A stretch of DNA of 64,000 nt from Escherichia phage FL08. The notes beneath the pieces are model-generated. The model ran no database searches and was not told where the DNA came from. It was given only the letters and a program-made list of their open reading frames with translations. The translations under genes were made by a program, and so were the position numbers. The stretch is from sequence record PP400785. One strand, 5' to 3'. This document shows positions 1 through 64,000 of the stretch, one piece after another; the stretch's first letter is position 1, and each line of letters opens with the position of its first letter.

Positions 1-84
1 TTCAGCATATTCAGCTAATTTAGCTTTAGCTTCTTTGTTATCATCAAGAGCCTTCAGCTCTGCAATATAATCTTTATCTATCAT
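1..84 (-). CDS. Partial CDS (first ~28 codons; continues beyond window start), hypothetical protein
   Basis: ATG at 82-84 on minus strand preceded by GAGGA Shine-Dalgarno; reading frame runs off the window edge (MIDKDYIAELKALDDNKEAKAKLAEYAE...). Confidence 0.4.
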   Translation of the reverse strand, partial: MIDKDYIAELKALDDNKEAKAKLAEYAE

Positions 85-97
85 AATATTTCCTCAG

Positions 98-105
98 TAT
101 AAATA
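98..105 (+). promoter_or_regulatory. Late promoter TATAAATA upstream of uvsW
   Basis: Exact TATAAATA about 30 nt upstream of the uvsW ATG. Confidence 0.65.
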
Positions 106-134
106 TAGATATATTTATTACATGGTATTTAGAC

Positions 135-1646
135 ATGACTGACATTAAAGTACATTTTTATGATTTTAGTCACGTGAGAATTGACTGTGAAGAAAGTACA
201 TTTCATGAACTCCGTGATTTCTTTAGCTTTGAAGCTGATGGGTATCGTTTTAATCCGAAATACAAATATGGCCACTGGGATGGACGAATCCGTCTTTTAG
301 ATTATAATCGTCTTCTTCCATTCGGCTTAGTCGGGCAAATTAAAAAGTTCTGTGATAACTTTGGCTATAAAGCCTGGATTGACCCACAAATTAACGAAAA
401 AGAAGAATTATCAAGAAAAGATTTTGATGAATGGCTTTCTAAATTAGAAATCTATTCAGGAAATAAAAGAATTGAACCACACTGGTATCAAAAAGATGCA
501 GTGTTCGAAGGATTAGTTAATCGTCGTAGAATTCTTAATCTTCCAACATCTGCAGGTAAATCTTTAATTCAAGCTTTGCTTGCGCGATATTATTTGGAAA
601 ATTATGAAGGTAAAATTCTTATCATTGTTCCAACAACTGCTTTAACAACTCAGATGGCTGATGACTTCGTTGACTATCGTTTATTCAGTCATGCAATGAT
701 AAAGAAAATAGGTGGAGGAGCATCAAAAGATGATAAATATAAAAATGATGCACCAGTCGTTGTTGGTACATGGCAAACTGTAGTAAAACAACCGAAAGAA
801 TGGTTCTCACAGTTTGGAATGATGATGAATGATGAATGCCATCTTGCTACAGGAAAAAGTATTTCATCCATCATATCAGGTTTAAATAACTGCATGTTCA
901 AATTCGGTTTGTCTGGTTCATTACGTGATGGCAAAGCTAATATCATGCAGTATGTTGGGATGTTTGGTGAAATATTTAAACCAGTAACGACTTCTAAATT
1001 AATGGAAGATGGACAAGTAACTGAGTTAAAAATTAATAGTATTTTTCTTCGCTATCCCGATGAGTTCACTACTAAATTAAAGGGAAAAACTTACCAAGAA
1101 GAAATAAAAATTATTACTGGGCTCAGTAAAAGAAATAAATGGATCGCTAAATTAGCTATTAAGCTTGCGCAAAAAGATGAAAACGCTTTTGTCATGTTTA
1201 AACATGTATCGCATGGTAAAGCTATTTTTGATTTAATTAAAAATGAATACGATAAAGTTTATTACGTATCAGGGGAAGTTGATACCGAAACCCGCAATAT
1301 AATGAAAACCTTAGCTGAAAATGGTAAAGGAATAATTATAGTAGCGAGTTATGGTGTATTTTCTACTGGTATTTCAGTTAAAAATCTGCATCATGTTGTT
1401 TTAGCGCACGGCGTTAAATCAAAAATCATTGTATTACAAACAATCGGTCGTGTATTACGTAAGCATGGTTCTAAAACAATCGCAACGGTCTGGGACCTCA
1501 TAGATGACGCGGGCGTAGTTTCTAAATCAAAAACATCTTCTAAAAAATACTCGCATTTAAACTATCTTTTAAAACATGGACTTGATCGTATTCAGCGTTA
1601 TGCTGATGAAAAGTTTAATTATGTGATGAAAGAGGTTAAACTTTGA
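135..1646 (+). CDS. uvsW: UvsW DNA/RNA helicase (SF2)
   Basis: 503 aa; Walker A PTSAGKS, DECH box, helicase C-terminal motifs; N-terminus MTDIKVHFYDFSHVRIDCEE matches T4 UvsW as I recall it; preceded by late promoter TATAAATA. Confidence 0.92.
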   Translation: MTDIKVHFYDFSHVRIDCEESTFHELRDFFSFEADGYRFNPKYKYGHWDGRIRLLDYNRLLPFGLVGQIKKFCDNFGYKAWIDPQINEKEELSRKDFDEWLSKLEIYSGNKRIEPHWYQKDAVFEGLVNRRRILNLPTSAGKSLIQALLARYYLENYEGKILIIVPTTALTTQMADDFVDYRLFSHAMIKKIGGGASKDDKYKNDAPVVVGTWQTVVKQPKEWFSQFGMMMNDECHLATGKSISSIISGLNNCMFKFGLSGSLRDGKANIMQYVGMFGEIFKPVTTSKLMEDGQVTELKINSIFLRYPDEFTTKLKGKTYQEEIKIITGLSKRNKWIAKLAIKLAQKDENAFVMFKHVSHGKAIFDLIKNEYDKVYYVSGEVDTETRNIMKTLAENGKGIIIVASYGVFSTGISVKNLHHVVLAHGVKSKIIVLQTIGRVLRKHGSKTIATVWDLIDDAGVVSKSKTSSKKYSHLNYLLKHGLDRIQRYADEKFNYVMKEVKL

Positions 1647-2335
1647 ATTATAAATTAATATATGATAATTTAATTAATAGAGCCCAGAATCGGGCTCGCC
1701 TTAATGGATACACTGAAACACATCATATAATTCCTAGATGTATGGGTGGTACAAATGATAAGTGTAATTTAGTAGAACTAACGGCTGAAGAACATTTTAT
1801 AGCCCATAAACTTTTAGCTAAAATTCATCCAAACCATTACGGTATAATTAAAGCTGTTATATGTATGGGGATGAATTCAAATACTCATGAAAGACACGTC
1901 AATAAATCTTACGCATGGGAACGTCGTAAAATGGCAGAACTTCAATCCGGCGAAGGTAATCCATTTTACGGAAAACACCATACGGAAGAACATAAACAAT
2001 ATATGTCAAAACTCATGAAAAGTCGTCCAATTACATGGGGAAATAAAATTAGTAAAACTAAAAGAATGAACCCAACGAAATGGACTGAAGAAGCTAAAAG
2101 ATTACATTCAATCAATCAATCGGGTAAAAATAACGGCATGTATGGAAGGAAACATTCCGCTAAATCTATTCAGAAAATTAAAGATAACATGCCAGATAAT
2201 TCAGGAGCTAATAACCCAGCTGCTAAACCTATAGAAGTAAATGGTGTTAAGTATAAATGTATGAAAGATGCTTCTAAAGCTACTGGATTATCAATGTACA
2301 AACTAAGAATACTTAGAAAAACAGTTAATTTATAA
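1643..2335 (+). CDS. Free-standing HNH homing endonuclease (MobE-like)
   Basis: 230 aa; HNH motif HHIIPRCMGGTNDKCNLVELTAEEHFIAH; repeated NPFYGKHH / NGMYGRKH NUMOD-like segments; TTG start overlapping the uvsW stop with AGAGG SD upstream; paralogous N-terminus to the HNH ORF at 29293-29934. Confidence 0.8.
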   Translation: MNYKLIYDNLINRAQNRARLNGYTETHHIIPRCMGGTNDKCNLVELTAEEHFIAHKLLAKIHPNHYGIIKAVICMGMNSNTHERHVNKSYAWERRKMAELQSGEGNPFYGKHHTEEHKQYMSKLMKSRPITWGNKISKTKRMNPTKWTEEAKRLHSINQSGKNNGMYGRKHSAKSIQKIKDNMPDNSGANNPAAKPIEVNGVKYKCMKDASKATGLSMYKLRILRKTVNL

Positions 2336-2348
2336 GGGCTTCGGCCCT

Positions 2349-2591
2349 TTGGAGAAAAAGATGTTACTAGAATTTAAACAATTTCTTTATGAAGCTTCTA
2401 TTGATGAATTTATGGGTAAAATTGCCTCTTGTCAAACATTAGAAGGTCTAGAAGAACTTGAAGCTTATTACAAGAAAAGAGTTAAAGAAACTGAATTAAA
2501 AGATACTGATGACATCTCTGTGAGAGATGCTTTGGCAGGAAAAAGAGCTGAATTAGAAGATTCAGACGATGAAGTAGAAGAAAGCTTTTAA
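2349..2591 (+). CDS. uvsW.1: UvsW.1-like small acidic protein
   Basis: 80 aa, GGAG SD, position downstream of uvsW; size close to T4 UvsW.1 (76 aa). Confidence 0.7.
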   Translation: MEKKMLLEFKQFLYEASIDEFMGKIASCQTLEGLEELEAYYKKRVKETELKDTDDISVRDALAGKRAELEDSDDEVEESF

Positions 2592-2646
2592 ATTAAAAAA
2601 GGCCCAACCAAAAAGGAAGGGCCAAAACTATAGACTAAAGGTCACA

Positions 2647-2814
2647 CTATAGCAAAAGTTGTGTTTCATTTAATTGTTCTTCCGAACTTTCTGAAACTGG
2701 TAGTTCTTTAATGTAATTATAACAAGGCCCAGGATGTACAGGACCTTTGTCTGTTTCAACAACCAATGCAGAATCGATTGGAGTTTTACAGACAACGCAA
2801 ATCTTATCTGACAT
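2647..2814 (-). CDS. Small Cys-containing protein (uvsY.-2 position)
   Basis: 55 aa ORF not in the supplied track (under 60 aa): MSDKICVVCKTPIDSALVVETDKGPVHPGPCYNYIKELPVSESSEEQLNETQLLL; GAGGAG SD; late promoter TATAAATA just upstream. Confidence 0.55.
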   Translation of the reverse strand: MSDKICVVCKTPIDSALVVETDKGPVHPGPCYNYIKELPVSESSEEQLNETQLLL

Positions 2815-2841
2815 GATTGTCTCCTCTAAATTATATATATC

Positions 2842-2849
2842 TATTTATA
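2842..2849 (-). promoter_or_regulatory. Late promoter TATAAATA (minus strand) upstream of the uvsY.-2-like ORF
   Basis: Plus-strand TATTTATA = TATAAATA on minus strand, ~28 nt upstream of ATG at 2814. Confidence 0.5.
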
Positions 2850-3069
2850 TAACTCTCATATGCATATCAATGCCCATATCTTTAGAATAAAAATATTCAT
2901 CAAGATATCCGGCAAATTTTCCTTTAATATAAAGGACATCTTCACCGCACGGGTGGTCGGCCAGGATACGAATATCCTGACGCTTAAGATTATGCTTTTT
3001 CATTAAGAATTGAATTTCCGTTTCAAATTCTTCTTCATAATTAAAAGCATCATCAATGCTATATCTCAT
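2845..3069 (-). CDS. Hypothetical protein (uvsY.-1 position)
   Basis: 74 aa ORF immediately downstream of uvsY in same orientation, stop/start overlap with uvsY. Confidence 0.6.
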   Translation of the reverse strand: MRYSIDDAFNYEEEFETEIQFLMKKHNLKRQDIRILADHPCGEDVLYIKGKFAGYLDEYFYSKDMGIDMHMRVI

Positions 3070-3482
3070 TATTTTCCAGCCTCAAATGCCCGCATGTCTT
3101 GAATATGCTTAATAGCAAATCCACGTGATTTAATAGCATCAAGAGCTCCGCTACAGAAATCTAATAAAATCCCCCAATACTGTAACGAGGTATCAACCTT
3201 TAAAACATCCTTATCAGCTGATAGAACTGTCTTCATTTCTGATTTCTCGTAACGATCCATACTAAATTCATCACCATCTCCTCGTCCCGAGTAGTAGTCT
3301 AATTTAGCTTTAAGAGCAACTTTCTTTTGCGCGTCAATTCTAAGCATTTCCTTTTTAATACTTGAATGCTTATTAAGCCATTTACTATATAACATCACAT
3401 TATTAGCTGCTTCATACTGTAATTTAGTCGAATCTATAAACACATCTTTCTTCAATTCTTCTTGAAGATCTTCTAATTTCAT
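3069..3482 (-). CDS. uvsY: UvsY recombination mediator
   Basis: 137 aa, same length and recognisable sequence as T4 UvsY; MotA-box middle promoter upstream. Confidence 0.92.
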   Translation of the reverse strand: MKLEDLQEELKKDVFIDSTKLQYEAANNVMLYSKWLNKHSSIKKEMLRIDAQKKVALKAKLDYYSGRGDGDEFSMDRYEKSEMKTVLSADKDVLKVDTSLQYWGILLDFCSGALDAIKSRGFAIKHIQDMRAFEAGK

Positions 3483-3522
3483 ATTGTTCTCTATTCAATT
3501 GTTATTGGATGGACTTAGATTC

Positions 3523-3550
3523 ATTATACCACGTTTTAACGTGAAGCATT
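3523..3550 (-). promoter_or_regulatory. MotA-dependent middle promoter upstream of uvsY
   Basis: Minus strand reads AATGCTTCA (MotA box) - 13 nt - TGgTATAAT (extended -10). Confidence 0.65.
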
Positions 3551-3947
3551 ATACTCTGTTACTGGAAGCCAGTTGTAGTTTTATTTGCTCAATATCATCG
3601 GGGTTATCGATGACCGAAAAGCGTATTTCTACTATCAGAGTATAATCATCATAAACTGGTATTACATTAACTGCTAATTTATCAATACGTGGCTCATAGT
3701 TTCTTACTGCGCTTTCGATATTACGCTCAACTGTGTCAGCAGTAAGAGGAGTCATATTTTCAAAAAGCTGGTCTGATAAATCACATCCAAATTCAGGGTC
3801 AAACGGTCTTGAACCTTTTCTTGTTGTAATAATTCCCAAAAGACTGTTTTTAATTGACCTTAATCCAAGTGATCTGGAAACATCTTTGTTCCAATCCATT
3901 TTCATTTCCGGGTCAATATCAGAATAAAGCTTATTAATATTTGCCAT
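3549..3947 (-). CDS. 25: Baseplate wedge protein gp25
   Basis: 132 aa, matches T4 gp25 length/sequence; SD separated from AUG by a hairpin (known gene 25 arrangement). Confidence 0.92.
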   Translation of the reverse strand: MANINKLYSDIDPEMKMDWNKDVSRSLGLRSIKNSLLGIITTRKGSRPFDPEFGCDLSDQLFENMTPLTADTVERNIESAVRNYEPRIDKLAVNVIPVYDDYTLIVEIRFSVIDNPDDIEQIKLQLASSNRV

Positions 3948-4573
3948 TATAGTAACTCAAAGAACTCTTTGAGGCCTCTTATTACATGAGCATGGGTTTT
4001 TCCACACTCTGGACATTTAATTGGAACAGCCAAATAAACGGTAGGCTTTAAAAGCATATCTTTTATAGCTACAATATCTGACTCTGTGATGATAGAATAT
4101 AAATCTTCCAGTTCTTTTTCATTTAAGTCTTCAACTGGAATGCTTTCCCCGTTAGCATGAATCGTTTCTATACATGATACTATCATGTGGGCTATATTTT
4201 TATCATCAAAAATTTTAGGGTATCGGAATTTAATTTTAATGTCACCCAGTGTATACCAGAGGTCTTCTGGTGCATCTATTTGTGTATGTAATAGATTTAT
4301 ATGGGTTGGTATTTCAGTTCCACAGGTGCACTTCCAGGAGTTTTCGTGATTAACTTCACCGAGAGAATGTGCCCATAAATGAATCAACAATAGTTCTGAT
4401 TCTTGGCGGTTTAAATCTTTTGCATTTGTGCAGTCTTTGATTAGCTTTTTAACAATTACTTCTACGGAACCATTATTTTTGGCAGTAATAAGTTCTAGAT
4501 ATTCTTTAAGCGTGAATGCGCGACAATTGATTATTTTAGAACCAACTCTCACATCAAATTTGTATTCATACAT
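3947..4573 (-). CDS. 26: Baseplate hub protein gp26
   Basis: 208 aa; synteny 25-26 divergent from 51; late promoter upstream. Confidence 0.88.
3948..3979 (-). promoter_or_regulatory. Gene 25 translation initiation region with SD-hairpin-AUG arrangement
   Basis: Minus RNA: AGAGG, then stem CUCAAAGA/UCUUUGAG, then 8 nt, then AUG; SD about 28 nt from AUG unless hairpin folds. Confidence 0.7.
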
Positions 4574-4594
4574 ATTTAGCTCCTTTATTTATCA

Positions 4595-4602
4595 TATTTA
4601 TA
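4595..4602 (-). promoter_or_regulatory. Late promoter TATAAATA (minus) for gene 26
   Basis: TATTTATAAATA palindrome-like element gives TATAAATA on both strands between divergent genes 26 and 51. Confidence 0.6.
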
Positions 4603-4606
4603 AATA
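4599..4606 (+). promoter_or_regulatory. Late promoter TATAAATA (plus) for gene 51
   Basis: Exact TATAAATA 18 nt upstream of gene 51 ATG. Confidence 0.7.
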
Positions 4607-4623
4607 GAATAAAAGGAGCATCT

Positions 4624-5373
4624 ATGGCAAACATTATTCGTTGTAAATTACCAGATGGTGTTCATCGTTTTAAACCATTTACGGTAGAAGATTATCGAGA
4701 TTTTTTGTTAGTTCGAAACGATATAGAGCATCGGTCACCACAAGAACAAAAAGAAATAATTACTGATTTAATTGATGATTATTTTGGAGACTATCCGAAG
4801 ACTTGGCAACCATTTATATTTTTGCAGGTATTTGTAGGTTCAATAGGTAAAACTAAAGTACCAGTCACATTTGTATGTCCAAAATGTAAAAAAGAAAAGA
4901 CAGTTCCATTTGAAATATATCAAAAAGAATTAAAGGAACCTATTTTTGATGTAGCTAATGTTAAAATTAAATTAAATTTTCCTTCTGAGTTTTATGAAAA
5001 TAAAGCAAAGATGATTACTGAAAATATTCATTCTGTTCAAGTAGATGAAATATGGTATGATTGGAAGGAAATTAGCGAATCAAGTCAAATAGAACTTGTT
5101 GACGCCATCGAGATAGAAACATTAGAAAAAATTCTTGATTCAATGAATCCTATTAATTTAACATTGCATATGTCCTGCTGTGATAAGTATGTAAAAAAAT
5201 ACACTGATATAGTAGATGTGTTTAAGCTATTAGTTAACCCAGATGAGATATTTACTTTTTATCAAATTAATCACACACTCGTAAAAAGTAATTATAGCTT
5301 AAATTCAATAATGAAAATGATTCCTGCCGAGCGCGGATTCGTATTAAAACTGATTGAGAAGGATAAACAATAA
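4624..5373 (+). CDS. 51: Baseplate hub assembly protein gp51
   Basis: 249 aa; AAGGAG SD; late promoter TATAAATA at 4599-4606; synteny. Confidence 0.88.
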
Positions 5374-6545
5374 TGAGTATGTTGCAACGCCCTGGATATC
5401 CAAATCTCAGCGTTAAATTATTTGAGAGTTATGACGCTTGGAGTAATAATAGATTTGTTGAATTAGCTGCTACTATTACCACATTAACTATGCGGGATTC
5501 TCTTTATGGTCGAAATGAAGGAATGCTACAATTTTATGATTCTAAAAATATCCATACAAAAATGGATGGAAATGAAATAATTCAGATTTCTGTAGCTAAT
5601 GCAAACGATATTAATAATGTTAAAACAAGAATTTATGGATGTAAGCATTTTTCTGTATCTGTAGATTCAAAAGGTGATAACATCATTGCTATTGAATTGG
5701 GAACTATTCATTCTATAGAAAATCTTAAATTTGGTAGACCATTTTTCCCTGATGCAGGTGAATCTATAAAAGAAATGCTTGGTGTCATTTATCAAGACCG
5801 CACATTATTAACTCCAGCAATAAATGCTATAAATGCTTATGTTCCTGATATTCCATGGACTAGCACATTTGAAAACTATTTGTCATATGTAAGAGAAGTT
5901 GCTCTAGCGGTAGGAAGCGATAAGTTCGTATTTGTATGGCAAGACATCATGGGAGTTAACATGATGGACTATGATATGATGATAAATCAAGAACCATATC
6001 CAATGATTGTAGGTGAGCCAACTTTAATAGGTCAATTCGTCCAAGAATTGAAATATCCATTAGCATATGATTTTGTTTGGTTGACTAAATCAAACCCGCA
6101 TAAACGTGATCCAATGAAAAATGCTACTATCTATGCTCATTCATTTTTAGATTCTTCATTACCAATGATTACTACAGGAAAGGGTGAAAACTCTATTGTA
6201 GTGTCAAGGTCAGGTGCTTATTCTGAAATGACTTATAGAAATGGATATGAAGAAGCTATTCGTCTTCAGACTATGGCGCAATATGACGGCTATGCTAAAT
6301 GTTCTACTGTCGGTAATTTTAACTTGACTCCTGGCGTTAAAATTATTTTTAATGATAGTAAAAACCAATTTAAAACAGAATTTTACGTTGATGAAGTTAT
6401 TCACGAATTATCAAATAATAATTCCGTAACTCATCTATATATGTTCACTAATGCAACGAAACTGGAAACAATCGACCCAGTTAAGGTTAAAAATGAATTT
6501 AAAACTGATACTACCACTGAAGAAAGTAGTTCTTCCGATAAGTAA
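5373..6545 (+). CDS. 27: Baseplate hub protein gp27
   Basis: 390 aa; ATGA overlap with gene 51 stop; synteny and size match T4 gp27. Confidence 0.9.
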
Positions 6546-7026
6546 TAAAGAAGTTTCTATTCCTAAGATGGGTCTTAAACATTATAACATTTTAAAAGAT
6601 GTTAAAGGTCCTGATGAAAATTTAAAGCTTCTTATTGATTCTATTTGTCCAAATTTATCACCGGCAGAAGTTGATTTCGTTTCTATTCATTTATTGGAAT
6701 TTAATGGAAAGATTAAATCTCGTAAAGAAATAGATGGCTATACTTATGACATTAATGATGTTTATGTATGCCAAAGATTAGAATTTCAATACCAAGGAAA
6801 TACATTTTATTTTAGACCTCCTGGAAAATTTGAACAATTTTTAACGGTGAGCGATATGTTATCTAAATGCTTGCTTAAGGTCAACGATGAAGTTAAAGAA
6901 ATTAATTTTCTTGAGATGCCAGCATTCGTTTTAAAATGGGCAAATGATATTTTTACAACTTTAGCAATTCCTGGCCCTAATGGTCCAATAACTGGAATTG
7001 GCAATATTATTGGATTATTTGAATGA
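6493..7026 (+). CDS. 28: Baseplate hub distal protein gp28
   Basis: Track ORF 6451-7026 trimmed to internal ATG at 6493 giving 177 aa (T4 gp28 length); overlaps gp27 3' end. Confidence 0.8.
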
Positions 7027-8795
7027 AAAAGCCACAAGAAATGCAAACGATGCGTAGAAAAGTTATTTCAGATAATAAACCAACACAGGAAGCGGCTAAA
7101 TCCGCTTCCAATACTTTATCTGGACTTAATGACATTTCTACAAAATTGGATGATGCTCAAGCTGCTTCTGAATTAATAGCTCAAACCGTTGAAGAAAAAT
7201 CGAATGAAATAATTGGAGCAATTGACAATGTAGAAAGCGCAGTGAGTGATACTACTGCTGGTTCTGAGTTAATTGCTGAAACTGTCGAAATTGGCAATAA
7301 TATTAATAAAGAAATCGGTGAATCGCTCGGAAGTAAATTAGATAAATTAACGAGTTTACTCGAGCAAAAAATCCAGACAGCCGGAATTCAACAAACAGGA
7401 ACTAGTTTAGCTACGGTTGAAAGCGCTATTCCTGTTAAAGTTGTTGAGGACGATACAGCTGAATCCGTGGGTCCTTTATTACCAGCTCCTGAAGCAGTTA
7501 ATAATGATCCTGACGCTGATTTTTTCCCTGCCCCTCAACCAGTTGAACCTAAGCGAGAGTCACCGGAAGAAAAACAGAAAAAAGAAGCATTTAATTTAAA
7601 ATTATCTCAAGCTTTAGATAAATTAACAAAGACTGTTGATTTTGGATTTAAAAAATCCATTTCAATTACTGATAAAATATCAAGCATGCTATTTAAGTAT
7701 ACTGTCAGTGCTGCTATTGAAGCTGCTAAAATGGTTGCATTAATAATGGCTGTTGTTATTGGAATAGACCTACTGATGGTTCATTTTAAATATTGGTCAG
7801 ATAAATTTTCAAAAGCCTGGGATTTGTTTAGCACTGATTTTAAAACTTTTTCAAGCGAAACCGGAACTTGGGGTCCTTTATTACAGAGCATCTTTGAATC
7901 TATTGATGAAATTAAAAAGTTCTGGGAAGCGGGAGATTGGGGCGGTTTGACGGTAGCTATTGTAGAAGGGCTTGGAAAGGTTCTTTATAATTTAGGAGAA
8001 CTTATTCAGCTTGGAATGGCTAAATTATCAGCAGCAATTCTTCGAGTTATTCCTGGTATGAAAGATACTGCTGACGAAGTAGAAGGAAGAGCACTGGAAA
8101 ATTTCCAAAATTCTACTGGAGCATCTCTCAATAAAGAAGACCAGGAAAAAGTTGCGAATTATCAAGATAAACGAATGAATGGAGACCTTGGTCCGATAGC
8201 AGAAGGACTAGACAAAATTGCGAACTGGAAAACTCGTGCATCTAACTGGATTCGTGGTGTTGATAATAAAGAAGCATTGACAACTGATGAAGAACGCGCA
8301 GCAGAAGAAGAAAAATTAAAGCAGCTTTCACCAGAAGAAAGAAAAAATGCTTTAATGAAGGCTAATGAAGCCCGTGCCGCGATGATTCGTTTTGAAAAAT
8401 ATGCTGATTCAGCTGATATGAGTAAAGACTCAACGGTTAAATCAGTTGAAGCTGCCTATGAAGACCTTAAAAAACGAATGGATGACCCGGATTTAAATAA
8501 TTCACCGGCAGTTAAAAAAGAACTTGCTGCTAGATTTTCTAAAATTGATGCTACTTATCAAGAGCTCAAGAAAAATCAGCCTAATGCCAAACCTCAAACT
8601 TCTGCTAAATCGCCAGAAGCAAAACAAGTCCAGGTAATAGAAAAGAACAAAGCACAGCAAGCTCCTATTCAACAAGCATCTCCTTCAATCAATAATACTA
8701 ATAATGTTATTAAGAAAAATACTGTCGTTCATAATATGACACCCGTAACGAGCACGACTGCTCCTGGTGTATTTGATGCGACTGGAGTTAATTAA
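7023..8795 (+). CDS. 29: Baseplate hub / tail length determinator gp29
   Basis: 590 aa; coiled-coil/Ala-rich N-terminal half; synteny. Confidence 0.9.
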   Translation: MKKPQEMQTMRRKVISDNKPTQEAAKSASNTLSGLNDISTKLDDAQAASELIAQTVEEKSNEIIGAIDNVESAVSDTTAGSELIAETVEIGNNINKEIGESLGSKLDKLTSLLEQKIQTAGIQQTGTSLATVESAIPVKVVEDDTAESVGPLLPAPEAVNNDPDADFFPAPQPVEPKRESPEEKQKKEAFNLKLSQALDKLTKTVDFGFKKSISITDKISSMLFKYTVSAAIEAAKMVALIMAVVIGIDLLMVHFKYWSDKFSKAWDLFSTDFKTFSSETGTWGPLLQSIFESIDEIKKFWEAGDWGGLTVAIVEGLGKVLYNLGELIQLGMAKLSAAILRVIPGMKDTADEVEGRALENFQNSTGASLNKEDQEKVANYQDKRMNGDLGPIAEGLDKIANWKTRASNWIRGVDNKEALTTDEERAAEEEKLKQLSPEERKNALMKANEARAAMIRFEKYADSADMSKDSTVKSVEAAYEDLKKRMDDPDLNNSPAVKKELAARFSKIDATYQELKKNQPNAKPQTSAKSPEAKQVQVIEKNKAQQAPIQQASPSINNTNNVIKKNTVVHNMTPVTSTTAPGVFDATGVN

Positions 8796-8803
8796 GGAAT
8801 AAT

Positions 8804-9898
8804 ATGGCAATTGTTAAAGAAATAACTGCTGATTTAATTAAAAAGTCCGGTGAGAAAATTTCAGCCGGACAGAGTACTAAATCAGAAGTAGCAACTAAAA
8901 CATACACTGCCCAGTTTCCAACTGGGCGTGCTAGTGGTAATGACACTACAGGGGACTTCCAGGTAACAGATCTATATAAGAATGGATTATTATTTACTGC
9001 ATACAATATGTCATCTAGGGATTCTGGAAGTCTTAGAACGATGAGATCTAACTACTCTTCTTCATCTTCGAGTATTTTACGTACAGCCAGAAACACTATC
9101 AGTAATACAGTATCAAAACTATCAAATGGACTAATATCAGATAATAATTCAGGAACAATAAGTAAAGTTCCTGTTGCAAATATTCTTTTACCTAGATCTA
9201 AATCTGACGTCGATACGTCATCACATAGATTTAATGATGTTCAAGATAGTCTTATTACAAAAGGTGGAGGTACTGCTACTGGTGTGCTAAGCAATATGGC
9301 TTCAACCGCAGTATTTGGAGCGCTGGAAAGTATAACACAAGGTATAATGGCTGATAATAATGAACAGATTTATACGACAGCCAGAAGCATGTACGGCGGT
9401 GCTGAAAATAGAACTAAAGTGTTCACTTGGGATTTGACTCCGCGCTCAACAGAAGATTTAATGGCTATTATTAATATCTATCAGTATTTTAACTATTTTT
9501 CTTACGGTGAAACTGGTAAATCTCAATATGCTGCTGAAATAAAAGGATATCTAGATGAGTGGTACCGTTCTACTTTTATTGAGCCGTTAACTCCAGAAGA
9601 TGCAGTTAAAAATAAGACGTTATTTGAGAAAATGACATCGAGTTTAACTAACGTTCTTGTAGTTTCAAACCCGACAATTTGGATGGTGAAAAACTTTGGT
9701 ACAACATCTAAGTTTGATGGAAAAACGGAAATATTCGGTCCATGTCAAATCCAGAGTATCAGATTTGATAAAACACCTAATGGTAACTTTAACGGATTAG
9801 CTATTGCTCCAAATCTCCCTAGTACATTTACTCTCGAGATTACTATGAGAGAAATTATCACGTTAAACCGTGCTTCTTTATATGCGGGGACTTTTTAA
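8804..9898 (+). CDS. 48: Baseplate tail tube cap gp48
   Basis: 364 aa; synteny 29-48-54. Confidence 0.9.
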   Translation: MAIVKEITADLIKKSGEKISAGQSTKSEVATKTYTAQFPTGRASGNDTTGDFQVTDLYKNGLLFTAYNMSSRDSGSLRTMRSNYSSSSSSILRTARNTISNTVSKLSNGLISDNNSGTISKVPVANILLPRSKSDVDTSSHRFNDVQDSLITKGGGTATGVLSNMASTAVFGALESITQGIMADNNEQIYTTARSMYGGAENRTKVFTWDLTPRSTEDLMAIINIYQYFNYFSYGETGKSQYAAEIKGYLDEWYRSTFIEPLTPEDAVKNKTLFEKMTSSLTNVLVVSNPTIWMVKNFGTTSKFDGKTEIFGPCQIQSIRFDKTPNGNFNGLAIAPNLPSTFTLEITMREIITLNRASLYAGTF

Positions 9899-10863
9899 TG
9901 TATTCTTTAGAGGAATTTAATAATCAAGCAATAAACGCAGATTTCCAACGTAATAATATGTTCAGCTGTGTTTTTGCTACAACTCCATCAACTAAAAGCT
10001 CTTCGTTGATAAGTTCAATTAGCAACTTTTCTTATAATAACTTGGGCCTAAATTCAGATTGGTTAGGATTAACTCAAGGCGATATTAATCAGGGAATTAC
10101 TACGCTAATTACAGCTGGCACACAAAAACTGATAAGAAAATCAGGGGTTAGTAAATATCTTATTGGTGCCATGAGTCAACGTACAGTTCAAAGTTTATTA
10201 GGCTCATTTACAGTTGGTACATATTTAATTGACTTCTTTAACATGGCATATAACTCATCTGGATTGATGATATACTCTGTAAAAATGCCAGAGAATAGAT
10301 TATCCTATGAAACTGACTGGAACTATAATTCTCCTAATATTCGTATAACTGGGAGAGAATTAGACCCTTTGGTTATTTCATTCAGAATGGATTCAGAAGC
10401 TTGTAACTATCGTGCAATGCAAGACTGGGTTAACGCTGTTCAAGACCCAGTAACTGGATTGCGTGCTTTGCCGCAAGATGTCGAGGCTGATATTCAGGTT
10501 AATCTTCATTCTCGCAATGGATTACCACATACTGCGGTGATGTTCACTGGATGCATTCCAGTGTCCGTAAGCGCTCCTGAGTTATCATATGATGGAGATA
10601 ACCAAATAACTACATTTGATGTTACTTTTGCGTATAGAGTCATGCAGGCTGGAGCAGTTGATAGACAAGCTGCGCTTGAATGGCTTGAATCTGCTGCTAT
10701 AAATGGTATTCAAAGCGTTCTCGGAAATAGTGGAGGTGTCACTGGACTATCTAATTCGCTTTCACGACTTAGTAGATTAGGGGGAACTGCAGGAAGCATT
10801 TCAAATATTAACACTATGACAGGAATTGTCAATTCGCAAAGTAAAATATTAGGAGCAATATAA
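9898..10863 (+). CDS. 54: Baseplate tail tube initiator gp54
   Basis: 321 aa; ATGA overlap with gene 48; followed by intrinsic terminator. Confidence 0.9.
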   Translation: MYSLEEFNNQAINADFQRNNMFSCVFATTPSTKSSSLISSISNFSYNNLGLNSDWLGLTQGDINQGITTLITAGTQKLIRKSGVSKYLIGAMSQRTVQSLLGSFTVGTYLIDFFNMAYNSSGLMIYSVKMPENRLSYETDWNYNSPNIRITGRELDPLVISFRMDSEACNYRAMQDWVNAVQDPVTGLRALPQDVEADIQVNLHSRNGLPHTAVMFTGCIPVSVSAPELSYDGDNQITTFDVTFAYRVMQAGAVDRQAALEWLESAAINGIQSVLGNSGGVTGLSNSLSRLSRLGGTAGSISNINTMTGIVNSQSKILGAI

Positions 10864-10867
10864 CAAT

Positions 10868-10896
10868 GGGGACCTTTCGGTCCCCATATTTTTATT
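10868..10896 (+). terminator. Intrinsic terminator after gene 54
   Basis: GGGGACC-TTTC-GGTCCCC hairpin followed by ATATTTTTATTT. Confidence 0.7.
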
Positions 10897-11182
10897 TACG
10901 GAATGAAATGAAAGCAGCAACTGAAGCAACTAAACTGTCTTCAATATAAACTTCAATTTTTACCGGAGCTTCTGACTCAAATTTACCTGTTACTACACCC
11001 TGAAAAATACTTTCAGTCTGTTCTGGCTTTGAAAAATTTTCAGAAGGAAAAATTCCGAACTTTTTATCTGTTCCAAAAATTTTGATAAATTCATCGTAAA
11101 CTGCTTCATTAAAAGCATTATCAGCAGGAATAACGCCTTCAACTACAAGTTCTTGACCTAAAAAGCGCAAAGAAGATTTCAT
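10892..11182 (-). CDS. Hypothetical protein (alt-upstream region)
   Basis: 96 aa; GAGG SD; early promoter at 11214-11242 directly upstream. Confidence 0.65.
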   Translation of the reverse strand: MKSSLRFLGQELVVEGVIPADNAFNEAVYDEFIKIFGTDKKFGIFPSENFSKPEQTESIFQGVVTGKFESEAPVKIEVYIEDSLVASVAAFISFRK

Positions 11183-11213
11183 TTTGTGTTCCTCATGTTA
11201 TGTCAGTAAGACT

Positions 11214-11242
11214 ACTATAACACAACACGAGGGACTTGTAAA
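11214..11242 (-). promoter_or_regulatory. Early promoter (TTTACA-N17-TATAGT)
   Basis: Minus strand GTTTACA - 17 nt - TGtTATAGT; drives the 96-aa ORF; part of a ~50-bp repeat also found at 26446-26500. Confidence 0.6.
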
Positions 11243-13300
11243 CTACATCTTGAACTTTTTAGACATTCCGTTGATGTTAACCAAAGAAGCTAAGATTTGA
11301 GAAACTTCGTTTTCCTCTTCTTTTGATTCTTCTACAAGGAATTGATTAAATCCAGCCATTGGACGAACTTCACCAGTTTCCATTAGATGGTCGCCATCAT
11401 ATACTGATTCTTCTAATTGTTCAGAAGGAGGAACGATTGTACCTTCGATTAGATACTTGTTATAAGCAGTTTCTTTCATAAAGTAAGTACTTACTTTATT
11501 AATCTTCAGTAAAATTCCACGTGGTAGAATAACTTCAGCTTCTGACGGAAATCCTGATAAATGACCCGGAACGATAACTTTGATTCGCTCAGCTCCTTTA
11601 ATTACCATACCCACGCTAGTTTCAGCATCTTCATTAGCATATGTAGAATGACTACCCATATGCATCAAATCTTCTGCATCAACGGAACCTTCTCCTTCAC
11701 CAGAAAATACTGCGCCGGAATCATCTAGAGCCATATAGTTTTTACCATGCTCACCGAAGATATTTGGTTTAAGCGATGTGGATACGAAGTTCTTGAAATA
11801 GAACATTTTATTTTCAATGTTATGACGCAAAGTTTTAAAGGTAACTTCTTGTCCACGGTAAAGTGTAGTTCCTGGAGGAAGAACTGAACCTTTAGCGAAT
11901 GCAGAATCAAGCGTCTCAATATGTTTAATAGCTCGTTCCATATATTCTTCACGGGTAGAATCTGGTTTACCCAAAAGGAACGAGTTCATTTCAACATATG
12001 AATCTGCACAATAATCTTCAATTACATCAGATTCAGCTTGAGTTAATCCTTTTGGAGTTACTTCAGTGCTTGCGTATTCATATGCCTGAGCAGCAGATTC
12101 ATTAATCAATTTATAAATGCCATTCATGACAAATTGAATAATAGCTGTCTTTTCATCTGGCGTAGCTTTAGAACCTTTAACCAAATCATTGATAATTTTC
12201 TTAATAACATCAAAGCTATTAGAAATATTAATATCAGCAAGATCGCTTAAAATTTTATCAGTCTTATAATCAAAGAATTCTTTATTCTTTAAATATTCTT
12301 GAGAACCTTGATATGTTATATCGCTCTGTAACTTGATAGATGGATCACGTAAACGTGCATGGGCTAATGCAATATGATTTCGGAAGCTTTCGAGTTCATA
12401 ATCACTAGATTTAAAACGAGAAGCGCTTCTCATACCGCCTATAGCTCCTTTGCTGAAGTTTGAACCAATTTGAATAACGCCAGAGTTCATTGGTCCTTCT
12501 GCTTTATACACCGGAACTTTAGATTCAAACTCTTGATATTTCTTAGCAGCGAAGCTATCACCCTGAAGTGAAGCATCAACAGTAGAATATTGAGCTTGTG
12601 CTGCTAATCGACGACTAATTTTAGTTTTCTGAATAACAGCTTGGTCCGTGCGCTTATCATTTTCTAAAGCAATAGAAGCAGCAACAGCAACAGCTTTAGG
12701 AACAGCATTACCTGTTTTAACATCTACATAAACATCACCAACCTTTGATTCAACTTTTGTGAATAACTCAGTTGAAATAGGAGGTACACCTGGAATGTCT
12801 TCTAAATTGGCATTTTTACGATAAACCATAATATATGCGTACTTTTTATCATAATCCCAGATTTCCTTTAAAAGAACATATCGACCTGCTCCTTTAGTAC
12901 GTACTAAACGGTCAGCAATAACTTGCATTTGACGAGCAGCGCCATTTGTTTTACTCTTTAGTACGCGGAATAAGCATGCATCAATTTTATACTGTTTCAT
13001 TGTTTGAAGAGCAGTATCAAAAACAGCGTTAATGACGCCAATTGGATTTCCACCCAAGTTTCTAAGTTTAACCAGTGATAATTTCTCGTTGACACCTATC
13101 ATTACGATATGCATCATTTTATCGCCCGGCTTAACGTTTTTATTTGTATCACCTCCAGAGGTGTATGTACAAAATCTAAATCCAGGAAGCACGCTTTCTT
13201 CGCCGGCTTGAATAGCAAAAATTTGAGGTATTTTATGCTTAGGATTTAAGTTAACAACCGGCGCCGAAGCGCCGTCAAATAATTCTGTAATAAGTTCCAT
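11243..13300 (-). CDS. Alt-like ADP-ribosyltransferase paralog
   Basis: 685 aa; N-terminal ~280 aa highly similar to the adjacent Alt; ART motifs retained (LYRGQ Arg, FVSTSL STS, EAEVILPRG ExE). Confidence 0.85.
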   Translation of the reverse strand: MELITELFDGASAPVVNLNPKHKIPQIFAIQAGEESVLPGFRFCTYTSGGDTNKNVKPGDKMMHIVMIGVNEKLSLVKLRNLGGNPIGVINAVFDTALQTMKQYKIDACLFRVLKSKTNGAARQMQVIADRLVRTKGAGRYVLLKEIWDYDKKYAYIMVYRKNANLEDIPGVPPISTELFTKVESKVGDVYVDVKTGNAVPKAVAVAASIALENDKRTDQAVIQKTKISRRLAAQAQYSTVDASLQGDSFAAKKYQEFESKVPVYKAEGPMNSGVIQIGSNFSKGAIGGMRSASRFKSSDYELESFRNHIALAHARLRDPSIKLQSDITYQGSQEYLKNKEFFDYKTDKILSDLADINISNSFDVIKKIINDLVKGSKATPDEKTAIIQFVMNGIYKLINESAAQAYEYASTEVTPKGLTQAESDVIEDYCADSYVEMNSFLLGKPDSTREEYMERAIKHIETLDSAFAKGSVLPPGTTLYRGQEVTFKTLRHNIENKMFYFKNFVSTSLKPNIFGEHGKNYMALDDSGAVFSGEGEGSVDAEDLMHMGSHSTYANEDAETSVGMVIKGAERIKVIVPGHLSGFPSEAEVILPRGILLKINKVSTYFMKETAYNKYLIEGTIVPPSEQLEESVYDGDHLMETGEVRPMAGFNQFLVEESKEEENEVSQILASLVNINGMSKKFKM

Positions 13301-13303
13301 GAT

Positions 13304-15352
13304 TTATCCTTGAACGAACTTGTAAGGCATGTTTGTAATATCTATGCAAGACGCAATAATTCCAAGAGATGATTCTACTTTCTGTTTAACATTTGATGAA
13401 ACAAATGATGCAAAGTCAACTCTATCTTCTATATCACCTGTCATTGTAACTACTTCGCCGGTTTCCATTAAACGGTCACCGTCATAAATTACTGATTCGG
13501 TGAGTTCTTCGGTGGTCATAACTTCAGCTTGAATAAGCTTGTTGTTAGTTTTGACTGTTCCATCATTGTAAGATGCATCAGTTATTTTATTAACTTTGAC
13601 CATTAATCCACGTGGCAAAATGACTTCCATTTCATTTGAAGGCGCTAAACTTCCACCGGGTAAAACAACATTGACTTTATCAGCCCCAGTAATAACCCAT
13701 CCAATTCCGACTAAATTATCGCTAGAATTAACAAGCCCTTCATCATTTTTATCGATAGAAATGTTTAGACGCTTTTCATCTGGTAAAACACCAACAGCTG
13801 AATCAGTCATCCAAGTACCAAAAATGTTTGGATATAATGATGTTGATACAAAATTTCTAAAATAAAAAACTCGATTTTTTACCATTGCTTCGTATATTGA
13901 AGGTAACATTCGTTGTGAACGATACAAAGTAATACCTTTTGGTAATCGTTCACCATTTTTAAAGGCTGAATCTAAATTATCAATAGCTTTTTCTATGTCA
14001 GATGCTGTCAAAATACTTGTACGCTCATCTGGATTATATAATCCCAAAAGAGCATTATTTATGTCTACATATCCTGAACCTACGTATTCACGAATTCCGC
14101 GTTTTTGTGCTGGTGTGTATTTAGATGAATCTTTATTTTCGACTATAGGATGTAATGACCATCCAGCTGTAAGAGCATATCCACGTAATTCTCTTCGAAT
14201 AATCTTTGTTTTTATTGCATTCCAAGAATTTTGTACTAACTCATTTGCAGCATCTTGGTTTAAATGCGAATGTTTGTTAATATTTCTTTCAAACCAAGCA
14301 CCTTTATATTTTTCTAAAGTATCATCGACGATAGAAGCAATAGTTTCTAAAGTTTTTATTGAAGTAATAGATTCTTTTCGTAATTTTTCTAAAGCTTTAT
14401 TTTTTATTTCTGCATTAATAATGGATTCTTTATCTTCAGGAATTATAGAAGCTTCTCTGAATGCCATCCCAGCTGTAACACTGCTAAGAGCATTCTCTAG
14501 TGCAAATCCTGAAGTAGAAATTACCGTTAATTCATTAGAATCAGAAATTAAAGGCGCATCAGCGGGTTTATTTAATTCTGCTGCTGAAGCCTCAAATTTT
14601 TGAAACATCGGTGTTTCAAATCTAGAAGATTCCAATGACTGACTTTGTGCAATTGCTCTACGGGAAATTTTAACTTTAACGATTACAGCTTGGTCAGAAC
14701 GTTTATCATTTTCTTGTGCAATAGATGCTGCAATTGCCTCATTTTTGGTTACTTGAGCTCCGGTATCTTTATTGATATAAACATCACCGACCTTCGATTC
14801 AACTTTAGTAAAGAGCTCGGTACTAATTTCCGGAACTCCTGGAATGTCTTCTAGTGATACATTTTTGCGATGTATAAGAATATATGCATACTTTTTATCA
14901 TAATCCCAGAGTTCCTTAAGAAGGACGTATCTGCCACCTGAACGACTACGGATAAGTCTATCAGCAATAACTTGAATTTGTCGAGCTTGACCAGCGGTTT
15001 TAGACTTAAGAATACGAAGCATACAAGCATCAATTTTATACTGACGCATTGTTTGCATTGCAACAGTAAAAACTGAATTGATATAATTAATTGGGCTTGG
15101 ACCAAGACCTTTTAATTTAGCAATTGAACCTTTAGCGGTTAATGTAAAAGGAACAATATGCATCATTTTATCGCCCATTTTTAAATCGCGATTAGTATCA
15201 CCTCCAGATGTATAGGTACATAAACGAAAGCCTGGTTGTTCAATTGCATCATCAACATGAACTGAAAAAATTTGCGGTATTTTCTTCTTTGGATTTAAGT
15301 TTGTAATCGGAAGAGTAGTATCTTCGTCAAATAATTCTGTAATAAGTTCCAT
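13304..15352 (-). CDS. alt: Alt ADP-ribosyltransferase (capsid-packaged, injected)
   Basis: 682 aa from second Met (track ORF starts MM); N-terminus MELITELFDEDTTLPITNL matches T4 Alt; motifs LYRSQ, FVSTSL, EMEVILPRG; late promoter upstream. Confidence 0.9.
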   Translation of the reverse strand: MELITELFDEDTTLPITNLNPKKKIPQIFSVHVDDAIEQPGFRLCTYTSGGDTNRDLKMGDKMMHIVPFTLTAKGSIAKLKGLGPSPINYINSVFTVAMQTMRQYKIDACMLRILKSKTAGQARQIQVIADRLIRSRSGGRYVLLKELWDYDKKYAYILIHRKNVSLEDIPGVPEISTELFTKVESKVGDVYINKDTGAQVTKNEAIAASIAQENDKRSDQAVIVKVKISRRAIAQSQSLESSRFETPMFQKFEASAAELNKPADAPLISDSNELTVISTSGFALENALSSVTAGMAFREASIIPEDKESIINAEIKNKALEKLRKESITSIKTLETIASIVDDTLEKYKGAWFERNINKHSHLNQDAANELVQNSWNAIKTKIIRRELRGYALTAGWSLHPIVENKDSSKYTPAQKRGIREYVGSGYVDINNALLGLYNPDERTSILTASDIEKAIDNLDSAFKNGERLPKGITLYRSQRMLPSIYEAMVKNRVFYFRNFVSTSLYPNIFGTWMTDSAVGVLPDEKRLNISIDKNDEGLVNSSDNLVGIGWVITGADKVNVVLPGGSLAPSNEMEVILPRGLMVKVNKITDASYNDGTVKTNNKLIQAEVMTTEELTESVIYDGDRLMETGEVVTMTGDIEDRVDFASFVSSNVKQKVESSLGIIASCIDITNMPYKFVQG

Positions 15353-15375
15353 CATAGCCTCTCTAGTGTTTATTC

Positions 15376-15383
15376 TATTTATA
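15376..15383 (-). promoter_or_regulatory. Late promoter TATAAATA upstream of alt
   Basis: TATAAATA on minus strand ~20 nt upstream of alt ATG, consistent with alt being a late, virion-packaged product. Confidence 0.6.
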
Positions 15384-15388
15384 AAATT

Positions 15389-15406
15389 AAAGGCCCGAAG
15401 GCCTTT
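15389..15406 (-). terminator. Hairpin / probable terminator
   Basis: AAAGGCCCGAAGGCCTTT; identical 18-mer recurs at 63318-63335. Confidence 0.5.
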
Positions 15407-15593
15407 AGTAATCTAGTGGTAAGAGAGTACGATATATTTCAAACTTTGGTCCTTTTTCATAGGCATCAAATGTTTCTGTAAATTTATTATAAGCGTATGC
15501 ATCTACAAATTCGAGAATGACTTGTGATACAGAAGTAGAAACATCTCCACCTTCTTTTTGAGCAATGACAATTGTTTCTAAGTAAGCTTTCAT
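15405..15593 (-). CDS. Hypothetical protein
   Basis: 62 aa; ATGA overlap with gene 30 stop. Confidence 0.55.
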   Translation of the reverse strand: MKAYLETIVIAQKEGGDVSTSVSQVILEFVDAYAYNKFTETFDAYEKGPKFEIYRTLLPLDY

Positions 15594-17053
15594 AAACCAG
15601 TTACCTCATGAAAATCACCAAATACATCCTCGAATGTATTAGCTTTAGTTTTATCTTCACGTAAACGAATCGCAATCGGAAGAAATAATTTAACGTAATC
15701 AGTGCGGCCATCAGATTTTAACCAACCGTTGCATTCGCACTCTAGAATTTTTCCAATATAATAATTTTGGTTTTCCATAATGCGAGTACGGTCAAGTTCA
15801 TGCGATTTTACACCGGCTTTATCTTTTAAGCCTGAACCAGCATTTACCTTAATTTTTCCACACTCTGATTCAAGAATAAATCCACCCGCTTTAGTAGGGT
15901 CTTTACGGTGAGGATAAATTCCTACAATTTTTAAATCAACATCAATTACTTCTTTAAATTTATAGAGATTTTTTGAACGAGCATTTTCCCACAATCCATC
16001 GGTATTTTTGAGAATAATACCTTCAAGACCTTGGTCAATATACTTTTTATAAATTACCTTAGCTTCATCTAGGTTATTTACTACCTGGTTTTCAATTAAA
16101 ATTACTTTATCATAACCTGATGTCATTTGTTCTAGTTTAGAAAAACGTACATCATATTTCAAACGAAATGCAGGAAGACCGTATATTTCTACCAACGGGA
16201 CATAATCCCAGACCTGAAACTTCATGCATTGAGCTTCTTTTTCAGAAATGGTTCCCTTTAAAGATTTATTGGCGATGCCATTAGATGCAGTACGTGATTC
16301 AGCTACTTCGGCGAATTCTTTAGCTTTACTAATTTCAGGATAAGCATCAAAAAGAAAATCTAGGCCTTCTGACTCCTTTTCAACTTGCTCATGGTATACC
16401 AATTCGCCATCAATTAACACACCTTCTGGATGAATCTGGCGAGCTTCTGCAGTCATTTTGATTAACTCTTCCTTAAGAAGATCTAATCCTAGATATTCAT
16501 TACCAGCTCGCGATAAAAGACGAACATCATCTAATTCATCGCCTCGGACTTCAGCAAAACACCGAGCTCCATCTGCTTTTAATTGCGCAAAGGCTGGAAA
16601 CTTGATATTCTTACTAATGCCTTTTTCATCATAAGAACTTGCCAGCATTTGAGGTTGTTCAGGAATTAAACCTGGCCAAACTTTGTTTGCAATAGATACT
16701 GAAGCACCGCATTCAAGGTCTCGCATCATCACTCGACGCAAAACTTCAACATCATCCTTTTTACCATCAGTGATATATCCAGTTAATTCCTCAATTGCTG
16801 CATTTCCAGTCAATTTCCGAGTAGCTAACGTGAATTCAATGAAGTCAAGCATATCGGTAATGGTCAGCATTCCAAAACTCTGGGTAGCAATACCAGGTTT
16901 AGGCCATTTCTTAATATAATACTGTAACCCACGAGAATAAGTCAGACGATATACTCGTTTAAGCAATTCATTATCTTTATTCTTTTCAAGAATTGCTTGC
17001 TTCTGCTTAGTTGATCCAATAGATGCTATTTCATTCAGAATTTTAAGAATCAT
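15590..17053 (-). CDS. 30: ATP-dependent DNA ligase
   Basis: 487 aa; adenylation motif KADGARC; sequence recognisable as T4 DNA ligase. Confidence 0.95.
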   Translation of the reverse strand: MILKILNEIASIGSTKQKQAILEKNKDNELLKRVYRLTYSRGLQYYIKKWPKPGIATQSFGMLTITDMLDFIEFTLATRKLTGNAAIEELTGYITDGKKDDVEVLRRVMMRDLECGASVSIANKVWPGLIPEQPQMLASSYDEKGISKNIKFPAFAQLKADGARCFAEVRGDELDDVRLLSRAGNEYLGLDLLKEELIKMTAEARQIHPEGVLIDGELVYHEQVEKESEGLDFLFDAYPEISKAKEFAEVAESRTASNGIANKSLKGTISEKEAQCMKFQVWDYVPLVEIYGLPAFRLKYDVRFSKLEQMTSGYDKVILIENQVVNNLDEAKVIYKKYIDQGLEGIILKNTDGLWENARSKNLYKFKEVIDVDLKIVGIYPHRKDPTKAGGFILESECGKIKVNAGSGLKDKAGVKSHELDRTRIMENQNYYIGKILECECNGWLKSDGRTDYVKLFLPIAIRLREDKTKANTFEDVFGDFHEVTGL

Positions 17054-17319
17054 TGTTCATCCTTCAGAGTTTGATTTACATCTCTATTATAAATCAATTC
17101 ATCATTAAGCTCAGGCAAAGACTTATGATATGCCGTTCTAACTTTATTTCCTTGCATCCAGTGCTTGACGTAAATGAAACCTTGCTCTACACATTTTTTA
17201 AAAATTCGTTCATCCTTTTGAGCACGGAACTCTGGATTACATCTAAAAAATTGATTTACGTGACCGTAATCACGTGTAGTATTACCTTCATTTTCATAAA
17301 TAGTATGAACAACAAACAT
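17050..17319 (-). CDS. Hypothetical protein (30.1 position)
   Basis: 89 aa; overlapping start/stop with neighbours. Confidence 0.6.
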   Translation of the reverse strand: MFVVHTIYENEGNTTRDYGHVNQFFRCNPEFRAQKDERIFKKCVEQGFIYVKHWMQGNKVRTAYHKSLPELNDELIYNRDVNQTLKDEQ

Positions 17320-18158
17320 TAGAATGCTCCTTGAAAAATATTATCACCACTAGTAGGTCTATTATACAAATACTCTATGCCACCAGGTTTAATATAGTTC
17401 CATGTCTGAAACGGATGTGTCTGATATGGATGATATAGATGATTATAAGGATTAACTCCAGGTGTTCTCCAGGTAGTATTCCAAGGAAAAGAATTGTTTT
17501 TAACCATCTTCTCAATTACATCTTTTATAGCTTTTTCACTATCAAAACTTTCTTTATTTTCCTTTGGTGAAAAAAGCTTATTTTCTACATCATTCCATGT
17601 ATAAACTCGCTGCGCAGTTTTTGGAATATTGTCACGCTCTCCTCGAGCCATCCAATAAACAGGAACATTTAATATTTCACTCGCATGATCGCAGTGATGA
17701 GCGAGATCGTCAATATAACAAATCACGTTATATTTCTCTTTTGCCTTTTTGAACAGCTCTTCTTTTGAAGAATCATGACCACACATCATTACTTCTGAGA
17801 AGGCACCAGGAAAAAGAGCATTCAAATTAAATTGACGATTCAACAGAGCGTCAATAGAATCACCCAATGCGGTAACAGCTACAAAATTATAATCTTCTTT
17901 TAATTTGTTAATCACACACAGGGCATCTTTATATGGAGACAAGTAACGAATAAAATCTGAACGATTGTATTTTTCAATTAACTTGACGCCAAGTTCTTCA
18001 TCACAATTAAAGAGTTTACCCGGAGAAATAAATTTCTCATCTTGGATCATTTTTAAAATATGTTCTAACGGAAGATTATATTTCTGGGCAAAATAAGGAA
18101 GGCCTGATTGCCAGCTTAAACAAACTCCATCAATATCAGTTAAAATAGTTGGCTTCAT
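17319..18158 (-). CDS. HAD-superfamily phosphatase-like protein (30.2 position)
   Basis: 279 aa; N-terminal HAD motif I ILTDIDGV; later DD acidic motif. Confidence 0.7.
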   Translation of the reverse strand: MKPTILTDIDGVCLSWQSGLPYFAQKYNLPLEHILKMIQDEKFISPGKLFNCDEELGVKLIEKYNRSDFIRYLSPYKDALCVINKLKEDYNFVAVTALGDSIDALLNRQFNLNALFPGAFSEVMMCGHDSSKEELFKKAKEKYNVICYIDDLAHHCDHASEILNVPVYWMARGERDNIPKTAQRVYTWNDVENKLFSPKENKESFDSEKAIKDVIEKMVKNNSFPWNTTWRTPGVNPYNHLYHPYQTHPFQTWNYIKPGGIEYLYNRPTSGDNIFQGAF

Positions 18159-18619
18159 AGAGAGTCTCTTAATAGGTTTAACACATCAATAAATTCAGCT
18201 TCGGTTAGTATTGTATCATCTTTTGTTAGACCACTAGCCATGCTGTGCTTCAAAACTTTTCCTTTCGAGGCTTGTAATGCATCACGAAAGCCCCTGTTTT
18301 GGATCGCTGCTTCAAAATATGCATTTGTGTATAATTCTTTCCATGCTTCGGAATATCTTGAAAATGGAACTCCAAGCCAGAAGAGGGTCCCACGGTCCTG
18401 AGCTCTAGCATAAGCTCGTCCAGCTTGTTGGGCGGCAAGCCCGGATAACCCAAATATACGTCTTTGCTGCTCAACATTTTTCACCTTGCATCCTTGGAGG
18501 AATCCTTCAAGACCTCCGAATTGAATACCATCCATGACGAAAGGCCATTGGGCGAAATTACTTAATGCGCATGATGGCCATCTAAAATTGCTTCTAATCT
18601 CTAACTCAGACATTTTCAA
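18155..18619 (-). CDS. NADAR / YbiA-like (DUF1768) domain protein (30.3 position)
   Basis: 154 aa; LSNFAQWPFVMDG...E...Q..K pattern resembling E. coli YbiA DFSNFAAWPIKVDG. Confidence 0.7.
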   Translation of the reverse strand: MKMSELEIRSNFRWPSCALSNFAQWPFVMDGIQFGGLEGFLQGCKVKNVEQQRRIFGLSGLAAQQAGRAYARAQDRGTLFWLGVPFSRYSEAWKELYTNAYFEAAIQNRGFRDALQASKGKVLKHSMASGLTKDDTILTEAEFIDVLNLLRDSL

Positions 18620-18812
18620 TACTTATAATTTCAACATCAGCCCAATGACCATAGCAAGGAAGACGAAATTCAACTGGCCAGTTAGGGTCCTTTTCTAATA
18701 TAATAGACTTAACTTGTGGTTCTTCATGTTCATCAGTATATGGATTTTTATCTGTTACTTTATATGTGACCTTAATGTATTGAATTCCAAAAATCTTATT
18801 AATTATATTCAT
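18606..18812 (-). CDS. Hypothetical protein
   Basis: 68 aa; tight overlap with flanking genes. Confidence 0.55.
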   Translation of the reverse strand: MNIINKIFGIQYIKVTYKVTDKNPYTDEHEEPQVKSIILEKDPNWPVEFRLPCYGHWADVEIISIENV

Positions 18813-19006
18813 ACTAATTCCTTTAATCCGTAAATAGGAGACAATTCATCACCCATACGAAGGTCTTCATTTCCATCTACCCAGGAAACAATATAAGCCT
18901 CTTTTATTTGAACACCACTCCATTTAAATGGAGGTAGAACCTTAGAAATTAATCCAGGTATACCAACTCCCTTTAATTCAACAGTTTGACCTAAAAAGAA
19001 TTTCAT
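18809..19006 (-). CDS. Hypothetical protein
   Basis: 65 aa; ATGA-type overlap with flanking genes. Confidence 0.55.
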   Translation of the reverse strand: MKFFLGQTVELKGVGIPGLISKVLPPFKWSGVQIKEAYIVSWVDGNEDLRMGDELSPIYGLKELV

Positions 19007-19293
19007 TAGAACCTCATCTGAAAACCATGCGATTTAACATTACCGCCGCCAATATCAGAAATATTAATTTCACGCGCAATCGAAGGATCGATGTCAATTT
19101 CACGATTAAGTTTAGCGATAGCTAAAGTATCACGCCCATTTACAGTACGGAACTCTAAAGGACAAACCACATCAACGTAATTTTTAATTGATTCACTGGT
19201 AGGTTGCAAATGAGCAGGAAGGTCTTTGGGCGCCTTTGAGAAAACCACTTCACAGAAATTTTTACGGGTATCAAAATAAGTAGTCATAAACAT
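19006..19293 (-). CDS. Hypothetical protein
   Basis: 95 aa; SD present; operon context. Confidence 0.6.
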   Translation of the reverse strand: MFMTTYFDTRKNFCEVVFSKAPKDLPAHLQPTSESIKNYVDVVCPLEFRTVNGRDTLAIAKLNREIDIDPSIAREINISDIGGGNVKSHGFQMRF

Positions 19294-19310
19294 AGTATTT
19301 TCCTCAGTAA

Positions 19311-19335
19311 GGGGCCGAAGCCCCTCATTTTATTT
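19311..19335 (+). terminator. GC hairpin with plus-strand T-run
   Basis: GGGGCCGAAGCCCC followed by TCATTTTATTTT on plus strand; lacks T-run on minus strand. Confidence 0.4.
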
Positions 19336-19712
19336 TAAATATCAAATTCATTAAGAACTACATCAAAGATTGCTTCAAGATGCTCAGGTTTAGCTCTGTT
19401 ACTCAGAATATGACGAATCCAAGTTTTAACCAAAAGCTTGCGATTATCACCATTCCAGCAAGGATGAGTCCCTAAATCGCGTTGACGAAAATCATCATCC
19501 AGAGCGATTTTAAAGTTGGAACCTTCCATTGTGATTGAAACCGTGATGCCATTTTCAAATCGCATATAAACGTAATTAGGAGTCATATACTGTTCAATTT
19601 CGCATACTGATCCATTTTGATGTTTCCAAAGGCAAATAGTATCAATAGAACCTGCAATACCATTAGAAACATATTTACGTTCAAAGTTGATGTAGTTCAT
19701 TTTATTCTCCAA
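19335..19712 (-). CDS. Hypothetical protein
   Basis: 125 aa; GGAG SD; early promoter candidate upstream at 19737-19764. Confidence 0.6.
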   Translation of the reverse strand: MENKMNYINFERKYVSNGIAGSIDTICLWKHQNGSVCEIEQYMTPNYVYMRFENGITVSITMEGSNFKIALDDDFRQRDLGTHPCWNGDNRKLLVKTWIRHILSNRAKPEHLEAIFDVVLNEFDI

Positions 19713-19736
19713 GATGTTTAATTGCGGTACAGGTAT

Positions 19737-19764
19737 ATAATATCATATCCTGTACCAAAGTAAA
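19737..19764 (-). promoter_or_regulatory. Early promoter candidate (TTTACT-N16-TATTAT) embedded in inverted repeat
   Basis: -35/-10 like elements on minus strand; 8-bp inverted repeat GGTACAGG/CCTGTACC flanks the -10. Confidence 0.4.
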
Positions 19765-19767
19765 CAA

Positions 19768-20100
19768 TTATTTTACTACTTTCCAGTGTTGCATGTCAAG
19801 TTTACCGACTTTTTTCATCTTCTCAATTAAGCGTTCGGCACGTTGGCGAGCTGTAACATAATGCCATTCGCCTAATTCATTTTGTTCAATTTTTCCAACG
19901 ATTACTGTATTCAATTCATAAATCCAACCAGTAAAGAAATTATGAACTTGAATTGTAAAGGTGAAATCTGTTCCCATACCTTCTGTTGTTTCTACTTCAA
20001 TAATATCACCTTCAACTGCCATTAAGAACCACATAGTTTCATCATATTTACCATTGAAGCATTTAGTTTTAACTGCAGCGTTCAGATTAATCGTTTTCAT
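19768..20100 (-). CDS. Hypothetical protein
   Basis: 110 aa; AGGAG SD; early promoter upstream at 20128-20156. Confidence 0.6.
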   Translation of the reverse strand: MKTINLNAAVKTKCFNGKYDETMWFLMAVEGDIIEVETTEGMGTDFTFTIQVHNFFTGWIYELNTVIVGKIEQNELGEWHYVTARQRAERLIEKMKKVGKLDMQHWKVVK

Positions 20101-20127
20101 TTTATTCTCCTTTGTTTGTGTAAAATA

Positions 20128-20156
20128 ATACTATCACAAAGGAACCATACTGTAAA
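20128..20156 (-). promoter_or_regulatory. Early promoter (TTTACA-N17-TAGTAT)
   Basis: Immediately downstream of the minus-strand terminator at 20176-20205 and upstream of the ORF starting at 20100. Confidence 0.55.
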
Positions 20157-20175
20157 CAACTTTGTGCAATCTTTG

Positions 20176-20205
20176 GAAAATAAAAAAGGACTCCCGAAGG
20201 AGTCC
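20176..20205 (-). terminator. Intrinsic terminator after the 30.9-like gene
   Basis: GGACTCC-TTCG-GGAGTCC followed by TTTTTTATTTT on minus strand. Confidence 0.7.
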
Positions 20206-20210
20206 TCAAC

Positions 20211-20387
20211 TTATGCTTTCTGCTTACCAAAACGAGAAGCATCATCTCGAAGAACCGCACGTGCTCGGCGCATGATCTTCTCAACAGTTTGATTGATACG
20301 AGAGTTCGACCCACGCTTGTAGCCAGCGCGTTTAGAATCACCAACTTTCTTTTCAACTGCTTTCTTTGCTTTAACTTGTTTTGCCAT
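20211..20387 (-). CDS. Small basic protein (30.9 position)
   Basis: 58 aa from MAKQVKAKKAVEKK (track ORF 72 aa trimmed to the internal ATG); Lys/Arg-rich; followed by minus-strand terminator. Confidence 0.55.
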   Translation of the reverse strand: MAKQVKAKKAVEKKVGDSKRAGYKRGSNSRINQTVEKIMRRARAVLRDDASRFGKQKA

Positions 20388-20551
20388 TATAAATTCTCTT
20401 TTAAATGAAAATGCAGGACTTATTGGCATTGCCTGCGCAAGCCCTCAAGGGGAACATAGGTTTTTGGGTATTTAACGACCAGGATAACCATAAACCCGTC
20501 ATCATTCACATTCAAGAGGTACACCATAAAACTGCCGGGGTCTTAAAACTA

Positions 20552-20571
20552 TAATGATTCGCAAATCATTA
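20552..20571 (-). terminator. Hairpin downstream of rIII (possible terminator)
   Basis: TAATGATT-TGCG-AATCATTA followed by UAGUUUU on minus strand. Confidence 0.35.
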
Positions 20572-20632
20572 ATCAGACAGTTCGATGGCTCCTCGATTTT
20601 AGCTCACACTAAGGCAGTGAATCTCCAATAAA

Positions 20633-20881
20633 TTACTTCAATGTTACCACAAAGTGACGAACTGCTTTTCGCGCAGCAGAAGCCAGAGGCTTAGCATACT
20701 TAAGTTCATCTTTTTCCTGAAGCTCAGCAGCTAATGCAGTTTGAGCAGGATTCAAATGTTTGAAATAACGCAGGATTTCAAGAGCTTCGGCTTCAACATC
20801 AATAGATGCGCCATAGTTTTCGTGACCATTATTCCATGCGTTTCGTTGCAGTTCAAGAGCGTGTTGTAATTGTTTAATCAT
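20633..20881 (-). CDS. rIII: rIII lysis inhibition accessory protein
   Basis: 82 aa; length and sequence match T4 RIII as I recall it; synteny between 30.x and 31. Confidence 0.85.
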   Translation of the reverse strand: MIKQLQHALELQRNAWNNGHENYGASIDVEAEALEILRYFKHLNPAQTALAAELQEKDELKYAKPLASAARKAVRHFVVTLK

Positions 20882-20962
20882 TTAAAAATTCTCGTTAGAG
20901 ATTAAAACTCGGTAGTCACGTTCTTCTGAATTTCATCTTCTTTCGACAGATCTCTCAGTTGT

Positions 20963-20991
20963 AGACTACCACGTAGAATTGTTCGGTTAAC
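20963..20991 (-). promoter_or_regulatory. Early promoter candidate upstream of rIII (GTTAAC-N17-TAGTCT)
   Basis: Weak match to the early promoter pattern seen elsewhere in the window. Confidence 0.35.
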
Positions 20992-21020
20992 TTATTATTC
21001 CGACACCCAATTCATATTAT

Positions 21021-21028
21021 TATTTATA
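21021..21028 (-). promoter_or_regulatory. Late promoter TATAAATA upstream of rIII
   Basis: Exact TATAAATA on minus strand in the 31-rIII intergenic region. Confidence 0.5.
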
Positions 21029-21364
21029 TCACTTATAAAGACACGGAATAGCTTTATAGTGACAAGTAACGAATTTTTGTTTAATTTCTTTTGGCTGCTT
21101 AAGACCCAGAGCTACAAAAGGATGCGGAACATTTCGAATTTGACCAACTGGAAGAGAAGTCAAATCACCGACTTCGCAGAAACCTTCAGGAACATCAGGA
21201 CCAACAGAGTGAACTACACACAGTTCAGGAACTTCACCTTGGACACGTTTACCAATAATAAGTCCTGATTCTGTAACTTCTTCATCACCGGCTTGCGCAG
21301 GTTCAGAAACTAAAATAACATATTCACCGACAGCACGAATTGGTAGCTGTTGTACTTCAGACAT
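21029..21364 (-). CDS. 31: gp31 co-chaperonin (GroES analogue)
   Basis: 111 aa; sequence [19 protein letters not shown] matches T4 gp31; MotA-box middle promoter upstream. Confidence 0.92.
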
Positions 21365-21394
21365 CGTTTTTCCTTTTTGTTAACAGATGAATTA

Positions 21395-21421
21395 ATAATA
21401 ACAAATAATTCTTAAAGCATT
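21395..21421 (-). promoter_or_regulatory. MotA-dependent middle promoter upstream of gene 31
   Basis: Minus strand AATGCTTTA (MotA box) - 12 nt - TATTAT. Confidence 0.6.
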
Positions 21422-21729
21422 TATTTACCAATAAATTGGAGTAAATGCTCAACTTTCATACCATTAACAGAAATCAATTTGTCAATAGAAAAACCTCGCC
21501 ATGCACCGAGTTCAACATCAAATATCGGAATCATATCAGTAGATTCTTTCCGAGTAGATTCAGTCAATTTACCGGTTTGCATAGTTGGCATAAAGTCAGC
21601 ATCACGAGTGCCTTTCATAGTACGAATAGTACCATCAGACTTTTCAAAAACCACGTTTGAAATACCCATGGACAATTTAGTTTTCAAAATTTCACGAATT
21701 GCTACTTTCTGTTCAGTTGTCAATTTCAT
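21421..21729 (-). CDS. Hypothetical protein (31.1 position)
   Basis: 102 aa; operon context. Confidence 0.6.
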   Translation of the reverse strand: MKLTTEQKVAIREILKTKLSMGISNVVFEKSDGTIRTMKGTRDADFMPTMQTGKLTESTRKESTDMIPIFDVELGAWRGFSIDKLISVNGMKVEHLLQFIGK

Positions 21730-21966
21730 TTATTTACCTATTACAGTTTTAATATGGGTTGTTCCACGTTCTTTAAGAGTGGAAAGCAATTTTTGGCATT
21801 TTTCTAAATCAGATTTCCAACTATACGGTCTATCAATACAAACCCATTCTGACTTATAATACTGCTTCCATTTAGAGAAAAAATATTTCTTATACTCTAC
21901 AGCAAATGAAATGTTCTCGTTAGAATAAGAACTAATTGCTGTGAGCTGTACCAAACGAAATTTCAT
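21730..21966 (-). CDS. Hypothetical protein (31.2 position)
   Basis: 78 aa; abuts cd. Confidence 0.55.
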   Translation of the reverse strand: MKFRLVQLTAISSYSNENISFAVEYKKYFFSKWKQYYKSEWVCIDRPYSWKSDLEKCQKLLSTLKERGTTHIKTVIGK

Positions 21967-22547
21967 TATTCACCACAGAATTCGTTGATATTTTCCCAAT
22001 TTAACTTATTTAAGTTTTTCTTAGGAACATTAAACACTTCAATACCCGCATTTCGCAGAATATCATCCCAGCCAGGTTTATTTTTATCGTATGTTTCGCA
22101 ATAAACCAACTTTTTAATTCCAGATTGAGCTATCGCTTTTGCACAATCTGGGCAAGGAGAAAGTGTTACATACATAGTAGCACCTTCAATTGAAGAACCA
22201 TTTCGCGCAGCAAACAAAATCGCATTTAGTTCAGCATGAATTTCATTTTTAGACGACCATTCAGAGTGAGCGCTACGGTGTTCTTTCGCCAAGACAAAGC
22301 GATCAGTTGAACCAAATGATACGCATTCAGGCTTATGGCCTTGAATGATAGTGTGTTTAGGCTTATTCAACAACCAACCTTGCTCAGCAGCATAATCACA
22401 ACAGTTCACACCTCCTGCGGGTGAACCATTATATCCGGTAGAAATAATACGTCCATTCTTTTCAATTACTGCTCCTACCTTCCAGGAGCAACATTTTGAT
22501 TCTTGTGATACTAAATATGCAATTTGAAGTACTGTACTCGCTTTCAT
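21966..22547 (-). CDS. cd: dCMP deaminase
   Basis: 193 aa; zinc-binding HAE and PCPDC motifs of cytidine/dCMP deaminases; T4 Cd length. Confidence 0.92.
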   Translation of the reverse strand: MKASTVLQIAYLVSQESKCCSWKVGAVIEKNGRIISTGYNGSPAGGVNCCDYAAEQGWLLNKPKHTIIQGHKPECVSFGSTDRFVLAKEHRSAHSEWSSKNEIHAELNAILFAARNGSSIEGATMYVTLSPCPDCAKAIAQSGIKKLVYCETYDKNKPGWDDILRNAGIEVFNVPKKNLNKLNWENINEFCGE

Positions 22548-22882
22548 TTCATAATCACCAGATAAGCAGATTTAGCAGTTTCAACACGATAAATTTCGTG
22601 ACGAAGTTTAGTTATACTTTTAATAACAGAACTAATTATATTCTGCCCATCTTTAAAGCGGTTTTTCTTATCAATAAAAATTGCACCAGCCATCTTTTTG
22701 TGAAGCTCAACTGGATACTTCGTCACAATAATAGCATCATACACAGAAGGATGAATACTATTCACTAGAGTGTCATTCATTAAAGTTATTCTAATGAACT
22801 GTGCTGTGTCAGAGTCAAGCGCTCTATGATCGCCAGTATCATTTTCAAGACAATTATCAATTATATCAGTTAAATTCATCAT
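22544..22882 (-). CDS. Hypothetical protein (cd.1 position)
   Basis: 112 aa; ATGA overlaps. Confidence 0.6.
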   Translation of the reverse strand: MMNLTDIIDNCLENDTGDHRALDSDTAQFIRITLMNDTLVNSIHPSVYDAIIVTKYPVELHKKMAGAIFIDKKNRFKDGQNIISSVIKSITKLRHEIYRVETAKSAYLVIMK

Positions 22883-23115
22883 AGTACGCCATACACCCTT
22901 TGTGCTTCAACTAATCCATCAAAATCCAATTTGAGATGTGTTATTTGGTCACCATCACCTGGATTCACAATTACTAATACTGAACGAGGAGTTTCGGTAA
23001 TAACACGAACCGATGTTTCAGGAAATCGTTCAGAAACCTTATTTACCAATTCCTGAGCAAATAGTTTAACTTTTTCTTGGAATTCTTTAACAGTAATTGG
23101 TTTTTCACTTAGCAT
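22879..23115 (-). CDS. Hypothetical protein (cd.2 position)
   Basis: 78 aa; early promoter with inverted repeat upstream at 23137-23174. Confidence 0.6.
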   Translation of the reverse strand: MLSEKPITVKEFQEKVKLFAQELVNKVSERFPETSVRVITETPRSVLVIVNPGDGDQITHLKLDFDGLVEAQRVYGVL

Positions 23116-23136
23116 TTCAATTTCCTCATTTGTTTT

Positions 23137-23174
23137 GGTAGAGCTATAATATCACAACTCTACCAAAAAGTAAA
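23137..23174 (-). promoter_or_regulatory. Early promoter (TTTACT-N17-TATTAT) with inverted repeat GGTAGAG/CTCTACC around the -10
   Basis: Promoter-early-stem-loop-like element upstream of ORF starting at 23115. Confidence 0.55.
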
Positions 23175-23177
23175 CTA

Positions 23178-23459
23178 TTAAATTGCCTTGAATTCTGATG
23201 TCTGTGATTCAAAGCGAATATCGCCTTTGATGACTAGCTCAGCATCAAGACCAAATACGACAATGATATGCGCGGAACCCGGATACAGCGTAATTGCAAT
23301 AGAATCCACCTGGTCTGGAAGCAAAGTATTCAATACATGAGTCACTTGAGCATGAATTCGAAGCTCGGCTGCGTTATCAAGCTTTTCAAACATATTATTA
23401 GCGATAATTTGACTAAACACTACTTCTACGATTTTAGAATAAGTCGGAAACATATTCAC
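23178..23459 (-). CDS. Hypothetical protein
   Basis: 93 aa. Confidence 0.55.
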   Translation of the reverse strand: MNMFPTYSKIVEVVFSQIIANNMFEKLDNAAELRIHAQVTHVLNTLLPDQVDSIAITLYPGSAHIIVVFGLDAELVIKGDIRFESQTSEFKAI

Positions 23460-23648
23460 CTCACATAATTTTCTTCAAGCCAATTAATAACATCCAACGC
23501 ATTATCAAAAGTTGAACCATCTACTATTTCTTCTGTTTCATAATCAAGAATATCTAAGTCTACTCTTCCATCAACAATAGGCCATAAACAAAATAGATAT
23601 TTCTTTTCTTTTTCAATTTTATCACAAAGTCGATAAATCTTTTCTATG

Positions 23649-23656
<8 letters not shown>
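23456..23656 (-). CDS. Hypothetical protein
   Basis: 66 aa; overlaps neighbours by 4 nt. Confidence 0.55.
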
Positions 23657-25067
<1,411 letters not shown>

Positions 25068-25071
<4 letters not shown>

Positions 25072-25298
25072 TTATTTTTCTCAACTAATGATTGAATATA
25101 ATCATGCAGATCTTTAGACGCCTTAGCCCAATTATTTTGATATTCATTTTTAAGATTAGCACGTGATTGAGCTAATAAAACATCATTAGTTGGAGGTAAA
25201 GATTCTAACCGCTGAATCTGGCGTCCGTAAATCATTGCAGCCATCTCGGATTCATAAATCAATCCTTTGAGATGTTCAAATTGATGCCATGAAATCAT
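25068..25298 (-). CDS. Hypothetical protein (pseT.2 position)
   Basis: 76 aa. Confidence 0.55.
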
Positions 25299-25594
25299 TT
25301 ACATTTATCCTCTTTTAACTCTTGACGATAATAACATATCATAGTTTTTTGATCATGTACATATCGTTTTACATCATTAAGCCAAATACGAAATTCCTGG
25401 GAATCTTCAAATGGCATACCGACCCAAGCTTTACCATCAATAACTTTAACTTGCCAAGATAGTTTAGCTTCGTCATATGACTTTATTTGTACAGGCCAAT
25501 TAGGATGAACTGTTTCTTTCTTTACTTCTAGAGGCTTTGTCGAACAACCAACTAGAAGACCAATAGATAATATTACTGCTGATAGTTTAATCAT
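25295..25594 (-). CDS. Predicted lipoprotein (pseT.3 position)
   Basis: 99 aa; signal peptide with lipobox LVGC (MIKLSAVILSIGLLVGCSTKP). Confidence 0.65.
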   Translation of the reverse strand: MIKLSAVILSIGLLVGCSTKPLEVKKETVHPNWPVQIKSYDEAKLSWQVKVIDGKAWVGMPFEDSQEFRIWLNDVKRYVHDQKTMICYYRQELKEDKCK

Positions 25595-25944
25595 TTAGAA
25601 AGGTCCTGGATGTCTTCTGCGAACTTGTTGAAGGAGTTGTTGATTTGTTTTTCAACCAATCCTGGCTTACGAGCCACCACATCCGCCTTCTTTGCGTCTT
25701 TGCGCAGCTTTTCATTTTCACGCTCAATAGCAGCAATTGCCTCACGATTTTTATTATTCATCGCGTCAATATAATTATACTGAATTCGCAAATTATTTAA
25801 TGCTAAGGCGTTTTCATTGGCCGTTTTTGTAATTTCAGTAACTGATGTTTCTAATCTTTCTACCTTATTTTTTAAAATAATAGATGTTCCGCCTAATGCT
25901 ATTACAATTAATAGCAAACCTGCTGTAGTATTACTTAATTGCAT
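25591..25944 (-). CDS. Membrane-anchored coiled-coil protein
   Basis: 117 aa; N-terminal hydrophobic helix (LLLIVIALGGTSIIL) followed by charged coiled-coil-like segment. Confidence 0.6.
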   Translation of the reverse strand: MQLSNTTAGLLLIVIALGGTSIILKNKVERLETSVTEITKTANENALALNNLRIQYNYIDAMNNKNREAIAAIERENEKLRKDAKKADVVARKPGLVEKQINNSFNKFAEDIQDLSK

Positions 25945-26438
25945 AAAGTTTTAATAACCTCTACAATATCATCTTGAGAAAGACCGTTAATTAAAATATG
26001 ATGTTCAGCCGGAGATTTAGAAATTTTAAAGCATGCCTCAACATCTTCTGCCATATCCGATGCACTACGATTTGGATTACTAATTCCAAGACGATGCTTT
26101 CCAGTCAAAGGATTAACGATGATATAGCATTTACAGCTATTGATATGAACATTGGGCTGAGTCTGATTAATGAACACTTCGCACTCATACTTAGCGAGTT
26201 GATTTTCTAAAAAGACTTTCATCTCTTCAACCGCATCAGGAAGCATATCGCGGGCTTGCTCAAGACGACGATTTCGATATTCTTTAATGGTAGTTTTCCG
26301 CTTGACTTGCTTAGCTAAATCTTTCTTAAGATCGGTGATATATCCAACTCGACGATTTCCTTTGAATACAGAAATCCCATCTGTAGTATCACCGTATGCT
26401 TCAACGACCATCTCAGTAGTAATAAGCTGCAAATCCAT
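25935..26438 (-). CDS. alc: Alc transcription terminator for cytosine-containing DNA
   Basis: 167 aa; sequence MDLQLITTEMVVEAYGDTTDG matches T4 Alc; early promoter upstream. Confidence 0.9.
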   Translation of the reverse strand: MDLQLITTEMVVEAYGDTTDGISVFKGNRRVGYITDLKKDLAKQVKRKTTIKEYRNRRLEQARDMLPDAVEEMKVFLENQLAKYECEVFINQTQPNVHINSCKCYIIVNPLTGKHRLGISNPNRSASDMAEDVEACFKISKSPAEHHILINGLSQDDIVEVIKTLCN

Positions 26439-26469
26439 TATAAAGTCCTCATGTTATGTCAGTAAGATT

Positions 26470-26498
26470 ATTATAACACAACACGAGGGACTTGTAAA
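26470..26498 (-). promoter_or_regulatory. Early promoter (TTTACA-N17-TATAAT) upstream of alc
   Basis: Near-identical to the element at 11214-11242. Confidence 0.65.
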
Positions 26499-26502
26499 CA
26501 GC

Positions 26503-28090
<1,588 letters not shown>

Positions 28091-28120
28091 AATAAAATGG
28101 GCCTTGCGGCCCACTCCTTA
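28091..28120 (-). promoter_or_regulatory. denA translation initiation region: SD - GNRA hairpin - AUG
   Basis: Minus RNA: UAAGGAGU, then GGGCC-GCAA-GGCCC hairpin, then AUUUUAUU, then AUG; SD sits directly after the nrdB stop codon. Confidence 0.55.
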
Positions 28121-29296
28121 AAAGTATTTTTTAAAACTCATCATAACTTTATCATCAACATCATTATCAATCTGTGCAACAAGGTAAGATGACAGTTCTA
28201 CTTCTTGTGGCGCGGATTGAACATTATCAGAATTAAGATATTCACGAATCCAAGGATACGGATGTTTAACCGGAGCATCGGTAATTGGGCATGGAAGACC
28301 ACACTGTTTCATACGAGATACAGTTAAGTAATCAATAAAGCTCCACATGCTATTTGTATTTAATCCAGGAACATCGCCGTCTTTAAATAAATGAACTGCC
28401 CAATCTTTTTCTTGGCGGTTAACTTCCATGAAAATATCAACTGCTTCTTGTTCACACTCTTGAGCAATTTTAACCCATTCATCGCCATCAGTACCAGATT
28501 GAAGTTGACGAATAATATATTGGGTGCCTTTAAGGTGAAGCTGTTCATCGCGTGCAATGAACTTCATAATCTTGGCATTACCTTCCATGATTTCCATGTT
28601 TTTATGGAAGTTAAAGGTACATGCGAAAGATACATAAAAACGAATAGCTTCCAATGCGTTGATTACATGCAAACAGAGGTAAAGAGATTTCATTAGCTCA
28701 TGCTTCCAATATGTCTCATGCTCAATAGCATCTTCAATAACGTCTTCGTCTGCATTAATTTCTTTTTGGTATTCGATATCAGCTTTAGCGTTTTCCCAAT
28801 AACGAGTTTTAATCAGAACATCATCATAATAACGTCCAATGGATTCAGCACGTTTCATAATAGCTTCATCTAATACAATCTCATCAAATACCTTCGATGG
28901 ATCAGTATAAAGATTTCGCATGATATGTGTATATGAACGGCTGTGAATAGTTTCACTAAAAGTCCATGTAGCAACCCATGTATCAAGACTCGGGTCTGAA
29001 ATTAATGACATAAGTACAGCAGATGGCGCACGACCCTGAATGCTATCCAAAAGTGATTGATACTTCAGGTTATTAGTAAAAATATTTTGCTGATACTGAG
29101 GAAGCTTATTAAACTGTGCAGCATCCATCATTAAGTTTACTTCTTCAGGACGCCAAAAAAATGATAAAGATTTCTCAATAAGTTCTTCAAATACTCTATG
29201 TCGTTGAATATCATATCGAGCTAAACCCAATCCAGAACCAAAAAACATCGGCTCAGTCAAAATATTAACAGGGGATGTATTAAAAACTGTACTCAT
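28118..29296 (-). CDS. nrdB: Ribonucleotide reductase small subunit (class Ia)
   Basis: 392 aa uninterrupted; diiron-tyrosyl radical family sequence; no intron. Confidence 0.93.
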   Translation of the reverse strand: MSTVFNTSPVNILTEPMFFGSGLGLARYDIQRHRVFEELIEKSLSFFWRPEEVNLMMDAAQFNKLPQYQQNIFTNNLKYQSLLDSIQGRAPSAVLMSLISDPSLDTWVATWTFSETIHSRSYTHIMRNLYTDPSKVFDEIVLDEAIMKRAESIGRYYDDVLIKTRYWENAKADIEYQKEINADEDVIEDAIEHETYWKHELMKSLYLCLHVINALEAIRFYVSFACTFNFHKNMEIMEGNAKIMKFIARDEQLHLKGTQYIIRQLQSGTDGDEWVKIAQECEQEAVDIFMEVNRQEKDWAVHLFKDGDVPGLNTNSMWSFIDYLTVSRMKQCGLPCPITDAPVKHPYPWIREYLNSDNVQSAPQEVELSSYLVAQIDNDVDDKVMMSFKKYF

Positions 29297-29934
29297 TTAG
29301 AATCCTTAAATTTACATTTATCATAATGCCATCTTAAAGCATTGCCTTTATTAACTTTCTTGCCACAATGCGGACAAGGCGGATACTCTGTACCTTGCTT
29401 AGTTCTCAAAGAAATCAAATCACGGGTTTCTTTAGTATGAGGAACATCTCTTGTCGGAGAGATTGTACCATACATCGGATTAAGCACGCCGACTTTAGCA
29501 GCAGCTATATTCTTTTTAGCTTCTTCGGTTTTAGGTTTTCTCATGCGAGCTAAATGCTCTTTGGTAAATTTCCTTCCTTTAAGGGCTCTACTTATCTTTT
29601 CTCTGGTTTCCATAGAAACTTCACGTCCTGTAGCAGCTTCAGATAAACGTCGTCTACCTAATTCGTACAGTTGAGAAGAAATTTTATATGAGCGATTTTT
29701 ACCAGTCAAGCACATTAAACCAAAAGCTTTCTTTAATCCTGGAGTGTCATATATTTTACATAAAAGCCAATGAGCTATAAAATGCTCTCTACCTGTTAAT
29801 TCAACTAAATTTTCCTTATCATCAGAACCTCCCATACATTTAGGGATTATATGATGTGTCTCTTTATATTCTAGTAAAGATTCCCGAGCCTGAGCTCGGG
29901 AAATTAGGTCGTTATAGATTTTTTGATAATTCAT
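29293..29934 (-). CDS. mobE: HNH homing endonuclease (MobE-like, between nrdA and nrdB)
   Basis: 213 aa; HNH motif HHIIPKCMGGSDDKENLVELTGREHFIAH; C-terminal CPHCGKK zinc-finger-like; start overlaps nrdA stop (TAATG). Confidence 0.8.
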   Translation of the reverse strand: MNYQKIYNDLISRAQARESLLEYKETHHIIPKCMGGSDDKENLVELTGREHFIAHWLLCKIYDTPGLKKAFGLMCLTGKNRSYKISSQLYELGRRRLSEAATGREVSMETREKISRALKGRKFTKEHLARMRKPKTEEAKKNIAAAKVGVLNPMYGTISPTRDVPHTKETRDLISLRTKQGTEYPPCPHCGKKVNKGNALRWHYDKCKFKDSK

Positions 29935-32198
29935 TACAATTTACATGCTGCGCAATCATCGGCTTTTGGAGTTTCTATTTCATAATCATCAGTACCAGAA
30001 CCATCGCGGGTATTATGATAATAGAAATTTTTTCCGCCAAAATACCAAAAATACAAAAGGTCATCAATCATTATTGACATTGGAACCTTGCCTTTAGGGA
30101 AGATTTGGGGGTCATAGTATGTATTCGCCGAAGCTGATTGACAAACCCATTTCAGCATAATAGCTACCTGCGTAAGATAAGGTTTATTACCTTTCTTAGC
30201 TAATTTCCATGTATAGTCGTAAAGGTCTATGTTATGCTCAATATTGGGCACGACCTGATTAAAGGAGCCCTCTTTTGATTCTTTAACAGAGACTGGTCCA
30301 CGTGGAGGCTCGATACCGTTTGTACTGTTAGAAACTTGGGAAGATGACTCACATGGCATAAGTGCTGATAATGTGCTATTACGGATGCCAAAGAGCTTAA
30401 GGTCTTCCCGCAGCGACGACCAGTCACAAACGTATTTTGGAGCTGCGATTTGGTCAATCTTTTTATTGTACCAGTCGATAGGTAATTCGCCTCGAGACCA
30501 ACGAGTGTCTGAATAATATTCGCAAGGTCCTTTTTCTTTGGCGAGCTTAATGGATGCTTTAATGAGTCCATACTGTAATCTCTCAAATAGTTCATGTGTT
30601 AAATCGTTAGCATCTTCATAAGAAGCAAAGTTACTTGCCAGCCAAGCTGCATAGTTGGTAACACCTACGCCAAGGTTTCGACGCTTTTTAGCTTTTTCTG
30701 CTTCAGGAACTGGATATCCTTGATAATCCAAAAGATTATCAAGAGCACGAACTTGAACTTCTGCCAATTCATTAATTTTATCTTGGTCTTGCCAGTCAAA
30801 ATTATCTAGTACGAATGCAGAGAGAGTACACAATCCAATTTCAGCATCAGGACTGTTCACATCATTTGTTGGAATAGCAATTTCACAGCACAAGTTACTC
30901 TGACGAATAGGTGCCTTTTCACGAATAAACGGAGTATAGTTATTCGTATTATCAATGAACTGCACATAAATCCTTGCTGTTCCTGAACGTTCAGTCATGA
31001 GCAATTCAAATAGTTCACGGGCTTTAATACGCTTTTTACGAATATTAGGGTCTTTTTCTGCTGCTTCGTATAATTCACGGAAACGGTCTTGGTCTTTAAA
31101 ATAAGAATAATAAAGCTCGCCACCCATTTCATGCGGACTGAACAAAGTAATGTAATCGTTCTTTCCGAATCGTTCCATCATCAAATCATTCAGCTGAACA
31201 CCATAATCCATATGACGAATGCGGTTTTCTTCTACGCCTTTGTTATTTTTCAAAACGAGAAGATTTTCAACTTCCAAATGCCAAATAGGATAATAAGCAG
31301 TAGCAGCGCCGCCACGAATTCCACCCTGTGAGCATGATTTAACTGCAGTCTGAAAATGTTTCCAAAAAGGAATAACACCAGTATGACGTACTTCACCCAT
31401 GCCAATCTTAGAACCTTCGGCACGAATCATACCAACATTAATACCAATTCCAGCGCGTTTAGAGATATATTCAACAATTGAAGCGGAAGCCTTATTGATA
31501 GACTTCAATGAATCACCTGCCTCAATAACAACACATGAACTAAACTGTCGAGTCGGAGTACGACAACCAGCCATAATAGGAGTTGGCAATGAAATCTGTC
31601 GAGTAGATACTGCTTCATAAAAACGGATAACATGTTTTAATCTATCAACAGATTCATCTTGATGCAGTGCCATTCCAATAGTCATAAATGCAAACTGCGG
31701 AGTTTCATAAATTTGACCGGTGGTTTTATCTTTGACTAGATATTTTTCTTTTAATTGCATCGCTCCGGAATAAGTAAATTCCATATCCCGCTCGTGCTTA
31801 ATTTTTGATTCTAAAAATGTAATTTCTTCCGCAGAATATTTTGACAATAATTCAGGGTCATATTTCCCTTCATTTACGCAATAAGAAATATGGTCAATAA
31901 ATGAACGCGGTTCATACTGCCCGTAAACATGCTTACGAAGAGCAAACATTAAACAGCGTGCAGCTACATATTGATAATCAGGCTCTTCAACCGAAATAGA
32001 ATTCGCAGCAGCCTTAATGACAATAGTCTGAATATCATCAGTTGTCATTCCATCACGGAGATAAGATTTAATATTTTCATATAATTCATAAGGATCTACT
32101 GATGTTCCTTCAGCTGCCCAAGATAAAACTTTAATAATTTTTTGTGGGTCGAAGCTCTGAGAAACACCACTACTTTTGATAACATTAATTAATTGCAT
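29934..32198 (-). CDS. nrdA: Ribonucleotide reductase large subunit (class Ia)
   Basis: 754 aa; ATP-cone N-terminus, active-site Cys region; T4 NrdA length. Confidence 0.95.
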   Translation of the reverse strand: MQLINVIKSSGVSQSFDPQKIIKVLSWAAEGTSVDPYELYENIKSYLRDGMTTDDIQTIVIKAAANSISVEEPDYQYVAARCLMFALRKHVYGQYEPRSFIDHISYCVNEGKYDPELLSKYSAEEITFLESKIKHERDMEFTYSGAMQLKEKYLVKDKTTGQIYETPQFAFMTIGMALHQDESVDRLKHVIRFYEAVSTRQISLPTPIMAGCRTPTRQFSSCVVIEAGDSLKSINKASASIVEYISKRAGIGINVGMIRAEGSKIGMGEVRHTGVIPFWKHFQTAVKSCSQGGIRGGAATAYYPIWHLEVENLLVLKNNKGVEENRIRHMDYGVQLNDLMMERFGKNDYITLFSPHEMGGELYYSYFKDQDRFRELYEAAEKDPNIRKKRIKARELFELLMTERSGTARIYVQFIDNTNNYTPFIREKAPIRQSNLCCEIAIPTNDVNSPDAEIGLCTLSAFVLDNFDWQDQDKINELAEVQVRALDNLLDYQGYPVPEAEKAKKRRNLGVGVTNYAAWLASNFASYEDANDLTHELFERLQYGLIKASIKLAKEKGPCEYYSDTRWSRGELPIDWYNKKIDQIAAPKYVCDWSSLREDLKLFGIRNSTLSALMPCESSSQVSNSTNGIEPPRGPVSVKESKEGSFNQVVPNIEHNIDLYDYTWKLAKKGNKPYLTQVAIMLKWVCQSASANTYYDPQIFPKGKVPMSIMIDDLLYFWYFGGKNFYYHNTRDGSGTDDYEIETPKADDCAACKL

Positions 32199-32515
32199 AA
32201 GTCCTCAACTTGAAAATCGTCTTTAAACACTCGGTTAACTATATGAGCTATTATATCACCATGACACGGCTTTGGTTTACATGTGCATCCTAGCCTCATT
32301 CCACGTAAAGGCTCTAAATGTGCTTTAGTTATTTCTCCGGATTTAATTCGACGTATAAAATCTTTTTTGAATAATTCAATGGCAGCCTCCCGGCTGCCAG
32401 CATCTTTACCGACGTAATTTCCCCAAAATGTACCGCGGTGAATATTAACATCAAAGTCGGATTTGTATTTATTCACTACCCGGCATAGACGGCCCACGCT
32501 GGAATAATTCGTCAT
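32189..32515 (-). CDS. Conserved hypothetical protein with CxC...CHGD motif (nrdA.1 position)
   Basis: 108 aa; Cys/His cluster [12 protein letters not shown] suggests metal binding. Confidence 0.6.
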
Positions 32516-32732
32516 ATTGTTTTTCCGTTAAAACAGTAATATCGTAGTAACAGTCAGAAGAAGTTTTAACTGTGGAAATTTTATTATCAAAATACTCACG
32601 AGTCATTTTATGAGTATAGTATTTTTTACCATAAATGGTAATAGGCTGTTCTGGTCCTGGAACTTCTAACTCGCTTGGGTTAGGAAGTGTAAAAAGAACA
32701 ACGCCAGAAGTATCTTTAAATCGTAAAATCAT
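32469..32732 (-). CDS. Hypothetical protein (nrdA.2 position)
   Basis: 87 aa; overlaps both neighbours. Confidence 0.55.
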
Positions 32733-33589
32733 ATTGCCATTTTCCCTTTAATTGCTGGATGCGATTCATAATTTTCAAGGATAAAATCTTTCGGTTTCAT
32801 GTATTCAGTTAACCAGTAAAGCTGTGTTTCGGTGTCACAATTTCCAAACTCTATAGGCCAATCAATTTTAAGTTCACATAGTTCTTTAGGCTCACGACGT
32901 AAAATTTCTTTACATTGCTCAGTATGATTCATATAGATGTGAGTATTACCACCAGAAAATATCAAATCTCCTGGGATAAGATTACACATCTTAGCCACAA
33001 TATGCGTCAAGGCAGCGTACGAGGCAATGTTGAATGGCAAGCCCAAGAAAACATCTACACTTCTTTGGTACCATTGTAAATCAAGATAACCATTACGCAC
33101 ATTAAACTGATAGAACATATGACAGGGCGGTAATGCCATTTGATTGATTTCAGCTGGATTCCATGCTGAAACGATTTGACGTCGATCAGTTGGTAATTTT
33201 TTAATACGATCAATAGTTTCAACTAATTGATCCACACCACCGAAATCACGCCATTGTTTACCGTATATAGGACCAAGTTCACCACTATGATATCCTAGGT
33301 CTTTAGCCTGGTTTTCATAGTTATCGTCCCAAATAGTTTTACCTTGAATAAGACTACCATGAGTGCGAAGACGTAAATCATTAACATTGGTAGAACCGGA
33401 AATAAACCATAAAAGCTCAGCAATGCATGCATTCCAGGCGAGCTTCTTAGTTGTTACTGCAGGAAAACCTTTAGTTAAATCCCAACGCAATTTAGTACCG
33501 AACAAAGCAATTGTTCCTGTGCCTGTTCGGTCATCGGTTTCATAACCATTTTCAAAAATGTCTTTAATTAAATCTTGGTATTGTTTCAT
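32729..33589 (-). CDS. td: Thymidylate synthase
   Basis: 286 aa contiguous; catalytic region LPPCH present; T4 Td length without intron. Confidence 0.95.
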
Positions 33590-33633
33590 TTAGTACCTTA
33601 TATAAATTATAATACATTTTATGAAGCTAATAA

Positions 33634-33993
33634 TTAATACGGTTTAGCATCAAATTTTCTCTCAATTTCAGGCGTGAAATATAATTCTTTACCGCGTTTG
33701 GAAAAGCGACCAATAATATGATAATTATTCTCATCAAACGTGATATTACCAATATCCATAGCTTTCAACCAAATATCGATATTTCTATCCAGCTTTATGT
33801 CAAAATTCCAATACGGAGAACTATTACCGAAAATACTGCAAGCGGATTCAGTGAAACAGCTACTATAAATCTTGTCTTTAGGAACTACTAATTGATAGAC
33901 ACCTTTAATAAACTGAGGACCCTGCCACTTTGGCTGTTTCGCGTCTTTTTCTAATAGAATAGGGTAATAATTAAAATTCATATTTTCCGCCAC
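33634..33993 (-). CDS. Hypothetical protein at frd-td junction
   Basis: 119 aa ORF separating frd and td. Confidence 0.6.
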   Translation of the reverse strand: MAENMNFNYYPILLEKDAKQPKWQGPQFIKGVYQLVVPKDKIYSSCFTESACSIFGNSSPYWNFDIKLDRNIDIWLKAMDIGNITFDENNYHIIGRFSKRGKELYFTPEIERKFDAKPY

Positions 33994-34001
33994 GCGTTAT
34001 T

Positions 34002-34828
<827 letters not shown>

Positions 34829-34839
34829 ATCATCTCCAA

Positions 34840-35172
34840 TTAAAAAGGATCAGGAACGTATCCGCTAGCTTTAATCATTTTAATTAACGTTAACATTCCT
34901 TTGTTAACTGCTCGTGAGATTTCATCAAAAGCTTCAGGATTAAAAAGTTCTAACACGCCCTTCTGAACTTTTAATTTACAGCCAACAATTTCTTCATCGC
35001 CTATAGTAAATTCATTACCACCAATTCCTCCGAAAAACTTAATTACACCAGTTAACTGTCTTCCACGAGAATATGGGTCGTGTGATAAATTAATATGAGT
35101 CACCCCGGGTACAGTTTTAAATTGGCAGCGAATGTTTACTTGGGAAATTCCAGTTACATGAATATCAGACAT
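34840..35172 (-). CDS. Hypothetical protein (frd.2 position)
   Basis: 110 aa. Confidence 0.6.
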   Translation of the reverse strand: MSDIHVTGISQVNIRCQFKTVPGVTHINLSHDPYSRGRQLTGVIKFFGGIGGNEFTIGDEEIVGCKLKVQKGVLELFNPEAFDEISRAVNKGMLTLIKMIKASGYVPDPF

Positions 35173-35182
35173 AATATTTTCC

Positions 35183-35425
35183 TCAAACAGACTTTTTCAC
35201 AATTTTCCAATCAGCTTTAAACTGTTCAACGTCAGAATGGTAAATCCAGAATCCTGCGCTTTCTCCGTCTTCATAAAGAGGACATCCATCGCATTCATCT
35301 TCCCATCCCATATCACGTAAAAGATGTTCAGCTTTTTCAACAAGTTCAGAATCTTTACCGATGATATTAAAATACCATTTACCTCTAACTTCCGAATCTT
35401 TGATGCTCTGACGTTGTAATCTCAT
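35183..35425 (-). CDS. Hypothetical protein (frd.3 position)
   Basis: 80 aa; GAGGAG SD; early promoter at 35452-35480. Confidence 0.6.
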   Translation of the reverse strand: MRLQRQSIKDSEVRGKWYFNIIGKDSELVEKAEHLLRDMGWEDECDGCPLYEDGESAGFWIYHSDVEQFKADWKIVKKSV

Positions 35426-35451
35426 TTTATTCTCCTCAAGTTGATAAGGCT

Positions 35452-35480
35452 ATAGTATCATTACCATAGCCCGTTGTAAA
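35452..35480 (-). promoter_or_regulatory. Early promoter (TTTACA-N17-TACTAT) with inverted repeat GGCTAT/ATAGCC
   Basis: Upstream of ORF starting at 35425. Confidence 0.55.
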
Positions 35481-35867
35481 CTACTTTTTGAAAGTTTTTC
35501 GCAAAAGTTCAATGATTTCATCTACATTGTTTTCGTCAACAATGCAGTGAATTTTTGTTACGCCAGAAACTATACCTTCATTAGCGGATTGAGGCTTTTC
35601 TAAAGTTACCTCAGTAAAGTATTTGAATTCTTCAGAGTAAATCTCAAAATACGTCTCAAGTGGGCCACCCGCCATGTATTCAGTGCCATCTTCCATAGTT
35701 ACACGTACCACACATTCACCAGCACAATCATCACTTTCCATTTCATCTACAACAAAACTAGGTCCGTGCTTCTCTATTAAATTTAGCATCATCACATTGC
35801 AACGGCACTCGTTAGCAAAGTCATTTTTAAATAAAGGGTTAATGATATAAGTTTTTCCAACTTCCAT
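35481..35867 (-). CDS. Hypothetical protein
   Basis: 128 aa. Confidence 0.55.
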   Translation of the reverse strand: MEVGKTYIINPLFKNDFANECRCNVMMLNLIEKHGPSFVVDEMESDDCAGECVVRVTMEDGTEYMAGGPLETYFEIYSEEFKYFTEVTLEKPQSANEGIVSGVTKIHCIVDENNVDEIIELLRKTFKK

Positions 35868-35913
35868 TTTGATTTCCTCATTTTAACGGGGCTATCAAAT
35901 AGCCCCTTGATAA

Positions 35914-36144
35914 TTATTGCTCAATCAGTCCCATGTAAAATTCTGCGTCTTCAGAATCCATGCCATCACAATATTCATTAGCCATAAAGCGGGTAAGGTC
36001 TTCAAGAGGACCTTCAATGACAATAGAAAAATTGCAATAATTGGGATCATCATGAATACTTGTGATACTAAGTTCAGGATAACGATTACGAATAATCTCT
36101 TCAATATATTCAAAATCAACGATGTCAATATCAACTTTAGCCAT
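35914..36144 (-). CDS. Hypothetical acidic protein
   Basis: 76 aa from MAKVDIDIV; track ORF (118 aa) trimmed because the early promoter (36188-36216) and strong SD AAGAGGA precede the internal ATG. Confidence 0.55.
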
Positions 36145-36187
36145 ATTATTTTCCTCTTTAATCATCAGCAGTATTGCCGATAGTTGT

Positions 36188-36216
36188 ATAGTACCATGGA
36201 AGGACAAGAATGTAAA
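36188..36216 (-). promoter_or_regulatory. Early promoter (TTTACA-N17-TACTAT) downstream of gene 32 terminator
   Basis: A/T-rich upstream element AAAAAATTTTT precedes -35. Confidence 0.6.
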
Positions 36217-36241
36217 CCGTTTTGTGAAAAAAATTTTTGAA

Positions 36242-36268
36242 ATAAAAAAGGGGACCTCTAGGGTCCCC
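36242..36268 (-). terminator. Intrinsic terminator after gene 32
   Basis: GGGGACC-CTAGA-GGTCCCC followed by TTTTTTATTT on minus strand. Confidence 0.75.
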
Positions 36269-36290
36269 AATTAATTAGTAATATAATCTA

Positions 36291-37196
36291 TTAAAGGTCA
36301 TTCAAAAGGTCATCTAGGTCCGTGTCATCAGCACTAGATGAACTGCCAGAGCTTGAGCTCATAAAATCATCTTCAGTTTTTGTATTGAAGTCATCAACAT
36401 TGAATGCATCCAAATCATCAGCAACTTTATCAGCTTTCTTAGCAGCAGTTGCAGCAGCACCGCCCATCACAGCAGTTCCCATAACTTGACCGAATTTAGT
36501 GCTCAGTTCTTCAAACGATTTGAATTTATCTTTAGAAGTCATTTCAGAAAGGTCAACCATTTGTTCGAACAGTTCTTTCTGGAAAGATTCATCGTCAATG
36601 TTTGGAATCGCAGATTGATTCAGGAATTTAGATTCGTCGTAGTTACTAAATCCAGAAACCTGTTTAACTTTCAGTACAAAGTTAGCACCTTCCCACGGAC
36701 AAGTTACATCAACCGGAGTTTCACCCATTTCAACATCAACCGCAATCATCGCGTTGATTTTATCCCAGATTTTCTTACCGAAACGATATTTAAATACTTT
36801 ACCTTCGTTTTCTGGAGCAGCTGGGTCTTTTACAACAAGAATATTAGCCCAGTAAGAAGTTTTACGTTTAACAAGACTGTACTCTTTATTGTCAGTGTTG
36901 TACAGATCATTTTTACTGATGTACTGACATACTGGACAAGAATCGTAATCACCATGGGTAGATGAACATGTTTCAATATACCATTTACCATTTTTCTTGA
37001 AACCGTGATTTACAAGAATTGCGAATGGTGCTTGTTCATCATTTTTAGACGGAAGAAAACGAATTACTGCTTGACCGTTACCCGCATTATCGAGTTTCAG
37101 TTTCCACTCGCCTTTATCTTCAGAAGAAAAACCTTTATTGCCATTCAGTTTAGCCATTTGTGCAGCAAGTTCAGCAGTAGATTTACGTTTAAACAT
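36291..37196 (-). CDS. 32: Single-stranded DNA-binding protein gp32
   Basis: 301 aa; sequence matches T4 gp32 incl. acidic Ser/Asp-rich C-terminus; AT-rich translational operator upstream; terminator downstream. Confidence 0.96.
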
Positions 37197-37245
37197 TTTA
37201 TTTCCTTTTTAATTTAATTTAATTAACAGTTGGTGCTATGACACT
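37197..37245 (-). promoter_or_regulatory. Gene 32 autoregulatory translational operator (AT-rich leader)
   Basis: Leader reads UUAAUUAAAUUAAAUUAAAAAGGAAAUAAA-AUG, the unstructured repeat that gp32 coats cooperatively in T4. Confidence 0.7.
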
Positions 37246-37250
37246 TTACC

Positions 37251-37883
37251 TCATAGCTGGCATAATTCGCAATACTCTGGGTCTTCGAGAGGTATCCAAC
37301 CTGAGTTGAAATACTTTACCATCGATTTAGCAGTTGTATCAGTTATATTTATATTACCTTTAACTCTTCGCCATCCAGGAGTTTTACCGTACAGATTAGA
37401 GGATAATAATAACACATAATTCTCGTAAGCAATATGAGATAATTTCCAAGACTCTATATTAGCTCGTGATGTTTTCCAAGGTCTAAAATCGTCACGGTTC
37501 ATATAATTAGCCAATCTCATATGCTCTCTAACTTCCGGGTCTTTGGCTGGATGAGTTTCACCACTCACACCAAATCCACCACCAGCATATACCAGATTAA
37601 AATAGTCTGGATTATCTCTGGCATTTACTTCAAGTTGGTATTTTCGTTCTGCTTCAATAACATCCAAGTCATCATCAATTTGAATTATTTTAACGCTCGG
37701 TTTTTGAAGCATTAGCGCATTCAAAAATCTTTTTTGTTTACATGAGCTCCAGTATTCCTTTCCGGAAGAGTCATATATTATTCCGTTCTCAAATGAGCAA
37801 TTTAATTTACTACCGATATAATAGTATGGCGGAGTCTTATTTTTGACACGGTCTTCAAATGTAAACCAATATACTATATTCAT
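37251..37883 (-). CDS. segG: GIY-YIG homing endonuclease SegG-like
   Basis: 210 aa; GIY-YIG-like N-terminus IVYWFTF...YYYIGSK; located between genes 32 and 59 as T4 segG. Confidence 0.75.
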   Translation of the reverse strand: MNIVYWFTFEDRVKNKTPPYYYIGSKLNCSFENGIIYDSSGKEYWSSCKQKRFLNALMLQKPSVKIIQIDDDLDVIEAERKYQLEVNARDNPDYFNLVYAGGGFGVSGETHPAKDPEVREHMRLANYMNRDDFRPWKTSRANIESWKLSHIAYENYVLLLSSNLYGKTPGWRRVKGNINITDTTAKSMVKYFNSGWIPLEDPEYCELCQL

Positions 37884-37884
37884 A

Positions 37885-38538
37885 TCAATACTTGCAAGAT
37901 TTCACAGTTTCAATGAAAACACTTTTAGCTTTCTGTGAATCAATATTTAAAATTTTTCTATAAGCCTTTAACTTTATAGAATAATTGTTCCAAACTAAAT
38001 TATCAGTTTGTTCATCATGTTTATCAATTATATTTAAAAACGAATCAAGCAAGATAAACGTCTCAAACGAAATTATGTTCGATTGCAGAAGTTTAAAAAT
38101 ATAACTTGACTGAACCTTTGGATTATATTCAAAGATTTCTTTAAAAGCAGAAACTTCAACTTTTTTACTAAAATAATAAATGTTGCGAATATCTTCTTCA
38201 AACTTAAATTTAATTTGCTTTAAGCGTCCGATATATTCACGATAAAACACAAGTGCATCAGCGTCAGAGATGTCACCAATCCAAGCATCTTGGTTAGCAA
38301 CCAAATTGCTTATAAAGATTAAAGCAAGTTCCTTTAATTTATATTTTTCTGATAACTTCTGGAAAAAATACTTATCCCTTCGCTTTTGATAAGCGGCATC
38401 AGACACCCGCATGCACCAATTATACTTAATAACATCATACTTTCCATTCATATGCTGTTTTATCATTAAGTATAATTTATAAACTGATTTACCATCAATG
38501 TATCTTTCACCACCAGCAGGCATGCGGAGTTTAATCAT
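37885..38538 (-). CDS. 59: Helicase loader gp59
   Basis: 217 aa; matches T4 gp59 length and sequence. Confidence 0.92.
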   Translation of the reverse strand: MIKLRMPAGGERYIDGKSVYKLYLMIKQHMNGKYDVIKYNWCMRVSDAAYQKRRDKYFFQKLSEKYKLKELALIFISNLVANQDAWIGDISDADALVFYREYIGRLKQIKFKFEEDIRNIYYFSKKVEVSAFKEIFEYNPKVQSSYIFKLLQSNIISFETFILLDSFLNIIDKHDEQTDNLVWNNYSIKLKAYRKILNIDSQKAKSVFIETVKSCKY

Positions 38539-38873
38539 AGCAGAAAATCTAATGTATTAGTTTTTTCACAACGAACAACAGAAGGACGTAAAAGATTTTC
38601 GTCAATAGCTTCTGACTGAATTTTTTCAATTATACCCGAAGGAATAAATTTAGCAAATTGAGTTTCAGGAATAGAGTTTTCTTCCAAGAATGCTGTCGTA
38701 GCTTCAAGATAACTCATTCCAAACTCTTCTACCATTTTTTCAATAATAAATCCATTTTCTTGACGATCAAGAAGCTTTGCTATTTCATCCTTTTCTTTTT
38801 TGATTGAAAGTTCTTTTTCTGAAAGACCGGTCTCATCGACCGGACGAATATCATTTAGAGAAAACTGTGTCAT
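38535..38873 (-). CDS. 33: Late transcription co-activator gp33
   Basis: 112 aa from MTQFSLNDIRPVDETG (track ORF begins at an upstream TTG). Confidence 0.88.
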   Translation of the reverse strand: MTQFSLNDIRPVDETGLSEKELSIKKEKDEIAKLLDRQENGFIIEKMVEEFGMSYLEATTAFLEENSIPETQFAKFIPSGIIEKIQSEAIDENLLRPSVVRCEKTNTLDFLL

Positions 38874-39120
38874 AAAGTTCAACTACCTCTTCAGTTTCAG
38901 CTTCAAACACATCACGGTTATCTTTATGATACAAAGCTAACAGACGATTAAACATCTTGCCATCAACACCAAGTTCATCTTTGGCACGAATTCGAATATC
39001 TTTAATCAGTTCATTATAACCGGAAATTTTCAGTTTATGATCAGATGCTTCTTTAATAAATTTAGCCAAGTCTTCGCCATGGATAGCTTCATCAAATTCA
39101 ACCATTTCTTTTTTAGCCAT
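38851..39120 (-). CDS. dsbA: Double-stranded DNA-binding protein DsbA
   Basis: 89 aa; position between rnh and 33; T4 DsbA length. Confidence 0.85.
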   Translation of the reverse strand: MAKKEMVEFDEAIHGEDLAKFIKEASDHKLKISGYNELIKDIRIRAKDELGVDGKMFNRLLALYHKDNRDVFEAETEEVVELYDTVFSK

Positions 39121-39128
39121 TATTCACC

Positions 39129-40046
39129 TCAAAATTCATTAATGCTATTAGTTAATTTAGAAAGACCCGCTTTTACAAAATATGAATAAATTTTGCCACG
39201 CGGTGGTAATTTATATGAATTATAGTAATTCACAATGTTTGAAGCAATATTATCAGGAATATAATCAAAATCAATTAGAACTAAATTTTCTTTATAACGA
39301 TTATATTCAGATTCTGTGAGAAGCACCTTAGCTTGCTCACGGTCATTAGCAATAGCTTCAACGATTGAAGTTTTCATTGAAGGAGTTCGTTCACCTTCAA
39401 CTTTGGTAAACCAAAAGTCAGATCGTACTTTAACTGAAGCAACGTTATCCTTTTTGTCGCCTTTAAGGATTTTAGTCATGCAATCAATTTCAGCAGAACC
39501 GCTTTTAATTTTAACCCATTTCTTATGCATCGGTGACCATTGCTTAACATTTGGGTATTTGTGAAGCTGTGTAAAGTCACCATCCGATGAAATGATTAAA
39601 ATCTTATGTCCTTCTAAAGAGAACTTTTTAACAAGAACAGCAATATGGTCATCTGCTTCATACTTATCAATATCCATAACAATGTATGGCATATAAGCTT
39701 TCAATTCATCTATAACTTTATGGCTGGATTCAAAATAACCTTCCCAGTCCCAAGTAGATTCTTCTCGTGCTTTTCCACGGTTTTTCTTGTAATAATACGC
39801 AAAATCACGACGCCAGTATCCAGATTTCGCGTTATCAATACACAGTACAATTTTAGTGTATCCAAGCGTTTTTGCTTTTTTGACATTAAACTTAATTGAG
39901 TTCAATATCAAATGACGAACCATTGATAAATTAATTTTTTCTTTATCTGGGAAGTTTACCAAAGCAGTTGAAAGCGCAATTTGACTAAAGTCAATAAAGC
40001 AAATTCCTTCTTTGTAGTCTTCATCCAGCATCATTTCTAAATCCAT
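39129..40046 (-). CDS. rnh: RNase H (5'-3' exonuclease, FEN family)
   Basis: 305 aa from MDLEMMLDEDYKEG; acidic metal-binding residues typical of FEN-1 family. Confidence 0.92.
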   Translation of the reverse strand: MDLEMMLDEDYKEGICFIDFSQIALSTALVNFPDKEKINLSMVRHLILNSIKFNVKKAKTLGYTKIVLCIDNAKSGYWRRDFAYYYKKNRGKAREESTWDWEGYFESSHKVIDELKAYMPYIVMDIDKYEADDHIAVLVKKFSLEGHKILIISSDGDFTQLHKYPNVKQWSPMHKKWVKIKSGSAEIDCMTKILKGDKKDNVASVKVRSDFWFTKVEGERTPSMKTSIVEAIANDREQAKVLLTESEYNRYKENLVLIDFDYIPDNIASNIVNYYNSYKLPPRGKIYSYFVKAGLSKLTNSINEF

Positions 40047-40074
40047 ATGAACCTCGTTCAATTAGTGAGATTTC

Positions 40075-40104
40075 TATTATATACCATCCAAATCTTAAAG
40101 TAAA
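40075..40104 (-). promoter_or_regulatory. Early promoter candidate upstream of rnh (TTTACT-N18-TATAAT)
   Basis: Located in 34-rnh divergent intergenic region. Confidence 0.45.
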
Positions 40105-40108
40105 CAAG

Positions 40109-40116
40109 TATAAATA
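40109..40116 (+). promoter_or_regulatory. Late promoter TATAAATA upstream of gene 34
   Basis: Exact TATAAATA 35 nt upstream of gene 34 ATG. Confidence 0.7.
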
Positions 40117-40150
40117 CTTATTATTGAAAACACAATAGGAGCCCGGGAGA

Positions 40151-43100
40151 ATGGCCGAGATTAAAAGAAAGTTCAGAGCAGAAGATGGTCTGGACGCAGG
40201 TGGTGATAAAATAATCAACGTAGCTTTAGCTGATCGTGCCGTAGGAACTGACGGCGTTAACGTTGATTACTTAATTCAAGAAAACACAGTTCAACAATAT
40301 GATCCAACTCGTGGATATTTAAAAGATTTTGTAATCATTTATGATAACCGCTTTTGGGCTGCTATAAATGATATTCCAAAACCAGCAGGAGCTTTTAATA
40401 GCGTACGATGGAGAGCGTTACGTACTGATGCAAACTGGACAACTGTTTCATCAGGACCTTATCAATTAAAGTCAGGCGAATCAATTTCAGTTGATACTAC
40501 AGCTGGTAATGACATTACATTTACTTTACCATCTACCCCAATTGACGGTGATACTATCGTTCTCCAAGATATTGGAGGAAAACCTGGAGTTAACCAAGTT
40601 TTAATTACAGCTCCGGTACAAAGCATTGTAAATTTTAGAGGTCAGCAAGTACGTTCAGTACTAATGACTCATCCAAAATCACAGATAGTTTTAATTTTTA
40701 GTAATCGTCTGTGGCAAATGTATGTCGCTGATTATAGTAGAGAAGCTGTAGTTGTAACGCCTGCGAGTCTCTATCAGGCGCAATCAAACGATTTTATCGT
40801 GCGCAGATTTACTTCAGCCGCGGCGATTAATATTAAACTTCCGAGATTTGCTAATCATGGCGATATTATTAATTTCGTTGATTTGGATAAATTAAATCCT
40901 CTTTATCACACAATTGTTACTACATATGATGAAACAACTTCAGTACAAGAAGTTGGAACTCATTCCATTGAAGGCCGTACATCGATTGACGGTTTCTTGA
41001 TGTTTGATGATAATGAGAAATTGTGGAGATTGTTTGACGGGGATAGTAAAGCACGTTTACGCATTATAACAACTAATTCTAATATTCGTCCAAATGAAGA
41101 AGTCATGGTATTTGGCGCGAATAATGGAACAACCCAGACAATTGAACTTCAGCTTCCGACTAATATTTCTGTTGGTGATACTGTTAAAATTTCCATGAAT
41201 TACATGAGAAAAGGACAAACAGTTAAAATCAAAGCTGCTGATGAAGATAAAATTGCTTCTTCAGTTCAATTGTTGCAATTCCCAAAACGCTCAGAATATC
41301 CGCCTGAAGCTGAATGGGTAACAGTTCAAGAATTAGTTTTTAACGGTGAAACTAATTATGTTCCAGTTTTGGAGCTTGCTTATATAGAAGATTCTGATGG
41401 AAAATACTGGGTTGTACAACAAAACGTTCCAACTGTAGAAAGAGTAGATTCTTTAAATGATTCTACTAGAGCAAGATTAGGCGTAATTGCTTTAGCTACA
41501 CAAGCTCAAGCTAATGCTGATTTAGAAAATTCTCCGCAAAAAGAATTGGCAATTACTCCAGAAACGTTAGCTAATCGTACTGCTACAGAAACTCGTAGAG
41601 GTATCGCAAGAATAGCAACTACTGCTCAAGTTAACCAGGATACTACATTCTCTTTTGCTGATGATATTATCATCACTCCTAAAAAGCTGAATGAAAGAAC
41701 AGCTACTGAAACTCGCAGAGGTGTTGCTGAAATTGCTACGCAGCAAGAAACTAATGCAGGAACCGATGATACTACAATCATCACTCCTAAAAAGCTTCAA
41801 GCTCGTCAAGGTTCTGAATCATTATCTGGTATTGTAACCTTTGTATCTACTGCAGGTGCTACTCCAGCTTCTAGCCGTGAATTAAATGGTACGAATGTTT
41901 ATAATAAAAACACTAATAATTTAGTTGTTTCACCTAAAGCTTTGGATCAGTATAAAGCTACTCCAACGCAACAAGGCGCAGTAATTTTAGCAGTTGAAAG
42001 TGAAGTAATTGCTGGACAAAGCCAAGAAGGATGGGCAAATGCGGTTGTAACGCCAGAAACGTTACATAAAAAGACATCAACTGATGGAAGAATTGGTTTA
42101 ATTGAAATTGCTACGCAAAGTGAAGTTAATACAGGAACTGACTATACTCGTGCAGTCACTCCTAAAACTTTAAATGACCGTAGAGCAACTGAAAGTTTAA
42201 GTGGTATAGCTGAAATTGCTACGCAAGTTGAATTCGACGCAGGCGTCGACGATACTCGTATCTCTACACCATTAAAAATTAAAACCAGATTTAATAGTAC
42301 TGATCGTACTTCTGTTGTTGCTCTATCTGGATTAGTTGAATCAGGAACTCTCTGGGACCATTATACCCTTAATATTCTTGAAGCAAATGAGACACAGCGT
42401 GGTACACTTCGTGTAGCTACACAAGTTGAAGCTGCTGCAGGAACATTAGATAATGTTTTAATAACTCCTAAAAAGCTTTTAGGTACTAAATCTACCGAAT
42501 CGCAAGAAGGTGTTATTAAAGTTGCAACTCAGTCTGAAACTGTGACTGGAACGTCAGCAAATACTGCTGTATCTCCAAAAAATTTAAAATGGATTGTGCA
42601 GAGTGAACCAACTTGGGCAGCAACTACTCTGATAAGAGGGTTTGTTAAAACTTCTTCTGGTTCATTAACGTTTGTTGGTAATGATACGGTAGGTTCAACA
42701 CAGCCATTAGAATCATATGAGAAAAATGGTTATGCAGTATCACCATATGAATTAAATCGCGTATTAGCAAATTATTTGCCATTAAAAGCAAAAGCTGTAG
42801 ATAGTAATTTATTAGATGGTCTAGATTCGCTCCAGTTCATTCGTAGGGACATTGCACAAACAGTTAATGGTTCACTAACCTTAACCCAACAAACGAATCT
42901 GAGTGCCCCTCTTGTATCATCTAGTACTGCTACATTCGGTGGATCAGTTTCAGCAAATAGTACATTAACTATTTCTAATACTGGAACGGCAACTCGTCTG
43001 ATTTTTGAGAAAGGACCTCAAACTGGAACAAACCCAGCTCAAACGATGACAGTCAGAGTGTGGGGAAATCAGTTTAGTGGGGAATCAGACACAACACGTT

Positions 43101-44020
43101 CTACCGTATTTGAAGTTAGTGATGAAACGTCTAGTCATTTTTATTCTCAGCGTAATAAAGCTGGAAATATAACATTTAATATCAACGGTACAGTAACACC
43201 GATAAATGTTAATGCTTCAGGAACATTGAATGCAAATGGTGTAGCAACATTTGGTAATTCAGTCACTGCAACTGGTGAAATTATTTCTCGAAGCGCAAAT
43301 GCTTTCCGTGCTATTAACGGAAATTATGGTTTCATTGTTCGCAATGATGGGTCAGTAACGAATTTTATGCTTACTGCATCGGGTGATCAAACTGGCGGAT
43401 TTAATGGATTGCGTCCTTTAGCTATTAATAATGCATCTGGCCAAGTAACGATTGGTGAAAGCTTAATCATTGCAAAAGGTGCTACTATAAGTTCGGGTGG
43501 TTTGACTGTTAACTCGAGAATTCGTTCTCAGGGTACTAAAACCTCTGATTTATATACCCGTGCGCCAACATCTGATACAGTAGGATTCTGGTCAATCGAT
43601 ATTAATGATTCAGCCACTTATAACCAGTTCCCGGGTTATTTTAAAATGGTTGAAAAAACTAATGAAGTGACTGGACTTCCATACTTAGAACGTGGTGAAG
43701 AAGTTAAATCTCCTGGTACATTGACTCAGTTTGGTAACACACTTGATTCACTTTACCAAGATTGGATTACTTATCCAACGACTCCAGAAGCGCGCACCAC
43801 TCGCTGGACCCGCACATGGCAGAAAACCAAAAACTCTTGGTCAAGTTTTGTTCAGGTATTTGACGGAGGTAACCCTCCTCAGCCATCTGATATCGGTGCT
43901 TTACCATCTGATAATGCTATAATGGGGAATCTTACTATTCGTGATTTCTTACGAATTGGTAATGTTCGCATTATTCCTGACCCAGTGAATAAAACTGTTA
44001 AATTTGAATGGGTTGAATAA
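40151..44020 (+). CDS. 34: Long tail fiber proximal subunit gp34
   Basis: 1289 aa (T4 gp34 length); late promoter TATAAATA at 40109-40116; internal tandem ~40-aa repeats. Confidence 0.95.
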   Translation: MAEIKRKFRAEDGLDAGGDKIINVALADRAVGTDGVNVDYLIQENTVQQYDPTRGYLKDFVIIYDNRFWAAINDIPKPAGAFNSVRWRALRTDANWTTVSSGPYQLKSGESISVDTTAGNDITFTLPSTPIDGDTIVLQDIGGKPGVNQVLITAPVQSIVNFRGQQVRSVLMTHPKSQIVLIFSNRLWQMYVADYSREAVVVTPASLYQAQSNDFIVRRFTSAAAINIKLPRFANHGDIINFVDLDKLNPLYHTIVTTYDETTSVQEVGTHSIEGRTSIDGFLMFDDNEKLWRLFDGDSKARLRIITTNSNIRPNEEVMVFGANNGTTQTIELQLPTNISVGDTVKISMNYMRKGQTVKIKAADEDKIASSVQLLQFPKRSEYPPEAEWVTVQELVFNGETNYVPVLELAYIEDSDGKYWVVQQNVPTVERVDSLNDSTRARLGVIALATQAQANADLENSPQKELAITPETLANRTATETRRGIARIATTAQVNQDTTFSFADDIIITPKKLNERTATETRRGVAEIATQQETNAGTDDTTIITPKKLQARQGSESLSGIVTFVSTAGATPASSRELNGTNVYNKNTNNLVVSPKALDQYKATPTQQGAVILAVESEVIAGQSQEGWANAVVTPETLHKKTSTDGRIGLIEIATQSEVNTGTDYTRAVTPKTLNDRRATESLSGIAEIATQVEFDAGVDDTRISTPLKIKTRFNSTDRTSVVALSGLVESGTLWDHYTLNILEANETQRGTLRVATQVEAAAGTLDNVLITPKKLLGTKSTESQEGVIKVATQSETVTGTSANTAVSPKNLKWIVQSEPTWAATTLIRGFVKTSSGSLTFVGNDTVGSTQPLESYEKNGYAVSPYELNRVLANYLPLKAKAVDSNLLDGLDSLQFIRRDIAQTVNGSLTLTQQTNLSAPLVSSSTATFGGSVSANSTLTISNTGTATRLIFEKGPQTGTNPAQTMTVRVWGNQFSGESDTTRSTVFEVSDETSSHFYSQRNKAGNITFNINGTVTPINVNASGTLNANGVATFGNSVTATGEIISRSANAFRAINGNYGFIVRNDGSVTNFMLTASGDQTGGFNGLRPLAINNASGQVTIGESLIIAKGATISSGGLTVNSRIRSQGTKTSDLYTRAPTSDTVGFWSIDINDSATYNQFPGYFKMVEKTNEVTGLPYLERGEEVKSPGTLTQFGNTLDSLYQDWITYPTTPEARTTRWTRTWQKTKNSWSSFVQVFDGGNPPQPSDIGALPSDNAIMGNLTIRDFLRIGNVRIIPDPVNKTVKFEWVE
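41440..42600 (+). repeat. Tandem degenerate ~40-aa coding repeats within gene 34
   Basis: Recurring peptide units such as TETRRGIARIATTAQVN, TETRRGVAEIATQQETNAGTDDTTIITPKKL, TESLSGIAEIATQVEFDAGVDDTRISTPLK, TESQEGVIKVATQSETVTGTSANTAVSPKNL. Confidence 0.7.
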
Positions 44021-44028
44021 GAGGTATT

Positions 44029-45147
44029 ATGGAAAAATTTATGGCAGAGTTTGGACAAGGATATGTCCAAACGCCATTTTTATCGGAAAGTAATTCAGTA
44101 AGATACAAAATAAGTATAGCGGGTTCTTGCCCGCTTTCTACTGCAGAAGGACCATATGTTAAATTTCAGGATAATCCTATCGGAAGTCAAACATTTAGTG
44201 CAGGTCTTCATTTAAGAGTTTTTGACCCTTCTACAGGAGCATTAGTTGATAGTAAGTCATATGCTTTTTCTGCTTCAAATAATACTACATCAGCTGCTTT
44301 TGTCAGTTTCATGAATTCTTTGTCAAACAATAGACTTGTTGCTATATTAACTAGCGGAAAGGTTAATTTTCCTCCTGAGGTAGTGTCTTGGCTAAGAGCC
44401 GCGGGAACGTCTGCCTTTCCATCTGATTCTATATTGTCAAGATTTGACGTATCATATGCTGCTTTTTATACTTCTTCTAAAAGAGCTATTGCATTAGAGC
44501 ATGTTAAACTAAGTAATAGAAAAAGCACAGATGATTATCAAACTATTTTAGATGTTGTATTTGACAGTTTAGAAGACGTCGGAGCTACGGGATTTCCTAA
44601 AAGAACGTATGAAAGCGTTGAGCAATTTATGTCAGCGGTTGGTGGAACTAATAACGAAATTGCACGTTTACCAACTTCATCCGCGATAAGTAAACTCTCT
44701 GATTATAATTTAATTCCTGGCGATGTTCTTTATCTTAAAGCACAGCTATATGCTGATGCCGATTTACTTGCGCTTGGAACTACAAATATATCTATCCGTT
44801 TTTATGATGAATCGAATGGATATATTTCTTCAACACATGCTGAGTTTACTGGTCAAGCTGGGTCATGGGAATTAAAGGAAGACTATGTAGTTGTTCCTGA
44901 AAATGCGGTAGGATTTACGATATATGCACAAAGAACTGCCCAAGCAGGTCAAGGAGGCATGAGGAATTTAAGTTTTTCTGAAGTATCAAGAAATGGCGGA
45001 ATTTCAAAACCTGCTGAATTTGGCGTCAATGGTATTCGCGTTAATTATATCTGCGAATCTGCTTCACCTCCAGATATAATGGTACTTCCTACACAAGCAT
45101 CGTCTAAAACTGGTAAAGTGTTTGGACAAGAATTTAGAGAAGTTTAA
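44029..45147 (+). CDS. 35: Long tail fiber hinge connector gp35
   Basis: 372 aa; synteny 34-35-36-37. Confidence 0.9.
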   Translation: MEKFMAEFGQGYVQTPFLSESNSVRYKISIAGSCPLSTAEGPYVKFQDNPIGSQTFSAGLHLRVFDPSTGALVDSKSYAFSASNNTTSAAFVSFMNSLSNNRLVAILTSGKVNFPPEVVSWLRAAGTSAFPSDSILSRFDVSYAAFYTSSKRAIALEHVKLSNRKSTDDYQTILDVVFDSLEDVGATGFPKRTYESVEQFMSAVGGTNNEIARLPTSSAISKLSDYNLIPGDVLYLKAQLYADADLLALGTTNISIRFYDESNGYISSTHAEFTGQAGSWELKEDYVVVPENAVGFTIYAQRTAQAGQGGMRNLSFSEVSRNGGISKPAEFGVNGIRVNYICESASPPDIMVLPTQASSKTGKVFGQEFREV

Positions 45148-45152
45148 ATTGA

Positions 45153-45178
45153 GGGAGCCTTCGGGTTCCCTTTTTCTT
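45153..45178 (+). terminator. Intrinsic terminator after gene 35
   Basis: GGGAGCC-TTCG-GGTTCCC followed by TTTTTCTTT. Confidence 0.75.
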
Positions 45179-45186
45179 TATAAATA
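45179..45186 (+). promoter_or_regulatory. Late promoter TATAAATA upstream of gene 36
   Basis: Exact TATAAATA immediately after terminator, 24 nt upstream of gene 36 ATG. Confidence 0.7.
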
Positions 45187-45209
45187 CTATTAAAATAAAG
45201 GGGCATACA

Positions 45210-45866
45210 ATGGCTGATTTAAAAGTAGGTTCAACAACTGGAGGCTCTGTCATTTGGCATCAAGGAAATTTTCCATTGAATCCAGCCGGTGACGATGTAC
45301 TCTATAAATCATTTAAAATATATTCAGAATACAATAAACCACAAGCTGCAGATAACGATTTCGTTTCTAAAGCTAATGGTGGTACTTATTTAAATAAAGT
45401 AATTTTTAATAAAGGAATGACTGTTCCTGGCGCAGGGTCAGGCGATAATGGTATTTTTGCTGGTCCTGGTGATAGTGCCACGTATGATACTACAAATATG
45501 GATATTGTTTCGTGGTATGGTATTGGTTTTAAATCATCACAAGGAACAGCAGGTAGAACTGTAGTAATTAACACACGAAATGGAGATATTAGCTCAAAGG
45601 GCGTAATTGAAGCATCACAAATCCGTGTAACTTCGTTATCACCAGTAAATAATTATGACCTTACGCGGAAAGATTATGTTGATGGAGCAATAAATATTGT
45701 TACAGCAAACGCAAACTCTAGGGTATTACGCTCTGGAGACACTATGACAGGAAATTTAACTGCGCCAAACCTTTTTTCACAGAATCCTGCATCTCAACCC
45801 TCACATGTTCCACGATTTGACCAAATTGTTATTAAGGATTCTGTTCAAGATTTCGGCTATTATTAA
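45210..45866 (+). CDS. 36: Long tail fiber distal connector gp36
   Basis: 218 aa; preceded by terminator plus late promoter TATAAATA. Confidence 0.9.
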   Translation: MADLKVGSTTGGSVIWHQGNFPLNPAGDDVLYKSFKIYSEYNKPQAADNDFVSKANGGTYLNKVIFNKGMTVPGAGSGDNGIFAGPGDSATYDTTNMDIVSWYGIGFKSSQGTAGRTVVINTRNGDISSKGVIEASQIRVTSLSPVNNYDLTRKDYVDGAINIVTANANSRVLRSGDTMTGNLTAPNLFSQNPASQPSHVPRFDQIVIKDSVQDFGYY

Positions 45867-45874
45867 GAGGACTT

Positions 45875-48800
45875 ATGGCTACTTTAAAACAAATACAATT
45901 TAAAAGAAGCAAAACTGCAGGAGCACGTCCTGCCGCTTCAGTATTAGCCGAAGGTGAATTGGCTATAAACTTAAAAGACCGTGTACTTTTTACTAAAGAT
46001 GACCAAGGAAATATTATTGATCTGGGATTTGCTAAAGGCGGTAGTATTGACGGGAATGTTATTCATACAGGCAATTATAACCAAACTGGCGATTATACTT
46101 TAAATGGCGTCTTCACTCAGACTGGTAATTTTAATTTAACCGGTACTGCTCGAGTAACTCGTGATATTATTGCCGCTGGGCAGATTATGACTGAAGGCGG
46201 TGAACTTATTACAAAAAGTTCAGGTACAGCACATGTTCGTTTTTTCGATGGCAATAGTCGCGAACGTGGAATCATTTATGCCCCGGCTAATGATGGTTTA
46301 ACTACACAAGTACTTAATATCAGGGTTCAAGACTACGCCGCTGGTGATGAAAATACCTACGCGTTTTCAGGTACTGGTCTTTTCACAGCTCCAGAAGTTT
46401 CTGCGTGGAAATCTATTTCGTCTCCACAAATTCTGACCGACAAAGTTATTACAAACGGGAAGAAGGCAGAAGATTATGATATCTATTCATTGGCAAATAA
46501 CACCCCATTATCTGAAAGCACTACTGCTATTAATCATCTTCGTGTCATGCGTAATGCAGTCGGTTCTGGTATTTTCCATGAAGTTAAAGACAATGATGGG
46601 ATAACTTGGTATGCAGGTGATGGACTTGACGCCTATCTTTGGTCGTTTACTTGGTCAGGTGGATTGAAAGCGGGACATTCTATTTCTGTAGGCACCCCAG
46701 GCGGCCCCAAAGGATACTCTGAATTAGGGACTGCTTCAATTTCTCTTGGCGATAATGATACCGGATTAAAATGGTATCAAGATGGTTATTTCTATGTAGT
46801 AAACAATGGTACGAGAACTTTCCTTTATAGTCCTGAATCAACCGTAAGCCTTAGAAAATTTGTAGCTGGATATTCTACTAACGGAACCGATTTAACTACT
46901 CCTCCAACTGAAAACTATGCTCTCGCTACTGTCGTGACATATCACGATAATAACGCGTTTGGAGATGGTCAGACTCTTTTAGGATATTACCAAGGCGGTA
47001 ATTATCATCACTATTTCCGTGGTAAAGGTACTACAAACATTAATACTCACGGCGGTTTGTTAGTTACTCCTGGTAATATTGACGTTATTGGTGGTTCTGT
47101 TAATATCGATGGTAGAAATAATAATTCAACTTTAATGTTTAAAGGCTATACCATGGGTCAAAGCTCCGTTGATAACATGTATATAGCTGTTTGGGGAAAT
47201 ACTTTTACTAATCCAAGTGAAGGTACCCGTAAAAATGTCATGGAAATTTCTGATGATATTGGATGGATGCATTATATTCAACGAACAACTGCAGGTAAAG
47301 TCGAATCGGTTCTAAACGGCACCCAGATTGTTAATGAAAACTTGACCGTAGTAAAAAATGCTACATTTGGTGGTACAATCAGCGCAGCAGGTGAAATTTC
47401 ATCTGGGGCTGTGAATGCGCTTCGTATTTGGAACGCAGATTATGGAGCTATTTTTAGACGTTCAGAAGGTAGTCTTCATATTATTCCAACTGCTTATGGT
47501 GAAGGTAAACATGGTGATATCGGCCCACTTCGCCCGTTTAGTATGGCTTTAGATACTGGTAAAGTTACTATTCCAGATTTACAATCAAGTTACAATACGT
47601 TCGCAGCAAACGGCTATATTAAATTTACTGGTCACGGTGCGGGCGCTGGCGGTTATGATATTCAATATGTTCAAGCGGCTCCTATTTTCCAGGAAATCGA
47701 TGATGATGCTGTAAGCAAATATTATCCTATTGTTAAACAGAAGTTTTTAAATGGTAAAGCCGTTTGGTCTTTAGGTACTGAAATTAATTCAGGTACATTC
47801 GTTATTCATCATCTGAAAGAAGATGGTTCACAAGGCCATACGTCTCGTTTTAATCAAGACGGTACTGTTAACTTCCCAGATAACGTTGCTGTCGGCGGCG
47901 GTGAAGCTACTATTGCTCGTAATGGTAACATCTGGTCTGATATCTGGAAAACGTTTACTTCAGCAGGCGACGTAACTAATATTCGCGATGCTATTGCTAC
48001 TCGCGTTGCCAAAGAAGGCGACACGATGACCGGGCGCTTAACTCTTAATGCAAACTCTGATGCCATCGTTATTAACAGCACCGCAACCGAATCTGGCTAT
48101 TTGAAAGGACAAAAAGCCGGCGTTGATAACTGGTATGTAGGTAATGGTGGGACTGATAATGCTATATCGTTTTATAGTTTCCGAACTAATTCAGGCATAT
48201 ATGTTAATAATGGTGGTGATATTGCTTTAAACCCGGAAGGGTCTGCCACTTTTAATTTTAATAGGGATCGAATTTATATAAATGGGTCAGTCTGGGCCGC
48301 ACACCAGGCTGGCGATTGGGGAAATCAATGGCGCCAGGAAGCTCCTGTATTTGTGGATTTTGGTAATGTCGGTAATGATAGTTATTATCCTATTATTAAA
48401 GGAAAATCTGGTATTACTAATGAAGGTTATATATCTGGTGTAGATTTTGGTATGCGCCGTATCACTAATACATGGGCACAAGGTATTATTCGTGTAGGCA
48501 ACCAGGAAGGCGATTCTGACCCACAAGCGATCTATGAATTCCACCACAATGGAGTTCTGTATGCTCCTAATATGGTTAAAACTGGGGCAAGACTATCAGC
48601 TGGCGGTGGTGACCCGGTGTGGACTGGACCATGTCTTGTTATTGGTGATAATGATACCGGATTAGTTCATGGTGGTGATGGGCGAATTAACATGGTTGCA
48701 AATGGAGTGCATATTGCTTCGTGGTCAGCTGCTTATCAGATCCATGAAGGTCTTTGGGATTCAACTGGTGCTTTATGGACTGAAACAGGAAGAGCTATTA

Positions 48801-49204
48801 TTTCTTATGGGCATTTAGTCCAACAAAGTGATGCCTATTCCACATATGTCCGCGATGTTTATGTTCGTTCTGATATTCGTGTTAAAAAAGACCTTGTTAA
48901 ATTTGAAAATGCTTCTGAGAAGCTTTCTAAAATTAACGGTTACACTTATATGCAGAAACGTGGAACAGATGAAGAAGGTAATCAGAAATGGGAACCTAAC
49001 GCTGGTTTGATAGCTCAAGAAGTTCAAGCTATTTTACCAGAATTAGTTGAAGGTGACCCGGATGGTGAAGCTTTACTTCGTTTGAACTATAACGGTGTAA
49101 TTGGTTTAAATACAGCTGCAATCAATGAGCATACTGCAGAAATTGCGGAACTTAAATCAGAAATTGAAGAACTTAAAGCATTAGTTAAATCATTGTTAAA
49201 ATAA
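45875..49204 (+). CDS. 37: Long tail fiber distal subunit gp37 with C-terminal intramolecular chaperone (peptidase S74-like) domain
   Basis: 1109 aa; last ~111 aa (from [10 protein letters not shown], nt 48869) resemble the self-cleaving intramolecular chaperone domain of phage fibers/endosialidases; T2-type architecture. Confidence 0.9.
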
Positions 49205-49207
49205 TAA

Positions 49208-49226
49208 GAGGGGCTTCGGCCCCTTG
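49208..49226 (+). other. GC hairpin with UUCG-type loop between genes 37 and 38 (no T-run)
   Basis: GAGGGGCTTCGGCCCCTT immediately upstream of gene 38 SD; likely RNA stability/processing structure rather than terminator. Confidence 0.45.
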
Positions 49227-49235
49227 GAGGTTTAT

Positions 49236-50027
49236 ATGGCAGTAACAGGACCGTGGGTAGGATCGTCTGCAGTAGTTAATACAGGACAAAATTGGATGGG
49301 TGGTGCCGCGCAGAGATTGAGAATGGGAATTCCGTTTTGGATGAGTAATATGATAGGTCGATCTGTTGAAATAATTCACACGCTTGGAGCAGACCATAAC
49401 TTCAATGGTCAATGGTTCCGAGATAGATGTTTTGAGGCAGGTAGTGCACCTATAGTGTTTAATATTACTGGAGATTTAGTATCATATTCTAGAGATGTTC
49501 CTTTATTCTTCATGTACGGAGATACACCAAATGAATATGTTCAGTTAAATATTATTGGCGCTCATATGTGGGGTAGAGGTGGACAAGGTGGATGGACTCA
49601 TTCCGGTGGAGATGGTAATGGACAACAAGGCGGGCATTGTATTCAAAACGACATTGGTGGACGATTAAGAATTAACAATGGTGGAGTAATCTGTGGTGGC
49701 GGAGGCGGTGGTGGCGGCATTGCTTACCGTGTTCACTCAGGGGCAAACTGGAAAGATATTGGTGGTGGCGGCGGAAGACCATTTGGCCCAGGTGGTGGCG
49801 GTGGTTACTCAGGTGGCGCAGCTTCATACGTCGCCCCAGGAGGTGGTTACCAATACGGAAATGCTCACTCTGGCCAGGGCGGCGATGCCGGAGGAAATGG
49901 ACAAAATGCCTGGTCTGATGGTGGTAAAGTTCTAAAGGTTGGTGCAGGAGGAGCAGCAGGTTATGCTGTCATAGGATCTGCTCCAACTTGGCAAAATGTT
50001 GGAGTAATATATGGTCCAAGAGTATAA
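49236..50027 (+). CDS. 38: Tail fiber adhesin gp38 (T2-type, glycine-rich motifs)
   Basis: 263 aa from ATG with GGAGG SD (track starts at upstream TTG); multiple poly-Gly motifs [23 protein letters not shown] separating variable segments. Confidence 0.88.
49680..49830 (+). repeat. GGN-rich low-complexity tract encoding poly-glycine motifs of gp38
   Basis: ggtggcggaggcggtggtggcggc and ggtggtggcggcgg runs. Confidence 0.7.
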
Positions 50028-50058
50028 TTTTGAATAAATACCCCTAAAAGGAGGGTCT

Positions 50059-50715
50059 ATGGCAGCACCTAGAATATCATTTTCGCCCTCTGATATTCTA
50101 TTTGGTGTTCTAGATCGCTTGTTCAAAGATAACGCTACCGGGAAAGTTCTTGCTTCCCGGGTAGCTGTCGTAATTCTTTTGTTTATGATGGCGATTGTTT
50201 GGTATAGGGGAGATAGTTTCTTTGAGTACTATAAGCAATCAAAGTATGAAACATACAGTGAAATTATTGAAAAGGAAAGAAATGCACGCTTTGAATCTGT
50301 CGCCCTGGAACAACTCCAGATAGTTCACATATCATCTGAGGCAGACTTTAGTGCGGTGTATTCTTTCCGCCCTAAAAACTTAAACTATTTTGTTGATATT
50401 ATAGCATATGAAGGAAAATTACCTTCAACAATAAGTGAAAAATCACTTGGAGGATATCCTGTTGATAAAACTATGGATGAATATACAGTTCATTTAAATG
50501 GACGTCATTATTATTCCGACTCAAAATTTGCTTTTTTACCAACTAAAAAGCCTACTCCCGAAATAAACTACATGTACAGTTGTCCATATTTTAATTTGGA
50601 TAATATCTATGCTGGAACGATAACCATGTACTGGTATAGAAATGATCATATAAGTAATGACCGCCTTGAATCAATATGTGCTCAGGCGGCCAGAATATTA
50701 GGAAGGGCTAAATAA
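50059..50715 (+). CDS. t: Holin T
   Basis: 218 aa; single N-terminal TM segment (VAVVILLFMMAIVWY) with large periplasmic domain; T4 holin length. Confidence 0.92.
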   Translation: MAAPRISFSPSDILFGVLDRLFKDNATGKVLASRVAVVILLFMMAIVWYRGDSFFEYYKQSKYETYSEIIEKERNARFESVALEQLQIVHISSEADFSAVYSFRPKNLNYFVDIIAYEGKLPSTISEKSLGGYPVDKTMDEYTVHLNGRHYYSDSKFAFLPTKKPTPEINYMYSCPYFNLDNIYAGTITMYWYRNDHISNDRLESICAQAARILGRAK

Positions 50716-50988
50716 TTATTTGTTCGTATACATTTCTAGATATCGATATACACCCTCAAAACCCTCGTTGAATTCATCGATGAGGGTTTTCTTATCTTCT
50801 TGAGTTAATTCAGAAACAATTTTACGAAATGAATTCTGATTTAACTTTCTACCTTCATGCGTTACTCCAATCTCATTAAGAAATGCAATAAAATTAGCAC
50901 GATTCTCAACAATATCTTCTCTGGAAAATTTAATCAAAATAGATGCAACAGTAATAATTTCACGAACTGTATCAATGTTTTTATTCAT
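50716..50988 (-). CDS. asiA: Anti-sigma70 factor AsiA
   Basis: 90 aa; MNKNIDTVREIITVASILIKF matches T4 AsiA. Confidence 0.92.
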   Translation of the reverse strand: MNKNIDTVREIITVASILIKFSREDIVENRANFIAFLNEIGVTHEGRKLNQNSFRKIVSELTQEDKKTLIDEFNEGFEGVYRYLEMYTNK

Positions 50989-51000
50989 TAACTATACCAC

Positions 51001-51153
51001 TCAATTAGTTGACTTTGTTATAATATCATCAGACGCTTGATTTGTAAACTGGTCTGTGTTATTTTCTTCAAAAATTTTTTCTACGAATTCCTTGAACGAC
51101 TCGCGTTCCTGAGCTACATTATGCTCGATTACCTTTTCAAGATTATGACTCAT
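51001..51153 (-). CDS. Small acidic hypothetical protein
   Basis: 50 aa ORF not in track; ATGA overlap with arn stop codon. Confidence 0.45.
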   Translation of the reverse strand: MSHNLEKVIEHNVAQERESFKEFVEKIFEENNTDQFTNQASDDIITKSTN

Positions 51154-51428
51154 TCGAAATAATCTTCAATTTCGTAATCATGGACATAAATCATTATAGT
51201 TTTTAATACATCATCAATACTTTTTCCTGGAGCTGGAATTACGTAAAAATATCCTGCTTTTGAGAGGTCTTTATAAGTTCCAATCAAGAAATCATTATTC
51301 TCAAGATGTAACTCTTCAACTAATTCATTGACAATTGAATGGTATAGGTTTGGTAGAAACTTATATAGCTTTTCTAGAATATCAATTTTGATTGTGTATT
51401 GAACCACGGACTGAGAATCAATAATCAT
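51150..51428 (-). CDS. arn: Arn anti-restriction protein (McrBC inhibitor, DNA mimic)
   Basis: 92 aa; acidic; sequence MIIDSQSVVQYTIKIDILEKL matches T4 Arn. Confidence 0.88.
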   Translation of the reverse strand: MIIDSQSVVQYTIKIDILEKLYKFLPNLYHSIVNELVEELHLENNDFLIGTYKDLSKAGYFYVIPAPGKSIDDVLKTIMIYVHDYEIEDYFE

Positions 51429-51505
51429 AGACCTTCCCCTTATGTTTCTGTTTGCGATTAGATTCTTTAAACGCTTTCTTCTTATCCTTATGGACAGAAG
51501 CTTTA

Positions 51506-51730
51506 TTAAAATTGTGTTTTGCGACTAAATTGTTCATAGTGCTGAATTACCTCTCTCAAACACTTGCATGTGAATGAAAACTTTTTAGCTACACCACATT
51601 CAAATATATGTTCTCTTAAATCGCGTGTATCAGTATATCCCATCTCAACAATAAAATGCCGTATTAGATTTTTATCTTTATCATTGAGAGAATTAAAATA
51701 ATCAGATTTTGAATTAATTTCCCTGGCCAA
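51506..51730 (-). CDS. Hypothetical protein
   Basis: 74 aa; Cys-containing (CGVAKKFSFTCKC). Confidence 0.55.
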   Translation of the reverse strand: MAREINSKSDYFNSLNDKDKNLIRHFIVEMGYTDTRDLREHIFECGVAKKFSFTCKCLREVIQHYEQFSRKTQF

Positions 51731-52010
51731 ATTGAATCACCTTCAGTTGACGTTTTAACTCTTTTATCATCTCTTCGTTCATCGCAATATAAAGATCGCG
51801 TAAAGCAGGTTTTAGCATTCCATTTACCGGAGAACTAAATGGGCATACATAATCTTTTCCTACGAGCTTTTTGGTGAATTCCATATCACAGAACTTAAAT
51901 CCCGGCTCATTGGTATAAATTCCCCAATTAGTTGACATCATTTTATTAGCATATTCCAGTGCCTGGATTTGATTCATAATTCCATCAATTTGAAACTTTT
52001 TAATATTCAT
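51714..52010 (-). CDS. Hypothetical protein
   Basis: 98 aa. Confidence 0.55.
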   Translation of the reverse strand: MNIKKFQIDGIMNQIQALEYANKMMSTNWGIYTNEPGFKFCDMEFTKKLVGKDYVCPFSSPVNGMLKPALRDLYIAMNEEMIKELKRQLKVIQFGQGN

Positions 52011-52471
52011 TAGTAAAGGTCCTCAGAGTAAAGTTCTTTTTCACTACCACCACGTTCAATACGTACTTGTCCGGCATAAGTTGCAATAATCATTGCTTCT
52101 TCACGTGTCCAATAATTACTATATTGGTCAATAAATCCTTGGTCATCATCACAAACTTGTTGAGTAACTAATTGAGGTTTAACTACATCTAAAACTTCTG
52201 CCATATCTTTAGAATAATGACGAGCACCTGGAATAATAAGAGTTCGTCCATCTTTTAATTTAAAACGATTAGCTGCACAGACAATTCGTCGTTGATACTT
52301 TTGGTTTTCATCCCAATATGCAGTCTGCCAACAGATTTCAGGAACTTCTTTCAGAATATCTTCTTCTGTGCATTTATAACCATGCGCTTTAAATTTTTCA
52401 ACAAGACTTTCTGGAGTCTCACGAGATAAAGGAACATTCAGCATTTTTAAACGATTGATAAATGAGTTCAT
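52010..52471 (-). CDS. Hypothetical protein
   Basis: 153 aa; ATGA overlap with neighbour. Confidence 0.6.
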
Positions 52472-52797
52472 TTAAACCATCCTTTAATACGCTGCCACAA
52501 AGTTTTCTGTTGAGCTTTGTTGACACCAATTGAGCGAATAACTGGTTGAGATTCCTGGAATTCTTTATAATCAGCAAGGTAAATTTCGTAAGCTGCATCC
52601 GTAAATGAACTTATCGCTGCCATAAAATTATTGCGAATACCTACTGGAGCATCTTTACTTTCACGAATAATCATGTATTTACCAGTCTTAATCTTTACGA
52701 TAGTTCCAAGATAAGCTCCATGGTACCAAATATCCCAACCCTCTTGAGTGGGTTCTGCGCAACGACGAAGTTCATTAACAATTTCTAACTTGTTCAT
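52468..52797 (-). CDS. Hypothetical protein
   Basis: 109 aa. Confidence 0.6.
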
Positions 52798-52807
52798 TAT
52801 TTATTCC

Positions 52808-53443
52808 TCACAGTTCAGATGCTACAGTGATTACTGCTTCAATGTTTTCTGCCGAGCGTTTAATGTCAAGATACACATTACCGTTTTTAGCGATTTTACA
52901 TGACATTCCGATATCAGTAAATTTCTGAATATGGTGTTCCATCATTTTGTATCCAAAAATTCGCATATTTCCATTGTTGTTAATTTCAAAATTACGAATT
53001 CCGTGAGTGCGTTTTTCTAAAATAGCGAGATAGTTACTGCGATAAGTTTCAACCTTTTTAAGAACAAATCCATTTTCATCTAAAAGTTTTAACATGAGGT
53101 CTTTATCTTCTTCCATATCAGAAGTAATCTCACGAGCTTTACGAGTTGCTCGTTTTTTCAGCAGTTCCGGAGCATTTTCTTGTGCGTATAAAGTTGCTGC
53201 ATTTGAAATAATATCCTGAGCTTCACCAGTAATGATTAATCCATCACCAGATTTCTCCACCAGGCCTTTTTTAATCAATACCCCAATATTACTATTAACT
53301 ACTGCGTTACCTAAATCTGGATGCACCTCACGAACTTCTGCAGCTGTAATGAAATCTTTCTTAGCAATAGTAATTAAAATCGCAGCAGTTTTTTCATTCA
53401 GAACATCGTTAGAAGCTTTGATGATGTAAGTTACTTTAGACAT
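52808..53443 (-). CDS. motA: MotA middle-transcription activator
   Basis: 211 aa; sequence matches T4 MotA; early promoter upstream. Confidence 0.93.
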   Translation of the reverse strand: MSKVTYIIKASNDVLNEKTAAILITIAKKDFITAAEVREVHPDLGNAVVNSNIGVLIKKGLVEKSGDGLIITGEAQDIISNAATLYAQENAPELLKKRATRKAREITSDMEEDKDLMLKLLDENGFVLKKVETYRSNYLAILEKRTHGIRNFEINNNGNMRIFGYKMMEHHIQKFTDIGMSCKIAKNGNVYLDIKRSAENIEAVITVASEL

Positions 53444-53484
53444 TTTCTAATCTCCGTAATTCTGTATCAGTAGTTGATAGTTGT

Positions 53485-53513
53485 ATAGTACCACAGTATG
53501 CTTTGGTTGTAAA
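53485..53513 (-). promoter_or_regulatory. Early promoter (TTTACA-N17-TGgTACTAT) upstream of motA
   Basis: Preceded by AAAAAATTTTT upstream element; directly follows minus-strand terminator. Confidence 0.65.
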
Positions 53514-53533
53514 CCGTTTTGTGAAAAAATTTT

Positions 53534-53564
53534 TAAAATAAAAAGGGAGAGCCGAGGCTCTCCC
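53534..53564 (-). terminator. Intrinsic terminator upstream of motA promoter
   Basis: GGGAGAGCC-GA-GGCTCTCCC followed by TTTTTATTTT on minus strand. Confidence 0.7.
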
Positions 53565-53569
53565 TAAAA

Positions 53570-53719
53570 TTACTGCATGACTGTGATAACTGTCATGATA
53601 ACACGTTGAATTCCGAACGCAAGAAGACCTCCTGCTACGGCTGGAACAACGCCTAAACCCGCCAGTAAAATGCTACCAGATACTAATGCAGCGCTTGTAA
53701 TACCTATGAATGGACTCAT
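53570..53719 (-). CDS. Small hydrophobic membrane protein
   Basis: 49 aa (MSPFIGITSAALVSGSILLAGLGVVPAVAGGLLAFGIQRVIMTVITVMQ), not in track; ATGA overlap with gene 52 stop; terminator downstream. Confidence 0.5.
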   Translation of the reverse strand: MSPFIGITSAALVSGSILLAGLGVVPAVAGGLLAFGIQRVIMTVITVMQ

Positions 53720-55044
53720 TTGATTTCCTCTAAATCTTTAGTGTATTCAGTAACTACATCAGTAGTTTTCCAATATTCGTTTTCTTCTTTTTTAGCTTTA
53801 GCTTCTTCAGCAAGTTTCTTCGCTTCATCGGAAGTCATATGAAAAATATTCATTCCAACTAGTTTATCAACATAAGAAGAATACATATCGATTTTCGAAA
53901 GTTCTTCGGTCAGTTCTTTACGAGTTTTACCCTGTACAACAATTTCACCTGAAATTACTTTCTTAATGAAATGTGCCTTGGCAAAGGCTAAACGAAATGC
54001 TGATTCAGTTTCTTTAATTTTGTTATCAATTCGTTTTTGGACATAAGTTTTACGAACTTCAACGAAGTCTTTAATTAAATCGACTACGTTATCGTAAACT
54101 TGTAGTTTTCCTTTCTCATTAATAACCGTAATATTCTGAGAACGACGCTCAATCAACCCGAAGTCTTTCATAATTTTTGCATGGCGTTCTTCTTCGTTAT
54201 CGCTCAAAGAGTATTCTTTGCGGAATTTAACTTTGAAGCCAAAACCATGCTCACCGCAAGCATCATCCCATGTAATGAAGCCTTTATCTTCAAGTGGGTC
54301 TAAGATTTTACTCACATAAGTTTCACGATCATACTTATATGGAATCTCAGTGATATGCATTTGAGTTCGTGAAGTAAACTTATATGTTCCACGAATTTCA
54401 TACTGCCCATCAATTTCAACAACTTCACCACGAAATTCTGGGAATTCTACCTTCGGTTTAGTTACTTTCTTTCCTTGAAGAGCTTGCAGTACAGCTTTCT
54501 TAATAGAAGAAACACTATGAGGAAGAATGTAAGTTGCATAACCAGTTGCAATACCGGAAACGCCATTAAGAAGAACAGTAGGAATAATAGGCAAATAGAA
54601 AGCAGGCGGAATGTGTTCTTTATCTTGATGTACTGGAGCATATTCAGTATCTTTATATACGTTATAGAAATTTTTACTTACACGAGCAAAAATATAACGA
54701 CTTGCTGCTGCTTTTTGAACGGTACGAGAACCAAAGTTTCCTTGACCATCTAACAGAGGAAAGTTATTATTCCAAGTATTAGCCATCAAAGCGCCTGCGT
54801 CTTGTGCAGAGTTTTCGCCATGGTGATATCCAAGGTCCGCTACACCACCTGCAATAGAAGCGAGTTTGTGAAACTTATCTTTATTTCCTCGTGCCAAATC
54901 AAGAGCTCGAGCAATAACAAATCGTTGAACTGGCTTAAATCCATCAATCATATTTGGAATGGCACGATTTTCAACCGTGTACATAGCATAAGCCAATGCT
55001 TCATTATCAATGATACTTTTTAAATCGCGATTATTCAGTTGCAT
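53716..55044 (-). CDS. 52: DNA topoisomerase II medium subunit gp52
   Basis: 442 aa; GyrA-like N-terminal domain with active-site Tyr region; T4 gp52 length. Confidence 0.93.
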   Translation of the reverse strand: MQLNNRDLKSIIDNEALAYAMYTVENRAIPNMIDGFKPVQRFVIARALDLARGNKDKFHKLASIAGGVADLGYHHGENSAQDAGALMANTWNNNFPLLDGQGNFGSRTVQKAAASRYIFARVSKNFYNVYKDTEYAPVHQDKEHIPPAFYLPIIPTVLLNGVSGIATGYATYILPHSVSSIKKAVLQALQGKKVTKPKVEFPEFRGEVVEIDGQYEIRGTYKFTSRTQMHITEIPYKYDRETYVSKILDPLEDKGFITWDDACGEHGFGFKVKFRKEYSLSDNEEERHAKIMKDFGLIERRSQNITVINEKGKLQVYDNVVDLIKDFVEVRKTYVQKRIDNKIKETESAFRLAFAKAHFIKKVISGEIVVQGKTRKELTEELSKIDMYSSYVDKLVGMNIFHMTSDEAKKLAEEAKAKKEENEYWKTTDVVTEYTKDLEEIK

Positions 55045-55048
55045 AAAT

Positions 55049-55189
55049 TTACCATACTAGTGAATGTAGTGCCATAATAACATCAGAAATGAAAAGCACG
55101 ACTTGAATTAATCCGAACATTACTCCATAATATAGTGCTACCAATAAAGCAGCAAGGGCTAATGAATAGCCCAAGATTTTCTTAATCAT
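55049..55189 (-). CDS. Small hydrophobic membrane protein
   Basis: 46 aa (MIKKILGYSLALAALLVALYYGVMFGLIQVVLFISDVIMALHSLVW), not in track; overlaps ac stop. Confidence 0.45.
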   Translation of the reverse strand: MIKKILGYSLALAALLVALYYGVMFGLIQVVLFISDVIMALHSLVW

Positions 55190-55337
55190 TAGATAACAAC
55201 ACAAATGTTAAATATGCACACATACCCTGGGCTAAAGCTTGTGAAAACACACTGCTAGCATCGATACAGATAGTTAAAACACATGCTACTATCCAACAAA
55301 TAAATGAAATAACTCCTAATAATTTTGCGATATTCAT
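55182..55337 (-). CDS. ac: Ac (acridine sensitivity) small membrane protein
   Basis: 51 aa hydrophobic ORF with GAGG SD between 52 and stp; size matches T4 Ac. Confidence 0.6.
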   Translation of the reverse strand: MNIAKLLGVISFICWIVACVLTICIDASSVFSQALAQGMCAYLTFVLLSND

Positions 55338-55344
55338 ATTTTCC

Positions 55345-55425
55345 TCACTGGCGTCCGAAGACGCCTTTAGTTTTAAGATTATTACGATAGAACTGCATCA
55401 CATGTTCGTTATGGAAATTACTCAT
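55345..55425 (-). CDS. stp: Stp peptide (activator of host PrrC anticodon nuclease)
   Basis: 26 aa [26 protein letters not shown], matching the T4 Stp peptide as I recall it; start overlaps ndd stop (TAATG). Confidence 0.85.
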
Positions 55426-55883
55426 TAATATGCCTGCAAAACAAATTTAAAGTTATCAGCCAACATACGGTTCATTTCTTCAAGTGTTTGATACTCAGAA
55501 TGATGATTACGAGTAAACGCTAAAGCTAACTGTCCTTTTCCAAATCCCGTCGTCAGAGGTTTCATCTTAGAAGCAGGCAGATAAAATACTGTGTATGGAA
55601 CATTGTTATTTGCAATAGTACGTGCAAGCTGAGACCGACGTTGACGAATATGACTTAGAACTGCACTGAATCCTTGCTTAGAACGCTGATTACCTACATA
55701 AAATCGTGCTGACACACATGGATTACTAAATGGACGACCATCTAATTTACTTACTAAAAAGTAAAATCCAGGTTTAGATAAAATATCTTTATGCGGAGTT
55801 CCCAAAAACCACTCACCACCCTTGATTGTACCAATAACAGTAGCGCCTGCATTATTCAGATCAGTAACAGTCATGTATTTCAT
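55425..55883 (-). CDS. ndd: Ndd nucleoid disruption protein
   Basis: 152 aa from [18 protein letters not shown] (track ORF trimmed); matches T4 Ndd. Confidence 0.9.
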
Positions 55884-55941
55884 ATTAATTTCCTCTAAAT
55901 TATTTTCTACTCCAAGGCCGCATGAATACGCAGCCATTAAA

Positions 55942-56157
55942 TTAATCGTCGCAGTCGACGCTCAATTCCCAAAACTCTTCTACTGTATAAGTTTCAGTAT
56001 CATTTTCAATACAGAAACGTTCATTACTATTATTTGCTAAAGTAGCATTAACTGTCGGTTTCTCGCTAGTGCTCTTAAGAGGTGAAATACGAATTAACTG
56101 ATCACCGTTATCTAAACAGAAAATTTCACCAACTTTTACATCTTTAAAACTTTTCAT
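55942..56157 (-). CDS. Hypothetical protein
   Basis: 71 aa. Confidence 0.55.
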
Positions 56158-56272
56158 AATTCACCTCAAGGAGTATAAAATCCAAATGCAGTTGTTGACC
56201 ATCCCATCCAATATGGGAAATTTGCACCAATGTAAAACATGAGAATATAAAACCAACCACTCAGCAAATTCA

Positions 56273-56470
56273 TCATTTTACACCATTCCAAATTGTTTCA
56301 ACCACAGATTTTAAACCATTTTGATGAATATCCATTCCGACTACCGCCATCAAATAGATTCCAACTACAACTGAACCTAAGGCAAAAATCAGCATGAAAA
56401 TGAATAAAGCCGGAAAAATATTATCGAAAAACCATTCAATAAATGTAAAAGCACTGCGTTTACGCTTCAT
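56273..56470 (-). CDS. Small membrane protein
   Basis: 65 aa from MKRKRSAFTF (SD GAGGAAAAT); hydrophobic core FPALFIFMLIFALGSVVVGIYLMAVV. Confidence 0.5.
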   Translation of the reverse strand: MKRKRSAFTFIEWFFDNIFPALFIFMLIFALGSVVVGIYLMAVVGMDIHQNGLKSVVETIWNGVK

Positions 56471-56477
56471 ATTTTCC

Positions 56478-56591
56478 TCACATAAATCCAAAGTAAACGT
56501 TTAATACATCAATCATTAAAACGATTGGGAATATACTCAAAACTACTAGTATTATAACTACATTCCATATAGCTTTAATAATCTTTTTCAT
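56478..56591 (-). CDS. Small membrane protein
   Basis: 37 aa from MKKIIKAIWNVVIILVVLSIF; GGAGG SD; early promoter at 56619-56647 lies inside the longer track ORF, so the track ORF is trimmed. Confidence 0.5.
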   Translation of the reverse strand: MKKIIKAIWNVVIILVVLSIFPIVLMIDVLNVYFGFM

Positions 56592-56618
56592 TTCTGTTCC
56601 TCCGTAGTTGATAGGGTA

Positions 56619-56647
56619 ATAGTACCACGGAAGAACAGTCTTGTAAA
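56619..56647 (-). promoter_or_regulatory. Early promoter (TTTACA-N17-TGgTACTAT)
   Basis: Same conserved -10 context GTGGTACTAT as other early promoters in window. Confidence 0.55.
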
Positions 56648-56655
56648 CAACTTTT

Positions 56656-56754
56656 TTAAAAATATTCGTAATAAATGTGAATACCAACTACTACCGCTGA
56701 AACCTGTGCAACCCACCACGCACAAGCAATAAGTACAGAATTCAAAATTTTCAT
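56656..56754 (-). CDS. Tiny hydrophobic peptide
   Basis: 32 aa MKILNSVLIACAWWVAQVSAVVVGIHIYYEYF; GAGG SD; overlaps upstream tiny ORF. Confidence 0.4.
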   Translation of the reverse strand: MKILNSVLIACAWWVAQVSAVVVGIHIYYEYF

Positions 56755-56835
56755 AATAACCTCATCACAAAAGTAAATGTTAAACAAATTACTGGAATAC
56801 TAATTAACCAAACAAAACACCACCATAATGAACTC
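56749..56835 (-). CDS. Tiny hydrophobic peptide
   Basis: 28 aa MSSLWWCFVWLISIPVICLTFTFVMRLL; ATGA overlap with upstream gene stop. Confidence 0.4.
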
Positions 56836-57097
56836 ATAGTTCAATCTCAGCGATTTTCATTTCATTACTATTAATAGCCTCTTTAAGACTATCTGAAAGA
56901 ATTACATCCCAGTGGTCATTCATATGACCATTAACTAAGCGTGTAATTTCTTCAGGAGTTGAAAAATAAGGCTGATCAGACTCCCAATGCGATAATCCTA
57001 AGCGAGTATAAATCATGCCTTCATCATCACTAGAATATTCAACTGACACAAACTCATCAGTTATTTTATGCTTAGCATAATAAAATTTAAATTTCAT
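56834..57097 (-). CDS. Hypothetical protein
   Basis: 87 aa from MKFKFYYAKHK (GGAGAG SD); track ORF trimmed because early promoter 57132-57160 lies within its 5' part. Confidence 0.55.
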   Translation of the reverse strand: MKFKFYYAKHKITDEFVSVEYSSDDEGMIYTRLGLSHWESDQPYFSTPEEITRLVNGHMNDHWDVILSDSLKEAINSNEMKIAEIEL

Positions 57098-57131
57098 TTT
57101 ACTCTCCAAATCCGTATCAGTTGATAGTTGT

Positions 57132-57160
57132 ATAGTACCACGGTCCTTGTGGTATGTAAA
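57132..57160 (-). promoter_or_regulatory. Early promoter (TTTACA-N17-TGgTACTAT) with spacer inverted repeat TACCAC/GTGGTA
   Basis: Upstream of the 87-aa ORF; downstream of denB. Confidence 0.6.
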
Positions 57161-57177
57161 CTGTTTTGTGAAATTTT

Positions 57178-57735
57178 TTAAATGGAAAGATACCATCCGT
57201 TGTAGTTGCTTTTTCTTACAACCTTACGAAGGTCTTCTCTGTCACCGATGAACTTCGGAGTGTACTGGATGACACCTGGATGAATTTCTTTAGTGTTGAA
57301 TATAATTATACAGTCGGCGACTTGATGATTTAGAATGGGCCCTAGATTTATTCCAGAACCGTATGGATACTCTCCGCTGCATCCTGTTGTTACAGAAATC
57401 CAACGTGAGTCAGTTTGGTGTGTCTTAACTTCTACACGAAGCCCACAGTATCTTGGATGCGCCAATACATCCCATGCGTATGTATACGGGTCATTAACAT
57501 CCTCTTGGCCTTTATTAACATACCCGCTTAGCCAATCTGCCACAAAAAACTCTGCGTACACAGCGATACGGCATCTTTCGATAACTTCTGCCTTATCCTG
57601 ATTTGGGTTCTGTTTTAAAGAGTATCTTGCAGTATCAGCAATTTTGACCTTCATTTCATTGGTTAAATCGCTGTTCGATAGAGTAAATGACGGAATCTGA
57701 AATAGTCTCTGTAACCCAGGATTTGTTTTCTGCAT
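57178..57735 (-). CDS. denB: Endonuclease IV (dC-specific)
   Basis: 185 aa; matches T4 DenB length and sequence as I recall it. Confidence 0.88.
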   Translation of the reverse strand: MQKTNPGLQRLFQIPSFTLSNSDLTNEMKVKIADTARYSLKQNPNQDKAEVIERCRIAVYAEFFVADWLSGYVNKGQEDVNDPYTYAWDVLAHPRYCGLRVEVKTHQTDSRWISVTTGCSGEYPYGSGINLGPILNHQVADCIIIFNTKEIHPGVIQYTPKFIGDREDLRKVVRKSNYNGWYLSI

Positions 57736-57802
57736 TTAAACTTTCCTTTTATGTCTGAATCACCGATATTCATACAATAAATCATAATTTTTCCTTAAAA
57801 CA

Positions 57803-57820
57803 AAAGGGCCGAAGCCCTTT
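57803..57820. terminator. Bidirectional hairpin terminator candidate
   Basis: AAAGGGCCGAAGCCCTTT with T-rich tracts on both sides; near-identical hairpin at 58038-58053. Confidence 0.5.
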
Positions 57821-57823
57821 ATT

Positions 57824-58018
57824 TTACTTGAATTGTGCAATTCTTTTCTCTAGACATTCAGCATAAGATTTCATTGAGATGAACTGCGAAAGTAACAGTT
57901 CTTGCTCAACTGCGTTAACTGTTAGAAACTTTGCGCTTTCTAAAAATTTACTCAGTGCATTAATTTTGAGCATTAATTGATCGTATTCTTCTTTTACTCG
58001 TGCTTGATAACCTAACAT
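57824..58018 (-). CDS. Hypothetical coiled-coil protein
   Basis: 64 aa; flanked by identical GGGCCGAAGCCC hairpins. Confidence 0.55.
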   Translation of the reverse strand: MLGYQARVKEEYDQLMLKINALSKFLESAKFLTVNAVEQELLLSQFISMKSYAECLEKRIAQFK

Positions 58019-58050
58019 AATTTTCCTTAATGTGATAAGGGCCGAAGCCC

Positions 58051-58989
58051 TTATTTAAATTGTTCAGTAACGTCTTCAACTACTTCGTATTGGCAGGTAC
58101 GCATTTTAGCATCGTTGTAATCAATCGGAATTGATACTACATCACGAGGATGAACTTTAACTTTTACAACTCGGCTGGTTGAACTACCAAAGTGACGAAT
58201 ATAAGATTTAGAACACACATGTAGACCACGAGAACAAGTTTGTGTATCATCGTCATTCACACGAGTACGTGGCATTTTAACTACTTTACCCGGACTGTTA
58301 TCAAAGGTATTTGAGTGACAGTCAAAGTAATTGCTGCGAACTACTTTCCAAGCATAGAAGTAACCATCTTCTGTAATTTCAATATCGTTTGCTACCAAGA
58401 AATCAAAGAGTCGAGATACCGCTTTTTGGCTTGGGTTTTCCAACAGATTTTCCAAGAACGGAAAATAAAATTCAAAGTTTTCGCCTTTTTCCATCGAGTC
58501 AAGAATACGATCAACCAAACCAGACCGCAATTCAATATTTTGATAGAACAAGCTTCCACCTTCAATTCGAACATCGCCGGAAATATATTTTTCAACAGCA
58601 CGACGAACATTAATTTTTTGTGCCGCTTCTTCCAACTTGTCCGCTACAAGCAGATTAAGAATTTCCTGGAAGTTTGAATGAGTATTAGGAGTTGCGTTAT
58701 AAGTTACACCGTCAACAGTAATTGAAATGAATTTTTTAGATGCATTCCAAATAATGTCAGATTTAGCAACTGTAGCAATAACTGCATCGCTATTAACTTT
58801 AACTGTAATATCACCGCTAATAGTAACTTTAGGGTGTTTAGCTTCTTCAGCATTTTTCAAAACACGACGGATTGTGTCAACCGATACACCTTGCCAATCA
58901 GCCAATTCCTGTTGGGTATAATTACCACTTGAATACAGTTTAACAATTTCAGCTTGTTCGTTTTTGGTCAGGCATTTAATATTGTACAT
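58051..58989 (-). CDS. rIIB: rIIB protein
   Basis: 312 aa; synteny with rIIA; T4 rIIB length. Confidence 0.92.
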   Translation of the reverse strand: MYNIKCLTKNEQAEIVKLYSSGNYTQQELADWQGVSVDTIRRVLKNAEEAKHPKVTISGDITVKVNSDAVIATVAKSDIIWNASKKFISITVDGVTYNATPNTHSNFQEILNLLVADKLEEAAQKINVRRAVEKYISGDVRIEGGSLFYQNIELRSGLVDRILDSMEKGENFEFYFPFLENLLENPSQKAVSRLFDFLVANDIEITEDGYFYAWKVVRSNYFDCHSNTFDNSPGKVVKMPRTRVNDDDTQTCSRGLHVCSKSYIRHFGSSTSRVVKVKVHPRDVVSIPIDYNDAKMRTCQYEVVEDVTEQFK

Positions 58990-59000
58990 AATTTTCCTTA

Positions 59001-61178
59001 TTAGGCCGCAAGGGCCTTCATAGTTTTAGCGATTTGAGAAACTTCATCATCACTTAAAGAGTTGCGATATCCGATGAAGTCGGAAACAATACGGAATTTC
59101 TTGGTAAACTCAGCAACCATTTTATCACTGTTTTTTGAAGCATTATTTGATAATACATCAAAAAGATTAGTTACTGTCCAGATGTCATGACCGATAGTAT
59201 CTTTTCCACCATTAAAATATACACCCTGTAATGAACTAACCATATTAGCGAGTCGTGTATATTCTTCAGAAACTTCATCTACACTGAAGTACTTCATCAT
59301 AAAATCTAATTCAGGATACTTGATAATTTTATCAATATATCGTTTAGCTGAACTTGAATAACCTACATACTTATCATAATCTACATCATCAAAAGCATCT
59401 ACATATAAATCACGCAAAGCTTCAAAAATGCATTGGCACTGACCGAGTTCTTTTACCTTTTTCTGTAAAAGCGGACGAATAACATAAAATTCATTAATGC
59501 CAATAAGATTAGCCATACGAATCAAAATATTCATAGATGGATGACAAAGAGATGTAGTACCATCCATAGAGAAAATATCAGAACGATGCATATACGCTAC
59601 ATAACCAGTAATTTCATCTGCTTCTGACGTAAGTGTAAACAGTTCCTCTTTTTCCCAACGCCCGTCTTTAATTTCAAATTTAAATGCTGTAGCAGCTTTA
59701 GGACGAGGAGCTTTACTTTTAACTACCTTTGGAATATAGCTTTTAACTAAAGCTTCAATTTCTGACAAATAATGAATGTTAACTTCATCACTTTCAAACA
59801 TCGCCATAATATCAGGAAGCAAATCAATCTGCGATTCTACTTCTGGATTAATAAACAGAAGACGTTCGTTATGATGAATATTCAGAGTGTTATTAAATTC
59901 ACTATCATCTAATGCACGTGCTAATCCACGGACAATATTAACACGATTTTTAATATTATCAATAACGATATTAATTTTTGTTGTATTAATACCAAACAGA
60001 CGATAACTTGATGCAACGGCTGAAGTTTCATGACTTTGTTTAATGCGCTTCAGTCGAGGGTCAAGATTTACTTCATACACAACCCCTGCATTACATAACT
60101 TACTGTCAGGTTCAAACATACTCTGCATCTTCTTATATGACAGATTTTTAGTCGTGAATTTGACTGAATTACTAATCATATAATCTCGAGCAGAATACCC
60201 CATCTTCATCAATTCACGATATGTGTGACGAGGAGATGTAGATTCTTTAAATCGTTTTACATCTTCATTGAATGCCTTTTCACTAAGTTCTTTAACTCGC
60301 TCAATAATATTTTTACGAGTACGATCATCAAGTGAAAGAGCCTCGCGAGATGGAGCAATATCCAGTGAACCCATTGGAAACTTAATGTAATTCACTTCAT
60401 TGCGAATGCTTAACCAGTTGCGGTCTCTAATAACACCATCAATAGGATAAACAATACCACCATAGATAGCATATAATCCACCACGATCAGGCCAGTATCT
60501 TTCTGGATTTACACCGTAATAATCATCAAAATCCGGAAAATAGTCAATTTCACGGTCAAGACCATTAATGATAGCCAAATCTTTGAACGGTCGCATGATA
60601 TAAGAAACTTCATAAGCAAAGTTTCTAAAGTCTTTTTCTTCAACTGGAACTACGATTTCAATACCAGTTTTATCATCTGGACCCATTTCTTTTACGAATG
60701 TAGGTTTAATCTGTGGGCCATCACCATCCATGTAAGCTACATAACCACGAATTTCACCTTTATGATACGAAGTAATACTAAACGTATCAGTATAACTAAA
60801 CGGAGATTTAGAACCTAAACCAAATCCGCCAATAAAGTCATTAGATTCAGCTTTAGATGAACTGAAGTATGAATTATACAACCCAGGAGAATTATCATCA
60901 CCTTGAATATCAAAATCACTCATACCCGGACCAAAATCTCGACAAACAAATCGTGGATCTAAACGTCCAGGAACTTGTATGATAAATTTTTCAGGATTTC
61001 CATTGAGAGCATGGGCATCAATCATGTTGGTAATCAATTCACGAACTACTGCGCGAATCTTGTTTGTATACAAATCAGACGACAGAATTTTAAATACTTT
61101 AGGAGATGCTGTGATGCTAAATGCTTTTGATTTAGAACCATTACCAAGAATTGTTTCTTTTTCAGTGGTGATAATCAT
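59001..61178 (-). CDS. rIIA: rIIA protein
   Basis: 725 aa; N-terminal GHKL-type ATPase-like region; T4 rIIA length. Confidence 0.93.
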
Positions 61179-61188
61179 AATTTCCTCA

Positions 61189-61392
61189 TTAATTCATATT
61201 ACGCTTAATAACTTCAGCAACTTCTAGTAGTTCATCTTTAGTTGCGGTGTCGGATTGAATTTTATCTCTAATATCTTTAAAGCGGTTTTTAAATTCTTCG
61301 GCTTCTCCCATATCGAAAAAGCGTTGAATGATTCTATATTCTCGATGAACTGCTTTATCAAAAAGTTCTAAATTTACTTTATATGATTTCAT
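61189..61392 (-). CDS. Hypothetical protein (rIIA.1 position)
   Basis: 67 aa; GAGGA SD; early promoter at 61418-61446. Confidence 0.6.
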
Positions 61393-61417
61393 TTCAATAT
61401 CCTCATTTGCCCAATTA

Positions 61418-61446
61418 ATTATACCACATCCTTGTGGTAAAGTAAA
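61418..61446 (-). promoter_or_regulatory. Early promoter (TTTACT-N17-TATAAT) with spacer inverted repeat TACCAC/GTGGTA
   Basis: Upstream of rIIA.1-like ORF and rIIA. Confidence 0.6.
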
Positions 61447-63267
61447 CTATTGGCTCATCCATTCTTTACGAAGGTCAGCATTATCTCCCATGAGCATTTC
61501 AAAAAGCTCTTTCCAGTTCTCAGGAAGTTTAACAACATCATATACTGGGTTTTGAATCATCTCACGATATTCAGATTTTTCCAAAGAGCCAAGTCCTTTA
61601 ATATAACGGATGCTATGTTTAGGTAGAGCATCTTTGGCACTCTCATATTCAGCGACTGTATAAAACCATTCTTGTTTTTTACCGACCTGAGCGATGATTA
61701 CAGGAGTTTTGACAAAGCGAATTCGTCCTTGCTCAAACAATTCTGGCCAATTACTAAAAAATCCGAGCAGAGAAGGATAAATGCTTCCTAGACCATCATG
61801 GTCAGCATCGGTCATAATAGCAATATTATGATAATTCAAGTTTTCAGCTTTTTCACCAAGAACTAATCCAGTGATTGCGCAAATATCAAACAGTTCTTTG
61901 TTTTTAAGCATGTCAGCATATGACATACCCCAACTGTTGAGAACTTTACCACGTAATGGATAACCACCGTGAAGTTCTTTATCACGAACATCAATAAGAT
62001 ATCCGATAGCCGAATCACCCTCAGTCAAGAAAAGAGTAGTGTCAGCATCTTTACCACAAAGATTCGCTTTGATATGTTTATGAACCTTAGCTTTAGAAGC
62101 CTTTTTAGCTGCTTTAGTTTCTGCTGCTTTTTCTGCCGCCAATTTACGAGCCAAAGCAGCTTCAATAATCGGCATTAGAATTGCTTCATTATTTAGAATA
62201 GCACGTGAAATCTTTTTAGCATCAAGCTGAATATGACTACGGATTTCACCAAATGGAGAAGTCAAACGCTCTTTAGTTTGAGAATCAAATCGCATGTTTT
62301 TCATATCACGAACAAACATAACGATAGTCAAACATTCTTTAACACGTGCTTTAGTTACATCAATTTTGAACTTACGTTTGATTTGTGGAATAAGGTCTTC
62401 ACAAATATCATCCATAACACAGTCAATGTGATGGCCACCATTCTTAGTATGAATGTTATTAACGTATGTTAATTGACGAAAACCATCCGGTGAACGACCA
62501 ACCGCAATAGAACAATTTTCTTGTTCTTGAACAATAGCATGCTCATCATATTGGCGTGCATATTTCTTAAAATTGCCCTGAACCTTTTTACCATTAAAGG
62601 TAAATTGAATATCAGGATAAACTACTGCGAGTGTCTGGAGACGGTCCAGTGTAATGTCAAGATAAACCTGAGACAGCTCATTAGTTTCAAATGACATAAA
62701 ATCAGGAATGAAAGTAACACGAGTTCCTTTCCATTTTCCAGGAATATCTTCCCATGATTTATTTTCCATGCCATTTGAACAACGAACTACAATATTATTT
62801 TGACCATCACCAGTTTCACCGACAAACATCACAGAAAAAATGTTTGTCAAACTAGAACCAACACCATTCATACCGCCAGTGACACGTTCTTTATCATCAC
62901 CAAAGTTACCACCTGCTTTTGGAATAGTCCATGCAGCAACTGGACCAGGAATTTCTTCACCGGTAGGTGTTTTAACCATCGCTTGTGGAATACCGCGACC
63001 GTTATCTTCAACTGTTACCTGATTATTTTTAATGGTAACATTAATTTTATTTGCGAATTTAAACTTAGTACGAATACCTTCATCTACTGAGTTATCGATA
63101 ATTTCATCAATAAGCTTAACAAGACCAGGTACATACTGAACACTTTCCCATTTACCAAACAGAAAGCGCTCATGCATTTCATTAGCAGAAGAGCCAATGT
63201 ACATGCCACTACGCTTTTTGATATGTTCAATATCGCTCAGAATTTTAATTTCATTCTTAATCATCAC
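61447..63267 (-). CDS. 39: DNA topoisomerase II large subunit (unsplit gene 39, GyrB-like)
   Basis: 606 aa single ORF containing GHKL ATPase region and Toprim motifs (TEGDSA, DADHDG). Confidence 0.93.
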   Translation of the reverse strand: MMIKNEIKILSDIEHIKKRSGMYIGSSANEMHERFLFGKWESVQYVPGLVKLIDEIIDNSVDEGIRTKFKFANKINVTIKNNQVTVEDNGRGIPQAMVKTPTGEEIPGPVAAWTIPKAGGNFGDDKERVTGGMNGVGSSLTNIFSVMFVGETGDGQNNIVVRCSNGMENKSWEDIPGKWKGTRVTFIPDFMSFETNELSQVYLDITLDRLQTLAVVYPDIQFTFNGKKVQGNFKKYARQYDEHAIVQEQENCSIAVGRSPDGFRQLTYVNNIHTKNGGHHIDCVMDDICEDLIPQIKRKFKIDVTKARVKECLTIVMFVRDMKNMRFDSQTKERLTSPFGEIRSHIQLDAKKISRAILNNEAILMPIIEAALARKLAAEKAAETKAAKKASKAKVHKHIKANLCGKDADTTLFLTEGDSAIGYLIDVRDKELHGGYPLRGKVLNSWGMSYADMLKNKELFDICAITGLVLGEKAENLNYHNIAIMTDADHDGLGSIYPSLLGFFSNWPELFEQGRIRFVKTPVIIAQVGKKQEWFYTVAEYESAKDALPKHSIRYIKGLGSLEKSEYREMIQNPVYDVVKLPENWKELFEMLMGDNADLRKEWMSQ

Positions 63268-63317
63268 TTATCCTCGTTTGGTTTCGGGAATATTATACTC
63301 CGGTAATCATAAAGCTA

Positions 63318-63335
63318 AAGGCCCGAAGGCCTTTT
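63318..63335. terminator. Hairpin / terminator candidate
   Basis: AAAGGCCCGAAGGCCTTT, identical to 15389-15406. Confidence 0.4.
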
Positions 63336-63603
63336 ATTTAAAACGAATAGTTGAATCCTTAAAGAACAGCCCAGAACATACTGTTCCTTCTACTTTCTGC
63401 CCAGTAGGTCCAATAGCACGAAATCCAGTATGTTGGAAATCATTTTCAGAACAACCGAACCAGTTATATCCAGTGATTTCAATATTAGTAAAACCGCTTG
63501 AAGACAAAACTTTGGTTGCATTATCAGCATCAGTACATCCTATTAAAGACACTGCTAATACTAATGCTGCAATAGAACGATTAATATATTTCATAATTTT
63601 CAC
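63334..63603 (-). CDS. Predicted lipoprotein
   Basis: 89 aa; signal peptide plus lipobox LIGC (MKIMKYINRSIAALVLAVSLIGCTDADN). Confidence 0.6.
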   Translation of the reverse strand: MKIMKYINRSIAALVLAVSLIGCTDADNATKVLSSSGFTNIEITGYNWFGCSENDFQHTGFRAIGPTGQKVEGTVCSGLFFKDSTIRFK

Positions 63604-63971
63604 TTAAATTTAATGGCTTGAAGAAGACTAATAACTCTCAAGCGGCTTCTTTCATCTTTAACTGTAAAGGAAAGAGGGTCACCAGATTTCATAGTGATAG
63701 TGCATTCAAAATCAAAATTTTCGGGAACTTCTTCGAAGAAGTCAAATTCTTCATCATAAATTAGAACATTACTCTGAAAACTGTGAAGAATTTTTCCGTC
63801 ATTTCCAGATGCTGTACTAATCATTGTAACATTATTACCTTTCATATCTTCAACGATAAATTCGCTTGTAGATATTACAGCATTAATAGAACCATTCCTA
63901 TAAATAGCAGAAAATAGATATTTCTTTTCTTCACCTTCGCGAATACGATATTTCTTACCGATTTTAAACAT
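63600..63971 (-). CDS. Hypothetical protein
   Basis: 123 aa; overlaps downstream lipoprotein gene start by 4 nt. Confidence 0.55.
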   Translation of the reverse strand: MFKIGKKYRIREGEEKKYLFSAIYRNGSINAVISTSEFIVEDMKGNNVTMISTASGNDGKILHSFQSNVLIYDEEFDFFEEVPENFDFECTITMKSGDPLSFTVKDERSRLRVISLLQAIKFK

Positions 63972-64000
63972 AATTACCCTTTAAGTAAGTCGTAAAATCC

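What the first reader, a model, noticed from the sequence alone, without database searches (positions are those of the whole stretch)
45875..50027. T2-type receptor-recognition module: gp37 with C-terminal self-cleaving chaperone domain plus glycine-motif gp38 adhesin
The last ~111 residues of gp37 (from [10 protein letters not shown], nt 48869-49201) resemble the intramolecular chaperone/auto-proteolysis domain of phage fibers. gp38 carries several poly-glycine motifs separating short variable segments, the architecture of T2/K3/Ox2-type adhesins that bind the tip of gp37 and set host range. The variable segments between the Gly tracts are candidate specificity loops. The underlying GGN DNA repeats (49680-49830) are plausible sites for slippage or recombination.
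Basis: partly seen in the sequence, partly recalled or inferred. Interest (0 to 1): 0.45.

Follow-up and report, generated by a model that had tools for sequence, protein, structure and literature searches.

The report
Known T2-type phage tail-fibre adhesin module
This is the ordinary, already published receptor-binding tip of the long tail fibre of Escherichia phage FL08: a fibre protein (gp37) with a self-cleaving folding domain, capped by a glycine-rich adhesin (gp38) that experiments have shown needs the outer-membrane protein OmpA.

Summary
gp37 is 45875-49204 (1109 aa). gp38 is 49236-50027 (263 aa). The window's gp34, gp35, gp37 and gp38 match GenBank proteins of Escherichia phage FL08 exactly (XAO16509/10/12/13).

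The last 111 residues of gp37 (S999-K1109, nt 48869-49201) are a Peptidase_S74 intramolecular chaperone (Pfam E 9e-13). They are 56% identical to the S16 gp37 domain, which is reported to autocleave at DLNVS^SDRRIKK. The window reads DVYVR^SDIRVKK.

gp38 matches Pfam GP38 (E 4e-67) and Gp38_N. It keeps the three docking tryptophans and the G8 tract. Its AlphaFold model (pLDDT 87.8) matches only the PP01 and S16 gp38 crystal structures. Conserved glycine motifs alternate with five variable loops.

The one weak point is the DNA claim. The GGN runs are real but carry mixed codons: the longest perfect triplet repeat is 9 nt, TRF finds nothing, and the G8 tract shows no length changes by insertion or deletion. 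Slippage is therefore unsupported. Recombination at glycine motifs is an old published idea. Here the variable loops are inherited as one block, and exchanges fall in the flanks.

Verdict: already known, low interest.

The parts
45179..45186 (+). T4-type late-promoter box TATAAATA ahead of gene 36. It is the likely start of a 36-37-38 late transcript (inferred).
   Evidence: This is the only exact TATAAATA between gene 35 and the holin gene; none lies before g37 or g38. It sits just after a UUCG hairpin and T-run at 45151-45172.
45875..49204 (+). Gene 37, the long tail fibre distal subunit precursor (1109 aa). It is an exact match to XAO16512.1 of phage FL08.
   Evidence: PHROG 1699 'long tail fiber protein distal subunit' aligns over the full length, 1325 bits.
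47222..47542 (+). Gp34_trimer-like domain in the gp37 shaft (aa 450-556).
   Evidence: Pfam PF21446, E 1e-7. The PDB sequence search aligns aa 418-567 to T4 gp34 chains 5NXF and 4UXE, E ~5e-17.
48632..48868 (+). Mature gp37 tip (aa 920-998), ending in DVYVR. After cleavage this is the docking platform for gp38.
   Evidence: Aligns to the S16 gp37 tip in 6F45_A, E 2e-43 over aa 920-1109. The docking role comes from the S16 structure (PMC6851490; PMC7917993).
48869..49201 (+). C-terminal intramolecular chaperone and autoprotease domain (aa 999-1109). Predicted cleavage is R998|S999, with S999 as nucleophile and K1004 as base.
   Evidence: Pfam Peptidase_S74 covers aa 999-1058, profile 1-57 of 58, 48.7 bits against a cut-off of 22. 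It is 56% identical to the S16 chaperone domain. S999, D1000, R1002 and K1004 are invariant in 8 gp37s. There is a weak hit to MYRF, E 0.017.
49208..49225 (+). Intergenic hairpin GAGGGGC-UUCG-GCCCCUU between the gp37 stop and the gp38 ribosome-binding site.
   Evidence: The hairpin forms in both the minimum-free-energy and centroid folds. It is conserved in 8 related phages; T2 and T6 have altered stems that remain complementary.
49236..50027 (+). Gene 38, the receptor-recognising adhesin (263 aa). It is an exact match to XAO16513.1 'adhesin protein' of phage FL08.
   Evidence: Pfam GP38 E 3.7e-67 and Gp38_N E 3.7e-21. PDB 9V85 E 2e-74 and 6F45_D E 3.5e-54. The AF2 model has pLDDT 87.8 and matches only these two structures.
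49236..49355 (+). gp38 N-terminal attachment domain (aa 1-40) with the three docking tryptophans W7, W20 and W35.
   Evidence: Pfam Gp38_N covers aa 1-40. The Trp positions come and are nearly invariant in 51 homologues. Their role comes from the S16 structure.
49572..49952 (+). Polyglycine (PGII) sandwich specificity domain (aa 113-239): glycine-rich motifs alternating with variable loops.
   Evidence: 39% Gly in aa 108-247. Conservation alternates between motifs and loops. The fold matches the PP01 receptor-binding domain with target-normalised TM 0.84.
49593..49628 (+). Variable loop A (aa 120-131, [12 protein letters not shown]).
   Evidence: Mapped onto PP01 loop-A. Majority-residue fraction 0.49.
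49695..49718 (+). G8 tract (aa 154-161), equivalent to the central PGII helix 151-GGGGGGGG-158 of S16. DNA: GGTGGCGGAGGCGGTGGTGGCGGC.
   Evidence: The S16 helix is described in PMC6851490. Gap fraction is 0.02 and no inserted columns occur among 96 homologues.
49719..49760 (+). Variable loop B (aa 162-175, [14 protein letters not shown]). It holds R165 and A170, which are modelled to contact OmpA loops.
   Evidence: PMC12032242. K173 is the only difference from AV119 inside the specificity domain.
49806..49838 (+). Variable loop C region (aa 191-201).
49848..49871 (+). Variable loop D (aa 205-212, YQYGNAHS).
49896..49946 (+). Variable loop E (aa 221-237).

Best explanation
Nucleotides 45875-50027 encode the T2/S16-type receptor-recognition module of Escherichia phage FL08, a Tequatrovirus.

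gp37 is made as a 1109-residue precursor. Its C-terminal 111 residues act as an intramolecular chaperone that drives trimerisation and folding of the beta-helical fibre tip. This domain then removes itself by Ser999/Lys1004-type autoproteolysis between R998 and S999.

Cleavage exposes the DVYVR-ended tip. One gp38 monomer docks onto this tip through the three tryptophans of its N-terminal helical bundle.

The beta-helix of gp38 carries a polyglycine-II sandwich. Its five distal variable loops bind the extracellular loops of OmpA and set host range.

Shown here: the identity of the genes, family membership, the catalytic motif, the fold, and the loop/motif layout. Shown by others for this phage: dependence on OmpA. 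Inferred by homology: the cleavage itself, the 3:1 stoichiometry, and the docking mode.
For: - Identity: exact protein matches to FL08 gp34, gp35, gp37 and gp38.
- Family: Pfam Peptidase_S74, GP38 and Gp38_N, plus PHROG tail-fibre and host-specificity families.
- Solved structures: PDB sequence hits to 9V85, 6F45_D and 6F45_A.
- Catalytic motif: the S-D-x-R-x-K motif is invariant in an alignment with T2, T6, RB69, AV119, FL18, FL23 and Jbel.
- Chaperone domain: 56% identity to the S16 domain. The S16 cleavage site DLNVS^SDRRIKK is reported in PMC7917993. Proteolytic cleavage of T2 and T6 gp37 and capping by gp38 are stated in PMC3157838.
- Fold: the AF2 gp38 model (pLDDT 87.8, pTM 0.79) matches only 9V85 (E 2e-29, TMt 0.84) and 6F45_D (E 3e-25) in the PDB.
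- Docking residues: W7, W20 and W35 are present and conserved.
- Receptor: FL08 fails to infect an ompA deletion mutant. It is a 'type 1' Gp38 that accepts all 8 tested OmpA variants, with R165, A170, D217, R181 and R262 at the modelled interface (PMC12032242). All of these residues sit at those positions in the window protein.
Against: Nothing in the sequence contradicts this explanation. The gaps are experimental: cleavage of FL08 gp37 and the presence of gp38 in FL08 virions have not been shown directly. The single-sequence AF2 model of the chaperone domain was too poor to use (pLDDT 52), so that domain rests on sequence evidence alone. T2 itself is only 46% (gp38) and about 34% (last 209 residues of gp37) identical. 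'T2-type' therefore describes the architecture, not close kinship to T2.
Confidence: 0.95

Rival explanations
1. gp38 is a T4-type assembly chaperone that helps gp37 fold and is absent from the virion. Under this reading gp37 itself would bind the receptor.
For: Several database records still label homologues 'distal long tail fiber assembly catalyst', for example RB69, HY03 and wV7.
Against: The protein matches Pfam GP38 (PF05268) and Gp38_N. It also matches two crystal structures of adhesins bound at, or taken from, the fibre tip. The RB69 record itself notes that the T2-subfamily 'gp38' is an unrelated adhesin. gp37 carries its own chaperone domain. FL08 receptor use tracks Gp38 phylogeny.
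Confidence: 0.02
2. The GGN tracts in gene 38 are contingency loci. Replication slippage changes the number of glycine codons and so varies the adhesin.
For: There are runs of 5-8 consecutive GGN codons. The longest G-run at the G8 position varies from 5 to 9 residues among homologues.
Against: The codons are mixed, so the longest perfect triplet repeat is 9 nt, and TRF reports no array. The G8 columns have a gap fraction of 0.02 and no inserted columns among 96 homologues, so the run-length differences come from substitutions at the flanks, not insertions or deletions. Relatives differ by synonymous third-position changes. The tracts form fixed-length PGII helices in the crystal structures.
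Confidence: 0.03
3. The glycine-motif DNA acts as internal crossover points that reshuffle individual variable loops between adhesins.
For: [quoted passage not shown] One engineered cross exchanged only the part of gp38 from HVS2 onwards.
Against: Among 96 homologues the five loops co-vary as a block: all resemble FL08 or none do. Natural breakpoints seen here lie in the N-terminal helix (49244-49291), at about 49490-49530, and at about 49935-49980, so they flank the whole sandwich domain. Trojet et al. found no exchange between GRM1 and GRM5 in 14 chimeras.
Confidence: 0.25

Closest known systems
Escherichia phage FL08 gp37/gp38 (GenBank XAO16512.1 / XAO16513.1; Lutz et al. 2025, npj Viruses, PMC12032242)
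   Same: Identical protein sequences. This is the same object.
   Different: Nothing differs. GenBank labels gp37 only 'hypothetical protein'. The published work deals with gp38 and OmpA, not with gp37 processing.
Escherichia phage AV119 Gp38 ('type 1' OmpA adhesin)
   Same: 96.2% amino-acid identity. The specificity domain differs at only one residue (K173 versus Q), which is 1 nt difference in 49493-50027. Both phages are OmpA-dependent with a broad ECOR host range.
   Different: The N-terminal helix carries a different allele, with 6 substitutions in aa 4-19. Parts of gp37 are only 49-80% identical at the nucleotide level.
Salmonella phage S16 gp37-gp38 tip complex (PDB 6F45; Dunne et al. 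2018)
   Same: Same three-domain gp38, the same three tryptophans, the same G8 helix, the same gp37 tip, and a chaperone domain with the S-D-x-R-x-K motif.
   Different: gp38 is 52% identical and the variable loops are unrelated. S16 uses Salmonella OmpC. The S16 chaperone domain is 113 residues against 111 here.
Phage PP01 gp38 receptor-binding domain (PDB 9V85; Terasaki et al. 2026, PMC12892980)
   Same: Best structural match (E 2e-29, TMt 0.84). The beta-helix part is nearly identical in sequence.
   Different: Loops A-E differ in sequence and length. PP01 binds OmpC of E. coli O157.
Phage T2, T6, K3, Ox2 and M1 gp38 adhesins (Henning group, 1987-1989; Trojet et al. 2011)
   Same: Same gene order 36-37-38-t, the same glycine-motif and variable-segment design, and gp37 C-terminal processing.
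   Different: Sequence identity is modest: T2 46% and T6 67%, M1 66% in the 51-sequence alignment. Receptors differ; T6 uses Tsx and K3/Ox2 use OmpA. K3 and Ox2 themselves were not retrieved for alignment.
Endosialidase-type C-terminal intramolecular chaperone domains (Peptidase_S74; phage K1F endoNF, T5 pb1, GA-1 gp12; Schulz et al. 2010)
   Same: Pfam family membership, a C-terminal position on a trimeric beta-helical fibre, and a Ser/Lys motif at the domain start.
   Different: The similarity is at family level only. No PDB sequence hit to those chains appeared at E <= 10. The fold was not confirmed here.

Membership tests
T2/S16-type Gp38 adhesin (Pfam PF05268 + PF21721) | Sequence match to the GP38 and Gp38_N profiles above the curated cut-offs | tested here: met
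   GP38 scores 226.8 bits and Gp38_N 75.3 bits, each against a cut-off of 25. PHROG 2056 'tail fiber protein; host specificity' gives E 6e-109.
T2/S16-type Gp38 adhesin (Pfam PF05268 + PF21721) | N-terminal helical attachment domain with three conserved tryptophans that plug into the gp37 tip | tested here: met
   W7, W20 and W35 are present and at least 90% conserved in 51 homologues. Their role is known from S16. Docking itself was not tested; the model's N-terminus has low confidence (pLDDT 54-68).
T2/S16-type Gp38 adhesin (Pfam PF05268 + PF21721) | Beta-helix plus polyglycine-II sandwich fold | tested here: met
   The AF2 model (pLDDT 87.8) matches 9V85 (E 2e-29, TMt 0.84) and 6F45_D (E 3e-25, TM 0.73-0.77). 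No other PDB fold reaches E < 1.
T2/S16-type Gp38 adhesin (Pfam PF05268 + PF21721) | Conserved glycine-rich motifs alternating with hypervariable segments | tested here: met
   Glycine motifs have majority-residue fractions of 0.65-0.98. The variable segments have 0.44-0.65 and carry the insertions and deletions. Based on 96 homologues.
T2/S16-type Gp38 adhesin (Pfam PF05268 + PF21721) | Gene lies directly downstream of gene 37 and upstream of holin gene t | tested here: met
   The order gp34-gp35-gp36-gp37-gp38-t is seen in the window. T2, T6, AV119 and RB69 have the same order.
T2/S16-type Gp38 adhesin (Pfam PF05268 + PF21721) | Present on the virion and determines the receptor | not testable with these tools
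   The literature reports that FL08 requires OmpA and that receptor use follows Gp38 phylogeny (PMC12032242). Virion proteomics of FL08 was not found.
Peptidase_S74 intramolecular chaperone / autoprotease domain | Profile match above the curated cut-off, at the extreme C-terminus of a fibre protein | tested here: met
   PF13884 scores 48.7 bits against a cut-off of 22, covers aa 999-1058 and spans profile positions 1-57 of 58. Many PHROG tail-fibre C-termini align to aa ~990-1108.
Peptidase_S74 intramolecular chaperone / autoprotease domain | Nucleophilic Ser at the first residue of the domain, with Lys five residues downstream (S-D-x-R-x-K) | tested here: met
   S999-D-I-R-V-K1004. The S, D, R and K residues are invariant in 8 gp37 sequences, including T2 and T6. 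The motif aligns to the S16 sequence SDRRIKK directly after that protein's cleavage site.
Peptidase_S74 intramolecular chaperone / autoprotease domain | Trimeric helical-bundle fold of the released domain | tested here: inconclusive
   The single-sequence AF2 model reached only pLDDT 52. No fold search was run on it.
Peptidase_S74 intramolecular chaperone / autoprotease domain | Actual autocleavage and release after trimerisation | not testable with these tools
   Cleavage is reported for S16 and for T2 and T6. For FL08 it is inferred by homology.
T4-type gp38 (tail fibre assembly chaperone) | Homology to T4 gp38 or lambda Tfa-type chaperones | tested here: not met
   No such family appears among the Pfam or PHROG hits at E <= 0.01 or 0.001. 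All hits are to adhesin families.

The most novel reading that the evidence does not exclude
The least ordinary reading still open concerns the conserved C(UUCG)G hairpin between the gp37 stop codon and the gp38 ribosome-binding site (49208-49225). T2 and T6 keep it with altered stems that remain complementary. It may tune how much gp38 is made relative to gp37 (one adhesin per three fibre chains), or protect the 36-37 message, rather than being a neutral spacer. Separately, natural loop-by-loop reshuffling at the glycine-motif DNA is not excluded, although the data here point to whole-domain exchange.
Probability: 0.15. Interest if true: 0.3.

Novelty: already known. Interest (0 to 1): 0.08.

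Why it matters
gp38 adhesins are the main host-range switch of T-even phages and are used to predict or re-engineer phage receptors for therapy. For this window nothing new follows, because the phage, its adhesin and its receptor (OmpA) are published.

Two practical points come out of the check:
- The GenBank 'hypothetical protein' XAO16512.1 can safely be annotated as gp37 with a self-cleaving C-terminal chaperone domain, with cleavage predicted at R998|S999.
- The slippage idea can be dropped.

Tried and rejected
- **Structure prediction from mixed sources.** I redid it with proteins from the homologue search.
- **Chaperone domain model.** The single-sequence AF2 model was too poor (pLDDT 52), so I made no fold comparison.
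- **NCBIfam.** It has no model for either protein.
- **PDB search with the chaperone domain alone.** Besides S16, it gave only weak hits to MYRF (E 0.017) and a tail fibre chain, 8JOV (E 0.025). It gave none to endoNF, T5 or GA-1.
- **Repeat detection.** Tandem Repeats Finder found no array in 49680-49830. Direct-repeat search found only short GGN matches.
- **FL08 genome record.** It is not in the phage BLAST collection (best module hit 90.1% nt). I therefore established identity by exact protein look-up instead.
- **Logan contig.** The contig with an identical gp38 is a different phage: 93.6% nt identity, gp37 of 1103 aa.
- **K3 and Ox2.**
- **RNA scans.** Rfam and tRNA scans of the window were empty.
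Full report
**What is at the coordinates**

The window is a T4-like (Tequatrovirus) genome segment. Positions 20000-44000 are about 96% identical to many Tequatrovirus genomes.

The + strand carries the long-tail-fibre operon in the canonical order:
- gp34: 40151-44020
- gp35: 44029-45147
- gp36: 45210-45866
- gp37: 45875-49204 (1109 aa)
- gp38: ends at 50027
- holin t: 50059-50715

The ORF lister starts gp38 at TTG 49224. The real start is ATG 49236, behind GGAGG at 49226-49230. That start gives a 263-aa protein beginning [11 protein letters not shown], like S16 gp38.

**Identity**

An exact-sequence look-up shows that the window's gp34, gp35, gp37 and gp38 are the consecutive GenBank proteins XAO16509.1, XAO16510.1, XAO16512.1 and XAO16513.1 of Escherichia phage FL08, a 167,645-bp genome.

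FL08 is absent from the phage BLAST collection. This explains why the best nucleotide match to the module there is only 90.1% (Salmonella phage Jbel). A Logan metagenome contig encodes the same gp38 protein but is otherwise 93.6% identical and has a 1103-aa gp37. The adhesin allele therefore circulates among distinct phages.

**The gp37 C-terminus**

- Pfam Peptidase_S74 ('chaperone of endosialidase') covers aa 999-1058 over almost the whole profile, at 48.7 bits against a cut-off of 22.
- Residues 920-1109 align to the S16 gp37 construct of PDB 6F45, E 2e-43.
- The chaperone part alone is 56% identical to that of S16.
- For S16 the last 113 residues are reported to be autocleaved at DLNVS^SDRRIKK, which exposes the gp38 docking surface (PMC7917993).
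- The window has DVYVR^SDIRVKK. S999, D1000, R1002 and K1004 are invariant in an alignment that includes T2 and T6, whose gp37 tips are otherwise very different.

Cleavage of FL08 gp37 itself is an inference by homology. My single-sequence structure model of this domain was unusable (pLDDT 52).

**gp38**

- Pfam GP38 (E 3.7e-67) and Gp38_N (E 3.7e-21) both match, as does PHROG 'tail fiber protein; host specificity'.
- The PDB sequence search finds only the PP01 gp38 receptor-binding domain (9V85, E 2e-74) and S16 gp38 (6F45_D, E 3.5e-54).
- An AlphaFold2 model built on 51 homologues has pLDDT 87.8. In a Foldseek search of the PDB it matches only these two structures (E 2e-29 and 3e-25, target-normalised TM 0.84 and 0.77). 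Nothing else reaches E < 1.
- The three docking tryptophans described for S16 are present as W7, W20 and W35 and are conserved.
- The G8 tract (aa 154-161) corresponds to the central PGII helix of S16.
- Across 96 homologues, conserved glycine motifs (majority-residue fraction 0.65-0.98) alternate with variable segments (0.44-0.65) that also carry the insertions and deletions.
- I mapped the five PP01 loops A-E onto FL08.

**Function**

Lutz et al. (PMC12032242) tested FL08 itself. The phage depends on OmpA. Together with AV119 it belongs to the 'type 1' Gp38 group. It infects 16 of 72 ECOR strains and accepts all eight OmpA variants tested. In AlphaFold-multimer and molecular-dynamics models, R165, A170, D217, R181 and R262 make the contacts. 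These residues sit at exactly those numbers in the window protein.

AV119 gp38 is 96.2% identical. Within the specificity domain the only difference is K173 versus Q.

**The DNA-level claim**

GGN runs exist at 49680-49685, 49695-49718, 49761-49775, 49791-49805 and 49812-49817.

They are built from mixed codons. The longest perfect triplet repeat is 9 nt, and Tandem Repeats Finder reports nothing there. The G8 columns show no insertions or deletions in 96 homologues. Differences in G-run length come from flanking substitutions, and relatives differ by synonymous third-position changes. Slippage is therefore not supported.

Recombination in this locus is obvious, but it follows a different pattern:
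- The same dense cluster of differences at 49244-49291 (17 positions against AV119) separates FL08 and the Logan contig from AV119, Jbel, RB69 and FL23.
- RB69, a Mosigvirus, is 100% identical to FL08 in the gp37 tip (48700-48864), where all the others diverge.
- FL18, FL23 and RB69 are 96-99% identical up to about nt 49440. They fall to 40-60% across the whole sandwich domain and recover at about 49980, though RB69 does so only partly (58% there, about 74% beyond 50025).

At the protein level the five loops are inherited as one block, while the N-terminal allele assorts independently.

This agrees with Trojet et al., who found no exchange between GRM1 and GRM5 among 14 chimeras. One engineered cross in a 2026 preprint did recombine from HVS2 onwards. 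Glycine motifs as crossover points is itself a published idea (Tetart 1996/1998).

**Comparison and verdict**

The module is a member of the T2/S16-type gp37-gp38 system on every feature I could test. It is the very protein pair of a phage whose receptor has been published.

The rival that gp38 is a T4-type chaperone is rejected: there are no hits to chaperone families, only to adhesin families and adhesin structures.

Novelty is 'already known' and interest is low. Only the slippage remark should be dropped.

**Side observations**

- A conserved C(UUCG)G hairpin lies between the gp37 stop and the gp38 ribosome-binding site.
- A similar hairpin plus T-run follows gene 35, directly before the only TATAAATA box of the region. 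This suggests a single 36-37-38 late transcript.
- GenBank labels FL08 gp37 a hypothetical protein.

Noticed in passing
window 49208-49225: A stable hairpin, GAGGGGC-UUCG-GCCCCUU, sits between the double stop of gene 37 and the GGAGG of gene 38. It is conserved in AV119, Jbel, RB69, FL23 and FL18. T2 (AGAGGGC-TTCG-GCCCTCT) and T6 (AAGGGGC-TTT-GCCCCTT) have changed stems that are still complementary. Some GenBank records call it a terminator, but no T-run follows it.
   Followed up: partly
window 45151-45186: A second UUCG hairpin with a T-run (GAGGGAGCC-TTCG-GGTTCCCTT TTTCTTT) follows gene 35. It is directly followed by the late-promoter box TATAAATA (45179-45186) ahead of gene 36. No exact TATAAATA precedes genes 37 or 38, so 36-37-38 probably form one late transcript.
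   Followed up: partly
window 45875-49204: The gp37 of this phage is deposited in GenBank (XAO16512.1, phage FL08) as 'hypothetical protein', although it is a full-length long-tail-fibre distal subunit.
   Followed up: yes
window 48700-48864 and 49244-49291: There is fine-scale mosaicism. The gp37 tip segment is 100% identical at the nucleotide level to Mosigvirus RB69 and divergent from all Tequatrovirus relatives examined. The first helix of gp38 carries an allele shared with a Logan contig but different from AV119, Jbel, RB69 and FL23. RB69 thus pairs the same gp37 tip with the other gp38 N-terminal allele, so the 'lock-and-key' pairing is not strict at this level.
   Followed up: partly
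window 47235-47370: A patch in the gp37 shaft, inside the Gp34_trimer-like domain, is 87-97% identical to Salmonella phage Jbel. It is only 37-61% identical to AV119, FL18, FL23, RB69 and the Logan contig.
   Followed up: no
window 49137-49200: A 21-nt tandem duplication (2 copies, 90% match) and a 12-nt repeat at the very end of gene 37 encode the heptad-like [19 protein letters not shown] tail of the chaperone domain.
   Followed up: no
L004 (phage FL18) 4041-4814: FL18 gp38 is annotated from an internal Met (237 aa), although the usual ATGGCAGTTGAAGGA start and its ribosome-binding site are present upstream. This is probably a start-codon mis-call.
   Followed up: partly
protein P0089: A 303-aa protein labelled E. 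coli carries Peptidase_S74, Gp38_N and GP38 domains in one ORF. It looks like a fusion of the gp37 C-terminus with gp38, or a gene-calling or assembly artefact.
   Followed up: no
window 50028-50058: The gp38-holin spacer contains AATAAATA, one mismatch from the late-promoter box, followed by a GGAGGG ribosome-binding site. It may be a separate late promoter for gene t.
   Followed up: no
window 1-64000: No tRNA genes and no Rfam family at gathering threshold were found anywhere in the 64-kb window.
   Followed up: yes
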